Of a stretch of DNA of 42,751 nt, positions 1 to 42,751 are shown one piece after another. The position numbers and the translations under genes are program-made. The notes beneath the pieces were generated by a model. The model saw nothing but the letters and a program-made list of their open reading frames with translations, was not told the DNA's origin and searched no databases. The first letter of the stretch is position 1, and the number at the start of each line of letters is the position of its first letter. Source of the DNA: a bacterium (lineage in GTDB: Bacteria > Bacteroidota > Bacteroidia > Bacteroidales > UBA932); assembly GCA_963615405.1 (NCBI GenBank), contig CAVEHG010000001.1, positions 1 through 42,751 of the forward strand. Direction: 5' to 3'.

Positions 1-1013
1 GCGTAGAGGGCGTCAATCGTCTTGTCCGGCGACACGTCGTTCGGGAGATGAATCAATATTTCCGCATTCTCGGTGGTGAGATCCTCAATCTTGCGGATTT
101 TTATCTTGCCCTTGTCCTTCGCCTTGAGGATCGAATCAATCAGCAGGTGGGTGGTCTTCCCGTACGGGATTTCTGTAATAGCGACCGTATTCTTGTCAAT
201 CTTCTCGATTTTCGCGCGCACCTTTATCGAACCGCCCCGTCTTCCCCGGTTGTACTTCGAGCAGTCCGCATATCCGCCGGTAGGGAAGTCCGGAAGAATC
301 TCGAACGGCTTGTCTTCCAGTATGGCTATCGACGCGTCAATCAGTTCATTGAAGTTGTGCGGGAGTATTTTCGACGCAAGTCCGGCAGCGATGCCTTCCG
401 TGCCCTGGGCGAGCAGCAGCGGGAATTTCACAGGAAGTTCCACCGGCTCCTGGTTGCGGCCGTCGTAGGAGGTCATCCACGGCGTGGTCTTCGGGTTGAA
501 AACCACCTCTTTCGCGAATTTGCTCAGCCGGGCCTCGATGTATCGCGGAGCGGCGTTGGCATCGCCCGTGATAATGCTTCCCCAGTTTCCCTGGCAGTCA
601 ATCAGAAGACCTTTCTGGCCGAGCTGCACCAGTGCTCCCCCGATGGAAGCGTCTCCGTGCGGGTGGTACTGCATCGCCTGACCGATGATATTCGCGACCT
701 TGGTGTAGGCCCCGTCGTCAATCTTGTACATCGCGTGCAAAACCCGTCTCTGGACAGGTTTCAAGCCGTCCACTATGTGCGGAACGGCGCGGTAGAGTAT
801 GGTGTAGGACGCGTAGTCCAGATACCAGTCCCTGAACATTCCAGACAGTTTGAAGTGCCGGCTGTCCTCCCCGAGAAGCTTTTCAAACTTCCCGGACGGC
901 TCCGTTCCCTCCGCCAGTTCGCCGGCGGATTCAACATCTTCATTCACGATGTTTTCCTCTTCTCCGGCCATCTCTTCGCCACTTACCTCTTCCGGTACAT
1001 CAAACTCATCCAT
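1..1013 (-). CDS. parC: DNA topoisomerase IV subunit A (GyrA/ParC family), 5' part; runs off the window edge
   Basis: Manual minus-strand translation from ATG 1013: acidic N-terminus MDEFDVPEEV, then FRDWYLDYASY..RAVPHIVDGLKPVQRR, YHPHGDASIG and catalytic AAPRYIEAR. Not in the ORF track because its stop lies outside the window. ParC rather than GyrA is inferred from Bacteroidetes-type motifs. Confidence 0.85.
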   Translation of the reverse strand, partial: MDEFDVPEEVSGEEMAGEEENIVNEDVESAGELAEGTEPSGKFEKLLGEDSRHFKLSGMFRDWYLDYASYTILYRAVPHIVDGLKPVQRRVLHAMYKIDDGAYTKVANIIGQAMQYHPHGDASIGGALVQLGQKGLLIDCQGNWGSIITGDANAAPRYIEARLSKFAKEVVFNPKTTPWMTSYDGRNQEPVELPVKFPLLLAQGTEGIAAGLASKILPHNFNELIDASIAILEDKPFEILPDFPTGGYADCSKYNRGRRGGSIKVRAKIEKIDKNTVAITEIPYGKTTHLLIDSILKAKDKGKIKIRKIEDLTTENAEILIHLPNDVSPDKTIDALY

Positions 1014-1034
1014 ACGATATAATTTTTTCAGTTT

Positions 1035-1934
1035 CTACCACTCGTAGCCGAACCTCTTCAGTTCCTTTTTGCTCTCCCGCCAGCCGTCATCAACCTTGAC
1101 GAACAGGTTGAGGAAGACCTTTTTCTGGAAGAAGTCCTCCATATCGACACGTGCCTGCGTGCCGATTTTCTTCAGCATCGAGCCGCCCTTGCCGATGATG
1201 ATTCCTTTCTGCGAGTCCCTCATTACGTAGATGACCGCGCTGATTTCGTATCTCTCCGACCCCTCGCGGAACTGTTCCACGACAACCTCGCAGCTGTAAG
1301 GAACCTCCTGCGAACAGTTCAGGAAAATTTTCTCGCGGATGATCTCCGAGGCGAAGAACCTCAGGTTCTTGTCCGTGAACACATCCTTGTCGTACCACGG
1401 CGGAGCTACGGGAAGTGCTGCGACAATCGCGTCATAAATGTTGTCGAGATTGAACTTTTCCTGAGCGGATGAGGGGAATATCGTGGCTTTCGGAAGCTTT
1501 TCCTTCCACCATTCCATCAGTTCCAGAACCTTTTCCTGTGTGCTTATGTCTATCTTGTTGATAACCAGCACGACCGGGCATTCGATTTTCTGGAGTTTCG
1601 CAATCCATTCCTCATTCTTGTCCGGCTTTTCCACGGTGTCCGTCACATAGAGGATTATGTCCGCGTCGCCGATTGCCGTCTCCACGAAGTTCATCATGCT
1701 TTCCTGCAGGCGGTAGTTCGGTTTCAGGATTCCCGGGGTGTCGGAATAGACAATCTGGTAGTCCTCGCCGTTCACGATGCCCATAATCCTGTGCCGCGTC
1801 GTCTGCGCCTTGGCAGTCACAATGGACAGCTTTTCCCCCACAAGGGCATTCATAAGGGTGGATTTGCCGACATTCGGATTCCCGATGATGTTGACAAACC
1901 CAGCCCTGTGATTCTTATTTTTCTTCTCCTCCAT
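1035..1934 (-). CDS. era: GTPase Era
   Basis: GNPNVGKS, QTTR, DTPG and NKID GTPase motifs plus KH-domain SQKGIIIGKGG. Start moved to MEEKK (1934) because the track start lies in a repeat. Confidence 0.95.
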   Translation of the reverse strand: MEEKKNKNHRAGFVNIIGNPNVGKSTLMNALVGEKLSIVTAKAQTTRHRIMGIVNGEDYQIVYSDTPGILKPNYRLQESMMNFVETAIGDADIILYVTDTVEKPDKNEEWIAKLQKIECPVVLVINKIDISTQEKVLELMEWWKEKLPKATIFPSSAQEKFNLDNIYDAIVAALPVAPPWYDKDVFTDKNLRFFASEIIREKIFLNCSQEVPYSCEVVVEQFREGSERYEISAVIYVMRDSQKGIIIGKGGSMLKKIGTQARVDMEDFFQKKVFLNLFVKVDDGWRESKKELKRFGYEW

Positions 1935-1943
1935 ACGCAGTTC

Positions 1944-2026
1944 CATAACGCAGCGATTCGCTGTTTCGGCAATAGTAGCTGTCAAGAAGCATAACGCAGC
2001 GATTCGCTGTTTCGGCAATAGTAGCT
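1944..2026. repeat. Two exact 37-bp direct repeats (46-bp period), truncated satellites of the adjacent hairpin element
   Basis: cataacgcagcgattcgctgtttcggcaatagtagct at 1944-1980 and 1990-2026. Its first part matches 2118-2140 of the element. Confidence 0.9.
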
Positions 2027-2028
2027 TG

Positions 2029-2153
2029 TTAAATTGTTCTTAAACAGATGAAGCGCAAGGCATGCTTTGAAGATAAAACCGCAGCAACCTTTTGGTTGTG
2101 AGGATTTTATCAAGAAGCATAACGCAGCGATGCGCTGTTTAAGAACAATTTAA
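2029..2153. repeat. ~125-bp structured intergenic repeat (family A, copy 1) with 19-bp terminal inverted repeats
   Basis: ttaaattgttcttaaacag ... ctgtttaagaacaatttaa, with nested inner stems. Its reverse complement is homologous to 17846-17970. Confidence 0.85.
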
Positions 2154-3700
2154 ATGTAGGCGCCCATTTTGAGGATATTAACTTCTCCCTCAGTAAGGTA
2201 CCTCCATTCCCCCCTCTTAAGGTTCTTCTTCGTAAGCCCCGCAAAATAAACCCTGTCAAGAGCCTTCACGTCGTAGCCGAGCGACTCGAAAATGCGGCGC
2301 ACGATGCGGTTCTTTCCGGAGTGGATCTCGATTCCCATCTTTCGGTGGTCATTCTCCTCGATGTAGGAGAGAGCATCCGCAGCGACATCCCCGTCAGAGA
2401 GTGTCACACCCGCGAGAATCTTGTCGTAATCCTCCTGCGTGAGATCCTTGTCGAGGGAAACCTGATAAATCTTCTTTTTGTCATAGGCCGGATGAGTGAG
2501 TCTTTCGGCGATTTCCCCGTCGTTGGTGAACATCAGCACTCCGGTGGTGTTTTTGTCGAGACGGCCCACAGGGAACACCCTTGCCGTGCATTTCTTCAGC
2601 AGTTCCATCACGGTTTTCTCCGCGTGCGGATCCGAGGTCGTTGTGACGAAGCCCTTCGGCTTGTTCATAACGATATAGACCTTCTCTTCTCCGTGGAGCC
2701 TTTCCCCGTTGAAACGGACATCATCCTTGGTGACATTGATTTTCGTTCCGAGTTCAGTCACCACATTTCCGTTGACGGTCACGCAGCCGGCGAGAATGAA
2801 ATTGTCGGCCTCGCGCCTTGAGCATATTCCCGAATTGGCTATATACTTGTTCAGACGGCACTCCTCCTTGAACGGAATGGTCACCGTGTCATTGTCTGAA
2901 AGCCTCTCCTGCTCGAATTCCTTCCTCCTGTTGATCATCTGTCCGATTCCGCTCTCGTCCTCGGTGCGGAATGTCGGTTTGGGAGCCTGACGCCTGTTGC
3001 CTCTCTCGGCTCCAGGTCTTGCGTTCTTCTTGAATCCAGGCTTCCTGTCGCCGCCAAATGACGGTTTTCTGTCGCCGTAACTTTTCCTTTCCCCGCCAAA
3101 TGAAGATTTCCTGTCTCCACCAAACGACGGTTTCCTGTCGCCGTAGGAGCGGTGCTCTCCGTAACTGCTCTCACCCTCTGCCTGGCGCGGCTGCCTGTGC
3201 TCTCCGTAAGGCCTTCCGCTGCCGTGTGACGGCCTGTCTTCACCATAGGACTTGCCTTCTCCGTAAGGCCTTCCTTCGCCGAAGGATTTCCGTTCCCCGT
3301 AAGGCTTCCTATCTCCGTAGGCTTTTCTTTCTCCTCCGAACGACGGTTTTCTGTCGCCGAAGCTTCCGCCGGAATTCCTCCTGTCGCCGAAGCTCTTTCT
3401 TTCTCCGTAAGACTTTCTCTCCCCAAAGGATTTTCTTTCTCCGTAAGACCGGTGCTCGCCACTCTCAGCAAGCGGCGCCCTGTTGTCGGATGAAGTGATG
3501 TAAGGGCGGTCCTCCCTTTTTCTTGTGACGATGCGCCGTCTTCCTCCGTGTTCCGAGTTTGACCTGTAAGGTTTAGATTCGTTGCTGCCGTACTCTCTGC
3601 GGCCTTCGTTGCTGCCGTACTCTCTGCGGCCTTCGTTGCTGCCGTACTCCCTACGGCCTTCTGCGCTGTGGCCATTGCCACCTCTTTCGTTGTTTTCCAT
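2150..3700 (-). CDS. rluB: 23S rRNA pseudouridine synthase (RluB/RsuA family) with a long low-complexity N-terminal extension
   Basis: S4 domain RLNKYIANSGICSRREAD, NKPKG, catalytic VGRLD and GKNRIVRR. About 270 aa of G/R/S/Y/F/E/K repeats precede it. Confidence 0.85.
   Translation of the reverse strand: MENNERGGNGHSAEGRREYGSNEGRREYGSNEGRREYGSNESKPYRSNSEHGGRRRIVTRKREDRPYITSSDNRAPLAESGEHRSYGERKSFGERKSYGERKSFGDRRNSGGSFGDRKPSFGGERKAYGDRKPYGERKSFGEGRPYGEGKSYGEDRPSHGSGRPYGEHRQPRQAEGESSYGEHRSYGDRKPSFGGDRKSSFGGERKSYGDRKPSFGGDRKPGFKKNARPGAERGNRRQAPKPTFRTEDESGIGQMINRRKEFEQERLSDNDTVTIPFKEECRLNKYIANSGICSRREADNFILAGCVTVNGNVVTELGTKINVTKDDVRFNGERLHGEEKVYIVMNKPKGFVTTTSDPHAEKTVMELLKKCTARVFPVGRLDKNTTGVLMFTNDGEIAERLTHPAYDKKKIYQVSLDKDLTQEDYDKILAGVTLSDGDVAADALSYIEENDHRKMGIEIHSGKNRIVRRIFESLGYDVKALDRVYFAGLTKKNLKRGEWRYLTEGEVNILKMGAYI
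3578..3658. repeat. 3 x 27-bp coding tandem repeat (GRREYGSNE)
   Basis: ttcgttgctgccgtactctctgcggcc three times, the third slightly diverged. Confidence 0.9.
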
Positions 3701-3832
3701 TTTATGCCTCCCGGCGTTTTTAAGTAAATAAATATTCCTGACTTCACGTCAGCCTGTTATGATTCAATTTAAACGGTTCGTCACCAATCGGAACGGATAT
3801 ATGGCCCTGTCTCAAAATGAGCCTGTTATGAT

Positions 3833-4627
3833 TTAATTCAATTTGAATATATATGTGATCGTTCCGTATTGTTTCATCTTCGTCACATCCGTGGTCTTCG
3901 AGAACTTCGCCTGCATAGCCGCAATCCGCGCCGCGTTCCACAGAGTCTTGTCCGTGACAGTCGTCCCGTCGGCGCCCGGTCTTGCTTCAATGACCTTGCC
4001 ATTCTGATCGACAGCAATCCTGACTACGACTTTACCCTCTTTCTGTATGTTATAGGCCGGACGGGCGAGATGTCCCACCACGCTGCGTCCTTCGAGCCTT
4101 GCATTCGGCTCTCCCGAGATCTTTCCCCGCGTCACATTTCCGCTTGCGTGTCCCGTCTCAAGGAGGTCGCTTGCCTCCCTCGCGGTCTGAGGCGCGAGCG
4201 TGTCCTTGGCTTCAGGGTTGTCCGCCGCGTGAAACAGCGCCCTGCGGTTTATCTCCTTCTCCCGCTCCGGCTCGTTCACCTCCACGTCGCCGTCCGGTCC
4301 CACTGTGGCCTCCTGTGCGAGGTTCGCCTTCGTTCCCTCCAGCTGAGCCTTGGACATTTTCACGATTTCGTCGGGTTTCGTCCTGTCCGGCTCCGGAGAT
4401 TTCACCCGAGTCCGGCTCCAGTTTCTTTCCGGTTTCTCCTGTTTCACTTCCACCTCGTCAAACTCAAGCAGGATCTCCTCTCTTTCAGGCGGTGGCGGAT
4501 CGAGATAGGTCATTCCCGTAAAGCAGAGACATAACAGCGCCACAGCGTGAACCGCCGCGGTCAGCCCTATTCCGGCCGTTAGCGACAGCTTCTTCTGCTT
4601 CTCTCTGTCCTGCCTGTACGTTTCCAT
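3833..4627 (-). CDS. tonB: TonB-family energy transducer
   Basis: N-terminal TM with His (AVHAVALL), Pro-rich DPPPPE, C-terminal EGKVVVRIAVDQNGKV..GTITYIF, directly downstream of exbB-exbD. Confidence 0.8.
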   Translation of the reverse strand: METYRQDREKQKKLSLTAGIGLTAAVHAVALLCLCFTGMTYLDPPPPEREEILLEFDEVEVKQEKPERNWSRTRVKSPEPDRTKPDEIVKMSKAQLEGTKANLAQEATVGPDGDVEVNEPEREKEINRRALFHAADNPEAKDTLAPQTAREASDLLETGHASGNVTRGKISGEPNARLEGRSVVGHLARPAYNIQKEGKVVVRIAVDQNGKVIEARPGADGTTVTDKTLWNAARIAAMQAKFSKTTDVTKMKQYGTITYIFKLN

Positions 4628-4639
4628 TCTTATTCAATT

Positions 4640-5050
4640 TTACTCAGGGCGGGTGGCCATAATTACTTTATAATGGTTCCGCTTCGCAATATTCATCACC
4701 TGCACCACTTCCCCCACCTGCACCGTCTCGTCCGCATAGATCGAGAAAGTCGGGTCGCTCTCGCCCTGCAGCAGGTCAATCAGATTGTCCTCCACCTCGG
4801 CGAAAGGCACGGGATTCTTGTCCCCGTTGATGTGGTAGGTGTACTCCCCGTTCCCGTGGTCGGCAATCGAAACGCTCACCGTGGCCTTAGCGGACACCTG
4901 CCCCGTACTCTTCGGGAGCAGAAGTTTCAGCGCATTCGGGCTTATCAGCGTCGATGTGACCAGGAAGAAGATGAGGAGCAGGAACACGATGTCAGTCATC
5001 GACGACATCGAGAATCCTGAATCTATCTTCGTTGTTCTTCTTATAGCCAT
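4640..5050 (-). CDS. exbD: Biopolymer transporter ExbD
   Basis: SSMTDIVFLLLIFFLV TM motif with the conserved Asp, and IYADETV..VVQVMNI. Confidence 0.92.
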   Translation of the reverse strand: MAIRRTTKIDSGFSMSSMTDIVFLLLIFFLVTSTLISPNALKLLLPKSTGQVSAKATVSVSIADHGNGEYTYHINGDKNPVPFAEVEDNLIDLLQGESDPTFSIYADETVQVGEVVQVMNIAKRNHYKVIMATRPE

Positions 5051-5087
5051 AGTCTCAAAAGCTGTTCAGAAATGTTCCGGCCGTCAT

Positions 5088-5807
5088 CTATTCCTGTTTC
5101 CCGCTCTCCGCAGGCTCGTGGAGAAGATCCATGAAATCGATTGTCACCGACTCCATCTTGAACACGAGGTTTGAAATCTGGGAGGTCAGGTAGTTGTATG
5201 CGAAATATGCGAGAATTCCGACGACAAGACCGCCTACAGTGGTTACCATCGCCTCATAGATACCTCCGGAAAGAAGGGATATGTCTATGTTGTTGCCTGC
5301 GGTGGACATATTGAAGAATGCCCGGATCATACCCGTCACCGTTCCGAGGAATCCGATCATCGGGGCGCCTCCGGCAATGGTCGCCAGCATCGGCAGGCCC
5401 TTCTCAAGCCTTGCCACCTCGACGCTTCCCATATTCTCGACAGCCGTCTGGATGTCCTGAAGCGGCCTTCCGATTCTCTCGATTCCCTTTTCGACAAGCC
5501 TTGCCGACGGAGTGTCATACTTCTGGCAGAGCGAAACCGCCGACTTGATCTTTCCCTCGTGAATGAGATCCCTGATCTCGTTCATGAAATTCTTTTCCAC
5601 CTTTCCGGCTTTGTGGATCATCCACCATCTGCTCGCGAAAATGTAGACCGCGATGATTGAAAGCAGAAGCAGCACAATCATCAGCCATCCGCCGGCTTTC
5701 GCCAGCTCAAAGTAAGACATTTTAACCTCCTGCTGCACAGGAGCCGCCACGACCTCCGAAACCGTCGCAGCCGTGTCCGCAATGCTCTGAAGTAAACTCA
5801 ATGACAT
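5088..5807 (-). CDS. exbB: MotA/TolQ/ExbB proton channel protein
   Basis: LATIAGGAPMIGFLGTVTGMIRAF and GGIYEAMVTTVGGLVVGI. Confidence 0.93.
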   Translation of the reverse strand: MSLSLLQSIADTAATVSEVVAAPVQQEVKMSYFELAKAGGWLMIVLLLLSIIAVYIFASRWWMIHKAGKVEKNFMNEIRDLIHEGKIKSAVSLCQKYDTPSARLVEKGIERIGRPLQDIQTAVENMGSVEVARLEKGLPMLATIAGGAPMIGFLGTVTGMIRAFFNMSTAGNNIDISLLSGGIYEAMVTTVGGLVVGILAYFAYNYLTSQISNLVFKMESVTIDFMDLLHEPAESGKQE

Positions 5808-5838
5808 ATCCTAAAATTTTAAATTTCCAAATAACCCA

Positions 5839-5846
5839 CAAAGATA
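5839..5846 (-). promoter_or_regulatory. Bacteroidetes sigma-ABfr -7 element TATCTTTG for exbB-exbD-tonB
   Basis: caaagata on + is a TAnnTTTG match ~32 nt upstream of the exbB ATG. Confidence 0.7.
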
Positions 5847-5847
5847 C

Positions 5848-5889
5848 AAAAAAAAGTGAAACTCGCTTGATTCACACCGAGCGAGTTTC
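5848..5889 (-). terminator. Intrinsic terminator
   Basis: Minus strand reads gaaactcgct-cggtgtgaatca-agcgagtttc, then ac and 8 T. Confidence 0.85.
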
Positions 5890-5930
5890 GATTCTAACCT
5901 AAAACTTAACCTATGAAAAAACTATTCGGG
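5848..5930 (-). ncRNA. Candidate sigma54-dependent small RNA with an anti-'ATGAAAAAA' seed
   Basis: Lies between a consensus -24/-12 promoter and a terminator. The body gaatagttttttcataggttaagttttaggttag is U-rich and apparently unstructured. Confidence 0.6.
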
Positions 5931-5931
5931 T

Positions 5932-6672
5932 TCACTCTTTTGCAAGGTTTGTGCCAAAACCTGCAAACCGGGCTGAATATTTCATTTTGCGGAGAATTTC
6001 CGGCACATCGGCGATGGAGCCTGCCTCAAAGACCCTGTCCGAATCCGGCATCTCGGCAACTTCGTGCACCCAGACCGTTCCGTGCGGGACGTGAATCGCA
6101 CGTCCTCCGACTTCAATCACCGGAGCTATGTCCGATTTGACGGAATTCCCGACCATAATCAACGCCTCCGGCGCCATATCGAATTTCTGGCAGAGTTCCA
6201 GATAGTTCCTCCGGTCCTTTTCTTCAAGCACCTCGATGTGGTGGAAAAATTTTGAAAGACCGCTCTGCCGGTACTTGGTCAGCTGCTCGGTGAGGTCGCC
6301 CTTTGTCGCGACCGCGAGTTCATATCCCATATCCCTGACTTCCCCAAGCACGCTTTCGACTCCGTCAATCATCTCGAAACGGTGGTAGGCGAGGTCTGTG
6401 ACGATTTTCTTTATCCCGAAGTACATTTCCGAACTCAGGCTACCTCCGCACAGTTCAATCGCCGTGTCGAGCATTCCGAGCATATAAGTTTTGGAACCGT
6501 AGCCGAAAATCGGAATATTGCCTTCCTGCCGCGCCCAGAGAGTCTGCTGTATGGTTGCAGCGTCGGCCTCCCGGTGGAGAAGCTCGGCAAATTCCTTCTC
6601 GGCGTTTCTGAAATAGCCCTCGTTTTCCCAGAGGGTGTCGTCCGCGTCAAAAAAGATTATTTTCTTTGTCAT
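5932..6672 (-). CDS. HAD-superfamily hydrolase
   Basis: Motif I FFDADDTLW, ATKGD, and motif IV MVGNSVKSDI. Confidence 0.88.
   Translation of the reverse strand: MTKKIIFFDADDTLWENEGYFRNAEKEFAELLHREADAATIQQTLWARQEGNIPIFGYGSKTYMLGMLDTAIELCGGSLSSEMYFGIKKIVTDLAYHRFEMIDGVESVLGEVRDMGYELAVATKGDLTEQLTKYRQSGLSKFFHHIEVLEEKDRRNYLELCQKFDMAPEALIMVGNSVKSDIAPVIEVGGRAIHVPHGTVWVHEVAEMPDSDRVFEAGSIADVPEILRKMKYSARFAGFGTNLAKE
5941..5957 (-). promoter_or_regulatory. sigma54 (RpoN)-type -24/-12 promoter
   Basis: Minus strand TTGGCAC-AAACC-TTGCA matches TGGCAC-N5-TTGC with exact GG/GC spacing. Predicted +1 is near 5930. Confidence 0.7.
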
Positions 6673-6692
6673 ATTCCTTCCTCCCGACCGGT

Positions 6693-7502
6693 TCAGTCCT
6701 TTATCGTTTCCACGGTTTTATCCGTTATCCTGACTGTCTCTTCTGTTTTCTCCGCTTTCCTGACAACGTCTTCATCTTTCTCCGTTACCGTGCCTGTCTC
6801 TTCGGGTTTGTCCGTCTCCCGGATTGTCTCTTCCGGTTTTCCTGTCACTGCGGAGCTGTCGGCAGGAGTCGCCACCGGCTTCACGGTGATGATGCGTATG
6901 TCCTTAACCGGACGGTCCCGTCTGTCGGTCGGGGCTGCGGCAATCTTGTCAATGACATCCAGCCCCTCGACCGTCTCTCCGAACACGGTGTACTGCCCGT
7001 CGAGGTGGATGCAGTTCATCTCGTCCTGAACAATGTAGAACTGCGAGCCGCTCGAAGACTTGCGCGGGTTGGCGACATCCCCGCGGCGTGCGGCTGCGAG
7101 CGCGCCCTTCTTGTGATAGTATTCGTTCACGAACTCCGCCGGAATCGTGTAGTCGGGACCGCCCTGTCCGTAAAGTTCAGCCTTTGAGCTGTCGCGTGTG
7201 TAAGGGTCGCCCGTCTGAATCATAAAGCCGTTGATCACCCTGTGGAAAAGCAGGCTGTCGTAGTAGTGCGCATTTGCGAGCTTGCAGAAATTGTCCCTGT
7301 GCTTCGGGGTCTTGCTGTAGAGTTTCACGCGGATTGTTCCCTCCGTCGTGACGATGTCGAATTCCGGTTCGCTGTTCTGTACCATAATTATACTGTCTTT
7401 CTGTTCTTCCGCGATTTTCTTCCCGCGTCTGCCATTGCCGCAGGAGGCGGCACATAAACATACAGTTATGGCTGCCGCTAAAATGATTCCTGTTCTTTTC
7501 AT
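6693..7502 (-). CDS. Cyclophilin-type peptidyl-prolyl isomerase, probable lipoprotein, with a repetitive T/E/K tail
   Basis: FHRVINGFMIQTGDP, SSGSQFYIV and HLDGQYTVFG. N-terminal signal with lipobox-like AASC. Confidence 0.9.
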   Translation of the reverse strand: MKRTGIILAAAITVCLCAASCGNGRRGKKIAEEQKDSIIMVQNSEPEFDIVTTEGTIRVKLYSKTPKHRDNFCKLANAHYYDSLLFHRVINGFMIQTGDPYTRDSSKAELYGQGGPDYTIPAEFVNEYYHKKGALAAARRGDVANPRKSSSGSQFYIVQDEMNCIHLDGQYTVFGETVEGLDVIDKIAAAPTDRRDRPVKDIRIITVKPVATPADSSAVTGKPEETIRETDKPEETGTVTEKDEDVVRKAEKTEETVRITDKTVETIKD

Positions 7503-7516
7503 ATGTGTTTTCCTGA

Positions 7517-7582
7517 TTTCCCGGAGGTGAGGCCGCCTGACCTGCAGCCACCCTTAAGCAGGGTTGTCACCTTCCCCGGAAT
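7517..7582 (-). ncRNA. Candidate structured RNA (three-way junction) in the cyclophilin leader
   Basis: Minus strand: P1 ttccggggaaggtga/tcacctccgggaa, P2 accct-gctta-agggt, P3 ggctgc-aggtcag-gcggcc. It starts just downstream of a TAACTTTG promoter element. Confidence 0.55.
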
Positions 7583-7590
7583 TTGACGCA

Positions 7591-7598
7591 CAAAGTTA
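7591..7598 (-). promoter_or_regulatory. -7 element TAACTTTG
   Basis: caaagtta on +, a TAnnTTTG match. Confidence 0.7.
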
Positions 7599-7652
7599 AA
7601 ACAATTCCGTGTTTCCGCAAGCGGAGGATTGCTGAATATACTAAAAATTGGC

Positions 7653-7660
7653 TAATTTTG
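7653..7660 (+). promoter_or_regulatory. -7 element TAATTTTG for the flippase gene
   Basis: TAnnTTTG match in a divergent intergenic region. Confidence 0.6.
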
Positions 7661-7711
7661 CGCCGCACGGCAATCCGCCTCCGGGCGATGCAGAAAACAC
7701 AGAAGACCATA

Positions 7712-9307
7712 ATGGCAAAAAATCCATTGAAACAGCTGGCGGGGGAGACCGCCGTCTATGGGCTGAGCACGATACTCGCCCGCATAATAAATTTCCTCTT
7801 TGTCCCGTTCTACACGAGGCTGCTCACCACGGCGAACTACGGTGTGGTGACCGAATTTATGGCCTACATCGCAGTGCTTCAGGTGATTCTCGTGATGGGA
7901 CTGGAGACCGGGTGCTTCCGCTTCGCCAACAGGGAGGGGGAGCAGCCGAACCGGGTCTATTCGAGCGCCCTCGCGATGGTGAGCGCGGTGAGCTTCGCGT
8001 TTCTGGCTTTGATGACAGTCTTTGCCGGGCCGCTTGCGCGTCTGCTCGGGTACGACGGTTACGGGAGCTGCATGATGTATATGGGCGGCATACTCGCGAT
8101 GGACAGCATCACGGCGATTCTTTTCGCGAAGCTCCGGCAGGAGCACCGTGCAGTGAAGTTCGCGGTGTTCAAGACTGTGAAGATTCTGGTGGAGACAGGA
8201 GCCAACATCCTTCTGTTCTTCCCGTTCGTGTCCTTCTGTTCCCGCCGGGCGGCAAGCCTGGGCGTTGATCCCTCGGCGCTGACCCCGTCTGATGTGTGGC
8301 TGCTGCATTTCATAAGCCCGACCCCCGATTTCAGCTATGTGATTTTCGCGATTTTCCTCAGCTGCATAGTCTGCGCCCTGCTTTTTATTCCGGATCTTCT
8401 GAGGTTGAACTTCGAATTTGACGGCCGTCTGCTCCGGCAGATGCTCGCATATTCCCTGCCTCTTATGGTCGCGGCTCTTCCGGGGATAGTCAACGATTTC
8501 ATCGACCGCATACTCTTCCGTTTCCTAGACACAAACGCCGGACAGTGGCAGTCGAGTCTCGGAGTGTTCCAGGCGGCCGTGAAACTCGCCGTCATTATGA
8601 ACCTCTTCATCCAGATGTTCCGTTTCGCGGCCGAACCCTTCTTTTTCCAGCGGGCGAAGGACAGGGGAAGCCGGGAACTCTATGCGAGGGTTATGGAACT
8701 GTTCACGGCGTTCTGCGGACTCGTATTCCTGGGAGTCATATATTATATAGACATAATTTCGCTTCTTCTCGGACGCGATTTCCGCGGAGGGGTGGGGGTT
8801 GTCCCGATAATGCTTCTCTCCTATATGATTCTGGGGATGCTTTTCAACGTGTCGATGTGGTACAAACTCTCGGGGAAGACGAATATGGCGATATGGATAA
8901 CTTCGGCGGGTCTTGTGGTGACGGTCATTGTCAATCTGGTCTTTATGCCGAAGTATTCCTATTGGGCGGCGGCCTTCGGACACCTCGCAAGCTATGTCAC
9001 GATGTTCATTCTCAGCGCCGTCCTGGGACAGAAGCACTGGCCGGTCCCATACCGCTGGGGACGGATCCTCGGCACGCTTGCCCTGATGCTTTTCTTTTAC
9101 GGGATTGCATCGCTGATTGACTTCCATCTTTTCTATTTCGCCGGCTGGGACACCGACCGTGACCTGCTCTGGTGGAAGCTCGGGGTCAACACGTTCTTCC
9201 TCCTGTGCTATCTTGTTTCGGTGTGGGCGCTTCTGCGCAAGGGAATACCGCAGAAAGAACTGCCTGCCGGGGAACTCTCTGCGGATGAACAGCCGGCAAG
9301 GGAATAG
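7712..9307 (+). CDS. Polysaccharide biosynthesis protein / Wzx-like (MOP superfamily) flippase
   Basis: MAKNPLKQLAGETAVYGLSTILARIINFLFVPFYTR N-terminus, many TM segments, LAYSLPL and FRFAAEPFFF. Start taken at 7712 (alternative 7688). Confidence 0.85.
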   Translation: MAKNPLKQLAGETAVYGLSTILARIINFLFVPFYTRLLTTANYGVVTEFMAYIAVLQVILVMGLETGCFRFANREGEQPNRVYSSALAMVSAVSFAFLALMTVFAGPLARLLGYDGYGSCMMYMGGILAMDSITAILFAKLRQEHRAVKFAVFKTVKILVETGANILLFFPFVSFCSRRAASLGVDPSALTPSDVWLLHFISPTPDFSYVIFAIFLSCIVCALLFIPDLLRLNFEFDGRLLRQMLAYSLPLMVAALPGIVNDFIDRILFRFLDTNAGQWQSSLGVFQAAVKLAVIMNLFIQMFRFAAEPFFFQRAKDRGSRELYARVMELFTAFCGLVFLGVIYYIDIISLLLGRDFRGGVGVVPIMLLSYMILGMLFNVSMWYKLSGKTNMAIWITSAGLVVTVIVNLVFMPKYSYWAAAFGHLASYVTMFILSAVLGQKHWPVPYRWGRILGTLALMLFFYGIASLIDFHLFYFAGWDTDRDLLWWKLGVNTFFLLCYLVSVWALLRKGIPQKELPAGELSADEQPARE

Positions 9308-9317
9308 CTGAGCCGGG

Positions 9318-10544
9318 CTACCAGAAGAAGCTGCTGCCGAATGCAAGCAGGATCGAGTGGTTCAGCGGAAGCATCAGGTTGTACTCGGCGTGGAGTTTCA
9401 CGCGGAAGTTGCAGCCGATTCGGATGCCGAACGAGCCGCCGCAGAGAAATTCTCCGTAACCCTTGCTGATTTCCGATTTCATCGCTTCCGGACAGCGTAA
9501 ACTGCGGTATCCGCCGCCGATTAGCGCTCCGCCTTCCGCGTAGAGGATTTTCGCGAACGGCCAGTTGAAGACGGCACCGGCGAGGTAGTCGTAGAAATTG
9601 CTTGTCAGACCGAGTTCGTGGGCGGAATACGAGTCGGTGTTCCGGTCACGCAACGAGTTGATTCCGAGACGGATGCGGGTGGAGACTCTCGGGTGGACAG
9701 GGATGTCGGCCTGAATGGCGGCGACTCCGCCGGAGAGTCTGCCGCGGGAGCCGATTCCGTAGCGGTGGCCGTAGAGATATTCGAGAGACCAGTAGCTGAG
9801 TGACTTGTCTTCGTCGAATTTGAGCGGGTCCCACGCGTCAGAGATGTTCTTCTTCTTGAATATCGCGTCATTGATGAGGTAGCCGAGCTCGACCGAGCCG
9901 ACCCCGATGACCGCTCCCGCGAGGATATCTGTACACCAGTGGCGGTGGTTCATAATTCTGGACGCTCCGGTGATCGAGGCGATGCTGTAGCCGGCGAAAC
10001 TGATCCACGGCGACCTCCATCCGTATTCTTTGTGGAGCATTGTGGCGCACATAAATGCCGTCGCCGTGTGTCCGGAGGGGAATGAGTTTTTTGTGCTCCC
10101 GTCAGGACGAAGCCTTTTGACACTGTACTTTATCCCGTTCACCGCCAGAGCCATAATCCCGGCTGAAAAGGCTTCTGCGCTCAGCCATTCCGCCCCCGCT
10201 TTGCTGCGTCCCTCCACTCCGCAGGCACGCATCACAATCAGGGCGGCGGCGGGGGAGAACTGTATGTAGTCGTCATAGCTGTAGCTGAATGACGGAATAT
10301 CGTTCAGTCTTATTGAGCGGATGTCATTGTCCCAGTCGATCTTCTGTGCGACGGCGTGATCCTTTGCCGGGGAGGATGTTTTGGTCGAAGAGTACACTGT
10401 TGAAGAGGACACCGCCTGACCGGAGGATTTCTGAACGAATGAATGCGCGGCCACCTGGGCGGACGCGGAAATCCCTCCGCCGGCAAACGGAAGAAGCCCC
10501 GAAAGAAGAATCAGAGCCGGGAATATGAACTTTTTTGCAATCAT
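9318..10544 (-). CDS. PAP2-family phosphatase with a signal peptide and a beta-strand-rich C-terminal domain
   Basis: C1 KYSVKRLRP, C2 SFPSGH and C3 SRIMNHRHWCTD. Start MIAKK at 10544, since the longer track ORF overlaps rodA out of frame. Confidence 0.85.
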   Translation of the reverse strand: MIAKKFIFPALILLSGLLPFAGGGISASAQVAAHSFVQKSSGQAVSSSTVYSSTKTSSPAKDHAVAQKIDWDNDIRSIRLNDIPSFSYSYDDYIQFSPAAALIVMRACGVEGRSKAGAEWLSAEAFSAGIMALAVNGIKYSVKRLRPDGSTKNSFPSGHTATAFMCATMLHKEYGWRSPWISFAGYSIASITGASRIMNHRHWCTDILAGAVIGVGSVELGYLINDAIFKKKNISDAWDPLKFDEDKSLSYWSLEYLYGHRYGIGSRGRLSGGVAAIQADIPVHPRVSTRIRLGINSLRDRNTDSYSAHELGLTSNFYDYLAGAVFNWPFAKILYAEGGALIGGGYRSLRCPEAMKSEISKGYGEFLCGGSFGIRIGCNFRVKLHAEYNLMLPLNHSILLAFGSSFFW

Positions 10545-10579
10545 CTGTAATACTCGTCCGGGCCAACCGTCTGAAACCG

Positions 10580-12052
10580 TCAGAAATATTTCCGTTCGTT
10601 TTTGTTCAATGCCAGGAAAATGAAGAACATCAGCGAGAAAGACAGCAGGGACGAGCCTCCGTAGCTTATGAACGGGAGCGGGATTCCTATGACCGGCATA
10701 AGCCCGATGGTCATTCCCACATTGATGAAAAGATGCATAAATATGCAGCCGGCGAAGCAATATCCGTAAATTCTCGTGAATCCCTCGCGGCTGTGCTCCG
10801 CATCGCTGACGATTCTCCATATCATCAGGGCGTAGAGGAGTATGACGGCCACCGAACCTATGAATCCCCATTCCTCTCCGACGGTGCAGAAGATGAAGTC
10901 GGTGCTTTGCTCAGGAACGAATCCGTAGGTCGTCTGCGTCCCCTGGAGATAGCCCTTGCCGGCGAATCCTCCGGAACCGATGGCAATCATCGACTGGTTC
11001 ACATTGTAGCCCACCCCGGACGGGTCGTCCTTCAGACCGAGCAGTACTTCGATACGGCCGCGCTGGTGGTTCTGGAGTATGTTGTTGAAAATGAAATCCA
11101 CGGAATAGGTGAAGGCGATTCCGACAGCGAGGGTCAGAATGGCGATGTAGGTGTAGAAATGCCTGTTGCGGAAGGCGGAGCGGAGAGCGAAGGGCAGAGC
11201 GACGAGTATGGTGAGGAACAGCAGATAGACCGGATGGATTTTCATAAAGAAAGAGTCCGGGTTGCCGATGGCCAGGGCAATCCTGTCGAAAATCGTCGGG
11301 ATGAACGCGAAAAGCAGCGTCACGGGAATGCCGACGGCCAGAAAAAGTTTGCCTTTCCCCACCTTGAGCGCGGTGTATGCAGTCACGACGAAAGTAAGAG
11401 CGAGTATCGCCATGTATGGGCTGGCGATGAGGGTGAGGATGAATATGAGTATGGCCATTCCCGCCGTCACGAGGAACCAGCCCGAAAGGCCTTCGCGGTA
11501 GAGGACGAAAATGAATCCGCAATAGACGAGCGCGGAACCGGTTTCTTTCTGTGCCACGATTATGGCCATCGGAACGAGGATGATTGCCGCCGTGAGGAGA
11601 AAATCCCGGGTCTTGTTTATCCTGTAATCCACCTGACTCATCAGGGTGGCGAGCATAAGCGAGGTTGTGGTCTTGGACAGCTCCGCCGGCTGGAAACTTA
11701 CAGGACCGAGCGAGAACCACGAATGGGAGCCATTTACGTTGTGGCTGAGGAAAATCACCGCCACAAGCAGCACCAGCATCACAAGGTAGAACGGCAGGGA
11801 GAATCCCTCATATATTCGCGGGGGGATCACGAACAGGATGAGCGTGCCGACACCGAGCGAAATCAGCAGCCAGATGACCTGTTTGCCGCTGCGCAGGGAC
11901 GGGTCGAAAATGTTGCCCCCGTCAATCTGGTGAACAGATGCGTAGATGTTGAGGACTCCGATGAGCACGAGCGCGAAATAGCAGCCCAGAAGCCACCAGT
12001 CGATGGTCTTCGCGAAGCTGCGCCTGTTTGTCCTTGCGTCGTACAGTCCCAT
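10580..12052 (-). CDS. rodA: Rod shape-determining SEDS protein RodA
   Basis: FQPAELSK, QSMIAIGSGG, PEQSTDFIF and GIPLPFISYGGSS. Follows mrdA. Confidence 0.95.
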   Translation of the reverse strand: MGLYDARTNRRSFAKTIDWWLLGCYFALVLIGVLNIYASVHQIDGGNIFDPSLRSGKQVIWLLISLGVGTLILFVIPPRIYEGFSLPFYLVMLVLLVAVIFLSHNVNGSHSWFSLGPVSFQPAELSKTTTSLMLATLMSQVDYRINKTRDFLLTAAIILVPMAIIVAQKETGSALVYCGFIFVLYREGLSGWFLVTAGMAILIFILTLIASPYMAILALTFVVTAYTALKVGKGKLFLAVGIPVTLLFAFIPTIFDRIALAIGNPDSFFMKIHPVYLLFLTILVALPFALRSAFRNRHFYTYIAILTLAVGIAFTYSVDFIFNNILQNHQRGRIEVLLGLKDDPSGVGYNVNQSMIAIGSGGFAGKGYLQGTQTTYGFVPEQSTDFIFCTVGEEWGFIGSVAVILLYALMIWRIVSDAEHSREGFTRIYGYCFAGCIFMHLFINVGMTIGLMPVIGIPLPFISYGGSSLLSFSLMFFIFLALNKNERKYF

Positions 12053-12067
12053 TTTTTCCGTTCCTTT

Positions 12068-13912
12068 CTACTTGTCTTTTTTTACTTTGTGCATCAGGTC
12101 TCCGGACAGCACTCTCTGTTCCAGAGGTTTGCGCGAGTCTGAAATCTCCCCGTTGAGATATTTTTCCACCAGAAGCGATGCTATCGGAGCCGCCCACGTC
12201 GCTCCGAATCCTCCGTTCTCCACATACGCCGCGACCGCAATTTTCGGGTTGTCCTTCGGCGCGAAGCATATGAACACCGAGTTGTCGTCTCCCCTCGGAT
12301 TCTGCGCCGTGCCAGTCTTTCCGCAGATTTCAAGTCCCGGAACAGCCGCCACGCTCGCCGTTCCTCCGGAGCCGTAGCCGCTGTTCACCGCGCGGTACAT
12401 TCCGTTGATGACCTTCGGGAAATGGACTGTGTCAACCTTGGTGTAGTGCCGCTCGCGGTATTTGTCGTCAATCCTGTGGTTTTCGGAGTCCCTGATTATG
12501 TGGGGGATGTAGTAATATCCCCGGTTCGCGACCGTGGCGCAGAGGTTCGCAAGGTGCAGAGGTGTGCAGCCGAGCTCTCCCTGTCCGATCGACAACGATA
12601 TGACCGTCAGGGACTTCCATCCACCTTTACGGTAGCGTTTGTCGTAGTATTTTGAATCCGGCACGAATCCTCCGAGTTCCGACGGAAAATCGCTGCCGAG
12701 CTTCTGCCCGAAGCCGAAACTTTTCACATATGAGTTCCACGCGTCCAGCCCTTCGGCGACTCCGGAGTATTTGTCGTTGTCGAGAATGTCCCTGAGTACA
12801 TAGCAGTAGTAGGCGTTGCAGGACATCATTATGGACTCCTCAAGGTTAATCGGGGATTTGTGCGAGTGGCAGCCGAGCTTGTTCCTTCCGAAATGATATC
12901 CCTGACTGCAGGGGTGCAGCGTGGACGGGACGACCACCCCTTCCTGCAGCCCAATCAGGGCGTTCACGAGTTTGAACACGGAACCGGGAGGGTAGGGGGC
13001 CTGCACCGCACGGTTGAACATCGGCTTGTAGGGATTGTTGAGAATCTCGGAGTAGTGGTTCCCGATGTCCGCGAGCATATCCACATCTATTCCCGGACTC
13101 GACACCATCGTGAGAATCTCTCCCGTCGAAGGCTCGATTGCCACAAGAGAGCCGACTTTGCGGTCCATCAGCATCTGCCCGTAGTGCTGCAGTTCGGCAT
13201 CGATGGTCGTGGTGATGTCGTTGCCCGGCACGGCTTCACGGTCCATCTCTCCGTCCCTGAAGCGTGTCTGGATGCGGTTGCTGGAGTTCCGGAGGTAGAT
13301 ATTGTAGCCCTTCTCCCCACGGAGCTCGTCCTCCATCGCCGCCTCTATTCCCGTCTTTCCTGCATAGTCGCCGCTGCGGTACTCGTCCGGATGTTTTTTG
13401 AGAAAGGCGGCATCGACTTCGGACACATATCCGAGCAGGTTTCCTCCGGCGTTGTACGGATAGTCCCTGACGCTTCGGGCCTGTCCCCTGAATCCGGGAA
13501 ATCTGTACTCGATCTCCGCGAACTTCATATATCTTTCCGGCGGCAGCTGCTTTAGAAAAGGAAGCGTCTGCCAGCCGATTCTTGTTCGGAACTTCCTGTA
13601 TTCGGCCATTTTCTCCCTCACGAAGGTGGTGTCGACTCCGAGCACATTGCAGAATTCCAGAGTGTCGAAAGCCGTGACCTCGCGCGGGGTGACGAGAAGG
13701 TCATAGACCACCCTGTTCCCGACGAGAATCCTGTCGTTGCGGTCGTGGATGATTCCCCGCGTGGGGTAGATCGTGGAATATACCATCGAATTGTTGGACG
13801 AGTCAATCTTGTAGCGGTCATCGACAATCTGGATGGTGAACAGCCGTACCACGAGGACAAGCACCGCCGCCCCCAGTCCTATCATCAGTTTGTTCTTTCT
13901 GTCCAGAATCAT
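12068..13912 (-). CDS. mrdA: Penicillin-binding protein 2
   Basis: RGIIHDRN, YPPGSVFK (SxxK), SCN and KTGT, within the mre operon. Confidence 0.93.
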   Translation of the reverse strand: MILDRKNKLMIGLGAAVLVLVVRLFTIQIVDDRYKIDSSNNSMVYSTIYPTRGIIHDRNDRILVGNRVVYDLLVTPREVTAFDTLEFCNVLGVDTTFVREKMAEYRKFRTRIGWQTLPFLKQLPPERYMKFAEIEYRFPGFRGQARSVRDYPYNAGGNLLGYVSEVDAAFLKKHPDEYRSGDYAGKTGIEAAMEDELRGEKGYNIYLRNSSNRIQTRFRDGEMDREAVPGNDITTTIDAELQHYGQMLMDRKVGSLVAIEPSTGEILTMVSSPGIDVDMLADIGNHYSEILNNPYKPMFNRAVQAPYPPGSVFKLVNALIGLQEGVVVPSTLHPCSQGYHFGRNKLGCHSHKSPINLEESIMMSCNAYYCYVLRDILDNDKYSGVAEGLDAWNSYVKSFGFGQKLGSDFPSELGGFVPDSKYYDKRYRKGGWKSLTVISLSIGQGELGCTPLHLANLCATVANRGYYYIPHIIRDSENHRIDDKYRERHYTKVDTVHFPKVINGMYRAVNSGYGSGGTASVAAVPGLEICGKTGTAQNPRGDDNSVFICFAPKDNPKIAVAAYVENGGFGATWAAPIASLLVEKYLNGEISDSRKPLEQRVLSGDLMHKVKKDK

Positions 13913-13931
13913 CGCCTAAGCAAAACCGCTT

Positions 13932-14453
13932 CTAGTTCCTAGTATTTCCGCTTGAGAATATGTGCGCTATGATTGCCGCCAGAGGGAAACTTGCCGCAAG
14001 CGAGCATCCGAACCGCGCCGCTGTGAATCCCGCCGTCCTTTCCCCGGCTCCGTCGAGGATCACATAGATGAGCAGGAAGATTGCCGTCGCCACGGTGATC
14101 AGCGCCAACATCCTCGGCCAGCCGCTTTTCGGAGCCGAAAGAGCCTCCGATCTCACGACTGCGTCCTCCCCGATGAAAAGCCGCACGAGAGGCTTCTGCA
14201 GAAGGGCTACAGGCACGAGCGCGGCCATATTGAGTCCAAGCACTCCGTCTGCAAGCCAGTCTATGACAAATCCGGCAGCGAAAGCAATCAGCATCGTGAT
14301 TTCTGTCCTTGTGTTGAGCGGGAGAAACATCACCAGAGCCGGCAGCAGGGTCACCGTCACCAGCGGGCCGAGGAAGATGCAGTCGCAGATGACAATCTGG
14401 CACACGACCAGAATGAGCCAGGTTGCTATGAATTTTGTTCCGGTCTTGACCAT
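13932..14453 (-). CDS. mreD: Rod shape-determining protein MreD
   Basis: Hydrophobic 173-aa protein with AFAAGFVIDW..LGLN, between mreC and mrdA. Confidence 0.8.
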   Translation of the reverse strand: MVKTGTKFIATWLILVVCQIVICDCIFLGPLVTVTLLPALVMFLPLNTRTEITMLIAFAAGFVIDWLADGVLGLNMAALVPVALLQKPLVRLFIGEDAVVRSEALSAPKSGWPRMLALITVATAIFLLIYVILDGAGERTAGFTAARFGCSLAASFPLAAIIAHIFSSGNTRN

Positions 14454-14454
14454 A

Positions 14455-15273
14455 TCACCTGCCCTCCTCTTCCAAAGTTTCCAATTCTTCCGAATCCGGA
14501 TTGCTCACAATCGTGACATTCTTGAGGCTGCTGAACTCCTCGAACAGCCTGACTTCAAGATTGAAGGTCGCCCCGTCCTTGAGATGGGAGCTCACTGTCA
14601 CTCCGAGCGGGATATCCCTCGGGAAAATGGCGGAAAATCCGCTTGTGTAGACCGTGTCCCCGATCCCGTTCACGAGGTGGTGCGGGATTTCTTCGAGCAC
14701 GGCACTCCGGAAGCCATCCCAACTCAGGGGACCCACCGGACCTTCCTTGCCGAGTCTTGCGCTGACGCTCATATTGTAGTTGCGGAAACTGATCCCGTAG
14801 CAGTAGTGCTCGCTCACCCTCTCGACGATTCCGACGACACCCTTTTCCGTAATGACTCCGGCTCCTTCGAGAATCCCGTCTGCAGATCCTTTGTCGAGGA
14901 TTATGTAGTTGTGCTGGCGGTTGTTGCTGAGTTTTACGATTTCGGAGGGTGTGAACCGGAACCTCCCGTTGGCACCGCGGATGTCTTCCCTGACGGGAAT
15001 CCCCGCGGCTGCGATGTTGTCTTCAAGACAGCGGAGGCGTGCGGCGAGCCGCGCATTTTCGGCGGCAAGGGAGTCGTTCCGGGATGACAGTTCGAAATAT
15101 CCCTTCACTTTCTCGCCGCCTCCCCAGAGTACAGCCATCAGGCTGTGTCCGGCGCCGCTGAGCCAGTTTCGCTGAAGTTCGTTGTTGTAATGCAGAACGG
15201 CAATCGCAGCCGACTCCAGAATGAGGAATACGGCTGCGGTCACTAATCCGGATATGGGGCTGCGCTTCCGCAT
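14455..15273 (-). CDS. mreC: Rod shape-determining protein MreC
   Basis: TM plus coiled coil (LAAENARL), ILDKGSADGI and GDTVYTSG..FP. Confidence 0.92.
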   Translation of the reverse strand: MRKRSPISGLVTAAVFLILESAAIAVLHYNNELQRNWLSGAGHSLMAVLWGGGEKVKGYFELSSRNDSLAAENARLAARLRCLEDNIAAAGIPVREDIRGANGRFRFTPSEIVKLSNNRQHNYIILDKGSADGILEGAGVITEKGVVGIVERVSEHYCYGISFRNYNMSVSARLGKEGPVGPLSWDGFRSAVLEEIPHHLVNGIGDTVYTSGFSAIFPRDIPLGVTVSSHLKDGATFNLEVRLFEEFSSLKNVTIVSNPDSEELETLEEEGR

Positions 15274-15277
15274 CTGC

Positions 15278-16300
15278 CTATCTCATCAGGAACGAGAAGT
15301 CGTCCGTGTGCTTGAGGGCGGTGCAGGTTCCGCGCGCCACTGCCCTGAGCGGGTCTTCGGCAACGTGGAACTGGATGTTCACCTTGTCTGTGAGACGTTT
15401 TGCGAGTCCCCTGAGCAACGCGCCGCCGCCTGAAAGATAGATTCCGCCCTCGACAATGTCGGAGTAGAGCTCCGGCGGGGTCTGTTCGAGAACGTGCAGC
15501 ACTCCTGACTCGATTCTCGCGACGGATTTGTCGAGGCAGGTCGCGATTTCCTGATAGGTCACGGTCGCCTCCACAGGGTGCGCCGTCATCAGGTTCGGTC
15601 CGTTCACCTTCATCGGCTCCGGTTCTTCCTCAAGCTTGGTGAGCACCGAGCCTACACGGATCTTGATCTGTTCCGCCGTTCCCTCGCCGACGCGTATGTT
15701 GTGCTGCTGGCGCATAAACTGCATAATGTCACCTGTGAGCACGTCCCCTGCGACCTTGATGCTGTCCTGCACCACGATGCCGCCGAGCGAAATCACTGCA
15801 ATCTCGGTGGTTCCTCCTCCGATGTCGACAATCATATTTCCCCGTGCGGCCTGCACGTCAAGACCGATTCCGACCGCCGCCGCCATAGGCTCGTAAATCA
15901 GGTAAAGGTCTCTGCCTCCGGCGTGTTCCGAAGAGTCGCGCACAGCCCTCTTCTCCACTTCGGTGCTTCCTGAAGGTATGCCGACCACCATCTTGATGTT
16001 AGGCTGGAAGAGCGACCTGCGTGTGCTGTTGATCTGTTTGATAAATCCCCTTATCATCATCTCGGCTGCGTCGAAGTCCGCGATGACTCCGTCTTTCAGC
16101 GGTCTGACTGTTTTGATTTTCGGGTTCTCCTTACCCTGCATCGTCTTTGCCTTCTGCCCGAGCGCAATGGGCTTACCGGTCACGATGTCGATTGCCACGA
16201 TGCTCGGTTCGTCCAGGACGATCTTGTCGTTCTGGAATATGACGGTGTTCGCCGTTCCGAGGTCAATCGCAAGTTCCTGCGTCAAAAATGAAAAAGCCAT
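15278..16300 (-). CDS. mreB: Rod shape-determining actin homolog MreB
   Basis: AIDLGTANT, RPLKDGVIADF, VDIGGGTTE and LSGGGALL. Confidence 0.97.
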   Translation of the reverse strand: MAFSFLTQELAIDLGTANTVIFQNDKIVLDEPSIVAIDIVTGKPIALGQKAKTMQGKENPKIKTVRPLKDGVIADFDAAEMMIRGFIKQINSTRRSLFQPNIKMVVGIPSGSTEVEKRAVRDSSEHAGGRDLYLIYEPMAAAVGIGLDVQAARGNMIVDIGGGTTEIAVISLGGIVVQDSIKVAGDVLTGDIMQFMRQQHNIRVGEGTAEQIKIRVGSVLTKLEEEPEPMKVNGPNLMTAHPVEATVTYQEIATCLDKSVARIESGVLHVLEQTPPELYSDIVEGGIYLSGGGALLRGLAKRLTDKVNIQFHVAEDPLRAVARGTCTALKHTDDFSFLMR

Positions 16301-16331
16301 ATCAATAGAAGCTGTTTTTAGATTCTGTTAC

Positions 16332-16412
16332 TAAATTCAGGTTTCGCACTCGCGAAACTTGAGTTACTTGAGTTTCGCGGGTATCCTGCAGTTTCGCGGG
16401 TGCGAAACCCGG
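16332..16412. repeat. Collapsed family-B element (two joined ends) plus degenerate copies, upstream of mreB
   Basis: The reverse complement of 16332-16366 is taactcaagtttcgcgagtgcgaaacctgaattta, versus taactcaagtttcgcaaatgcgaaacttga at 32735. Further gtttcgcgggt units follow. Confidence 0.7.
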
Positions 16413-16513
16413 GCTCAGCAGCGTCCCCCGTTCCCCAAGGATGCAAGAAGCCGGTACCGGCCTCTAAAAGTTTGTAAAATTAGGCAAAAAAACTCATATT
16501 TGCGAACATATTT

Positions 16514-17218
16514 ATGAACAAAAGAAAAAAATATCTCATCGTCGTCGCGGGGGGACGCGGACTCCGGATGGGGGAGGACTTGCCGAAGCAGTTTCTCGGT
16601 CTTGGGGGACGCTCCGTGCTTCACCGCACGATTGACCGTTTCGTCGCCGCCTGCCCGGACATACGTGTGGTCACCGTGATGAACGCCGACTATGTGGACT
16701 TCTGGAAGGAATACTGTATCGATTCCGGGATGGTTGTGCCGCAGACCATCGTGAAAGGCGGAATGACCCGTTTCCATTCGGTGAAGAACGCGCTCGCCAA
16801 AGTTCCCGACGGAGCGGTTGTCGCGGTTCACGACGGTGTGCGCCCCTTCGTTTCCGAGGCCCTGATCAGGGATATGTTTGACCGTGCGGAGAACGTTCCG
16901 GCGCTTGTTCCGGTCGTCCCCGTCGTGGACACCGTGCGGGCTCTTTCCAAAGGGAGGGATGCCGACGGGCGGGAGGTCCTCGAAAGTCTTGACATTGCTC
17001 TCGACCGCTCGCTTCTTTACTCCGTCCAGACCCCTCAGATTTTCCATTCCGAGGTTCTCAGAGCGGCATATTCCCAGCCCTATGATCCCGCCTTCACGGA
17101 CGATGCCTCGGCGGTCGGCCGCTGCGGCGTGAAACTCGCTTTCATTCAGGGCGAACGCCTCAATTTCAAGATCACCACAAAAGAAGATCTGACTCTTGCC
17201 AGGGCAATTCTGAAATGA
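16514..17218 (+). CDS. ispD: 2-C-methyl-D-erythritol 4-phosphate cytidylyltransferase
   Basis: VAGGRGLRMG..PKQF, VAVHDGVRPF, VQTPQIF, FTDDAS and NFKITT. Confidence 0.95.
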   Translation: MNKRKKYLIVVAGGRGLRMGEDLPKQFLGLGGRSVLHRTIDRFVAACPDIRVVTVMNADYVDFWKEYCIDSGMVVPQTIVKGGMTRFHSVKNALAKVPDGAVVAVHDGVRPFVSEALIRDMFDRAENVPALVPVVPVVDTVRALSKGRDADGREVLESLDIALDRSLLYSVQTPQIFHSEVLRAAYSQPYDPAFTDDASAVGRCGVKLAFIQGERLNFKITTKEDLTLARAILK

Positions 17219-17357
17219 GTGGCCTGTCTTGTTTCCGTTTGCGGCGGGTTTCCGTTTGCGGGCGGATCCTGTCTCCCGTTGTGCGTTATTGTAAGAAAAA
17301 ACGGGATTTAAATTAAAAATTCGTATATTAGCGGCCTGTTTTTGAAAATTCATAACG

Positions 17358-17849
17358 ATGATTAACTATCACATTGACGAAATAGACCAGAAAATCCTGT
17401 CATTTCTGATAAAGAACGCGAGAACTCCTTTTCTCGAAATCGCGCGCGAATGCAAAGTTTCCGGTGCAGCCATCCACCAGAGGGTGAAAAGGCTTGAGAA
17501 CAACGGAATAATCACTGGCTCGCGCGTACTGGTCAAGCCGCAGGCGATAGGGCTGAACATCTGCGCCTTCGTGAGCATCTCGATTTCCGAAGGAAACAAA
17601 TATCCGGAGGTGGTAGAGGCTCTTGAACACGTTCCGGAAGTTGTTGAATGTCATTTTGTTACGGGAAGGTATGCTCTTCTCGTGAAAATCTACTGCTTCG
17701 ATCACGACCACCTTATGCAGGTGCTCGTGAACACGATCCAGAAACTGCCGTATGTGCAGTCAACGGACACTATGATTTCGCTGGATCAGCCGATTGAGAG
17801 GCAGGTGTGGGTCAATGAGTATAAAAATACCAGCTTCCGAAAAAAGTGA
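17358..17849 (+). CDS. Lrp/AsnC family transcriptional regulator
   Basis: IDEIDQKIL..NARTPFLEIAR..VSGAAIHQRVKRLE HTH, plus EVVECHFVTGRY. Confidence 0.92.
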   Translation: MINYHIDEIDQKILSFLIKNARTPFLEIARECKVSGAAIHQRVKRLENNGIITGSRVLVKPQAIGLNICAFVSISISEGNKYPEVVEALEHVPEVVECHFVTGRYALLVKIYCFDHDHLMQVLVNTIQKLPYVQSTDTMISLDQPIERQVWVNEYKNTSFRKK

Positions 17850-17970
17850 GACTGCCTTAAAAGGCGAATTGCTGCGTTGTGCTCCTTGTCAAAATCCTCA
17901 CAACCATCAGGTTGCTGCGGTTTTGACGTCGTCGCGAGCCTTGCACTTCATCCTTTTAAGACAGTCTCAC
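17846..17970. repeat. ~125-bp structured intergenic repeat (family A, copy 2), followed by a truncated satellite at 17981-18001
   Basis: Terminal IR gtgagactgccttaaaagg / ccttttaagacagtctcac. The core gctgcgtt..aaaatcctcacaacc..ggttgctgcggtttt..gccttgc.cttcatc is shared with copy 1. Confidence 0.85.
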
Positions 17971-18006
17971 CCTGCGCACTAGGCGAATTGCTGCGTTGTG
18001 CAGGTG

Positions 18007-20319
18007 CTATCTCCTGCGGCCGCGGCGGCCGGTAGGTTTGGTTGACTCGATGATGGACTTGCAGTCGGCCTCGGTGAGGGCGGCCGCGTCGGTCTTTGAC
18101 GGAATCTTGTAGTTGCCTCCGTCAAACTTGATGTAAGGGCCGTAGTTTCCGTTGATTACGGTGATTCCGCTCTCCTTGAACTCAGCAATGATCTCATTCG
18201 CCTTCCGGTTCTCGCTCTCTTCGATGAGGGCGATGCATTCGTCCAGACTCACCGCGAGAGGGTCGGATTTCTTCGGAAGGGAGACATTCCTGTCGCCGAA
18301 TTTGAGGTAAGGGCCGAAGCGCCCCTTGGTGCAGATTACCGGGATTCCCCTGTACTCGCCGACAGTGCGCGGAAGCTGGAAAAGTTTGAGCGCATCCTCA
18401 AGCGTCAGAGTCTCGATGAGCTGTCCCGGAGCGAGATTCGCGAACTGCCGGCCTTCTCCCTCACCCTTCTGGACATACGGACCGAATTTGCCGAACTTCG
18501 CCACGAGAGGCTGTCCGTCTGACGGGTCGTTGCCGAGGGCGCGGCTGACATGGCTGTACTCCCCGTTGTGCAGGCAGTCATCCACCGTCTTGTGGAACGG
18601 AGCGTAAAAGTCGCCGATCACGCTGTTCCACTTCAATTCTCCCGAAGCGATTTCGTCAAGCTCGTTCTCCACGTTAGCAGTGAAATTATAGTCGAGTATG
18701 CCGCTGAAATTTTTCACGAGGAAGTCCGTGACAATGACTCCGATGTCCTGCGGAAGGAGTCTGCCCTTCTCCGCGCCGACAATCTCGATGCGGTCTAGTG
18801 CCGAAATCACCCCGTCCCTCATCTTCAGGTCCGTGACTTTCACCTCCGTCCCCGGTTTGTCTCCGATTGTTACATATCCCCGTGCACGGGTGAGCGTTCC
18901 GACTATGGTCGAGTAGGTTGACGGGCGTCCGATCCCGAGTTCTTCGATTTTTTTGATGATGGTGGCCTCGGAATAGCGCTGCGGAGCTGCCGTGAAGCGG
19001 CACCCGGCTGTCATCTCCACCTGCTGAAGGCTATCGCCAGCCTTTATGTCCGGGATGACGGTCAGCTCGTCGTCTTCCTGACGGTCGTCGTCCCGTCCCT
19101 CGATGTAGAGCCGGAGGAATCCGTCGAACAGAATCCTGGTGGCCTGCGCCGTGAAAGTGCCCTCAACCTTGCCGGAAGAGATCTTTACATCCGTCCGCAG
19201 GGTCTTTGCGTCGGCCATCTGGGAGGCCACTGTGCGTCTCCAGATGAGTTCGTAGAGTTTCTTCTCCTGAGCCGTCCCGTCGATGGAAACGCGGTCTATG
19301 TAGGTCGGGCGGATGGCCTCGTGGGCTTCCTGCGCACCCTTGGATTTGGTCTTGTAGTTGCGCACCTTTGAGTATTCATCGCCGTATTCCCTGCAGATAT
19401 ATTCCTTCGCGGCGTTTATCGCGAGCCCCGAAAGGTTCGTGGAATCGGTACGCATATAGGTGATGAGTCCGCTCTCGTAGAGGTTCTGCGCAATCCTCAT
19501 CGTCTGGCTTACAGGCAGGTGCAGTTTGCGGGCGGCCTCCTGCTGGAGAGTCGAGGTGGTGAACGGCGCGGCCGGCGTGCGCGAGCCTTCTTTGTCTTCG
19601 ATGCCGCTCACCGCGAACTGCGCCCCGATGCATTTGCCCAGAAACGCCTTCGCCTCCTCAAGAGTGCCGAACTTCCTGTCCAGTACCGCCTTGAGGAATG
19701 TTCCCGTGCCCGTGTTCTCCGGATGGAAAAGTGCGTCTATGCGGTAGAACTGCTCGCGGGAGAAGTTCTGAATCTCCCTTTCCCTGTCCACTATCAGCCT
19801 CAGAGCCACCGACTGCACACGGCCGGCGGAGAGTTTCGGCTGCACTTTTCTCCAGAGCACCGGAGACAGTTCGAATCCGACCAGACGGTCGAGCACCCGG
19901 CGTGCCTGCTGGGCATCGACGAGGTTCATGTCGATGTCTCGCGGATTCTCCACGGCGTTCAGTATGGCGGATTTCGTAATCTCCTGAAAGGTAATCCTTT
20001 TCGTATTCTCCTTCTTCAGCCCGAGCGTTTCATAGAGGTGCCAGGAAATGGCCTCTCCCTCGCGGTCGGCATCGGACGCAAGCCAGACCGTGCCGGCTTC
20101 CGCGGCGAGTTTCTTCAGTTCGGAGACAAGTTTGCGCTTGCCGGCGGGAACCACATATTCCGGCTTGAACCCGTTCTTTATGTCGACGCTCAACTCATTG
20201 TCGTGCAGATCCCTGATGTGGCCTTCGCTCGACTTGACGACATATTTCCCTTTCCCCAGATATTCCTGAATTTTTTTCGCTTTCGTCGGAGACTCGACAA
20301 TTACAAGATTTTCCGCCAT
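18007..20319 (-). CDS. topA: DNA topoisomerase I
   Basis: LVIVESPTKAK, ASDADREGEAI, SAGRVQS, catalytic LITYMRTDS, and C-terminal G(K/R/N)(F/Y)GPY repeats. Confidence 0.97.
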   Translation of the reverse strand: MAENLVIVESPTKAKKIQEYLGKGKYVVKSSEGHIRDLHDNELSVDIKNGFKPEYVVPAGKRKLVSELKKLAAEAGTVWLASDADREGEAISWHLYETLGLKKENTKRITFQEITKSAILNAVENPRDIDMNLVDAQQARRVLDRLVGFELSPVLWRKVQPKLSAGRVQSVALRLIVDREREIQNFSREQFYRIDALFHPENTGTGTFLKAVLDRKFGTLEEAKAFLGKCIGAQFAVSGIEDKEGSRTPAAPFTTSTLQQEAARKLHLPVSQTMRIAQNLYESGLITYMRTDSTNLSGLAINAAKEYICREYGDEYSKVRNYKTKSKGAQEAHEAIRPTYIDRVSIDGTAQEKKLYELIWRRTVASQMADAKTLRTDVKISSGKVEGTFTAQATRILFDGFLRLYIEGRDDDRQEDDELTVIPDIKAGDSLQQVEMTAGCRFTAAPQRYSEATIIKKIEELGIGRPSTYSTIVGTLTRARGYVTIGDKPGTEVKVTDLKMRDGVISALDRIEIVGAEKGRLLPQDIGVIVTDFLVKNFSGILDYNFTANVENELDEIASGELKWNSVIGDFYAPFHKTVDDCLHNGEYSHVSRALGNDPSDGQPLVAKFGKFGPYVQKGEGEGRQFANLAPGQLIETLTLEDALKLFQLPRTVGEYRGIPVICTKGRFGPYLKFGDRNVSLPKKSDPLAVSLDECIALIEESENRKANEIIAEFKESGITVINGNYGPYIKFDGGNYKIPSKTDAAALTEADCKSIIESTKPTGRRGRRR

Positions 20320-20448
20320 GGTATTTTATGTTTGGTTCCGTATTCCGTATGTACGCAACTTGAATTTTACATTATTATGGTATGGTGCAATTTTCATTTG
20401 CGGCTGCAAAGTAACGGACAATTCGCCCATATTTCCAAATTTATTGAC

Positions 20449-20456
20449 TAATTTTG
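20449..20456 (+). promoter_or_regulatory. -7 element TAATTTTG for PBP1A
   Basis: TAnnTTTG match in the topA/PBP1A divergent region. Confidence 0.6.
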
Positions 20457-20502
20457 CGGCTTTGTACGGAAAATTCGTTGTATCATACCGTTTGTATCAC
20501 AT

Positions 20503-22878
20503 ATGACCGAAAATACGAGAAAAAAGATAGTGCGATGGTTCTGGGGACTGTTTTTCGCACCGATATGCCTGCTTGCGCTGATGCTTCTGCTCGTCTGGGC
20601 TTTCGCCGACATTCCTTCATTCGAGGAACTGGAAAATCCGGACAGCAAGCTTGCGACGCAGATCATCGCCTCCAACGGCGACATTCTGACGACCATCCAC
20701 GACGAGAACCGCCTCTATGTGAGCTACGATGAACTTTCCCCCTATCTCGTGCAGGCGGCGGTGGCCACGGAGGACTCCCGCTTTTACAGCCACTCAGGGA
20801 TAGACTTCTGGAGCCTCGGACGCGTGTTTTTCAAGACTCTTCTCGCCCGTGATTCGAGCCAGGGAGGAGGAAGTACCATCACCCAGCAGCTCGCCAAAAC
20901 CCTCTACCCGCGCGAGGACGTGAGCAGCAAGGTTCCCGGATGGTCGAAGGTGAAGATGGTGTGGATCAAACTGAAGGAATGGATTACGGCGGTGAAGCTT
21001 GAGAGGAACTACACCAAGGACGAGATTATGGATATGTATATGAACGCCATATTCTTCGGCAGCAACGCCTACGGAGTGAAGGCGGCGGCGAGGACTTTCT
21101 TCGCGAAAAATCCGTCCGAGCTCACGGTGGAGGAGAGCGCGACTCTGGTCGGAATGGTGAACAAGCCTACGCGCTACAATCCTGTCCTCAATCCGGACAA
21201 ATCGCTGTCACGCAGGAACTTCGTGATTTCGCAGATGGAGAAGGCCGGATATCTCACCGAGGCGCAGAGGGACTCGATCCAGCAGATTCCGATAAACGTG
21301 TCCTCCCATCAGGTTCAGGACCACAACGCCGGACTCGGACCATATTTCAAGGATATGCTCATCCGCACGATGAAGGCGACACGACCACGCCGCAGCGACT
21401 ATTACTACGCCGAGGACTATGCCGCCGACTCGCTCCGCTGGGAGACTGACGGACTTTACGGCTGGCTTGACAAGAACCGCAAGGCTGACGGCTCTAAATA
21501 TGACCTCTACCGCGACGGACTGCGGATTTACTCGACCATAGACAGAAATATGCAACGCTATGCGGAGGAAGCCGTGGCGGAACATCTCGGAAAGGATCTT
21601 CAGCCCTCTTTCTTCCGTGAACTCAGGCACAATTCCCACGCACCGTTCGCTTCCGACGTGGATTCCGAGACGAGAGACCGCCTGATGAAGCAGGCACGCC
21701 GCTGGAGCGACCGCTACCGCACGATGAAGCGTGACGGCAGATCAGAAGCCGAAATTTCCAGGAGTTTCGGAGAGAAAACCCAGATGAGGGTGTTCTCGTG
21801 GAAGGGGAAGGGATATATCGATACCCTGATGACCCCGGACGACTCCATAAGATATTACAAGTCATTTCTTCGGGCGGCGTTCGTCGCGGTCGAACCGAAC
21901 ACCGGGTTTGTCAAGGCCTATGTCGGCGGACCGAACTACCGCTGGTTCAAGTATGACAACGCCCGCCAGGGGAAGAGGCAGGTCGGATCGACCATCAAGC
22001 CGTTTCTCTACTCGCTTGCGATGCAGGACGGGCTCACCCCCTGCACCGAGGTCGTGAATGTTCCGCAGACCTTCATAATCGGCGACGACACCTGGACTCC
22101 GCGAAGCACCGACAAGGACGAGTGGATCGGGCTCACGGTCACTTTGAAGTGGGGTCTTACGAAGAGCTCCAACAACATTTCGGCCTACCTGATGAAGCAG
22201 TACGGCCCGCACGCGATGGCGGAAATGATGCACAAGATGGGGATAAACGGCCATCTCGACGAGGTGGAGTCGCTCTGCGTCGGTTCGACTGACCAGATGC
22301 CCTACGATATGATTGCCGCCTACAACACCTTCCCGTCCAGGGGTATGGCCGTCACTCCGATGTTCGTCACTCGAATCGAGGACAACACGGGCAACACGGT
22401 CGGGGAGTTCACGAACCACAAGAAAGTGGCGGTCAGTGAATATACGGCCTACGAGATGGTGGATATGATGCGCTCCGTCGTGGATCACGGAACCGGAATC
22501 AGGCTTCGCGCGAAGTACGGGCTGAAGGGCGAGATTGCCGGAAAGACCGGAACGACGAACGACAACTCCGACGGCTGGTTCATAGGCTACACCCCTTCGA
22601 TTACTGCAGGTGTGTGGGTCGGCGGCGAGGACCGTCAGATTCACTTCAATTCGACTGCGCTCGGAGGAGGCTCGAATATGGCCCTGCCGATCTGGGGACT
22701 GTTTATGAAGAAGGTCCTGAAGGATGGAACGCTCGGGGTGAGCGAGGATGACCGCTTCACTCCGCCGTCAGGAGTCGTGATGAATATCGGCTGCGATGCG
22801 CTTGCAACAAAGGCTCCGGGGGAGAAAAAGACCGAGGAGACGAAGGAAGCGGAAGAGGAGAACTATTATTTCGAGTAG
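20503..22878 (+). CDS. mrcA: Class A penicillin-binding protein (PBP1A)
   Basis: Transglycosylase ATEDSRFYSH and GGSTITQQLAK. Transpeptidase GSTIK, SSN and KTGT. Confidence 0.9.
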   Translation: MTENTRKKIVRWFWGLFFAPICLLALMLLLVWAFADIPSFEELENPDSKLATQIIASNGDILTTIHDENRLYVSYDELSPYLVQAAVATEDSRFYSHSGIDFWSLGRVFFKTLLARDSSQGGGSTITQQLAKTLYPREDVSSKVPGWSKVKMVWIKLKEWITAVKLERNYTKDEIMDMYMNAIFFGSNAYGVKAAARTFFAKNPSELTVEESATLVGMVNKPTRYNPVLNPDKSLSRRNFVISQMEKAGYLTEAQRDSIQQIPINVSSHQVQDHNAGLGPYFKDMLIRTMKATRPRRSDYYYAEDYAADSLRWETDGLYGWLDKNRKADGSKYDLYRDGLRIYSTIDRNMQRYAEEAVAEHLGKDLQPSFFRELRHNSHAPFASDVDSETRDRLMKQARRWSDRYRTMKRDGRSEAEISRSFGEKTQMRVFSWKGKGYIDTLMTPDDSIRYYKSFLRAAFVAVEPNTGFVKAYVGGPNYRWFKYDNARQGKRQVGSTIKPFLYSLAMQDGLTPCTEVVNVPQTFIIGDDTWTPRSTDKDEWIGLTVTLKWGLTKSSNNISAYLMKQYGPHAMAEMMHKMGINGHLDEVESLCVGSTDQMPYDMIAAYNTFPSRGMAVTPMFVTRIEDNTGNTVGEFTNHKKVAVSEYTAYEMVDMMRSVVDHGTGIRLRAKYGLKGEIAGKTGTTNDNSDGWFIGYTPSITAGVWVGGEDRQIHFNSTALGGGSNMALPIWGLFMKKVLKDGTLGVSEDDRFTPPSGVVMNIGCDALATKAPGEKKTEETKEAEEENYYFE

Positions 22879-22948
22879 TCGCCGTATATGGGAGAGGTTT
22901 CATCTGATGGGATGACGCCGGGATTTTGTGAAAATTTTTCGAGAAGAT

Positions 22949-23989
22949 ATGAGTAATTATAAAAATATCGCCGTAATCTACGGCAGCGATTCTTCGGAGT
23001 GGGAAATTGCCGTAAAGAGCGGGCGCTTCACTGCATCGAAGATTGACGGAAGCAGGTACGATGTCTATGAAATATTCGCACGTTTCGGGAAATGGAACGT
23101 CGTCGCCTGGAGGCCGAAAGGCGGAGAGAGGACGGAGTTTCCGGAGGGAGCGCAGCCGCAGATTGACAAGACTGATTTCTCTGCGGTGATTGAGGGGAAA
23201 AAGGTGAATTTCGAATATGCCTACATAATGCAGCACGGAATCCCCGGCGAAAGCGGACAGATGCAGGGATATTTCGAGATGCTCTCCATTCCGTTCAGTT
23301 CCTGCAGTTCATTCGTTTCCGCCCTCACTTTCGACAAATTCTCCTGCAAGAACTATCTCAAGGATGTGGATTTCGTGAAGTGTGCAAAGGACATTTTCAT
23401 CCGCAAGGGGGAATCTCTCGGGGGATTGGCTGAGAAAGCGGTCTCAAAACTCGGACTTCCTTTGTTCGTTAAGCCTACCGACGGAGGGTCCAGCTTCGGC
23501 GTGACGAAGGTGAAGAGGATTGAGGATTTCGACGCGGCGGTCCGTTTCGCGTTTGAAGACAGCGATATGGTTATCGCGGAGGAGGCAATCCAGGGCAGGG
23601 AAATTACCTGTGCGGTCTATCGCGACACCTCCGGGGAGCAGGCTCTCCCTGTCATCGAAATCAGGACTTCCCACGAATATTTCGACTATGACGCGAAGTA
23701 CAACGGCTTCAGCGAGGAGATCTGCCCGGCGCCGCTCGATTCCGAAACCACCGCGCTCGTCCAGGAGACTTCCCGGAAAATCTACGCGCATCTCGGCTGT
23801 TCAGGCGTGGTGAGAGTGGACTACATCCTTTCGGACAGCGGCCTGTATGTCCTGGAACTCAACACCATCCCCGGGATGACCGCGGCCTCTCTCGTACCGA
23901 AGATGGTGCGCACCGCCGGAATGGATATGACTGATTTCCTCAGCACCGTCATCGAAAATTCCCGCCGCTCCCCTAAAAGGTCGGAGTGA
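22949..23989 (+). CDS. ddl: D-alanine--D-alanine ligase
   Basis: GSDSSEWEIA, HGIPGESG, FVKPTDGGSSFG, FDYDAKY and ELNTIPGMT. Confidence 0.95.
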   Translation: MSNYKNIAVIYGSDSSEWEIAVKSGRFTASKIDGSRYDVYEIFARFGKWNVVAWRPKGGERTEFPEGAQPQIDKTDFSAVIEGKKVNFEYAYIMQHGIPGESGQMQGYFEMLSIPFSSCSSFVSALTFDKFSCKNYLKDVDFVKCAKDIFIRKGESLGGLAEKAVSKLGLPLFVKPTDGGSSFGVTKVKRIEDFDAAVRFAFEDSDMVIAEEAIQGREITCAVYRDTSGEQALPVIEIRTSHEYFDYDAKYNGFSEEICPAPLDSETTALVQETSRKIYAHLGCSGVVRVDYILSDSGLYVLELNTIPGMTAASLVPKMVRTAGMDMTDFLSTVIENSRRSPKRSE

Positions 23990-24033
23990 AGGGAAATGCC
24001 AATCCCCCTCTCGATATATCTTAAGATTGGTAT

Positions 24034-25026
24034 ATGTGGCTGAAGGATTTGTTTGACGAAGGGCGCAGGGCGCTGGAGGGGGAATATCCTTCCGCGCGGG
24101 AGCGTGATGCGCTGCTGGATGTGCTTCTGGGCGATGTGCTTCACCTTCAGCAATATGCAAGGTTTACCGATCCCTTTCTCGAAATTGGGGAAGGAGACTG
24201 CGGAGCATTCCTTTCCGCTGTCCGCAGGCTTTCGGAGGGCGAACCTCTTCAATATGTTACAGGTTGGGCAGAGTTTTACGGACGGAGGTTCAATGTCTGC
24301 CCTTCGGTGCTCATTCCGCGTCCAGAGACGGAGGAACTCTGCCGGATGGTGATTGAGAAGGTTCGCGGCGGGGCGTCGCAGCGGGGTAATTCAAAATCCG
24401 GTGCCTCCCTGTCAAAAGGTGATTCTGCTCATTTGGGGCCTGATGAACGCCGTGTAACTTCTTCGGCCGGCCCGAGGATTCTGGATCTGTGTACCGGCTC
24501 CGGGTGCATCGCGTGGACGCTGGCGCTTGAACTCCCGGGCTCCGCGGTCTGGGGTGTGGACATTTCCGAAGATGCTCTTGAAGTGGCTGCGGGACAGCCG
24601 TTTGGCGGATCAGGGGATGGAGACACCGGAAATGGCGTCGTGCACTTCGGCGCGGCTTCGTCCGTCGCTCCCCATTTTGTGAAATATGATGTACTTGGCG
24701 GTCCCGATGTTTTTCCCGAAGACGGCTTTGACGCGATAGTTTCAAATCCTCCGTATGTCCGCGAGAGCGAGCGTCCTCTGATGCGCCGCAATGTCCTTGA
24801 ACACGAGCCTTCGCTCGCCCTTTTCGTACCTGACGAAAATCCTCTGAAGTTCTACAGGGCCATCCGGGACTGGGCCCGGCGGCTTCTCGCTCCGGGCGGG
24901 CTGCTGTTTCTGGAGATAAACGAGGAACTTTCAGAGGAAACGGAAGCACTTTTTTCAGATTTTTCAAGGCACGCGATTTTCAGCGACTGTTTCGGGAAAC
25001 CGCGCTTTGTCGTTGCTGAAAAATAG
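24034..25026 (+). CDS. prmC: Release factor glutamine methyltransferase
   Basis: GEPLQYV, VLIPRPETEEL, LDLCTGSGCI and IVSNPPY. Contains two G/S-rich insertions. Confidence 0.93.
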   Translation: MWLKDLFDEGRRALEGEYPSARERDALLDVLLGDVLHLQQYARFTDPFLEIGEGDCGAFLSAVRRLSEGEPLQYVTGWAEFYGRRFNVCPSVLIPRPETEELCRMVIEKVRGGASQRGNSKSGASLSKGDSAHLGPDERRVTSSAGPRILDLCTGSGCIAWTLALELPGSAVWGVDISEDALEVAAGQPFGGSGDGDTGNGVVHFGAASSVAPHFVKYDVLGGPDVFPEDGFDAIVSNPPYVRESERPLMRRNVLEHEPSLALFVPDENPLKFYRAIRDWARRLLAPGGLLFLEINEELSEETEALFSDFSRHAIFSDCFGKPRFVVAEK

Positions 25027-25092
25027 CCCTGCAGCAGTCTGCGGCGGTGTTTCGTGTCATCTCCCGGCATCCGTTTCCGCAGCGTCCAGCCA

Positions 25093-25112
25093 AAAAGTTT
25101 GCGCAAACTTTT
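25093..25112. promoter_or_regulatory. Perfect 20-bp palindrome, candidate operator
   Basis: aaaagtttgc|gcaaactttt, ~140 bp upstream of the lipoprotein ATG. Confidence 0.4.
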
Positions 25113-25250
25113 CAGATTTCCACCAAATAAATACCCATTACAGAAGGCTCTGTGGCCGTTTTTGCAGATTATCCGCTGAATGTTTCATTCAACGGATAGT
25201 TGGTTGTTTCTTTGTGGCGGATAAAACTTGTCGTCATAAACTTTATTGCT

Positions 25251-26624
25251 ATGAAGAGTCTGATATTTAAGGAGTTGAAACTCACTGCATGGATTGTTTC
25301 CCTGCCGCTGCTTTTCTCCTGCGAGAAGGAGATTCATCTGAAACCCGTCGAAACGGAGGGGAGTCCTGTCACTCTCGACGTTGTCGCGGAAATGCTTTCT
25401 GAACTGCCGCTTGAACAGGAACATTTCCGGGAAGTCCATTCCGCCGTGGAATCCTCGTCCGGGAACGGATATGACGAGGAATACACTATGTCGGATCTGT
25501 TCGCCTCCCCGGGGAAGGGCGTGGGAGACACGCCTACGAAGGCCGCCTCCACTTCCAAGGCCTTTTTGCGGCCTCTGCGTGAACTGATCCGGGAGCACGT
25601 CCGTTCGTCCGTGGCCACCAAAGCCGCCGGGGATTCCGCCTACGGGGACGATGCCGAGGCCTATCTTGCCGCCCTTGAATCGTCCGATGTGCAGATTTAC
25701 TGGCCGTACTCCGAAAACTGGGACGGAGAGTCTTTGCCAGTCTTTACCTTCGACCCCGGAGACGGTTCGGAGATCAATTTCGGCTACCGGGTCCTGAAGG
25801 ACGAGTTCGGGGAAACCACCATAGAGAAGATAGAGGTGACGGAGGACTATGCCGAGAAGAACCCGGTCTGGGTGGTGAACAGGAACTCGGACTGCGGTTT
25901 CACCTCGCTCGAAATAATGCGCCGGGAACATCCTGAATGGGAAAACGGGGGCGGCGCGCTGATTGTCGGCGGCAAGAGACAGGCAGGCGGCGTTCCGCAT
26001 CTCGCTGATTCAGGCGTGTCCGGATTCGCCGGCGGTTCCACGGACATCACCGGCGGTTCCACAGACATCACCGGCAGTTTTACAGACATCGCCGGAGACT
26101 CCACGGACATCGCCGGAGGAATAACGACAAAAACCGGCGGAACCGGGCTTAAGACACTTGTGCTCAAGGAATTCACTATGAAGCGCAATTACGACTGCTG
26201 GTTTGCCGGAGGCTCGGAGTTTTTCATCAAGGCGGGTTCCGTCTCTGATTTCAGCGCTGCCACGGAGGCTGAACTGAAACTCTACAGCCCGATGGTTACG
26301 GACTTTATGCTGGTGGTCAAGCGCAATCAGAAAGGGCAGGCGCTGCCGTTCAACACGGTGCTGATCTCCGACTGGTCGGAGCAGCTGGACAAGGTGGCGT
26401 TTATGATTGTCGAAGATGACGGCGGCAGCGTAGATCAGTGGAAATGTTCCGCCGTGGTCAAAATCAAGTCAAAAAGTTACGGATTCGACATCTCGCTTCC
26501 GTTCAACTCCCGTGACGACATCGTCTGGCGCGGTCAGCTCAGCCGCCGCTATATCGATGCCACCAATAATCTTGTCGGACATTTCGGGGACGTGGATATA
26601 ACCTTCGAGGTCATTGAACTATAG
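25251..26624 (+). CDS. Hypothetical lipoprotein with internal GGSTDIT repeats
   Basis: MKSLIFKELKLTAWIVSLPLLFSC lipobox-like signal and a long ORF filling the gap between prmC and the U32 gene. No family recognised. Confidence 0.8.
   Translation: MKSLIFKELKLTAWIVSLPLLFSCEKEIHLKPVETEGSPVTLDVVAEMLSELPLEQEHFREVHSAVESSSGNGYDEEYTMSDLFASPGKGVGDTPTKAASTSKAFLRPLRELIREHVRSSVATKAAGDSAYGDDAEAYLAALESSDVQIYWPYSENWDGESLPVFTFDPGDGSEINFGYRVLKDEFGETTIEKIEVTEDYAEKNPVWVVNRNSDCGFTSLEIMRREHPEWENGGGALIVGGKRQAGGVPHLADSGVSGFAGGSTDITGGSTDITGSFTDIAGDSTDIAGGITTKTGGTGLKTLVLKEFTMKRNYDCWFAGGSEFFIKAGSVSDFSAATEAELKLYSPMVTDFMLVVKRNQKGQALPFNTVLISDWSEQLDKVAFMIVEDDGGSVDQWKCSAVVKIKSKSYGFDISLPFNSRDDIVWRGQLSRRYIDATNNLVGHFGDVDITFEVIEL
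26029..26112. repeat. 4 x 21-bp coding tandem repeat
   Basis: ccggcggttccacggacatca and three progressively diverged copies. Confidence 0.9.
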
Positions 26625-26641
26625 GCGGGCGCATTTTATGA

Positions 26642-28786
26642 TCATCTCGCAGGCAGAATGACCATCTCGCAGTTCCGGCAGTCGAATTCGAGGCGGAGGA
26701 GACGGCCGTTGTTGCGGAGAAAGAGACCTCCGCTGAGGTCGCGGGCGGCGGCGAAGGCTTTGTAGGCCGGTGTCTTGCGGCAAATTCCGAGTTCGTGGAG
26801 GAGACAGTATTTGCTGCGCATAAGTTCCGGTTCGCCGCCTTCCTGGAGTTTGCAGTTATCCCCATGTGTGTGACGGTCTCCGTTCTCCTTTTGAGCTGTT
26901 TTCTCCTTTTGATCTATTTGCGGGTTTTCGCTGCAGTCCCGGAGTGACAGCCCCCTGTTTGCGCACTCTATGGACGGTTCCACGGTCTCCGCTCCGAGGC
27001 GGCGGTAGAAACCGGCGGCAAGAGCGTTTGCGACGTCTTTCTTGTAGCTGATGTGCCCGTGGAATTTCAGGGGTTCAGGCAGGCAGTTCCTGATTGACGC
27101 GCGGTTCATCGGACGGGATTTGCAGGGGAGTGAGTCCAACTTTTCTGCGACAGCGCGGCGGATGCCGTTGAGCTGTGCCGCTGACATCATCGGGATGTCC
27201 TCCCCGCAGGCGATCCCGCTCACGGAAAATCTGTATATGCCCGCATCCTTGCCGAGCTGCCCGGAAATCATCCCGAACATACGCTCCCTGTTTCTCGCCG
27301 GTTCAGCCTCGATTTCTTCGGAGTAAAGAATCTCGCGTCCGTCTTCACTTGTGGCCAGCACCTTCAGAGTGAAGTGCCCGCAGGCTGCCCGGAAGGTCCC
27401 GTGGTCAGCTCCGCTGCAAGTCCCGCAGTCAGCCCCAGTCCCTGCCCCGCTGATCTCCACTGAAAGCCCGACGGCAATTCTGCGCACCGCCCCCCTTTCG
27501 AGCTCCTTTTCAAAGGAGGTGTCAAGGTTGCGGTGGAGTTTCGTCCCCGGAACGAGCCCGTCGGCCGCTCTGCAGAAAATGGTGTTCCCTTCGCAGACAT
27601 CCGCTCTGAATCCGGCTTCCCTGCCGTCGGGGCCTATGAACGAGAATCCGTCGCCGTTGTGGAACTGCAGATAACCGGAGGCGTCCCTTCCAGCGGTTTG
27701 TATGTTTGAATCCGGATTGCTGCCAGCTTGCCGCGCAGGCTTCACGCTTATTCTAACCCCGCCCTTTGTGCGGACCGCTGCGGAAACCGTTCCGACCTCC
27801 TCCCCGAGAGCCTTCCCCGCATCGAGGCAGGCCCAGCGTCCGCGTCTGCCGTCGAAGAAGAGTTGCGTAAATCCACGGTTGAAGCTCTTGGAAGGGGCCG
27901 GAGTGAATCCCCGTTCGACGTGTCCGAACGATGCACGGCGGTACTTGTCCGGATGGCCGGCCACGATGCGGTCAAGAGCCTGTGAATACGCCGCAACGAT
28001 GTTTCTTACATAGGAGATGTTTTTGAGCCTTCCCTCAATCTTGAAGGAGCCCACTCCGCCTCCGGCCATTTCCGGCAGCCTGTCGAGAAGGTTCAAATCC
28101 CGCAGAGACAGCAGAGTCCTGTCCGTGGCAAGCGTCTTTCCCTGTGTGTTTGCGACCGGCTTCCCCAGTGCATCCACGAGGTCATATCTCGACCTGCACG
28201 CCTGCACACATTCGCCCCTGTTCGCGCTCCTCCCGCTCAGCATTTCTGAAAGATAGCACTCTCCGCTGTAGCACACGCACAGCGCTCCGTGCACGAACGC
28301 CTCCACCTCGCAGTTTACGGCAGAGCATATTTCCCGGACAGTAGCCATCGGCAGTTCCCTCTCAAGCACAATCCTCGAAAATCCCAGAGCGTCCATTCTC
28401 CGGGCATCCTCCACTGTCCTGATTGAACACTGGGTCGAGGCGTGCAGCGGAATGGACAGTCTCTCCGGGTGCTCCGCCTCGAAGGCCGGAAGCGCGAAAT
28501 CCTGCACAATCAGAGCGTCCGCCCCGGCCTCCTGCATCTGCACGGCCAGCGCGAGCGCATCCTCAAGTTCGCTGTCAAAAATTATTGTATTGAGGGTCAC
28601 GAACACCCTTGCCCCGTACCGGTGGGCATAGCTGCAGAGTCTGCGGATGTCCTCCACGCTGTTTCCGGCCGCCTGCCTTGCCCCGAAAGCCGGCCCGGCA
28701 AGATAAACGGCATCGGCACCGCAGTCAATGGCCGCGATGCCGATTTCAACGTTTCTTGCAGGGGCAAGCAGTTCGAGTTCCCTCAT
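26642..28786 (-). CDS. U32 'peptidase' family Fe-S protein (RlhA/YdcP-like, long form)
   Basis: ELLAPA, GADAVY, LHASTQ, EAFVHGALCVCYSGEC..SANRGECVQAC and SFKIEGRLK. Confidence 0.88.
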   Translation of the reverse strand: MRELELLAPARNVEIGIAAIDCGADAVYLAGPAFGARQAAGNSVEDIRRLCSYAHRYGARVFVTLNTIIFDSELEDALALAVQMQEAGADALIVQDFALPAFEAEHPERLSIPLHASTQCSIRTVEDARRMDALGFSRIVLERELPMATVREICSAVNCEVEAFVHGALCVCYSGECYLSEMLSGRSANRGECVQACRSRYDLVDALGKPVANTQGKTLATDRTLLSLRDLNLLDRLPEMAGGGVGSFKIEGRLKNISYVRNIVAAYSQALDRIVAGHPDKYRRASFGHVERGFTPAPSKSFNRGFTQLFFDGRRGRWACLDAGKALGEEVGTVSAAVRTKGGVRISVKPARQAGSNPDSNIQTAGRDASGYLQFHNGDGFSFIGPDGREAGFRADVCEGNTIFCRAADGLVPGTKLHRNLDTSFEKELERGAVRRIAVGLSVEISGAGTGADCGTCSGADHGTFRAACGHFTLKVLATSEDGREILYSEEIEAEPARNRERMFGMISGQLGKDAGIYRFSVSGIACGEDIPMMSAAQLNGIRRAVAEKLDSLPCKSRPMNRASIRNCLPEPLKFHGHISYKKDVANALAAGFYRRLGAETVEPSIECANRGLSLRDCSENPQIDQKEKTAQKENGDRHTHGDNCKLQEGGEPELMRSKYCLLHELGICRKTPAYKAFAAARDLSGGLFLRNNGRLLRLEFDCRNCEMVILPAR

Positions 28787-28809
28787 TTTGCCGTCAGAGC
28801 GAGAGCCCC

Positions 28810-29745
28810 CTACTTCTGAAGTGCGGCAATCTGTGCCTTCGCAACTTCAGTGTATTTCGGATTTGTCAGAATCTGCTGGTAGTATTCGATGGCCTTGTCC
28901 TTGTTTCCAGCCTTCTGATAGGAAACAGCCAGAGTGCACTTGATGTCGTCAGCTTTCTTGTCGTTAGGGGCAATGGTGAGGAAGTTCTCGAATGCCTCGG
29001 TTGCCTTGTCGTCCTGTCCGAGTTTCTGTGCGGCCATTCCGGCGATGTAGCAGGCGTTGCCGCTTTGCAGAACCCCATTGGCCTTGAGCGCGGAATCATA
29101 GGCGGAAGCATAGTTCTTTGCCTTGAGAGCCGCCTGCGCTGACTTGAGGTACAGGGTGGAGAGCTGCTTGTCAGCCGCCTTCTCCTGACCGTTTGCCGCC
29201 GCTGCAGTGTAGGCTTCCACCGCTTTCTCCAGATTTCCGGCCTGTGCATAAGCCAGTCCGAGGCGAAGCTGTGCAGTGCCGTTGGTCGGATCAGCCGTCA
29301 CGATGTCATTGTAGGCGGCAATGGCTCCTTCAAAATTCTTCGCATTGAGAAGATTGTTCGCCTTGTTCATAAGAACCTGCGGTTTGAGCGCTTCAGCGTC
29401 TTCAACCACCTCGGTCACTCCATATTCCTTTGCCTGTGCGATGGCCTCGTCGATCTCTGCGAGTCCCTTGTCGAAATCACCGCCCTTGATTGTCTCCTTT
29501 GCGGTGCTGAACATAATTTTAGGGATATATTCCTTGCAGTTGTTCACGATTTCCGCCCCTTCCTCTCCGCAGGCCTCAGCCATTGTGAGCGCTGCCTTGA
29601 AATTTTCGATGGCCTCGGCGTTGTTTCCTGCCTGAAGCGCCATGGCTCCGTTGTTGTAAGTCTCAGTGGCCTGCGCCATATCCTGCGCAGAAACGGCAAC
29701 CGCAGATGCGAGGGCTGTCGCGATGATAAGCAAAACTTTCTTCAT
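28810..29745 (-). CDS. Secreted tetratricopeptide-repeat protein
   Basis: Signal peptide MKKVLLIIATALASAVAVSA and repeated TPR-like helices (LGLAYAQAGNLEKAVEAY). Confidence 0.85.
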   Translation of the reverse strand: MKKVLLIIATALASAVAVSAQDMAQATETYNNGAMALQAGNNAEAIENFKAALTMAEACGEEGAEIVNNCKEYIPKIMFSTAKETIKGGDFDKGLAEIDEAIAQAKEYGVTEVVEDAEALKPQVLMNKANNLLNAKNFEGAIAAYNDIVTADPTNGTAQLRLGLAYAQAGNLEKAVEAYTAAAANGQEKAADKQLSTLYLKSAQAALKAKNYASAYDSALKANGVLQSGNACYIAGMAAQKLGQDDKATEAFENFLTIAPNDKKADDIKCTLAVSYQKAGNKDKAIEYYQQILTNPKYTEVAKAQIAALQK

Positions 29746-29853
29746 AACAATATGATTTTATCCGTTTTCAGTACGCGCCGCCTTCCCCGAACCTTTTTGC
29801 CAAATCGCCTCGATTCCGTGTCTGCAGACAGCCTGCACAGGCGGCACGAACCG

Positions 29854-29913
29854 CAAATTTAACATATATTTCTCACATAACCAATCCTCCAGTCAGAATT
29901 TGCACTAACTTTG
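29854..29913. promoter_or_regulatory. Divergent -7 elements: TAAATTTG (minus, 29854-29861) and TAACTTTG (plus, 29906-29913)
   Basis: Two TAnnTTTG matches, facing the TPR and M16-like genes. Confidence 0.6.
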
Positions 29914-29948
29914 CAGGGAAACGAGGAATACAGGTTATACAGGATAAA

Positions 29949-32669
29949 ATGAAAAATATATACGGAATCATATTGGCTGCAGCGGTGTTTTTCGCTGCCG
30001 GTTTGTCTGATGCGGAGGCTCAGGGCACAGGAAAATTGCCGTCAGATCCGAAGATTTCGGAGGGAACCTTTCCGAACGGGATGAGCTGGTATGTCGCAGA
30101 GAATCCTGCGGAAAAGGGTTTCGCTGATTTTGCACTCGTGTGCCGCCACCCTGCGGATTCCCGGGACTATGTCGGAGCATCGCGCCGAATACTCTCCGCC
30201 CGGGGGAGGCTCCGTAACAGGAATCTTCAGAAATTCCTATCTTCCAATGCCGTGGCACCGACGGAGAAAGGCTATGCCGAGTACTCGGACGATGCGGTGA
30301 CGTTCCGTTTCGAGAATGTTATGCTCCAGCGCAGTCCGTCCCTTGCGGATTCCCTGCTTCTTGCCGTTTTCGGAGTTGCCGGCGAACTCTCCTCCGGTGT
30401 CGTGACTGAGACGGACAGCCTCCATTTCCCGCTTGAGGATATGGCTGTGATAGTTTCCGGCGATGTGAACAAGGGGGAACTTGTCACGAAGATGGGAATA
30501 TTTTCACTGATGGTACCTGATAAGGCCTCCGATCCGGCCGCTTTTGCCATCCCCAAAGACCCTGCCCCCAAGGACCCCGCTGCTTCGGCCGTGACCGCCG
30601 TCCCCGTGACTCCGGAGGATGTGAACGGCATCGGGAAACCCGCCAGAAAGGTTGAGGTCACCGTCGACACTCTCGGAAATGTGTGCCGCATTTCCGCATC
30701 CTTCCGCTTTCCGGGAGTTCCCGGGGAATTCAGACGGACTCCGCGGTTTGCCGTGGTCGGCAAAATGTCGGAAACATTCCGCTTTATTGCCGAAAACAGG
30801 CTTCGGGATGCACTGAATGCCCTGGAGATTCCGTTTGCGGAGATCCGTTCGGAGCATATCTCGCTGGCGGAAGTTTCCGGATCAGATGCTTCCGGATCAG
30901 ATGCTTCCGGATCAGATGCATTCGGGAGCGGCGCTTCCGGATACGACTCCATAGACCTGTCTTTCTGTGTACCTGTCGGGGATTCCGATGCCGCGGTGCG
31001 TTGTTTCGGCGGGGTTCTCGGTGCGCTTGACAGGGGAGAGATAAGTGTCGGCGACATAATCATTTCCTCGGCTTTGTATGACGAAAAGTGCTATGTTTCA
31101 ACATCCTGTGCGGTAAAAAATTCCGAATATCAGAGAATATGTTCAGCGGCGTTTCTCAACGGCGCCCCCCTTGTTACAGAGGCCCGGCTCTGTGGATTCT
31201 GCCAGTCGAAAGCGCTTCCGGACACATTGCAGCTTCGGCTGATGAAGGGATTTGCAGAGGCTCTGCTTGCTCCGGACGACAGCTGCGAGGCTTTCCTTGC
31301 CGGATGGAACGGTGATTCGGCCATCCATGGACAGAAACCTGACGGACAGAAACTCTCTTTTCAGGACACGCTTCTGCTTCCGGCCCCGTCACTAAAAAAA
31401 TCCAGGGTCAGAACAGGAAAGGAACTGATGTCCGGCGGCGAGATCTGGACCTTCCAGAACGGTCTCAAAGTCTATTACAAACGCGTCCCGGGGGCGAAGA
31501 ACCTTTGCTGGGCGCTGAATGTTGACAAGGGCTATGCTTCCGCGGAAGAGCTCGTTCCGGGCGAGGCCGCATTTCTTTCTGACCTGTTGAAGTGCCGTAC
31601 CGTTCAGGGGATCGGCAACAGCGGAATGAGGAATATAATGACGGCTTCCGGCATCACCGCCGATGCAGAAGTCTCGCTCCACTCCACGACTCTGAAAGGG
31701 ACTGCGGCTCCGCGAAGCCTCGACCTGCTTCTCAAAGGGCTTGTGGGAATGTTCCGGGGGAGTGTCACCGATTCTGCTGCCGTGGCCGGCCTGATGCGCA
31801 CAGCTGCAGTGCAGCGCGAACTTGCCGTCGGCGGACGCGGTGCGCGGCTTGCCGGAATCGACAGCCTCATCTGTGCGGACAATCCCTGGTCCGGAGTGAA
31901 GATGTACAATAACTTCACCCGGGAGACAGCCATCAAGGCGGAACACCTGTTCAACGATGTGTTTTCTGACCTCGGAAACGGCTTCCTTGTGCTTTCCGGG
32001 GATATGGAGGCGTCTTCGCTCAAGAAGAAGCTTGCCTGGTATGCGGGGGAGTTTCCTGTGACGGAAAGGCAGGAAAACCGTTCCCGCGTGCGTTTCAGCC
32101 CCGTGTCCGGACAATCGACCAATTTTCGCCGCGGCCCCGAAGAAAGCATTGACGTGTTGCTCTCCGCCGCGCTTCCGATGAATGCCGCCAACCTCTGCGC
32201 ATCACGTCTTGCCGTCTATATCCTTGAGGACAGCCTGCACGGAGCTCTTGTCGGAACAGGATTCCATGTGAAAATGTCTCCTTCGTTCATTATGTATCCG
32301 CAGGAGCGTTTCAGCGTGCTGGTCTCACTTGACAGGATTCCAGAGGACGGATTTGCCTGCGGGAGTCTGGAAGACAATGAAATACTCTCAGTTCTCGCCC
32401 GTCTCCGTTCGGCCCTTTCCGCTGTCCCTTCCCTTGAGTTGTCTCCGGCGGTTCTGAACGCCTGCAAGGCGCGGCTGAACAGTGAGCACGATGCCGAATC
32501 GGCCACTGCGGAGTACTGGAGGGATGCGCTTGTCACCCGCTATGCTGACGGCCGTGACTTCAGCACGAAGATAAACGGGAGAATGAATGCCGTGACCGCG
32601 GCTCAGGTGGATGAGGTACTCGAGAAACTCATTTCCGGCAGCCGGGTGGAATATGTGGTGATGAAGTAA
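29949..32669 (+). CDS. M16 (insulinase/PqqL-like) family protein lacking the HxxEH motif
   Basis: Signal peptide, LPSDPKISEGTFPNGMSWYV and a second-half WTFQNGLKVYYK, typical of four-domain M16 proteins. Also VIVSGDV, LVLSGDM and a C-terminal NAVTAAQV. Confidence 0.7.
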   Translation: MKNIYGIILAAAVFFAAGLSDAEAQGTGKLPSDPKISEGTFPNGMSWYVAENPAEKGFADFALVCRHPADSRDYVGASRRILSARGRLRNRNLQKFLSSNAVAPTEKGYAEYSDDAVTFRFENVMLQRSPSLADSLLLAVFGVAGELSSGVVTETDSLHFPLEDMAVIVSGDVNKGELVTKMGIFSLMVPDKASDPAAFAIPKDPAPKDPAASAVTAVPVTPEDVNGIGKPARKVEVTVDTLGNVCRISASFRFPGVPGEFRRTPRFAVVGKMSETFRFIAENRLRDALNALEIPFAEIRSEHISLAEVSGSDASGSDASGSDAFGSGASGYDSIDLSFCVPVGDSDAAVRCFGGVLGALDRGEISVGDIIISSALYDEKCYVSTSCAVKNSEYQRICSAAFLNGAPLVTEARLCGFCQSKALPDTLQLRLMKGFAEALLAPDDSCEAFLAGWNGDSAIHGQKPDGQKLSFQDTLLLPAPSLKKSRVRTGKELMSGGEIWTFQNGLKVYYKRVPGAKNLCWALNVDKGYASAEELVPGEAAFLSDLLKCRTVQGIGNSGMRNIMTASGITADAEVSLHSTTLKGTAAPRSLDLLLKGLVGMFRGSVTDSAAVAGLMRTAAVQRELAVGGRGARLAGIDSLICADNPWSGVKMYNNFTRETAIKAEHLFNDVFSDLGNGFLVLSGDMEASSLKKKLAWYAGEFPVTERQENRSRVRFSPVSGQSTNFRRGPEESIDVLLSAALPMNAANLCASRLAVYILEDSLHGALVGTGFHVKMSPSFIMYPQERFSVLVSLDRIPEDGFACGSLEDNEILSVLARLRSALSAVPSLELSPAVLNACKARLNSEHDAESATAEYWRDALVTRYADGRDFSTKINGRMNAVTAAQVDEVLEKLISGSRVEYVVMK
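30875..30949. repeat. 15-bp coding tandem repeat (SGSDA) x3 exact plus 2 degenerate
   Basis: ttccggatcagatgc at 30875, 30890 and 30905. Confidence 0.9.
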
Positions 32670-32673
32670 ATAA

Positions 32674-32943
32674 CCCAATACGGGTAACCCACGAACACCC
32701 AACGCATTAGGGTACATGCGATAGTTAAATTGGATAACTCAAGTTTCGCAAATGCGAAACTTGACAAGGGCTTCTGCCCGCCGGCCGTGAGGCCGAAAAA
32801 ATCCCCCTGACAGGGGGTGCAGGGGGTTCAGAAGAAAAAAAGTGCGTGGGATTTAACCCACCCCAATACGGGTAACCCACGAACACCCAACGCATTAGGG
32901 TACATGCGAAACTTAAATGTATAGCGAAATTTAAATTGGATAA
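32674..32943. mobile_element. MITE-like element (family B, ~32735-32921) with an upstream 48-bp partial duplicate
   Basis: Imperfect TIR taactcaagtttcgca / tgcgaaacttaaatgta, and internal hairpins (aagtttcgcaaatgcgaaactt; ccccctgacaggggg). 48-bp exact repeat 32674-32721 = 32862-32909. ttaaattggataa occurs at 32725 and 32931. Confidence 0.65.
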
Positions 32944-32947
32944 GGTG

Positions 32948-33541
32948 ATGAGCAAGGAATACGACTCGATAATTCAGATAGACGACAAACTCGTGTCGGG
33001 CGAGATTCTGTTGGAATACTTTGCCTGCGACTACGCCAAATGCAAGGGAATCTGCTGTGTGATAGGCGACAGCGGCGCTCCGCTGCTTGAATGTGAGCTT
33101 CCGGCTCTCGAAAAGAACTACGGTCAGTTCTGCCGGGCTATGTCCGAAGAGGGACGCCGGGCTGTGGACGAAAAAGGCTTCTTCGAAATCGACATCGACG
33201 GCGACCTCGTCACTCCGCTTGTTCCAGGCTCAGAGGAATGTGCCTACTGCCGCCGCGATTCCGAAGGCAACTGCCTGTGCGCCATCGAGGAACAGTGGAA
33301 CAAAGGGAACGGCGACTTCTGCAAGCCCATTTCCTGCCGGCTCTACCCGATCCGCCTCTCGACCCTGTCCAATGGAATGACCGCACTGAACCTTCACCGC
33401 TGGGACATCTGCCGCGATGCCTTCACCAACGGCCGGCGCAAAAAAATCCGTGTCTATCAGTTCCTTAAGGCTCCGCTCATCCACTTTTTCGGCGAGGATT
33501 TCTACGCCGCCCTTGACGCTGCCGCCCGCAATCTGCTGTGA
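32948..33541 (+). CDS. DUF3109-like Cys-rich protein
   Basis: FACDYAKCKGICCVIGDSGAPL, CLCAIE and KPISCRLYPIR, typical of this Bacteroidetes family. Confidence 0.8.
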   Translation: MSKEYDSIIQIDDKLVSGEILLEYFACDYAKCKGICCVIGDSGAPLLECELPALEKNYGQFCRAMSEEGRRAVDEKGFFEIDIDGDLVTPLVPGSEECAYCRRDSEGNCLCAIEEQWNKGNGDFCKPISCRLYPIRLSTLSNGMTALNLHRWDICRDAFTNGRRKKIRVYQFLKAPLIHFFGEDFYAALDAAARNLL

Positions 33542-33587
33542 GACAATCCTGCAGCATGGTCCCGTGAAATACGCCGAAAAATTTTAC

Positions 33588-33595
33588 TATCTTTG
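33588..33595 (+). promoter_or_regulatory. -7 element TATCTTTG
   Basis: TAnnTTTG match 26 nt before the lipoprotein ATG. Confidence 0.7.
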
Positions 33596-33621
33596 ACGTC
33601 AGCAACTAATACATAATCAAT

Positions 33622-35223
33622 ATGAAACGAATCATTAAGGCTGTCCTTCCGCTAACTTTGTCTTTCGCCATCCTGGGCGGGTGCAACAAACTGAGCTCAG
33701 AACTGGAGGATCTGAGAAACTCTCTCGAAACTGTCGACAGCAAGATCAACTCCCTTTCGGAGCGTCTTGATGCAATTGAGAACACTCAGTTGAAGAACCT
33801 TGAAACTCTGATTGCGTCCATCAAGACGGATATTGCCCTTCTGCAGTCCTCTGACAATGTCCAGACTGAAGCCATTGAGGCTCTGGAGTCGAAAATGTCG
33901 GAAATTTCCGAAGAACTGGCGAAGGTGAAAACTACGGTGTCTGCTCTGGAGGATAAGGACGGGGAGTTCTCCGATAAGATAGAAAGCATCAACACCAGGC
34001 TTGCGGGTCTCTCTTCCGAGATTGCTTCGCTTGAGTCTATCGTCGGGGATCTTAAGGAAAAGATGGAGGGCGAGGTGAGCGTGGAGCTTTCATATATTCC
34101 GAAATACACTGATCATAAGGAATACGTCCTGTACAAAAGAAGTGAGCTGTATATTTCCAACGGCACAACCTTGATGTTCGACATCCAGCCCCGAAGCGCG
34201 GCGGACTCCATCGTAAAGAATTGGCAGTCAACTCTTACGGCAAGGGCGATGTATTCCCACACCAAACCTGTCGACAATGCCTTTGTCTGTCTGGACATCA
34301 TCGGAGCATCAGCCGAAGACGGTGTGCTTTCGGTTACCGTTTCTGCCGATAAATTGGGAAATGATTTCATTGTCGGTGGTGGCGCGTCAGTGGCAATAAA
34401 GGTCAATTCCGGCCGATTCATCGGACTTTCGGACTATGTGGAACTGGCACCGGAATTTGAGAGCACTGAAGAAAAAGAGCGTATCATTTACTTGCTCAAG
34501 ACTTTCGATGTTGACGGCGACGGCCAGCCGGATGATATGGATAAGGTTACTGAGCTGAATGTTTCCGGTTTCGGCCTGTCATCATCTATCGACAATGTTC
34601 TCGCGGCGATGACGGCGCTGAAGACATTGAACTGTTCAAATAACGATCTGACTTCCATTGACTTGTCTCACAATACAGCACTGGAGTCGCTTGATGTGTC
34701 GAACAACGGCTCCCTCGCTGCGCTCGATGTGTCGAAAACTGTGAAATTGACAGTTTCAAAAGGGCAGAAACCGTCTATTTACAAGATAGGACAGTATGTT
34801 TCGATAGATGGCAACACGGGCATTGTATATCAGACATCTTCCCCGGCAATTGTCTCAACTGATGAATCCTCAAAACCTTGGGATTATTACGGGACTTCGA
34901 CGGGAGCGACAAGCAGCGATGACGGAGTCGCCAATACGGACAAGATAGCTTCCGGCTCATCCGCCGCCAAATGGTGCAGGAATAAGGGCTCAGAATGGTA
35001 TCTGCCGGCCCTGAATGAACTGAAGGTGATATATAACAACAAGTCAACGCTCAACGCCACGCTCTCCTCAATCGGCGGAACTCAGTTCGGAACAGGTAAT
35101 TACCAGTCGTCTACCGAGCACACCGTTGAAGTCGCCTATAGCATCAATTTCAGTTCTGGAACTGAAAACCCTAACTTCACAAAGAGGAATTCCTTCAATG
35201 TTCGTGCGGTTCGGGCTTTATAA
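33622..35223 (+). CDS. Surface lipoprotein: coiled coil + short LRR + C-terminal DUF1566/Lcl (C-type-lectin-like) domain
   Basis: Lipobox ILGGC, heptad region, LRR LKTLNCSNNDLTSIDLSHNTALESLDVSNN, and WYLPALNEL..YQSSTE..VRAVRAL. Confidence 0.8.
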   Translation: MKRIIKAVLPLTLSFAILGGCNKLSSELEDLRNSLETVDSKINSLSERLDAIENTQLKNLETLIASIKTDIALLQSSDNVQTEAIEALESKMSEISEELAKVKTTVSALEDKDGEFSDKIESINTRLAGLSSEIASLESIVGDLKEKMEGEVSVELSYIPKYTDHKEYVLYKRSELYISNGTTLMFDIQPRSAADSIVKNWQSTLTARAMYSHTKPVDNAFVCLDIIGASAEDGVLSVTVSADKLGNDFIVGGGASVAIKVNSGRFIGLSDYVELAPEFESTEEKERIIYLLKTFDVDGDGQPDDMDKVTELNVSGFGLSSSIDNVLAAMTALKTLNCSNNDLTSIDLSHNTALESLDVSNNGSLAALDVSKTVKLTVSKGQKPSIYKIGQYVSIDGNTGIVYQTSSPAIVSTDESSKPWDYYGTSTGATSSDDGVANTDKIASGSSAAKWCRNKGSEWYLPALNELKVIYNNKSTLNATLSSIGGTQFGTGNYQSSTEHTVEVAYSINFSSGTENPNFTKRNSFNVRAVRAL

Positions 35224-35689
35224 ACCCTTCCATTGAGGACACGATGCGTGCGATATCCTTCGACGGGCCCTCAATCTCCACCCCGCCGAAAGTCGGCGTG
35301 ACCGTGAGCCGGTCTTCCCAGAGACGGGCGATTCTGAGACCTGTCTTGCGGGCGCGGAAGCACAGATGTTCCGGCGTTTCGCTCTCAAGGCGGTAGTCCC
35401 CGCGCCATTCGAAATATTCCTTCACCCTGGCGGAAACCTCATTCCATTCGCCGGGGATGCCGACCTGCCGCTTCTGGTAGCCGAACTTCGGATAGACGGC
35501 GGAAAAGACCAGGAAAACTCCGGCAATTTCGAGTACGGAGATCCATCCGCGGATGAAAAGCCCTTCGACGCCGTTGTCTGTGGGCACGAACTTTGTGAAT
35601 ACGAGCGCGCTGATTACCAGCACAAACAGAACCGCGAACCAGCAGAAATACTTGACTGCGCGGACGATATATCTTACGGTAGGTTTCAT
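35195..35689 (-). CDS. Hypothetical membrane protein (two N-terminal TM segments)
   Basis: MKPTVRYIVRAVKYFCWFAVLFVLVISALVF. Its 3' end overlaps the convergent lipoprotein gene by 29 nt. Confidence 0.7.
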   Translation of the reverse strand: MKPTVRYIVRAVKYFCWFAVLFVLVISALVFTKFVPTDNGVEGLFIRGWISVLEIAGVFLVFSAVYPKFGYQKRQVGIPGEWNEVSARVKEYFEWRGDYRLESETPEHLCFRARKTGLRIARLWEDRLTVTPTFGGVEIEGPSKDIARIVSSMEGFIKPEPHEH

Positions 35690-35770
35690 AGACACAAATA
35701 TAGCTACAATTCACATATTTTGCGTAAATTCGCACCATAATATCAACAAAATCAGTAAAACGGCATTACT

Positions 35771-36652
35771 ATGGAAGAGAACAGTTTCAAGGAAGAGAAA
35801 AATCTCAAAAAAGTGACATACATCCTCCTTGCTGTGGCGGTCATTCTGGCCGGCGTTCTGGCATATATCTGGATTCAGAAATCGTCGCTCGTGAACGAAC
35901 TTCAGGAGGAAAAACAGGAACTTACGGAGCAGATGATTGCGCTTCAGAGCGACTATGCCACACTTTCATCTGACTATGACACAATCAATTCGCAGCTCGA
36001 CTCCTCACGCGAGGAAGTAAATCAGCTGATTGAGAGAATAAAGAAGACCGACGCGACCAACCGCAGGAAAATGCGCCAATACGAGAAGGAACTCGGGACG
36101 CTGAGGAGCATAATGAAGAACTACATCGTCCAGATCGACTCCCTCAACACTCTGAACAAGAAACTTACGGCCGATGCGGCTGCAGCGCGCAGGGATGCCG
36201 CAGAGAGCAAGAAACGTTCAGAAGAGCTTTCCAAGACCGTCGAAAGCCTCTCTTCTCAGGTGGCCACAGGCTCGGTCATCAAGGCGCGCGGACTTTCAAT
36301 CGCGGCCTACAACGCTTCCGGGAAGACAACCGACCGCAGCAGCAGGGTGGCTCAGTTCCAGATCCGTCTGAGTCTTGTGGAAAACGACCTTGCGCCGAAG
36401 GGCCCGGTGAGGATTTACATCCGCGTGAAGGATTCCGACGGAGTGCTGATTGCCGGCACAGAGCAGCGTCAGTTCGAGTTCGGAGGCGAGACTCTTGCAA
36501 GTTCAGCTTCCCGCGAGGTCGATTATCAGGGGACCGAGACGGATGTCGTGATTTATGTGAACGGCGTCAAGGACTGCAGCAAGGGAATCTATTCAGTCGA
36601 GGCCTGCACGGAGCAGTCTTCGCTCGGGACAGCCGAACTGATGCTCAGGTAG
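35771..36652 (+). CDS. Membrane-anchored coiled-coil hypothetical protein
   Basis: Single TM, long heptad region (YEKELGTLRSIMKNYIVQIDSLN) and a beta-rich C-terminus. Confidence 0.8.
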   Translation: MEENSFKEEKNLKKVTYILLAVAVILAGVLAYIWIQKSSLVNELQEEKQELTEQMIALQSDYATLSSDYDTINSQLDSSREEVNQLIERIKKTDATNRRKMRQYEKELGTLRSIMKNYIVQIDSLNTLNKKLTADAAAARRDAAESKKRSEELSKTVESLSSQVATGSVIKARGLSIAAYNASGKTTDRSSRVAQFQIRLSLVENDLAPKGPVRIYIRVKDSDGVLIAGTEQRQFEFGGETLASSASREVDYQGTETDVVIYVNGVKDCSKGIYSVEACTEQSSLGTAELMLR

Positions 36653-36657
36653 CAGGA

Positions 36658-38142
36658 ATGATTTACGTCCACATCCCATTCTGCAAGTCATTCTGCACCT
36701 ACTGCGGATTCTACTCGGAAACCGCTGACTGCTACGGGCGCTATGTCAACGCTCTGCTGCGGGAAATAGAATGTCGGAAATCGGAAATCGGAGGGACTGG
36801 GGATGTCAATACGCTGTATATAGGCGGCGGCACACCATCGGTGTTGCCGCTGCCTCTGCTTTCAAAGCTTGTCGAGGCGCTGAAGGAAGCCGCCGGAGTG
36901 GAGAAATTCGACGAGTTCACCATCGAGGTGAATCCGGACGATGTTGTGCGGGGGTCTTTGACGCCTGACTGTTCGGGGCAGGGCTTTTCGGGTCGGGGAT
37001 CTTCGATGCGGGGGGCTTCGGCGCAGGGGAGCGGATACCCGGAGGCTCTGAAAGAATTGGGCGTGACCCGCGTGAGTGTAGGAATCCAGTCTTTTCACGA
37101 TCCGGTGCTCAAATGGATGAACCGCCGCCACGACGGGAAGACGGCAAAGCTGGCGCTTCAGAGCCTCTTCGATGCTGGAATCGAGGAGGTCAGCGCGGAT
37201 CTGATTTTCGGCCTGCCGGAAGTGCGGACAGGTGATGGCGGCCCTGCCGGACAGCGGCACGGAGCCGCCGGACAAAAGAGTGAATCCCCGGGACAAGAGC
37301 CTGATGGGCAATATGTTCCGCTGCTGTCGGATGAACTGTGGCGCAGAACTGTCGGGGAAATCTGTTCGCTTGGCAGGGGACACAATCTGCACGTGTCCGC
37401 GTACCAGCTTTCCGTGGAGCCGGATTCCGCCCTTGAAAAGATGATTGAAGACGGGCGCTGCCGGGAACTTCCCGATGAGGACTGCGAACGCCAGTACGAC
37501 ATTCTGTGCAGGACGATGGCCGATGCGGGGTACAACCACTACGAAATTTCGAATTTCGCGAAGCCCGGCCACGAGGCAAGGCACAACTCGGCCTACTGGC
37601 GGCACGTACCCTATGTCGGTTTCGGCCCGGGTGCACATTCTCTTGAACTGCTTCCCGGCGGCGGACGGCGGCGCAGCTGGAACAATCCGGACCTGGCGCA
37701 GTACCTTGAAACCTGTGCGCCGGAGCGCGGCTGCCGGGGAAATTTTGAGGATAATCCGGAGGCCAATTTCGAAGCCCTGCGCGGCTGCGAAACGCTTTCC
37801 CGGGAACAGATTGCCCTTGAGAACGTGATGCTTGGACTTCGGACATCGGCAGGATGCACGCTGAGGGAACTTGAGGAAGCCTGCAATGCGGATGCTCTCC
37901 GGAGGGCGGTGGCGGACGGCCATCTCATCCCTGTCGGCCATATCGTTCCGGCCAGTCATCCCGTCCCTGACGGAGGTCGTAAAACTGCCGGAACTCCCGG
38001 GTCTGACGGAGCCCAGGGATCTGCCGGAACTCCCGGGCCAGCCGGAGCCCAGGGACCTGCGGCTGCATATTACCGGATTCCGGAAAAATATTTCTTCATT
38101 TCAGACAATATAATTTCTTCTCTTGTGAGCGGAAGCCGGTAG
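36658..38142 (+). CDS. hemW: Radical SAM heme chaperone HemW (HemN-like), with several insertions
   Basis: YVHIPFCKSFCTYCGF, YIGGGTPS, HYEISNFA and the HemW-type HNSAYW (HNxxYW). Confidence 0.85.
   Translation: MIYVHIPFCKSFCTYCGFYSETADCYGRYVNALLREIECRKSEIGGTGDVNTLYIGGGTPSVLPLPLLSKLVEALKEAAGVEKFDEFTIEVNPDDVVRGSLTPDCSGQGFSGRGSSMRGASAQGSGYPEALKELGVTRVSVGIQSFHDPVLKWMNRRHDGKTAKLALQSLFDAGIEEVSADLIFGLPEVRTGDGGPAGQRHGAAGQKSESPGQEPDGQYVPLLSDELWRRTVGEICSLGRGHNLHVSAYQLSVEPDSALEKMIEDGRCRELPDEDCERQYDILCRTMADAGYNHYEISNFAKPGHEARHNSAYWRHVPYVGFGPGAHSLELLPGGGRRRSWNNPDLAQYLETCAPERGCRGNFEDNPEANFEALRGCETLSREQIALENVMLGLRTSAGCTLRELEEACNADALRRAVADGHLIPVGHIVPASHPVPDGGRKTAGTPGSDGAQGSAGTPGPAGAQGPAAAYYRIPEKYFFISDNIISSLVSGSR
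37985..38056. repeat. 2 x 36-bp coding tandem repeat in hemW
   Basis: ctgccggaactcccgggtctgacggagcccagggat / ctgccggaactcccgggccagccggagcccagggac. Confidence 0.9.
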
Positions 38143-38219
38143 ACAATGGATGTCGGAATGCGGCAGACCTCATTTAAACACCTTGAGAATACAGATAACG
38201 CTTTGTAAATCTGAACAAT

Positions 38220-40190
38220 ATGGAAAATATCTATGCGCAGAGAATTGCCCGGCTCAGGGCGATGATGAAGGAAAACGGCTGGGACGCGGTGCTTGTGGGT
38301 GCCTCTGACCCCCATTGCAGCGAGTATCCTGCCGCACGCTGGAAGCAGGTGGAGTGGCTGACGGGATTCACCGGTGAGGCCGCAAGCGTCGTCGTGACCC
38401 GGAGCCACGCCGGACTCTGGACCGACACTCGCTATTTCATCCAGGCTGTCACTCAGCTCGAAGGGACTGGCGTGGAACTGCACAAACTCCGTGTCCCGGA
38501 TGCGGTCCCGATCCCGCAGTGGCTGGCGGAGAATGTCGATTTCATCATCGGAGCGCCGTCTGCTCCGTCCTACTGGCTCGGCGGAGGAACCTGTCCGCGA
38601 AAACTCAATCTCGTTCTCGACGGCCTGTGCTGGAGTGCGGACGAGGTGCTCGCGATTGACGGCGCACTTTCGGGAGCGACGGCCGACAACGATTTCCGCT
38701 ACGAAATCATCTCACGTCCCGATTTTCTGGAGGCTCTGTGGACGGACCGTCCTGCTGTTCCGGTGACCCCGGTGCAGACTCTCGACCTTGAGATTTCCGG
38801 CAGCGAGGATCGTCTGTCAAAGATCGGCTGGCTGCGCAAGTGGATGCTCAGGAACGATGTGGACAACTTCCTCGTGACGGCTCTCGACGAAATCGCCTGG
38901 CTTCTGAACGTCCGTGCGAACGACATAGAATATAATCCTTATGTGATATCATATCTCCTTGTGTCTCAGGACAATGTGCACTGGTTTGTCCGGAAGGCGG
39001 GATATGACGAAGATGGCGACACCCCTGACAGCTTCGAAGAAATTGCCTCCGATGACGTGAGCATAGAGGACTATGGCGCGGTGGAGACGGCTCTCGGCGA
39101 AATCGGGCCGGAAGAGTCGCTGTTTGTCGATCCATCTTCATTGAACTGGCAGCTTTTCAGTTTCATCTCCTCCGTCTGCTCCGTGGAACAGGATGCCGTC
39201 GCAAGTTCGGCGGAATCCGAAGCCTCCGCAAAATTCCGCACCGGGAAATCACCTGTGATTCTGCGCAAGGCGGTGAAGGAAGACTCTGAAATAGAGCATC
39301 TTCGCGAGACCTTCATTGAGGACGGGCTTGCGGTTGAGCGCTTCCTCAAATGGCTTGAGGACAATGTCGCCGCAGCGGAAAGGGGAGAGTCCGGTCCGGT
39401 CAGCGAATGGGACGCGTCGGTGAAACTCAGTTCGCTGCGTGCCGAAATCCCCGGCTACAGAGGTGACAGTTTTGAGAATATCTCGGCCTACGGACCTTCA
39501 GCCGCGCTTCCGCATTATGTGACTCCGGCGAAGGGCTCGCGGATAATCGAAGGGCACGGACTCTATCTCACGGATTCCGGCGGACAGTACCTCACCGGAA
39601 CGACCGACATCACCCGCACCGTTCCGATGGGCCTCTGTACTGAACTTGAAAGAGAGGACTACACCCTTGTCCTCAAGGGAATGATTGACCTTTCGACTGC
39701 AGTTTTCCCGAAGGGCACGGCAGGCTGTCAGATTGACGCGCTTGCCCGGGGCCCGCTCTGGAAGGCGAGACGAAATTTCGGCCACGGGACCGGGCACGGC
39801 ATCGGCTACTACCTCGGCGTGCACGAAGGCCCGCAGGACATCCGGCAGAACTTCAACACCCAGCCGCTGCTGCCGGGAATGGTCACATCGAACGAACCGG
39901 GCCTCTACCGCGCCGGAATGCACGGCATCCGCCACGAGAATGTCGTTCTCACGGTTCAGGACCGCATACCTTCCGTAAATCCTACCGGCTGTAACGAATT
40001 CGGCGAATGGCTTCGTTTCGAGACTCTGACTTGTTGTCACATAGACACTTCGGCAGTCATTGCAGAACTTCTGACCGCCGAAGAAAGGGACTGGCTCAAT
40101 GCCTACAACGCCTCCGTCTATGCCCGCCTCGCTCCCCGCATGACCCCCGAAGAAGCCTCCTGGCTGGCCTCCAAAACGGAGAAACTGTAA
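38220..40190 (+). CDS. Xaa-Pro aminopeptidase (aminopeptidase P, M24B)
   Basis: DPHCSEY, LWTDTRY, DSGGQYLTGTTDITRT, HGTGHGIG..VHEGP, SNEPGLY and GIRHEN. Confidence 0.93.
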   Translation: MENIYAQRIARLRAMMKENGWDAVLVGASDPHCSEYPAARWKQVEWLTGFTGEAASVVVTRSHAGLWTDTRYFIQAVTQLEGTGVELHKLRVPDAVPIPQWLAENVDFIIGAPSAPSYWLGGGTCPRKLNLVLDGLCWSADEVLAIDGALSGATADNDFRYEIISRPDFLEALWTDRPAVPVTPVQTLDLEISGSEDRLSKIGWLRKWMLRNDVDNFLVTALDEIAWLLNVRANDIEYNPYVISYLLVSQDNVHWFVRKAGYDEDGDTPDSFEEIASDDVSIEDYGAVETALGEIGPEESLFVDPSSLNWQLFSFISSVCSVEQDAVASSAESEASAKFRTGKSPVILRKAVKEDSEIEHLRETFIEDGLAVERFLKWLEDNVAAAERGESGPVSEWDASVKLSSLRAEIPGYRGDSFENISAYGPSAALPHYVTPAKGSRIIEGHGLYLTDSGGQYLTGTTDITRTVPMGLCTELEREDYTLVLKGMIDLSTAVFPKGTAGCQIDALARGPLWKARRNFGHGTGHGIGYYLGVHEGPQDIRQNFNTQPLLPGMVTSNEPGLYRAGMHGIRHENVVLTVQDRIPSVNPTGCNEFGEWLRFETLTCCHIDTSAVIAELLTAEERDWLNAYNASVYARLAPRMTPEEASWLASKTEKL

Positions 40191-40213
40191 AAGTCCTCTG
40201 AAGGCGAAAGAAA

Positions 40214-40273
40214 GCGAAGTCCCGGGAGACCCGACGCGATTTTTTTATGAGTGGAGGGCTCCCGGGACTTCGC
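40214..40273. terminator. 15-bp inverted repeat between convergent genes (possible bidirectional terminator)
   Basis: gcgaagtcccgggag ... ctcccgggacttcgc, with a large loop and weak U-tracts. Confidence 0.5.
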
Positions 40274-40330
40274 CTTGAGCCCAGGCTGATGAGTTTCCCG
40301 GCCTTGCCTTGAGCCGCCGGCTTCTGAAAA

Positions 40331-41647
40331 TTACTTGGTGTAGTTTATCAGGTTTCCGCTGAGATACTGGTCATAGGCCGTCATATCGATGAGCCCGTGG
40401 CCAGACAGGTTGAACAGGATCACCTTGCTTTCGCCGGCCTCCTTGCAGCGGTTCGCCTCGTCAATGGCCGCAGCAATCGCGTGGCACGACTCCGGAGCCG
40501 GAATGATTCCCTCGGATTTAGCGAAGAGCACACCTGCGGCGAACGAATCAAGCTGCTGGATGTCAGCCGATTCCATCAGACCGTCCTTCAGAAGCTGCGA
40601 CACGACCGCTCCGGCTCCGTGATAACGCAGACCGCCGGCGTGGATGTTAGCCGGAATGAAATCGTGCCCGAGCGAATACATCGGAATCAGCGGAGTCAGC
40701 CCGCTCTCGTCCCCGAAGTCATAGCCGAACTTTCCCTGGCTGAGCTTCGGACAGCTTGCGGGCTCCGCCGCGATGAACCTGGTCTTCCTTCCGTCAAAGA
40801 GATTGTGCCTCATAAACGGAAACGAAATGCCGCTGAAATTCGACCCGCCGCCGAAGCAGCCTATCACGATGTCCGGATATTCCCCGGCCATCTCCATCTG
40901 CTTTTCCGCCTCAAGCCCGATGACCGTCTGGTGCAGCCCCACGTGGCTCATCACCGAACCGAGAGTGTATTTGCACCTCTCCGGCGTCGTCATCGCGAGC
41001 TCCACGGCCTCCGAAATGGCAGTTCCCAGCGAGCCCTGATGATAGGGATTCTTCGTCAGTATGTCCTTGCCGGCACGGGTGGACATTGACGGAGACGGGG
41101 TCACCTGCGCTCCGAAAAGCTGCATCATCGAGCGCCGGTAAGGCTTCTGCTCATAGGAAATCTTCACCTGATAGACGGCGGCCTCAAGCCCGAAAAGCCT
41201 TGCCGCATAGGAAAGCGCCGTACCCCACTGGCCCGCTCCGGTCTCCGTGGTGACATTAGTGATGCCCTCCTCCTTGCAGTAATATGCCTGGGCGAGCGCC
41301 GAATTCAGCTTGTGCGAGCCGACCGGGCTGACGCTCTCGTTCTTGAAATAGATGTGAGCCGGCGTGTCCAGCGCCTTTTCGAGGCCGTATGCGCGTACAA
41401 GCGGGGTTGAGCGGTAGTAAGTGTAATATTCCCGGACTTTCTCCGGAATGTCGATCCACCTGTCTTTCAGATTCAGTTCCTGCCTCACGCATTCGCGGCA
41501 GAACAGCACCGCCATCTCGTCCTCGGTGACAGGCTTGTGCGTCGCCGAATTGAGCATCGGCTGCGGCTTGTGGGGCATATCCGCCTGAATGTTGTACCAT
41601 TGCGTCGGAATCTCATTCTCCTGCAAAAAGAATCTTTTCTGTTTCAT
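40331..41647 (-). CDS. trpB2: TrpB-like PLP enzyme (TrpB2 type)
   Basis: IPTQWYNI, GSHKLNSA (PLP Lys), TETGAGQWG, GCFGGGSN, HAGGLRYHG and FNLSGHG. No trpA nearby. Confidence 0.92.
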   Translation of the reverse strand: MKQKRFFLQENEIPTQWYNIQADMPHKPQPMLNSATHKPVTEDEMAVLFCRECVRQELNLKDRWIDIPEKVREYYTYYRSTPLVRAYGLEKALDTPAHIYFKNESVSPVGSHKLNSALAQAYYCKEEGITNVTTETGAGQWGTALSYAARLFGLEAAVYQVKISYEQKPYRRSMMQLFGAQVTPSPSMSTRAGKDILTKNPYHQGSLGTAISEAVELAMTTPERCKYTLGSVMSHVGLHQTVIGLEAEKQMEMAGEYPDIVIGCFGGGSNFSGISFPFMRHNLFDGRKTRFIAAEPASCPKLSQGKFGYDFGDESGLTPLIPMYSLGHDFIPANIHAGGLRYHGAGAVVSQLLKDGLMESADIQQLDSFAAGVLFAKSEGIIPAPESCHAIAAAIDEANRCKEAGESKVILFNLSGHGLIDMTAYDQYLSGNLINYTK

Positions 41648-41655
41648 ATTATCTT

Positions 41656-41676
41656 TAATTTAAGTTTCGCATGTAC
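41656..41676 (-). repeat. Isolated right end of a family-B element
   Basis: The reverse complement of 41658-41676 is gtacatgcgaaacttaaat, identical to 32900-32918. Confidence 0.75.
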
Positions 41677-41715
41677 AAAAAAAACAAGCGGTGACCCGTC
41701 TGTGAGTCACCGCTT
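41677..41715 (-). terminator. Intrinsic terminator after sdhC/frdC
   Basis: 10-bp stem aagcggtgac/gtcaccgctt, followed on minus by g and 8 T. Confidence 0.85.
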
Positions 41716-41738
41716 TTCTTATTCTGTGATTTCGTCCG

Positions 41739-42437
41739 CTATGCGAGGCACGGGCAGCAGTTGTGGATGCATACTGAAACTGCGACAGTCGCGAAGCCAA
41801 GGAAAATCAGAGTTGCAAAGATGTAGGCGATGACCTTGAGTCTCTTGAGCCAGATTGTATTGTTCCATCCGAGGGTCTGGAATGCGCTCCAGAAACCGTG
41901 GGTGAGGTGGAACCAGATGGCTCCGAACCAGACAAGGTACAGAACCGTAACCCACCATCGTCCGAAAGTGGCGTCGAGAAGGTCGTACGGATTGCTCTGT
42001 GTTCCGCCTGTGAAGTCCTGAAGCTGCATATCAGCCCAGAAATGGGTGAGGTGGAAAGCGATGAATCCGAGGATTATGATTCCGAGTACAATCATATTCT
42101 TTGCGGCGAAAGAGTCTGCCTTCGCCTTGCTTGCAACGGCATAGCGGCAAACTCCTCCGCGAGCCTGAAGGTTAGTCCAGGTGAGGTAGCAGCCGTAGAA
42201 GATGTGGATGACGAATCCGAGCGCGAGCACCGGCACCATCAGGGTCACGATCGGGAGCGACATAAAGTCGCATCCGAGCTGGAAAAGACCGTCTGCCGCA
42301 CCATATTCTCCGGTAATGAGGTCAATCACTGCAAAGAGGTTGATGCTCACGTGAAGAAGAAGGAAAATGATGAGGAAAAGCCCCGAAATGCTCATTATGA
42401 GCTTCTTCCCGATTGAGGATGTAAAGATGTTGGCCAT
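41739..42437 (-). CDS. sdhC: Succinate dehydrogenase/fumarate reductase cytochrome b subunit
   Basis: SSIGKKLIMSISGLFLIIFLLLH, FVIHIFYG, FHLTHF and FHLTHGFWSAFQTLG (heme-ligating His). Start MANIF at 42437. Confidence 0.9.
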   Translation of the reverse strand: MANIFTSSIGKKLIMSISGLFLIIFLLLHVSINLFAVIDLITGEYGAADGLFQLGCDFMSLPIVTLMVPVLALGFVIHIFYGCYLTWTNLQARGGVCRYAVASKAKADSFAAKNMIVLGIIILGFIAFHLTHFWADMQLQDFTGGTQSNPYDLLDATFGRWWVTVLYLVWFGAIWFHLTHGFWSAFQTLGWNNTIWLKRLKVIAYIFATLIFLGFATVAVSVCIHNCCPCLA

Positions 42438-42505
42438 AGAATGTTCTGTCAATAATTCAGTTCCAAATGTGCGGGTTTGAATACGCGGATTTGATTTTAG
42501 CGGTG

Positions 42506-42513
42506 CAAAGATA
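42506..42513 (-). promoter_or_regulatory. -7 element TATCTTTG for sdhC
   Basis: caaagata on +. Confidence 0.65.
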
Positions 42514-42633
42514 TATTCTTTCTTCCAACTTTCATAATTATTCGCGGAATTTGTTTTTCAATTGCTGATGATTTTGAACTGTTTTAGCCCAAAGACAGAG
42601 AAATAAAATGGTGCACGGGGAGGCAGCCGGACG

Positions 42634-42685
42634 AAAAAGAAGATGACCCGGGAAGTCGGAATTTGACTTCGGGGCCATCCTCTTG
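42634..42685 (-). terminator. Probable intrinsic terminator of the upstream minus-strand gene
   Basis: Minus strand aagaggatggccccgaagtc-aaattcc-gacttcccgggtcatcttctt followed by a T-run. Confidence 0.55.
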
Positions 42686-42709
42686 ATTGTTTCTTATGGG
42701 CGGGGAGTT

Positions 42710-42751
42710 CTACTCGCCTTCGGATGAAGATGCTGCTTCAAAGAGGACCAC
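42710..42751 (-). CDS. Possible 3' end of a gene entering from the right edge (..VVLFEAASSSEGE*)
   Basis: 14 open codons ending in TAG just before a terminator-like hairpin. Too short to identify. Confidence 0.35.
   Translation of the reverse strand: MVLFEAASSSEGE

What the first reader, a model, noticed from the sequence alone, without database searches (positions are those of the whole stretch)
5848..5957. Hidden sigma54-driven sRNA whose seed is antisense to 'MKK' translation starts
Seen: the minus strand has a consensus-spaced RpoN promoter (TTGGCAC-AAACC-TTGCA, 5957-5941) inside the last codons of the HAD gene. It is followed by ~40 nt of U-rich sequence (GAAUAGUUUUUUCAUAGGUUAAGUUUUAGGUUAG) and a 10-bp stem/8-U terminator, a self-contained ~83-nt unit. 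The seed's complement, cttaacctATGAAAAAActatt, mimics an AT-rich Bacteroidetes initiation region followed by Met-Lys-Lys. Known: sigma54 promoters have TGGCAC-N5-TTGC and need a bEBP activator; Bacteroidetes largely lack SD-led initiation; many of their signal peptides begin MKK. Inference: a stress-activated trans-acting sRNA that blocks start codons of many secreted or envelope mRNAs, sitting just upstream of the exbB-exbD-tonB promoter. It may be related to described Bacteroides sRNAs; I could not check this.
Basis: partly seen in the sequence, partly recalled or inferred. Interest (0 to 1): 0.8.

Follow-up and report, generated by a model that had tools for sequence, protein, structure and literature searches.

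The report
Sigma54-promoter RNA masking start codons
This is a conserved, roughly 80-letter regulatory RNA gene of Bacteroidales bacteria, a distant relative of the known FopS RNAs that cover the start codons of surface-protein messages, but it carries the promoter type that these bacteria put in front of their heat-shock genes.

Summary
Observation confirmed. The unit (sigma54 box, U-rich seed, hairpin, U8) is a real, conserved sRNA gene: box plus seed occurs in 179 of 301 family genomes (reversed control 5); a body-only model finds it in 109 of 120; the hairpin covaries while the seed stays unpaired. It is a divergent FopS/GibS (R1-seed) relative, 25 bits against Rfam's 56 cut-off. New against the papers read: this subtype carries a sigma54 box (51 of 61 seed-selected copies), canonical FopS never did (0 of 31), and the same box precedes groES and dnaK in 10 of 10 genus cases. 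The 5' seed reads ATGAAAAA starts, 60 of 78 of which encode signal-peptide-like proteins; the best contiguous match is a SusC. Against: no expression data; energy-based target ranking shows no envelope enrichment; no activator in this 76%-complete assembly and no shared enhancer. Corrections: the exbB link and the promoter-inside-HAD are local accidents. The scan noted a tandem relative on other DNA before (e1-6975473). New variant of a known kind.

The parts
5951..5957 (-). sigma54 -24 box (TTGGCAC)
   Evidence: conserved at fixed spacing
5941..5945 (-). sigma54 -12 box (TTGCA)
   Evidence: T and G invariant, other positions vary as in groES/dnaK boxes
5927..5929 (-). predicted transcription start; G5927 most likely
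   Evidence: mapped B. thetaiotaomicron starts lie 13 nt after the box (groES, dnaK, clpB) = 5929; conservation begins at a pyrimidine-G step 14-15 nt after the box, and sigmaA-driven sister copies put the same G 5 nt after their -7 box. Inferred, not mapped
5916..5927 (-). 5' seed half, antisense to codons 2-5 (reads Lys-Lys-Leu-Phe type starts)
5913..5915 (-). CAU, antisense to the start codon
   Evidence: invariant in 41 of 41 aligned copies, by selection
5894..5912 (-). 3' seed half (two GUU-containing repeats), homologous to FopS R1' extension; faces the A-rich region upstream of start codons
   Evidence: target tuning not detected in this genome
5858..5889 (-). terminator hairpin, 10 bp + mismatch + 3 bp, GUGA loop
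   Evidence: 12 of 12 consensus pairs show compensatory changes in 50 copies; GNRA loop in 56 of 117 copies
5848..5855 (-). U8 tract; doubles as the AT-rich spacer before the exbB promoter
5839..5846 (-). sigmaA (sigmaABfr) -7 box TAnnTTTG of exbB, independent of the sRNA
   Evidence: same box stands before most of the 29 other exbB genes without the sRNA; consensus from PMC7366714
5932..6672 (-). HAD-family hydrolase gene; C-terminus extended by about 15-25 codons over the promoter in this genome only
6693..7502 (-). cyclophilin PPIase gene; usual upstream neighbour of the sRNA in the genus, with or without HAD between
3833..5807 (-). exbB-exbD-tonB, downstream neighbours here; not part of the element

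Best explanation
A stand-alone, about 80-nt trans-acting sRNA of the FopS/GibS (R1-seed) superfamily. Shown by comparison: conserved sigma54 box, fixed start, invariant single-stranded 34-nt seed, covarying terminator. Inferred: sigma54 polymerase, switched on by one of the family's enhancer-binding proteins, starts at about 5927-5929; the terminator is shared with the upstream PPIase-HAD message. The CAU and the U-run pair with AUG and the following Lys codons; because those starts belong mostly to signal-peptide proteins (SusC, SusD, lipoproteins, outer-membrane proteins), the RNA blocks initiation on a class of envelope messages, as FopS-10 does on susC. Since sigma54 is the chaperone/protease sigma in this genus, the likely purpose is to slow envelope-protein synthesis under stress. 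Odds: real sRNA about 0.9; sigma54-dependent about 0.8; represses by pairing over start codons about 0.8; broad signal-peptide regulon about 0.55; stress-induced about 0.55.
For: Conservation and controls: (29 of the 30 best body-only hits have the box). Structure. Homology to FopS: and the published FopS seed and its pairing over AUG-AAA-AA starts; FopS repression of susC shown in PMC11697453. Mobility as a unit between unrelated neighbours. rpoN present; enhancer-binding proteins in 80 of 80 near-complete family genomes; box before groES and dnaK in 10 of 10 cases and before lon here. Targets: ATGAAAAA opens 78 of 1232 called genes (6.3% against 0.25% of 1200 internal Met codons), 60 of 78 with a hydrophobic signal-like stretch against 25% of the rest; 53 starts against 2 internal sites give 9 or more contiguous Watson-Crick pairs, 40 of 53 signal-like; 0 of 300 shuffles of the 5' half match signal-peptide starts as well. 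Top contiguous match is a SusC above the family cut-off; 4 of 4 hand-picked 9-bp matches were SusD.
Against: No transcript evidence at all. Free-energy ranking does not single out envelope genes: start regions pair no better than mid-gene windows (-11.51 against -11.48 kcal/mol) and the top 50 hold 22% signal-like genes against 18% background and 16 +/- 7% for 30 shuffled seeds; the top 20 in-register duplexes hold 6 (background 29%). The 3' half pairs slightly worse with real leaders than with shuffled ones (-6.10 against -6.30) and 58 of 300 shuffles equal it in register. Longest Watson-Crick run is only 10 bp of mostly A-U pairs. No enhancer-binding protein in this assembly. The palindrome beside 10 of 10 heat-shock boxes is absent from 142 of 142 sRNA boxes and no other upstream motif emerged, so co-induction with chaperones is not shown. 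Gene starts and signal peptides are my own crude calls.
Confidence: 0.68

Rival explanations
1. A base-pairing sRNA with a few specific targets (for example one or two susC operons); the match to Met-Lys-Lys starts is a by-product of those targets and of descent from FopS-like RNAs, and no class-wide envelope control exists.
For: Energy rankings show no class enrichment; GibS and FopS share R1 yet regulate different targets (PMC11697453); short A-U duplexes alone are weak.
Against: Seed is nearly invariant across many genera whose susC sets must differ; 5' variants stay antisense to common N-termini, MKKLF and MKNF; FopS-10 bound 9 tested leaders.
Confidence: 0.15
2. The RNA is real but the sigma54 box is not its switch: the RNA comes mainly as the processed 3' end of the upstream message, or sigma54 polymerase sits there as a silent block.
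For: Upstream gene co-oriented in 28 of 30 loci; no terminator between HAD and the seed here; no shared enhancer; no activator found in this assembly; sister copies with the same body use sigmaA.
Against: Box kept at fixed distance to the first conserved base behind unrelated upstream genes; its distance agrees with mapped sigma54-type starts; copies carry one promoter type or the other, rarely neither.
Confidence: 0.1
3. A protein decoy: the U-rich strand titrates an RNA-binding protein rather than pairing with mRNAs.
For: FopS binds the RRM protein RbpB; weak target statistics.
Against: RRM-1 proteins were not found in 7 of 7 genus genomes searched yet the seed is invariant there; exact antisense register to AUG plus Lys codons is not needed by a decoy.
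Confidence: 0.04
4. Only the HAD 3' UTR and terminator, a 5' leader of exbB, or a small plus-strand gene starting MKKLF.
For: Position between HAD and exbB; an open plus-strand frame begins at the antisense ATG.
Against: Same unit follows PPIase, rimM, TolC, uvrD and other genes; absent after 11 of 11 distant HAD genes; not before 29 other exbB genes; antisense frames have median 20 codons, 36 of 115 at most 15.
Confidence: 0.03

Closest known systems
FopS family of paralogous sRNAs, B. thetaiotaomicron (Rfam RF04319; PMC11697453)
   Same: Unpaired 5' seed with U-run, CAU and the AGGUUA end, then a GUGA-capped terminator; about 22 of 27 core seed positions match the published consensus (my hand count); pairing predicted over the start codon; SusC among best matches.
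   Different: 25 bits here and 28-38 for five relatives against cut-off 56 and 72-87 for three true members; sigma54 box instead of sigmaABfr (0 of 31 canonical copies have it); 1-5 copies found per genome, not 12-15 (a lower bound); 5' end three to five bases longer; RbpB-like protein not found in the genus.
GibS (RF04182) and BTnc231 (RF04180)
   Same: R1 seed at the 5' end; GibS represses by pairing at initiation regions and uses an alternative promoter (PMC7366714).
   Different: No GibS match in the genome at E 1; BTnc231 15.7 bits against 80.4; both are 145-205 nt with further domains; the bases before their mapped starts hold no TGGCA box, so GibS's PM2 promoter is not the sigma54 box.
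Envelope-stress sRNAs of enterobacteria (MicL, MicA, RybB under sigmaE; sigma54-driven GlmY) - recalled, except GlmY in a search listing
   Same: Alternative-sigma sRNA as the repressing arm that damps envelope-protein synthesis; MicL also starts inside the upstream gene.
   Different: No sequence kinship tested or expected; Hfq-dependent; their seeds read individual leaders, not start codon plus signal-peptide codons.

Membership tests
FopS (RF04319) | Score at or above the Rfam gathering cut-off (56 bits) | tested here: not met
   25.1 bits; relatives 28-38 bits, some unlisted
FopS (RF04319) | R1/R1' seed at the 5' end | tested here: met
   alignment to model positions 1-35; published consensus; diverged in the 3' half
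FopS (RF04319) | [quoted passage not shown] | tested here: met
   (no consensus pair in the seed; 12 of 12 hairpin pairs compensated); single-sequence MFE shows a weak 5' hairpin
FopS (RF04319) | Canonical sigmaABfr promoter | tested here: not met
   no TAnnTTTG before 5927; sigma54 box instead; sigmaA form exists in sister copies, 44 of 53 GAAG-type
FopS (RF04319) | 12-15 paralogues per genome | tested here: not met
   1 in this 76%-complete assembly, 1-5 in 109 genomes; only 37 candidates scored per genome
FopS (RF04319) | Binding by RbpB | not testable with these tools
   RRM-1 gene not found in 7 of 7 genus genomes, found in 52 of 80 family genomes
FopS (RF04319) | Represses susC translation by pairing over the start codon | tested here: inconclusive
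   best contiguous match is a SusC start; energy ranking unenriched; 12 other large F-ending proteins with ATG starts pair 3-7 bp Watson-Crick
GibS (RF04182) | About 145 nt, second seed R2, PM2 promoter | tested here: not met
   unit is about 80 nt
sigma54-dependent promoter | -24/-12 boxes with 5-nt spacer at the right distance from the start | tested here: met
sigma54-dependent promoter | rpoN and an enhancer-binding activator in the genome | tested here: inconclusive
   rpoN 413.6 bits; no activator in this assembly, present in 80 of 80 near-complete relatives
sigma54-dependent promoter | Loss of transcript without RpoN | not testable with these tools
   needs genetics

The most novel reading that the evidence does not exclude
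FopS is one branch of an order-wide class of 'anti-signal-peptide' RNAs that recognise export-bound messages through the start codon and the Lys-Lys codons themselves, in bacteria without Shine-Dalgarno sites. One seed is plugged into different sigma factors (sigmaA, sigma54); the sigma54 branch is the repressing arm of the Bacteroidales protein-stress response, a class-wide brake on envelope-protein synthesis that works without Hfq, ProQ or, in this genus, RbpB.
Probability: 0.35. Interest if true: 0.82.

Novelty: new variant of a known kind. Interest (0 to 1): 0.6.

Why it matters
It extends the best-studied Bacteroides sRNA mechanism to a large, mostly uncultured gut and rumen family where Rfam misses it, ties it to sigma54, whose regulon in Bacteroidales is barely described, and offers a testable reason why R1-seed RNAs hit outer-membrane and PUL genes: signal-peptide N-termini give those messages a shared nucleotide tag. 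The sigmaA and sigma54 sister copies with one body are a natural case of promoter swapping.

Tried and rejected
Expression: no RNA holder listed; no evidence either way, read laying not used. GibS promoter PM2 as a hidden sigma54 promoter: rejected, no TGGCA before its mapped start (the supplement table labels GibS 'PM1' while the text says PM2). Synteny with exbB: rejected. Whole-seed energy ranking of targets: uninformative. Enrichment of AACTTAA in leaders (66 against 6 expected), complementary to the seed's 3' half: set aside because most cases come from a dispersed repeat. Shared enhancer with heat-shock genes: rejected. Antisense small protein: rejected. Model R1 came out without base pairs, so score sequence only and weak order-level hits may be chance. 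My tail-folding statistics (stem ends, U counts) were distorted by a greedy pattern and are not used. Flanking-gene picks are crude; 39 of them were checked with Pfam. Sigma70 promoter scan does not apply to this phylum. Phage collections: 8 seed matches in viral contigs, not followed up.

Full report
1. Observation. The strand folds better than 200 of 200 shuffles. The box alone is chance-level: one in this genome, 1.6-3.2 expected, and no commoner than its reversed control in the genus.

2. It is a conserved gene. Box plus seed start occurs in 179 of 301 genomes of the family, the reversed pattern in 5. Of 122 distinct copies, 119 had enough upstream DNA; 56 carry a sigma54 box with at most one mismatch, all 23-28 nt before the CAU, against 3 of 1721 control windows. 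The copies split in two: the window's ATAG type has the box in 51 of 61, the GAAG type in 5 of 53 and a sigmaA -7 box in 44 of 53 (relaxed patterns; 5 others). Both promoter types point to the same pyrimidine-G step as start: 14-15 nt after the -12 box or mostly 5 nt after the -7 box. Mapped B. thetaiotaomicron starts calibrate this: 13 nt for groES, dnaK and clpB, 5 nt for BTnc231 (supplement of PMC7366714). I predict +1 at 5927-5929 and an 80-82-nt RNA. In 50 aligned copies the seed is near-invariant with no consensus pair, while 12 of 12 hairpin pairs show compensatory changes. A sequence-only model of the body finds 1-5 copies in 109 of 120 near-complete family genomes and one here; 29 of its 30 best hits have the sigma54 box. 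Named records with the same unit are Bacteroidales, among them Candidatus Cryptobacteroides and Coprenecus.

3. Context. The unit follows the HAD gene in 7 of 7 close orthologues and 0 of 11 distant ones; in those seven the promoter is intergenic and HAD is 221-232 aa, so the 246-aa protein and the 'hidden' promoter here come from a local loss of the stop. Elsewhere it follows cyclophilin, rimM, TolC-type, uvrD, BNR-repeat and other genes; the upstream gene is co-oriented in 28 of 30, the downstream one convergent in 19 of 30 (crude picks). It is not within 420 nt of 29 of 29 other exbB genes; in the nearest relative G026 the order is kept but an ATPase gene lies between. It is therefore neither a HAD UTR nor an exbB leader. 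The antisense frame is not kept.

4. Sigma54. rpoN is present. No enhancer-binding protein was found in this 76%-complete assembly; 80 of 80 near-complete relatives have at least one. The same box precedes groES and dnaK in 10 of 10 cases from five genus genomes and lon here, as reported for Flavobacterium (PMC9723704). But the palindrome found beside all 10 heat-shock boxes is absent (at most one mismatch) from 142 of 142 sRNA boxes, and no other upstream motif emerged: same sigma, probably another signal.

5. Targets. With my own gene calls (1445 genes), ATGAAAAA opens 78 of 1232 ATG genes against 0.25% of 1200 internal Met codons; 60 of 78 have a hydrophobic uncharged stretch (scored from residue 5 on) against 25% of the rest. 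Nine or more contiguous Watson-Crick pairs form with 53 starts and 2 internal sites; 40 of 53 are signal-like; no shuffle of the 5' half among 300 fits signal-like starts as well. Of the 13 starts with 10 pairs, the best is a SusC; others include an outer-membrane barrel, a second ExbB and two peptidases, but also GlgB, RidA and a primase-like protein; four further hand-picked matches are SusD. Against this: whole-seed energies do not favour start regions over mid-gene windows nor enrich signal-like genes beyond shuffled seeds, and the 3' half shows no tuning to leaders. The class-wide model thus rests on the 5' half and on homology.

6. Known relatives. Rfam's best hit is FopS, 25.1 bits against 56. 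PMC11697453 describes FopS as 14 paralogues with an unpaired R1' seed and terminator, sigmaABfr promoters, bile induction, RbpB binding and repression of susC by pairing at the start; its predicted targets pair over AUG-AAA-AA starts, though the main text never mentions signal peptides, envelope or RpoN. Canonical FopS seeds occur in 40 of 251 order genomes, not in the three from this family, and 31 of 31 inspected have a sigmaA box, none sigma54. GibS and BTnc231 share R1 but not the promoter. Further R1-like RNAs are spread over the order (74 of 150 genomes at E 0.01, weak hits unverified), mostly without the sigma54 box (2 of 28 inspected, one from this family); strict box plus seed was found in 3 of 248 genomes outside the family, one convincing. 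So it works like FopS but fails three membership tests (score, promoter, copy number).

7. Novelty. Nine paper searches showed no sigma54-driven Bacteroidota sRNA and no account of this subfamily; the library lacks most subscription papers, and a 2022 comparative-genomics paper on Bacteroides sRNAs (recalled, not read) may bear on this. Seen: PMC11697453 abstract, Results parts 2-3 of 4, Discussion, one Methods section, passages, part 1 of 5 of one supplement and a supplement search; PMC7366714 passages, sections 8 and 12, searches and parts of three supplements (its main supplementary PDF was too large and all figures are unseen, so the PM2 logo is inferred from sequences); PMC9723704, PMC12316311, PMC10994844, PMC13750123 and bioRxiv 2023.12.22.572801 passages only (preprint supplements closed); PMC6847099 abstract. 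I saw such tandem copies (L121, L166, L175, L189) and a divergent membrane-anchored ORF beside two of them, unnamed by any profile; the loci of this family have other neighbours.

8. Verdict. A real sRNA gene, new variant of the FopS/GibS kind with a sigma54 promoter. Mechanism by homology is strong; sigma54 dependence is likely; stress induction and a broad signal-peptide regulon are plausible but unproven. Interest 0.6.

Noticed in passing
G000:C34:167-179, C177:492-504, C96:199-211; loci L429-L439: Palindrome TGACA-N3-TGTCA 11-23 nt upstream of the sigma54 -24 box of groES and dnaK in 10 of 10 cases; 9 perfect sites in the genome, one downstream of the lon box. Candidate operator of an unnamed heat-shock regulator.
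   Followed up: partly
window 32740-32763, 32898-32916, 41660-41671: Dispersed repeat ending TGCGAAACTTAA, 69 matches in the genome, in a hairpin and a non-hairpin form, often ending 10-15 nt before start codons; may supply initiation signals.
   Followed up: partly
genus g1, G000 and six others: RRM-1 (RbpB-like) genes not found in 7 of 7 genus genomes searched and 6 of 6 of genus g48, though present in 52 of 80 family genomes.
   Followed up: partly
L493, L499, L501-L503, L505, L506, L508, L509 at about 1500-1575: A third R1-like subfamily (seed continuing AGTTAAGGTTT, longer A-rich leader) in genomes that also hold canonical FopS; at most 33.5 bits against the FopS model, no other Rfam family.
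   Followed up: partly
L121, L166, L175, L189, L388: Tandem or clustered sigma54-type copies in other Bacteroidales lineages.
   Followed up: partly
L187/L188, L265/L266, L286/L287; G216, G111, G133, G306: In genus g48-type genomes two near-identical copies stand back to back about 5 kb apart, one after rimM and facing a phosphomannomutase gene: perhaps an inversion or duplication boundary.
   Followed up: no
L378-L385: Eight seed matches in viral contigs, mostly without the sigma54 box; FopS too was reported in a phage.
   Followed up: no
window 2150-3700: Pseudouridine synthase with a long repetitive Arg/Gly/Ser-rich N-terminal extension of about 270 residues.
   Followed up: no
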